A DNA stretch of 15,793 nt from Paraspadella gotoi (taxonomy: Eukaryota; Animalia; Chaetognatha), in assembly GCA_051294375.1 (NCBI GenBank), contig JBJCIZ010000566.1, positions 1-15,793 on the forward strand, in the 5' to 3' direction. The notes beneath the pieces are model-generated. The model had not been told where the DNA came from. It worked only from the letters and a program-made list of their open reading frames with translations, and searched no databases. Positions 1 to 15,793 of the stretch are shown one piece after another (within the stretch, counting starts at the first letter, position 1; every line of letters starts with the position of its first letter). A program made the translations under genes and the position numbers.

Positions 1-9
1 TAGAATAGC

Positions 10-265
10 GATGCCGACAACGAGCTCCAATCTTTTATATCAAATGTTATTTACTTACCAGGAGCAACCGACAGGGGCAGAATCCACGAACATGCAATTT
101 CCGTTTAATTTTTTTTTAGTAAGCACTTAGCAGCTAATACATTTTTTCGGCAGTTATAAATCTAGTTTCGTTCCTACTATAAATTTTCTGTAATAAATAA
201 TAAAACAAAATTATGAAGGTTTGCAGTTAAAGGTCGATCCATATCATAAGATGATTCAGCGCAAA
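10..265 (+). repeat. Degenerate direct repeat, copy 1 (partner ~2595-2925)
   Basis: Collinear shared words with 2595-2925: aatctt(t/a)tatat(c)aaatgtta, ttaccag, aaccga..gggcaga, cacgaacat, ttaattttttt, cagctaatac, actataaat(a)tttctgta, atga(a)ggtt(t/g)gcagt. Ends are approximate. Confidence 0.6.
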
Positions 266-2594
266 CAATCATGAGATATCGTAATTATACTATAAAAATA
301 AAAAATCAGAGTTCACTCCCACTTGCAATTCTCGTGACTATTAATATAGTTTAAATTAGAACAATAATTATATTCCTCTGCCGTCAGACTGGTGAGGATT
401 GAATATGCGATAAAGCCCTCTTTTACGCGTAAACGGTGGCTAATGGGTCGTTGAAATAGACATATGCTAAGTGGCAAATATTCCTATTGATGTTTGAGAA
501 AGTGCAAAAGATAAATTTACAAACATATTAATTCCGGGGTTATTATTGAGGCAATCTTTAAATATAATGGCAACTAATTAAGATTAGGCCTACCTCTAAA
601 AAATACCCCCTTCCCTACACCCCTCCCGAAAAAAAGTTTCTTTCCTTGTATCTATTGTATACTGAGATTTTTGGCCACAACATTCGTTAAATTTCATTAA
701 AAAAAAAAAACACTAAGTGCTCTGTTCATTATTATCTTTAACGATTATTTGTGTTGTCTTAAGTAGAAACAGTATTACTTTTGAACAAATAATCGAAAGG
801 TTTTGGAGATTTAGCCCAAAATCATATGACCCAAACTTGTTTGTCCAAAATAGAGTTTCATTTGTAATGGCATAGCAGAGTTAAGAAAACTCGGGTAAAA
901 ATAATGCACGAGAACTTCGAAACAGGCCATGTATGGACCTAATTAAATTCTCGGTAATTTTTATATACTTTTTAGAGAGAGTTTATTAAATCCCTGACCT
1001 TATTTCAAGATCACTTATGTTCAAAATGGTTATTTGCATCTTTCTATTCACGAATCAGATTCAGGGCATGAATCTTATTCATATGTTAAAAAAGAGTGGT
1101 ATTATTTTGTCTGAGGTAGATGCTCAGAATATTCTTTTTAATATGTAAAGTATCAATAAAAGTTATAACACAGGCTCTGGGTAAACCCTTTCGCTTGTGA
1201 GTCAAATTATCATTTTTATTCATATCCTCCTCTTTGAGTGTTGTATATTACAGCTGGGTTTCAGCATCTTAGTGCTAGAATATTATATTTATTAGTTAGA
1301 GGATTTTGATGTAGATATTTGCCAATTCATCACAATTATGAATAGGCATCCTCGGAAGCCTGATTTAGGACCTTCATTAGAGGGATTCACTTTTTCATTG
1401 CTTGCCAATAGATAATTTTTTGCCCCATGACAATCTGATTAAAATAATCAATGTCAGTAGATATACCATATTTTTTACATTGATGGTAGTACCTCTTGAT
1501 ACCGAAAGAGGATGAAAACAGTTAGGAAGTCACTCTTTTGGAAGTATCTTGTATTTTGTGTTTGCATTAATCAGGTATTATAGCCTGATTAAGTATAATT
1601 TCTTTTTACCAGACATCGCTCGGGAGGTCATAAATTACGTGAATTAAAAACTTATTTACCGGTCAGAGAATATATTTAACAATGAAATTAACTGACTTTT
1701 TTCAAACCGGCGACAATTTTTTTTCCATCATGGAATTAAATCAAATATAAACAAACTCCATTAGCGAGATTTAGATCTCGGGACCTTTGAAATGACAATG
1801 AGGTGTTTAAGTGGCATACGACAAACAGCAGATAAGATAAGTCTTGGAATATCTAACATCTTAAGTAGGCATGTTACTTAAAAACTATAAACAAATGAAA
1901 CCATGAGAACTATTCACAGTCCATATAGCACTAGGCTATCTCAACACACACGGTTTTCACTGTTAACTTGATTTTTCATTTATTCTCTTGTTCAAAGGAT
2001 GGAAAATTGAGCAGTTGGACATCATGGAAAACAAATAAGCTTTTAGCAATAATTTATGAATTGTTAATTTTGTTGATTTTTTTAAATTTTTAACTATTTA
2101 ATTTGTACATATATACGATATACCTATGAGCTGTTTGCTGCTAAAGCATCTGAAATATCTATATGCTTTGTTTTATTAGGACATTTAAATCATTAACTAA
2201 GCAATTGGTTAGAAGACAATTTTATTGATGAGAGAGCTTCTACATTACTCAGTGACCTAATGTGACGCGATTTAACGAAGCCGCCCGTTTCCAGGTACAT
2301 TAGACACGCCTATAACTCTGCATAAGCTGACGCTCGTGGTAGACGCTATTTCCGACTCATAATCGGTTGATCGCCAACATTAGCTCGATACGCAGATGTT
2401 CGCGCGGAAGAGCACGCTATCCACGAGATCAAGAAAAGAAAAGAGTGCAGTAACAGCTTTTCTCTTTAGCTGTAGCAGTTTAGCAATTGTAACAAAGATG
2501 AACAACCGGAGTTCAACCCCGTGGTCGCGAAAATGCCATCCGTTTTAATTTACATCTAGCCCAAATAACCAATATAAGAGAATTTAAGCAGTTA

Positions 2595-2925
2595 TTGCCA
2601 TGACAAAGAGCGTCTCATAATCTTATATATAAATGTTAATTTTACATTTACCAGTGATTGCCGGAACCGAGAAGGGCAGATCGCACGAACATCAAATACG
2701 TATTAATTTTTTTCTCTAGTATGAACAGTTCTCATTGGGTAGCACAGCTAATACCATAGCTATTGGTTTATCATAGCTGCAGATTACTAAATAACTAATG
2801 TTCGTTTGGGAGAGGGTCCTAAAACTATAAATATTTCTGTATAAGGAGGAGTGGAAACAAACAGAAATGTAATGAGGTTGGCAGTATGGTACTGTATTTC
2901 ATACTAATGTGCATTCACGCCAAGG
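2595..2925 (+). repeat. Degenerate direct repeat, copy 2 (insertion-rich relative to copy 1)
   Basis: Same ordered motifs as 10-265, with many extra bases between them. Confidence 0.6.
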
Positions 2926-4350
2926 ACGAGAGGACTAAAATATGAATTAATACGAAGGTACGTCTTAACAGGCACAAAAAAAAAACATTAAAATAAATAT
3001 TTTCTTGGCAGTTAGCGGCATCCTATATAATTGTTTAAAAATATTTACAGAACCGAATTCGATAAAACACAAATAGAAATCAAACATTTATAAGGTATAT
3101 CAAACTTTAAATCTTCGGCCCGGTTTCAATTCTATTCCATTTCGGCGTAATGTTTTAATAAAATTTTCGTATAATTCCCAAATCCTAGATATTTCTGATG
3201 ATGCACATTTGTTTAAGTTTTGCGACCAATTAAAATCGTTAATTCATTGCGGTCGTAAAATAGTTACACAATATCTGTAGAACAAGAGGTTATCAATACA
3301 AGGGTAGGAACTGAAAACAAAATCTTGATAATAATATCACCCGGGATTAGATCAGTCTGCCGCCAGTGCTCTACCATATTGAAATAGTATAAATAACAGT
3401 TATATTAGTAATTTTGCTGTCTCGTTAAAAGAGACGTTCTCAGGGGCCTATGTCGCTAAAGATTATTTATATCCCGATGGAGTTATTATAAATTGTCATA
3501 GTACTTTCGAACAAGCCGTATTACTAGCATTTCTGAGTAATAGACAGAATTTAGTTCCTGGACAATAAATTGAGAGGATAAGAAACAAACGGAGTAGGGC
3601 TTTTGAGCGGAGAAAGCAGGTTAGACGCTTTAAGCAGAATAACGTGCGTCTAACAGGCATACAGGGTGAGGTATTTGTGAGATATATTTATAGCTTCGTT
3701 GCACACCTCGATTCACTCACAATCATACGGAGTTCAGCAGCACCAATAGATTTGTTTAATTTTTCATTTATTTGCGCAACCACATTCAATCTTAGGCAAG
3801 GGAGGTAAGGCATCTGTATTATTCACCAGGGAGCTGTGTACGAAACAACATTCTTCGGGCAATATAGTCTATGAGGATAAACACTTTTTGGATGGTACGC
3901 GTTCGTTTTTTTCTTTCAATATTGGTCGAGATCGCGGCCGTTCTGTACAGATTTCCATTGATATTTCCGTCTGGAAGAAAAACACTCGGGAACACTAATG
4001 TTGGGTGGTCGTCTCTAGACACGGCGTCACACTGGACCATAAAAATAAGGCGCCCCCTACAATTTGGAATAAAAGGGAGGATCAACACAATAGTGGAAAT
4101 ATTTATCATATATTTTGTCCTTCGAATGTGAGGATGTTTTCGAGTCAGCAAAGGCACAGTCCTCATATTTCTTATTGGGCGAGACAATGCTCAGAATAAG
4201 AGTCTTGCCTTAGTCCTCAGTCGGGGAGTCGAGTCGTCCTTCGTCGGCGTGGCAGAAAATGTGACCTTGTGTTTCCGACCGCCGAACATTGCCTGAGGGT
4301 CAAAAAGAAATTTTCATTTTGTCAAAATTTTTTTTGTAGAAATACTTAAT

Positions 4351-4622
4351 TTATGGCAACAAGCCGGGTTGCCTGTGGATGCCCATTTGGGATGGGGCAT
4401 TCAACTGTTGGCTTTGGGGGCTTCCGAACCGCTCAGTGACGCCTCCAGTCACTCGGCGGCGGTTACCCTAGGACGTCTCCGCTTTTGCCCAGACGCAGAA
4501 GGTAAGTTGCGTTAGGACTGTGTGGATGGAAACAACTACGCCTGTGGATGGTGTGTTCCCTCCTGAGGCAATGGATTTGCTGAAAGGACGGTTGGAACGT
4601 GAGGCCGGTGTGAATATACCAC
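4351..4622 (+). repeat. Direct repeat A, copy 1
   Basis: ttatggcaacaagccgggttgcc...gtgtgaatataccac; aligns to 4866-5120, mostly with 1-nt indels. Confidence 0.9.
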
Positions 4623-4724
4623 TTACAGGATCCCCGGGCCAAAGACATCAGCTCAGGTTTCGTCAAGCCTGAGAGGTGTTGACAAGACTGTTACCATAGT
4701 GGAGAAGAGAGAGGCGAGTTTGTG

Positions 4725-4827
4725 GGGGCATAGGCGTTTGTCGTAGCGTACCCCGGGCATAGGCTTTTGGTAGTAGCGTAGCGCCGAAGTCGGCAAGGGC
4801 ATAGGCGTTATGTCGTAGCGTAACCCT
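4725..4827 (+). repeat. Three copies of a ~27-nt motif gggcataggc(N6-7)gtagcgta
   Basis: 4725-4754 ggggcataggcgtttgtcgtagcgtacccc; 4755-4780 gggcataggcttttggtagtagcgta; 4796-4827 agggcataggcgttatgtcgtagcgtaaccct. Confidence 0.85.
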
Positions 4828-4865
4828 GAGAAGGTTTGCGTGTTTCGAATCGTAGGGCTACCCAC

Positions 4866-5120
4866 TTATGGCAACAGCCGGGTTGCCTGTGATGCCCCAT
4901 TGGATGGGGCATCTCACTGTTGGTCTTTGGGGGCTTCGACCCTCAAGTGACGCCTCCAGTCACTGGCTCGGTACCCTAGGACGGTCCCTCGCTTTTTGCC
5001 AACGCAGAGGAAGTCGTAAGTGACTGTGATGGAACACTACGCCTGGGATGGTGTGTTCGCCTCTGAGCCAATGGATTTGGCTGAAGGAACGGTGGACGTG
5101 AGGGGTGTGAACTATACCAC
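4866..5120 (+). repeat. Direct repeat A, copy 2
   Basis: ttatggcaacagccgggttgcc...gtgtgaactataccac. Confidence 0.9.
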
Positions 5121-5165
5121 CACAAATTCTACTTTCTTATAATTTTAATACAAGTTACACATAAT

Positions 5166-7337
5166 TCAGACGTTTGACTTAATCTTACAACGAAACCTGG
5201 TGTATTGTTGCTGTTGTTGCAACGCCGAGGCGTTGCGCCCGTCTAACTCTTTTAAGCTTCTCATACCTTTATCACGATAAAAGATACCGTTTCCATCGTC
5301 GCAAATGTAAAAGCGGCCATACGTTTAACGATTTTACGTTTGGTGATCCAATCCAGCTCAGAATCTTTCGAGAAAAAAAAATATTAGAAATTTAGTATTA
5401 GTATTTGAGAACAAGAAGACATCCAAAGATTTAACTTAACCGACAAATCGTACCAATGTCAAAGGAATTGACGTCGCTACGGAAAGGTTCCCCGCCCTTT
5501 GGGCGAAAAGAGATCGCTGTGAAGTGGGATGCCGGAGAACGTCAGCGATAGAGACCGTAGTTCATCCACCGATGAATGCAAAAAGAATGAACCTCCTGGA
5601 AGGCGTCAAAGCAAAGGGCAGAGGGAACCCATCGACGAATGAAAAACAGCCACGAAGTGTTCGAAACGCATCAATAGCTTGAGGTTCTGAAAGCAACAAA
5701 AAAAGGGGTTATCTTAACTTTTTCTTATTATTCTTAAAGTTAATTCTAAACAACGACAAAATTTTTTGTGTTGACAATACTAATCATTTTCTGTAGTTAG
5801 CACGCAATCCGATTTGATTTAAATTAAATTCATTCATTAAAATTAACTGACTACTTTTGACCATCTCCGTAATTCGCGGACTCTAGCTCACTCAAACTAA
5901 TACCAGGCACTACCTCTGCAGTATCCTAAATAGGCTTAACAATTCAGTATTTGCAAAAAACCTCCCAGTTTGGCAAAATATTGGGATGTCGGTCGTCATA
6001 AGCAGACCTTTTTCGTGCTTAGAAAAATAGTGAGGGCTGGATTTTTTTGGCCGGGGATTTTTCCAAGCTCTTTTTCGCAGCGACGAAGACGGCGGGAGTC
6101 AGATCGCCGATAGCTTTTGGTCCCGAGTTGCAGCGCTCGACGCGTTCCGCGAGAACGACCGCTTAGCCTCGAGGAACGGTCATTCTCTTTGGCAAAGACT
6201 AAGTCGAATATGAAATTAGGCAATTCGTTCTCAGTTGCGACCGTCGAGTTTTCTCAGGAATATATTAAACTCCATGAACATACATACAGCATTACAGTTT
6301 CGCAAAGTGGAATCTTCGGCGTTCGTTGGTTGGGTCAAGAGTGCCAGAAGATAACGCTTTAACGGGTATTCACCCTTGCGCAGCGGCGCGACCATATTTG
6401 ATCGTCATAAACGGCCCGTCATCGCTGAAGGCTGTCAGGTCTCCTGAGCGCGTCGACTATCAAACTCTTGCTGATTCGGGTAAGACGCGGAAAACCTGTT
6501 AGATTCATAAATTTGTTAATTCTAAATACAACCAGTGACCATTAACATTTTAAAAATAGATATTATAAAAGCAAAATATTATCTTTATATATAAATTGAT
6601 AATTGACTTTGTTTGAGTTCATAATAAGCTTAAACAAGGAGCAAATTCGAGCTTTTCAATCAAAGAAATAAAGGAAAATTTGTAAACGCTGGAATTCATG
6701 GCTCTGTTAAGCCAATCATTATGCGTCACCAATTTGTGCAAATATGAGTATTCACAAGGCACTTATAATTTTTTAAAGATATATACCTTGCCTAACTTTT
6801 TAGCCCCGGGCCTCAAAAAGATATTTTTTAAATTAGCAGAATCGAAAAAATATATCACAGAATACAATTTTATAAAGGCTTCAGGCAATATCAAATATAT
6901 ATTGCTTTGTTTTCTTTATAAATTTTAGAATCGGGTCCCTAACGTAAGATTAAATTTTTATTAATCTAACATAATAACCTATGAGAGGGTTAGATCATTT
7001 CAACAATCTTTTATCTTTCACCTGTTTAAGTAAAAGTAAACAAAAGGGACATTTTAATTTTAAAATTAAAACGTAATATTTTTGTCTTAAATCCTTTAAA
7101 AAAATTTTAAAATCTCTTTACGTTTTCGTTAACGGCAGGTTTTCGAATGATCCACCTTGTATATGTGGAAATTAAGATCAGATAAAAATTTAAAAGGTCG
7201 TCTTACTTTAATTGTCTGTGGAAGTTCCAAAGCCAAGGTTCTAATCTCTTTTGAAAGTTCCAAGAGTTATTCTTTTGTCGACTTCGACGTAACAGAACAT
7301 TCTGGGCGTCATCTCCGGAATTCGAATCAGTTTGCGA
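5166..7337 (-). pseudogene. Multi-exon gene or pseudogene of unknown product (frameshifted as given); predicted exons ~7337-7207, ~6495-6008, 5686-5441, ~5363-5166
   Basis: GC-richer blocks bounded by minus-strand splice signals: ttttttttatag|7337, 7207|gtaag, ctaacag|6495, ttgttgctttcag|5686, 5441|gttaag. Last block reads ...LDGRNASALQQQQQYTRFRCKIKSNV* with TGA at 5168-5166. Continuous reading needs several frameshifts. Confidence 0.5.
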
Positions 7338-7449
7338 CTATAAAAAAAATGTGAAAGTTTCAGTGATTTTCGCCAGACGTTCAATCAAAGAATATTTATG
7401 AAAAGATCTTAAAAGCGCAATGATCCATTCGGCTCAATAATTTATCAAA

Positions 7450-8270
7450 AAATGATAATGAATGATTGATGTGATGATGACAAAATTTTTTTATTGATGC
7501 GATAATTAATGATTGATTGATGTAATGAATAACAAAATGATTGATTGATGTTATGATAACAAATGATATTAATGTTATGATAAACAAATGATTAATTAAT
7601 GTTTATGATAACAAATTATTGATTAATGTAATGATAGACAATTAATCTGATTGATGTAATGATAACGAAAATTAATGCAATGATAATGATTGATTAATAG
7701 ATGCAATGATAACAAATTATTGATGCGATGATAAAAATTGTTTTGATGTGATGATAACATAATTGTTGATGGCAACGATAACATTGGTTGATGCAACGAT
7801 AATGAAATTGTTGATGCAACGATAATGAATTTGTTGATGCAACGAATAAATGAATTGGTTGATGCAGTGATAATGAATTGTTTGATGGCAATGATAATGA
7901 TAGTTGATGCAATGATAATGAATAGTTGATGCAATGATAATGAATAGTTGATGCAATGATAAATGAATAGTTGTATGCAATGATAATGAATAGTTGATGC
8001 AATGATCATGAATTGTTGATGCAATGATAATGAATTGGTTGATGAGGCAATGAAATGAATTGTTGATGCAATGATAATGAATTGTTGATTGCAATGATAA
8101 TGAATTGTTGAATGCAATGATATGAATTGGTTGATGCAATGATAATGAGAATTGCTGATAGCGATGATATGAATTGCTGATGGCGATGATATGAAATTGG
8201 CTGATGCGATGAATAATGAATTGTTGATACGATGATTAGAAATTATTGATGTGATAATAAGGAATTGTGA
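7450..8270. repeat. Minisatellite, ~22-bp unit gttgatgcaatgataatgaat(a/t), roughly 35-38 degenerate copies
   Basis: Exact 22-nt period seen at 7901/7923/7945; units degenerate towards both edges. Confidence 0.92.
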
Positions 8271-9137
8271 GAAAATGTATTCAAAAATGAAAGAAATTAA
8301 AATGAATTGAATGAAATGAATGAATGAATTAATTTAAATTTAATAAATGGAAGACTGAGATAAATAAATTGCATTGAGTAAATAAATTTAAAAGTATTCA
8401 GTAGCGCAAGTATGAAATTAATTAAATTGAACGAATTAAAAAATTTAATTTAATTAAATATGTAGAATTTAAATGTGAGAATGTGAGAAAGATAAAGAGA
8501 AAAAGAAGAGAGAACGAAGGGAAGCGAGATACAAAAACATGAGTTTAATCCTGATGACAATTTTTTTAAAATAAAAAATAAACAAGTTTGAGCAAAACAA
8601 TAATGATTCTGGCAACGATGTCATTACACAGGTAATTAATTAATTAATTTTAATCCGACATTTGTTTGTTTTTAACAACAAAAGGCAACGACGACAATGA
8701 TAGCGACGACGACAATAATGCCGATAACGATTAATTGATTATTAATTATTGATTAAATAAATTTATTGAAATTAATTAATAGATTTAAATAAATTTATTG
8801 ATTGACTAATATAATTAATTATTGATGAATTAAATTGAATGAAATTAATCAACCGTAAATTATTCTTATTATTAATAAATCTTTGATAAATAGACATTGT
8901 TGTAAATTTTCATCTTTTCCGTTGTTGTATTTGATCGTGGATTTCAAAAACTGAAAGTTTTATTAGTTTTTAACAACGATTTATTAATCGATATTACTCG
9001 TGTTTAATAAATCGTTTGTAAAATTAATAAACTTTCGTTATCGAATCCGTTAATATAATTATATAAAATGAAGCAATAATCAATTAGTGAAACCAGGCTT
9101 TTTGTTTTTTCAATTTAAATTAATTTCCCCTCGTCTG

Positions 9138-9365
9138 CGGATGATTCCATCGAAACTTGATTTCGCAGCTTAAAGACACACTTTCCTACACACATCAAAA
9201 TTTCCAAGTCAATCGCCCCATGCAGTATTGGCGTTTAAATAGTGAAAATAGATTTTTGTTTTTAACCATTTAATCTGCATTTGTCATTCGGAAGATCTCC
9301 ATCGAAAACTTGATTTCCAGCTCAATACTAGCCACGATCAAAATATACAAGTCAATTCGTCCCAT
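9138..9365 (+). repeat. Pair of ~80-bp imperfect direct repeats (9138-9221 and 9289-9365)
   Basis: cgga(t/a)gat(c)tccatcgaaa(a)cttgatttc(g)cagct...atcaaaat...caagtcaat(t)cg(c/t)cccat occurs twice, ~150 bp apart. Confidence 0.75.
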
Positions 9366-9372
9366 ATACTCA

Positions 9373-9624
9373 TGAGTAATCCAAAATTCGAATGCGAATA
9401 TCAGATTCTTCGATCGGTCCGCCTTCGCCGACGAATGCTCTTTGTCACGGCTAGTCCAGGATATATGCGCATGTTTATCAAGAGAAAAAACGAAGTAAAA
9501 CAAAGACAAAACCGAAAGAAAAAACTGTAACAAAAAGTCGGCGGCCGATCCGCCGACAATTCAGCGCGCCGCCCTGGAGCGGGAGCAGTCTCTTCGAACT
9601 CCGGGCCTACGATAATGCTTCACT
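9373..9624 (-). repeat. 3' terminal region of the DIRS element
   Basis: 9373-9434 is an imperfect inverted copy of 13772-13830. 9407-9624 is a direct copy of 15343-15576. Confidence 0.85.
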
Positions 9625-10600
9625 CGTTCCCTAGAGTCCCCGGAGTCGAACTCCACAGAGATCGCATCTCTGCAGTAAAAACGGAAGAAAAGTCCTGCGC
9701 TCACAGACCAATTTCTCCCCGCTCGAAGGATGACGCCAAGATCCCACTCCCACGCAGCGAAAAAGCCTCCGAGACGCCATCGGCCCGCGTTGAGCCAGGA
9801 CGGGCCTGAAACGTCTGCCTCCAAGAAGAGAAGCCTTGAGAATACCGCGAAGCGCTGCGTCGAGAGAGGTTAAATGGAGGATATTGGGGCGCAGAACAGG
9901 AAATCGTGCAGGCGGTTAGAAACCCAAGAACGAAACTGCCAGCCAACTCCGTAATGGCTTCCACTGGGCATCTATGAAAGATCCGGAAGGGCATCAAGCG
10001 AAAGGCGGGCCCATATGCCCGCACCCTATCAGTCTTGGGAGCTTCGAAGGGACAAAAACCGCACTGATGCGAAGCCAACGAAAGATGCCCGGCACTCGTC
10101 GCAACGAAGAGAGACAAAGCTCCGAATGGGCGCCGAGCCGAAGCTCAGGGGGCGATGAGGAAAACTGATCGGCGAAGAAGATCCCTCGGAGATCTGGAAG
10201 AGGCGCCGAGTCGCAGAATCTGAAAAACAGAAGCTTGCATTCCACGGCGGGAAGAGTCGACGGGAAGGAGGGCGCCTCTCGGAAACCCCTTGAGCAAACA
10301 GGCGAACACAGTCTGGAAGGCCCGCAACAGGCAAGGCCTCCATGGGCGGGAGGCGTTAGAAGAAACAATAGGCCGCCGATTTCGATTGAAGATTGATCGT
10401 ACTGTATAGGAAAGGCCAAGTTCGCGCAGAGTTGAGCCCAAATAGTCGAGAACGTCTTTCTACAGAGGCTGTACAGTCCTTGTACTTCCACGGTCCTGAA
10501 GGAAGGAGCGGAAGGAAGTCCCAAGCGCGAGCGAACGCTCCCTGGTGAACCTCGCCAGCTGTCAGCAATTGATGGAGAAGGTGGAATCGTCGACATCTGC
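9561..10600 (-). CDS. Tyrosine recombinase (phage-integrase family) of the DIRS element, frameshifted
   Basis: Fragments across frames: IADSWRGS (N-terminal), ARR/HSEL (catalytic Arg ~10130, needs a 1-nt shift), PKTDR (~10035), CPVEA (~9970), PGSTRA (HxxR position, 9799-9782), ILRAGRNWS, and FFRFYCR (catalytic Tyr 9677-9675). Confidence 0.85.
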
Positions 10601-10649
10601 GAGGCCGGTGGACGCCTCCTGAAATCTTCCAGATGACGAGCTTGAAGCG

Positions 10650-11040
10650 CTCCGCCTGTGGAGGAGGGAGACCGGTGACGAGGTCTATGACGAAGCTGTC
10701 TGGGCGGTCGGAAGTCGCCTCGCGTCCAGAATTCTGAGAAGATTTGAAGGAAGGCCCGGGAAACCAGTTTCTGCGCTGGCCAGAAAGGAGGGTTATCAGC
10801 CGGAAACTCCCTTCGCGTCCTCCACTTGCGGATCACCATCGCAGTAACGGAGGCGGAGGGGAAAAGGTCGCTAGGTCGAAGCGCCCAAACCTGAGGCAAT
10901 GCATCCACTCCCTCCGCTTTGGGAGACGCTTCCCAAGCGAAAAAAAATCGATGGAACTTGATGTCGACGCCGACGTCGCAAATAGAATCGAGAGTGTTCG
11001 GGAAGGCTGCGGCGAAAGCGGGTTCTACAATCTGCGTTGA
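10650..11040 (-). CDS. DNA N6-adenine methyltransferase-like domain (C-terminus of DIRS pol), frameshifted
   Basis: Fragments: (D)LFATSAS ~10990, RFFFAWEASPKAEGVDALPQVW, LFPP-like motif ~10860, MVIRKW, PFWPAQK(W/F). These follow the DIRS MT pattern DLFA...DA...W...FPP...P.WP.Q.WF. Confidence 0.8.
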
Positions 11041-12620
11041 AGATCGTCTTGGAGGAGCTTCCAATCCGCTACTTTGGCGACCCCTTGAAGCCGCATCCGT
11101 GACGAGGAGTTCTCCTCCGAGGCGATGTGTGACTCCCGTGAGGCGAAGTCTTGAAAGTTGTGGGCCAATAAAAGAGTGTCGCCAACGAGAAAACAACTAT
11201 CGGACTGAGGAGACCGGAGATCTGCTGGATCCCCGACGAGGCAGTGAGGGAAACCAGACTGTTCTGTCTTCCAAAGGATCGACGAATCTCTGTGTGAGGA
11301 GCCGAATCGCTGGAGGAAGAGACGAAGCACCATGAACTCCTTCACATTGATATGGAGAAGGGCATCCGCACCCTTCCACTTCCCCCTCAGAAGACGACCT
11401 TGAAAAAGGAGGCCCCACCCCTGGGTCGAGGCATCCGTCGTGACCTGGAGCTTGCAAGCTTCTGGAAGGAGAGTGTCGATAGGCGCGAAGCAGAGATCCT
11501 CTGACAACTCCGCCATCCAGCGAAGTTCCTCCAGTGCCGGATCCCGGAGGTGAACGATCTGGTTGAGGTCGAGTTCCGACTTGTAGACTTGGTTCACATC
11601 CCGCTGAATCCGCGAGGACCGACAGCGGAGAAGTGGGGAAGCCATGGAGGCTGCTGTCGCGTGACCCAGCAGTTGAAGGAGGCGTCGAGCCGATGGCGAA
11701 GGGTCCATGATGATCGATGATGCCAGAGATTGAATGGTCTCCCTCTTTGACGACGGTAGGGCTACCGTGTGGGAGAGGCTGTCCCATGTGAATCCGAGGA
11801 AGTCGAAGCGTTGGGCAGGGCAAAAATTCGACTTCTGCAGGTGGAGGATGAAACCGGCTTCCTTGAGCAGACGAGCGGCCATCAAAGTTGCACGTTGACA
11901 ATCCTCTTCTGTCGCTGCCAGGATCAGAATGTCGTCGATATAAAAAAGACATCTGATGCCTCTCTGACGAAGCCACTGAACCAAGGGCCTCGTCGTCTTG
12001 GTGAAGATCCACGGGCCCGTTGCGAGGCCAAAGGGGAGGACCCTGTATTGGAAGATCCGTCCCTTCCAAATGAAGCGGCAGTATCTCCGATCCTCCTTGT
12101 GAAGCGGAAGATGCAAGTAAGCGTCGCGAAGGTCGATCGACGACCCCCAATCCCCTCGACGAAACATCTTCTTGACATCCTGAGCCCCCTCCATGCGAAA
12201 GTAAGGGGGGTCGAGATACTTGGCGTTGAGTTTCTTGAGGTTCAAGATTGGGCGCCAACCTCCATCCTTCTTTGGGACAAGAAAGATCTTTGAATAAAAA
12301 CCGGGAGACTCGTCGACTTCCTCGATGGCGCCCTTTTCCAACGCTGCAGAGATCTCGGCGTCGATCACTGCATCTCGATCTCCGAAAGATGGAGTCTCGT
12401 CCGAAGAACGGGGAAGGCGAACGGGAATCCTCCTCCTTCCCCCGATGCGAAAGCCCGAAATGTTCTGTAAAAGGGGAGAGTCCTCTCCGACGAGAGAAAT
12501 CCAGAAATCGCGGAAGAGGTGAAGACGACCTCCCACTGGAGCCTCCGGGCGGAGGGCGGGGGAGGGAGGGTCCGAGTCCAAAATCCAGTCCGTGGGCGGA
12601 TCCGTGTCTAAATGGGCCAA
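11025..12620 (-). CDS. pol: Reverse transcriptase / RNase H (pol) of the DIRS element; frame intact to ~11265, then frameshifted
   Basis: GFYSKIFLVPKKDGGWRPILNLKKLN, SIDLRDAYLHLP, YRVLPFGLATGPWIFTK, YIDD (11942-11931), FDFLGFTWDS. RNase H motifs VTTDASTQGWG and HINVKEF, and in another frame LVTDAASR. Confidence 0.96.
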   Translation of the reverse strand: MAHLDTDPPTDWILDSDPPSPALRPEAPVGGRLHLFRDFWISLVGEDSPLLQNISGFRIGGRRRIPVRLPRSSDETPSFGDRDAVIDAEISAALEKGAIEEVDESPGFYSKIFLVPKKDGGWRPILNLKKLNAKYLDPPYFRMEGAQDVKKMFRRGDWGSSIDLRDAYLHLPLHKEDRRYCRFIWKGRIFQYRVLPFGLATGPWIFTKTTRPLVQWLRQRGIRCLFYIDDILILAATEEDCQRATLMAARLLKEAGFILHLQKSNFCPAQRFDFLGFTWDSLSHTVALPSSKRETIQSLASSIIMDPSPSARRLLQLLGHATAASMASPLLRCRSSRIQRDVNQVYKSELDLNQIVHLRDPALEELRWMAELSEDLCFAPIDTLLPEACKLQVTTDASTQGWGLLFQGRLLRGKWKGADALLHINVKEFMVLRLFLQRFGSSHRDSSILWKTEQSGFPHCLVGDPADLRSPQSDSCFLVGDTLLLAHNFQDFASRESHIASEENSSSRMRLQGVAKVADWKLLQDDLQRRL

Positions 12621-12666
12621 AACGGTCGGACGAGGCGGCGACCGAGGTCCTGGAGGAGGGCGTCAC
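11197..12666 (-). CDS. 489-codon alternative-frame ORF overlapping RT/RH; probably the long N-terminal part of the YR ORF
   Basis: Stop-free same-strand frame across the whole RT. Its GTG start overlaps the gag TGA (12666-12663). Long RT/YR ORF overlaps are established for DIRS1-like elements. Confidence 0.6.
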   Translation of the reverse strand: MTPSSRTSVAASSDRFGPFRHGSAHGLDFGLGPSLPRPPPGGSSGRSSSPLPRFLDFSRRRGLSPFTEHFGLSHRGKEEDSRSPSPFFGRDSIFRRSRCSDRRRDLCSVGKGRHRGSRRVSRFLFKDLSCPKEGWRLAPNLEPQETQRQVSRPPLLSHGGGSGCQEDVSSRGLGVVDRPSRRLLASSASQGGSEILPLHLEGTDLPIQGPPLWPRNGPVDLHQDDEALGSVASSERHQMSFLYRRHSDPGSDRRGLSTCNFDGRSSAQGSRFHPPPAEVEFLPCPTLRLPRIHMGQPLPHGSPTVVKEGDHSISGIIDHHGPFAIGSTPPSTAGSRDSSLHGFPTSPLSVLADSAGCEPSLQVGTRPQPDRSPPGSGTGGTSLDGGVVRGSLLRAYRHSPSRSLQAPGHDGCLDPGVGPPFSRSSSEGEVEGCGCPSPYQCEGVHGASSLPPAIRLLTQRFVDPLEDRTVWFPSLPRRGSSRSPVSSVR

Positions 12667-13617
12667 TTTGAAGTCTTGTCGCCCCTGCCCTCGCCGTTTC
12701 CCGATTTCTTGCGAGGAAAGGTCTTCTTGAAACCCTTTCTCGGTTTGTATTGCGACTTAGGGCGAAAGCAAGGGCGCCGATCCTCCGACTGCTTCTGACG
12801 AGACGTTGCGCAAGAGCGACGAATTGAGCGCCGAAGCAATCTGGGAAGACTGATTTCCGAAAAAGGAGTCGACAGTGGGGGGGCCCGTGAAAGCGCTGCT
12901 CTCAAATCCGTTGAAACGGAGGCAAGAACCGTCTTACGTACATCGCTGATGGCCGAGTTGAAAGCCGCGCCTGAAAGGCAGCAACGTCGCTAAGAGGCGA
13001 GGCCAGATCATCAATAGCCTCTGCGATCTGATCCCTCGGCAAGCCCGCAAGAACCGAAGATTTGAGAGAACGAAGCTCATCCGCTGCATGAAGCACTGCA
13101 TGTGCGGCGGCACCCGCTTCCTGCATAGTGCGCGTGAGGGCCCGGAGAGTGGCGGCGTTGGCCCGGCCGGAGAAAGCCGCGTCGAACTGAGCGCGGGACA
13201 AACTCCGACGGTGATGAGGAGTCGACCCAACGACGCAAACGAGCGGGAGCAACGCGATGGCGAGAATCCCAAGCGTCGGAAAGCACTCCCGATGAACCGA
13301 CATGACGTAGGGAGCGCCACTGGTCCAGCACCCAATCGGACGGCAGAGGCGCAGAACGGGCAGAAGGCACAAAATCCTCAAAGCCGCCCGCGACGTCTGA
13401 ATCAGAAGAATCTTCCTCCTCTCCGACGAATAGTGAGCATCCGGGTCCGGGGCGGTGTGGGACCGCTGCGACCGTGGCGCTTGGTGCTGGTCCTTCAGAA
13501 CGCGAGGACGAGGCGGACTTGCCAATGGGGGACCGGCCTCTGGAGTCGGAACAGCAAGGAGTTGAGCGAGAAGGCGAAGAGGGGCGTAGAATAAACCGGA
13601 CCGATGAAGGATCGTCA
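12663..13617 (-). CDS. gag: Gag-like protein, main exon (frameshifted)
   Basis: Lies directly upstream of pol. Ser/acidic N-part (DDPSSVR...EEEDSSDSD), helical core (TLRALTRTMQEAGAAAHAVLHAADELRSLK), basic C-tail (RPKSQYKPRKGFKKTFPRKK). Assignment is positional and compositional. Confidence 0.7.
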
Positions 13618-13680
13618 CATAAAAAAGAAACGTAAAAAACAGGAATTAGACATAATTCATTTCTAAAAAAAACGCCAAAA

Positions 13681-13712
13681 CCCTCCCCCCTCCCTCTCCC
13701 CAACCCAAGCCC
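13681..13712 (-). other. G-quadruplex-forming motif
   Basis: Minus strand reads GGG CTT GGG TT GGGG AGA GGG A GGGGGG A GGG (six G-runs, 1-3 nt loops). Confidence 0.6.
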
Positions 13713-13771
13713 AGTCCTCCAAGCCACGAGAAAAAAAGGGTGGTGAACCAAAAAGGGGCGGAAGGCGGGTC

Positions 13772-13849
13772 TCGTGGCGAGGCGGACCGATGAAGAATCT
13801 GTATTCCATTCGGAATTTTGGATTCTATCATCGGTCCGCCTCGCCACGA
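13772..13849. repeat. Perfect 22-bp inverted repeat with a 34-nt self-complementary loop; internal-complementary-region-like or ITR-like
   Basis: tcgtggcgaggcggaccgatga (13772-13793) and tcatcggtccgcctcgccacga (13828-13849). The loop can pair further (agaatc/gattct, attcc/ggaat). Confidence 0.92.
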
Positions 13850-14000
13850 ATGCTCCCTAACGAGAAGGCGAAGTGTTGGGGAAAAAATCGAAAGAGAAAA
13901 ATAAAGGGAGAAACAAAAAAGGGGAGGCGAGGCGAACGTAACCAAAGGATACGTAACTAAATTTAAACTACTGAAAAAACGACGAACAAAATAAACTCAC

Positions 14001-14261
14001 CGTCGTAAATCCTCCAAGTGGTGCCGCGTATCGCGGCGGTGCTCGTCAAACTCCTTCCTCATGCTGTTCAGCGACGACGTAAGAGTCGCTAGGACCGACT
14101 CCAGTCCTCCAGTCTCGGCGCCCGGAAAATTCGACGGGGCTGTTAACTGGCCGCCACGAGGCCCAGGCTCCGGAGCGGGAGGGGGCGGTGGAGGTGGTGG
14201 TGGCGGCGGGGGAGAGACCACTCGAGTCCCGCTGGACCCCTCTCCCCCTGCAGGGGCCTCT
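14001..14261 (-). CDS. Proline-rich, coiled-coil-like exon; probable upstream exon of gag
   Basis: GC-rich open frame EAPAGGEGSSGTRVVSP(12)APEPG...LESVLATLTSSLNSMRKEFDEHRRDTRHHLEDLR, ending at a GTGAGT donor and preceded by T-rich sequence. Confidence 0.55.
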
Positions 14262-15342
14262 CTTTATTTCAAAACTCAATTTTAAAAACCACCCAAAAAA
14301 AAAAAAAAATATGCATAAGACCCTAAACAACAAAAAAAAAAAGAGGAATAAACAAAAGTCAATCTCTTGAACCCTTGAACCTTCTCCTAAATTGTGGTGG
14401 TGATATCCCGATCACCACGTCGCCAATGACTCCCCCGTCCCTCTACTCGCCGAGGCAGAAGGGACGAACTCGTGGAAAAAGCAAGTAACAAACCGCAACT
14501 GCCTCTCTAATCAACCTGTAGCAACCCCAAATTTTAAAATCAATGCACGGCGACAGGCCGCTGAGCTACCTTATCAGAAAAGAGGGCAACTGCAAGGTAA
14601 TTTAAAGTCAAATTGAGTCGCCCTACAGATCTGTTCCTCACGGATACACATTACTGACCCAGTGACCGCACCATATACACAGTTTCAGTCCGCCTAAACG
14701 GAACTGCAGGTTGACTCTACCTCTCCATACCCCCAATCTTGATCGGCTCTTCTCCTTTATTGTCCGACCCCCCCACACACCACGAGGGAGCCCACTCCAC
14801 CGCCCCCTCCATATACAGCCATCTATTCCCTCGAAGGCCTCCCCCCCAGATCCGACGATTCGTATTATTTCTTTGTCTTATATTTCCGCTTCCTATCTTC
14901 TTATCTAATTCTTTATCTATCGCTTTTTTTTTAATGTACAAAATTTTTTTTGTGTAATTAAATGAAATTTGATTTAGTTAATGTTAGTTACTATTACAGT
15001 TTATTATAATTTTTTCAAGTTAAATATTTTCTACATTTATATTTAATAAATAGTTCTATTTTATGAAACAATTAAACTGAACGCTTAAAGCATGTCCTTA
15101 TCTCCTTCATTTCCTAGTCCACTATCTTCCAATCTCACGTATTTCTGATAGTAATATACAGGCGTTGAGATAAAAAAGCTGCCTGTTCAAAATCAGGAAT
15201 CCACTAGTAAATATCAAAAGTGCATTACTAGATAGAGCAATAAAAAAGACATACGAATGGTGGTCACCTATGATTTGTAGCTTTAAAGCTAGTAAGAAAA
15301 TATGTCTTATTGTCCATGCGATTTTAAATGGGACTTCACAGC

Positions 15343-15576
15343 TTCTATCATACGGTCCGCCCATCGCCACGAATGCCTTTTGCTTACGACGCCTAAGTCC
15401 GCGTATAATCATCGCGCGTTTATTCACGAGAAAAAACGAAATAAAAACAAAACAGACCAAACGAAAGAAAAAACTGTACAAAAGTCTGGCGCCGATCCGC
15501 CGACCCAATCAGCGCCCCGCCACTGGACTCGGGAGCCAGTCCTCCTTCGACATCCGGGCCTACAAAAGCCTTCACT
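15343..15576 (-). repeat. Direct copy of the DIRS 3' terminal region (9407-9624)
   Basis: cggtccgcc..tcgcc(g)acgaatgc...gagaaaaaacgaa...cgaaagaaaaaactgta...gccgatccgccgac...tccgggcctac...cttcact are collinear. Similarity stops abruptly at 15576/9624. Confidence 0.88.
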
Positions 15577-15793
15577 TCTTTTTTTCGCAAGCGCCTCCAA
15601 AGTTCGGCTTCCTTTGACTCTGATTTTTTTTCGCGTTTTTTATTTGGACTTCTTCACGTTATTCTCGTCGAATTTTCCGTTAAATCCCATTCCTCAGTAT
15701 GTTCTTCTATCCGGCACCGGAATCGTTTTTGGGAGAAGAATTACGATCGTCAATCGGGCCGCGTCTGAGAGATCTCATGACCGAAAAAAGGGG

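Follow-up and report, generated by a model that had tools for sequence, protein, structure and literature searches.

A DIRS1-like retrotransposon of Paraspadella gotoi with its internal complementary region 5' of pol, inside a predicted gag intron

A stretch of 15,793 nucleotides from Paraspadella gotoi (assembly GCA_051294375.1, contig JBJCIZ010000566.1, forward strand), analysed here in full and called the window, carries a retrotransposon whose gag seemed, in a first-pass annotation, to be spliced, with a hairpin complementary to the element's termini inside the intron. The locus raises the question of which class the element belongs to, whether the hairpin is its replication signal, and whether splicing could separate a Gag message from a replicating genome. 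The reading preferred here, for which we estimate a probability of about 0.6, is a DIRS1-like element with its internal complementary region (ICR) in a 5' position inside a predicted gag intron whose donor is at 14000 and whose most likely acceptor is the AG at 13541-13540; RNA spliced in this way would serve for Gag synthesis, but its replication could not be completed.

On its minus strand, the window carries a DIRS1-like tyrosine-recombinase retrotransposon. Its pol (10614-12662, minus strand) was delimited using PF00078, an alignment with the proteins P0001-P0007 and tblastn, and comprises a reverse transcriptase (RT), an RNase H-like part and a putative methyltransferase-like part. The RT frame (11025-12662, minus strand) matched PF00078 with an E-value of 7e-29 in a Pfam search, and its best database relatives were proteins of 42-50% identity with alignments extending through the RNase H-like part. 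A DIRS-type RT is followed by RNase H, and related loci carry inverted terminal repeats and an ICR. The methyltransferase-like part (~10985-10614) resembles the matching part of the pol C-terminus of a related locus, L002 (tblastn, E 4e-8); PF05869 is present in some relatives, and the window itself gave no direct Pfam match for a methyltransferase. The C-terminal part of a putative tyrosine recombinase, frameshifted in the window (9684-10352, minus strand), lies 3' of pol as in DIRS1-like elements. It was identified by similarity to the recombinase frame of L002 (tblastn, E 9e-10), which in turn matches PF00589 weakly (E 0.0013, under the curated cut-off), and Pfam gave no match for the window's own broken recombinase frames. 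For the main coding part of gag (12666-13539, minus strand), a profile built from the Gag proteins of relatives matched 13165-12953 (iE 8e-5) and 12885-12796 (iE 0.007). Missing letters shift this frame in the window, and sequencing contigs carry 27 letters beyond those of the window within 12900-13575; the frames of gag, pol and recombinase are broken because the window lacks letters in many places. The flanks of the element are AT-rich, Pfam returned nothing passing the cut-off for flank ORFs, and an Rfam search gave no match. Two further repeat structures were observed elsewhere in the window: a degenerate tandem array at 7440-8260, with units of ~22 nt and a very strong GC skew of up to 0.67, and a pair of GC-rich direct repeats of ~270 nt (4351-4622 and 4866-5120; 82% alike), which flank a short stretch with internal repeats and are perhaps a small non-autonomous element.

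The left terminal repeat (~15342-15576, plus strand) starts with CTT and is 76-79% identical to 9402-9624. The right terminal repeat, together with a right extension of ~24 nt, occupies 9378-9624 on the minus strand and ends with ATT at 9378. As given in the window, both repeats share one orientation and look like direct repeats, because 14265-15793, the last 1.5 kb including the left repeat, is inverted relative to the contigs of 4/4 runs. In all four, contigs join 14264 to 15792 on opposite strands, and a single contig of run X4 spans 13826-14264 and then 15792-15546; the region 15546-15792 is noisy in the window, with 31 gaps against the contigs. When the contig joint is followed, the element reads from 15342 to 15792 (plus strand) and then from 14264 to 9378 (minus strand), bounded by ordinary inverted terminal repeats. 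Split direct repeats of the Ngaro/PAT-like type were rejected, since the direct orientation comes from the inversion in the window, which may stem from misassembly or from a rearrangement carried by the source individual. Behind the left repeat, the 5' leader (15577-15793, plus strand) includes the likely gag start codon ATG at 15777 and runs on into 14264 on the minus strand. The left flank at 14527-15293 is a high-depth repeat, in which the contigs have 236 different letters replacing 14649-14968.

There is hardly any doubt that the hairpin at 13772-13853 (minus strand) is the ICR of this element. Its arms of 22 nt are 100% complementary (z = -12.3 versus 200 shuffles) and, as the first-pass annotation had claimed, it complements both termini. 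One half, 13853-13823, complements the start of the left repeat in 31/34 columns (E 7.6e-8), and the other, 13824-13772, complements the right end from 9434 to 9378 with six single-letter gaps and zero mismatches, including the ~24-nt extension which is absent from the left repeat. Both halves overlap at ATT, the junction trinucleotide (13822-13824); the element begins with CTT and finishes with ATT. An ICR of this kind, complementary to both ends and having a trinucleotide junction and a right extension, is characteristic of DIRS1-like elements, and the match to both ends also bears out the earlier suggestion that the hairpin is a cis replication signal. As a separate observation, contig depth over 13773-13869 amounted in three runs to 30-130x and in X1 to 13x the depth of the gag body, and a variant at 13792 is shared; this excess points to a far more abundant family sharing the terminal motif.

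The position of the ICR is unusual. It lies upstream of pol, ~1.1 kb from the RT frame, whereas the sections of PMC3266345 and PMC7192593 drawn on here place the ICR of DIRS1-like elements, including DIRS-1, at the 3' end and close to the right repeat. A search of 9620-13760 for copies of the end sequences gave one weak 25-nt match inside the recombinase gene and otherwise none; no ICR was found near the right repeat, and the recombinase-like stretch stops ~60 nt short of that repeat. For comparison, 93 related loci were fetched, 41 of which had both repeats; 9 of these gave no ICR call, and in the remaining 32 the ICR was located 3' of RT in every case (32/32), 18 of the 32 loci being copies found in a single assembly, apparently of one family.

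Upstream of the ICR, predicted gag exon 1 (14001-14264, minus strand) is Pro-rich, continues with a helical-looking stretch and ends in phase 2; its open frame covers 14263-13997, and the ATG at 15777 likely starts this Pro-rich frame. The predicted 5' splice site GTGAGT (13995-14000, minus strand), noted earlier as the end of the Pro-rich block, is indeed present, and the exon-1 frame, read without splicing, meets its stop codon inside it. Apart from this GTGAGT at 14000, neither strand of 9378-14264 contains a GTRAGT; the site provides a GT donor in the consensus context of a U2-type intron; the same hexamer is found at the predicted donors of the related loci L002-L004, and a contig of run X1 is identical to the window across 13826-14264. 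With the acceptor preferred below, the predicted intron (13540-14000, minus strand) has 461 nt in the window and 462 nt with an extra contig letter; it would have 383 nt if a TG site were used. It is T-rich (50% T in 13858-14000). There is a good chance that the gag intron is used.

The acceptor required closer attention. It had been placed originally at 13618, and the ATG at 13620-13618 had been taken for an AG with one extra base. The branch-like CTAAT (13648-13644) and the T-rich tract preceding the ATG were found as described (13618-13648, minus strand), and a join of 14001 to 13617 does land in the gag frame. The supposed extra base, in contrast, did not hold: contigs of runs X2, X5, X6 and X8 extend across 13619 with 0 mismatches, and no gap is listed there, contigs of six runs retain ATG where AG was expected, and contigs of X1 and X7 share the 27 extra letters with a contig of X9 which ends at 13575, so that no net gap falls at 13619. 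An acceptor at 13618 hidden by a sequencing error was, hence, rejected; this site lacks the AG of a U2-type intron, and since the ATG is real, the junction 14001 to 13617 would need a non-canonical TG site.

Contigs carry single extra letters near 13419, 13473, 13481 and 13652, and the frames were tested with N inserted at these positions. Thus corrected, the AG at 13664-13663 would lead into the wrong frame, with a stop after 16 codons. It was rejected as sole acceptor; its apparent frame match in the window results from a letter missing at 13652/13653. The contig letters at that position create a stop in the gag frame, and acceptors further upstream fail for this reason. The in-frame single-intron acceptors left are the TG at 13619-13618 and the AG at 13541-13540.

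The latter, a CAG (AG at 13540-13541, minus strand), is the first AG after 13663 and is in frame with the phase-2 donor. It follows 121 AG-free window letters, the final 76 of which, between TG and AG, are 74% pyrimidine versus 53-57% in gag. The same 76 nt hold an extra copy of one ICR arm with 16 of 17 letters (13597-13613, minus strand), a score reached in 0/2000 Markov resamples. Being pyrimidine-rich, free of AG and in possession of the arm copy, the 76 nt are favoured as intron. They could also be coding, since the gag frame runs through them without a stop, the contigs of X2, X5, X6 and X8 have zero mismatches there, and the first 85 letters of the predicted exon 3 of L003 are similarly AG-free; within gag, an AG-free stretch of 83 nt occurs. 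No clear branch point lies near the AG, and the best-looking branch point and tract precede the TG, ~104 nt upstream of the AG. A Gag alignment with relatives gave no choice between both sites, its N-terminal part being of low complexity. Taken together, and given splicing, the sequence leans towards the AG at 13541-13540 as the main acceptor. The ICR is inside the intron under both options because it lies between the donor and both acceptor candidates.

An intron of the same logic with the TG as its main acceptor is unlikely. It would have the CTAAT ~27 nt upstream and a tract with 56% T, its join is in frame, the ATG occurs in every contig spanning it, and TG acceptors are known from human genes (PMC2374985). 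However, in the parts of that study used here, human TG sites are only alternatives to an AG and subject to a distance constraint, whereas in this element the nearest AGs lie at distances of 45 nt on the upstream side and 78 nt on the downstream side. The pyrimidine-rich 76 nt with the ICR-arm copy would then follow the acceptor, and the predicted acceptors of the relatives are all AG. If the TG were used, much RNA would stay unspliced, as the acceptor is weak. Independently of this choice, the arm copy at 13597-13613, situated beside the TG site, could pair with the other ICR arm and compete with the hairpin. A 13-nt stretch near 13568-13580 repeats one near 13862-13874.

Quite improbable is an arrangement without splicing. 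In it, exon 1 would form a short ORF of its own, the ICR would belong to a non-coding spacer, and translation of Gag would begin at a downstream or non-ATG codon or depend on an internal promoter. In its favour, the exon-1 frame is closed by its own stop, and the splice in this element is predicted from sequence. Against such an arrangement, the sole consensus donor of the element coincides with exactly this stop, only few ATGs are available downstream of 13620 (13440, 13303 and 13126), and relatives have conserved, frame-compatible splice sites.

These relatives were examined at locus level. A quick RT tree (90/110 rows kept once near-duplicates had been removed) grouped the window with P0001-P0006, P0017, L001-L004 and L051 at an SH-aLRT of 94, which is not strong. 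In L003, an ATG exon is followed by two predicted GT-AG introns (352 and 372 nt, both with GTGAGT) separated by a 55-nt middle exon, which shifts phase 0 to 1 as required; the predicted join gives an open Gag of 404 aa. L002 and L004 retain the 55-nt exon and the second intron (coordinates of the two-intron gag: L003:242-1252, L004:1-735 and L002:77-503), and the gag of L001 starts after a pyrimidine tract and AG. Intron phase is 2 in the window versus 0 and 1 in L003. The introns of L002-L004 are conserved above the fourfold sites of gag (85-92% versus 65-76%; for the pair L003/L004, 85-88% versus 64.5%). In both L003 and L004 the strongest hairpin is located in intron 1 (z -8.4 for each; ~70-140 nt past the donor in L003), and 7/36 of its predicted pairs are changed on both sides, a comparison of 2 sequences only. 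With conserved outer stems and diverged inner ones, this hairpin (540-614 in L003) appears ICR-like; it is a candidate ICR only, because the termini are missing from the contigs of L001-L005. A second conserved hairpin follows it in intron 1 of L003 and L004.

L051 has a predicted two-intron gag as well (L051:541-2700; introns of 180 and 184 nt, 594 open codons). Its strongest, ICR-like hairpin lies at 6177-6280, between recombinase and right repeat, i.e., at the usual 3' place; gag introns can, thus, persist without an intronic ICR. In most of the surveyed loci with a 3' ICR, a long uninterrupted frame follows the left repeat. The leader of one such element contains a donor-like GTGAGT (L083:254), which possibly marks a 5' UTR intron. 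A search with the Gag of L003 returned 6 proteins, none of which has the joined N-terminus. Searched viral contigs contained no relative, and contigs of prokaryote genomes yielded 13 loci with distant relatives.

The predicted micro-exon of L002-L004 brings up a multi-intron gag in the window, which we regard as a remote prospect. Either the acceptor 13664-13663 would open a 45-nt micro-exon closed by a weak donor at 13618, from which a second intron would reach 13540, or the AG at 13858-13857 would be followed by an exon containing the ICR. Pyrimidine tracts precede both AGs, and once the extra contig letter is counted, 13662-13619 has a length of 45 nt, so that the phase is kept; however, no second GTRAGT exists, the 45 nt are 56% T, and the frame from 13857 hits a stop at ~13652. 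An origin of 14001-14264 as a host exon, with the element inserted into an intron of the host, is scarcely credible: unrelated AT-rich DNA adjoins 14264 in the window as given, but in 4/4 runs the contigs connect 14264 with the leader and left repeat of the element itself, so that the block is inside the element, as the first-pass annotation had assumed, and depths of joint and gag contigs are close (7 versus 5.9 in X9, 164 versus 179 in X4 and 485 versus 576 in X7).

Copy-to-copy differences were compared among the contigs. At least those listed fall in the predicted intron, including a net 17 letters; in the exon-1 block 14001-14264 zero substitutions are listed in four runs. Relative to the window, contigs of X4, X7 and X9 are substituted at three positions within 13976-13985 and longer by 17 letters between 13882 and 13976, as placed by distances to contig ends, and homopolymer lengths (T-runs, G-runs) vary among contigs at 13664-13672 and 13684. 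Among the joints listed in the contigs of the 4 runs none begins at 14001, and contigs drop rare variants. X9, which we guess to be RNA, covers the intron and the flanking repeats like the DNA runs do; its gag contig ends at 13575. A diverged, internally deleted relative without 13881-14204, yet with the ICR, was found in 4/4 runs; at its joint, 13880 to 14205, 7 letters are inserted, and the short side has only 22 letters. Retention of the ICR together with loss of the donor is as would be expected for a cis signal in a non-autonomous copy. In X7, this joint and a second one, 15475 to 15763, have an equal depth of 284.7, and both may belong to one non-autonomous family. The depth of the element (12900-13575) over that of the flank repeat (14969-15293) was ~5x higher in X1 than in X4 or X9, which, with no single-copy baseline, is a weak hint that copy number differs between samples.

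According to the preferred reading, unspliced RNA would encode only an exon-1 peptide of ~93 residues, ending at the stop inside the donor, and would keep the ICR and act as genome. Splicing would connect exon 1 with the main gag frame, near the start of which no ATG is present, and the resulting RNA would encode full Gag and have lost the ICR. In DIRS-1, deletion of the ICR abolishes retrotransposition at a step after first-strand synthesis, according to the part of PMC7192593 considered here. Since the ICR is essential there, spliced RNA would be copied but be a dead end: in ICR-less cDNA the ends would not be restored and circularisation would fail, and intron-less copies would not insert. 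This backs one half of the original idea about a signal placed in the intron, namely that only unspliced RNA would replicate. The other half, that this placement is the reason for intron retention, is weakened by L051; an explanation of intron persistence by the position of the ICR is the weaker claim of the two. A more far-reaching scenario, in which the whole subclade of this element and the L002-L004 family moved its ICR into a gag intron, the splice decides between message and genome, the hairpin of L003 and L004 is their ICR, and a weak acceptor and the arm copy tune the ratio, is speculative and would more probably fail than hold.

Retroviral packaging signals lie near or downstream of the major splice donor and are lost by splicing, so that unspliced RNA is the genome; the element would share with retroviruses this loss of a cis signal needed for propagation. 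It differs in that retroviruses translate Gag from unspliced RNA and use their signal at packaging, whereas the ICR acts after first-strand synthesis (PMC7192593, in the part considered). A close likeness is to the DIRS1-like retrotransposons, such as DIRS-1 of Dictyostelium, which, as far as described in the sections used of PMC3266345 and PMC7192593, have inverted termini, a right extension, a two-part ICR overlapping at a trinucleotide, NTT ends, and the gene order gag - RT/RNase H/methyltransferase - recombinase. For the copia elements EVD (PMC5580714) and BARE1 (PMC3735527), the portions consulted report that spliced RNA makes Gag, unspliced RNA is full-length and the intron is kept in the genome. 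The predicted splice would likewise separate a Gag message from full-length RNA; in EVD and BARE1, however, splicing yields a short Gag-only message as reported in those portions, whereas here it would build Gag from two exons and remove a replication signal. Penelope-like elements are retroelements that also retain introns, whose significance was called unknown in the part of PMC8557442 used here; they belong to another class, and the introns described there are in the 5' UTR, with no ICR.

The term "intron" is absent from the main text of PMC3266345, PMC3783388, PMC6681497 and 10.1101/2021.08.05.455354. A literature search covering parts of the papers, with the main DIRS reviews outside it, returned no DIRS element with a gag intron, a 5' ICR or an ICR inside an intron. 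Goodwin and Poulter reportedly mention introns in some recombinase retrotransposons. The division of a Gag message from full-length RNA by splicing is known from copia elements, and what appears to be new is the 5' ICR and its location within a predicted intron.

If functional, the 5' ICR would work at a distance of ~4 kb from the right end, a constraint on models for the restoration of the ends of DIRS cDNA. If the preferred reading is true, it would offer a simple route for a retroelement to hold an intron and to split message from genome. In this lineage, gag would be overlooked or truncated by annotation relying on ORFs only.
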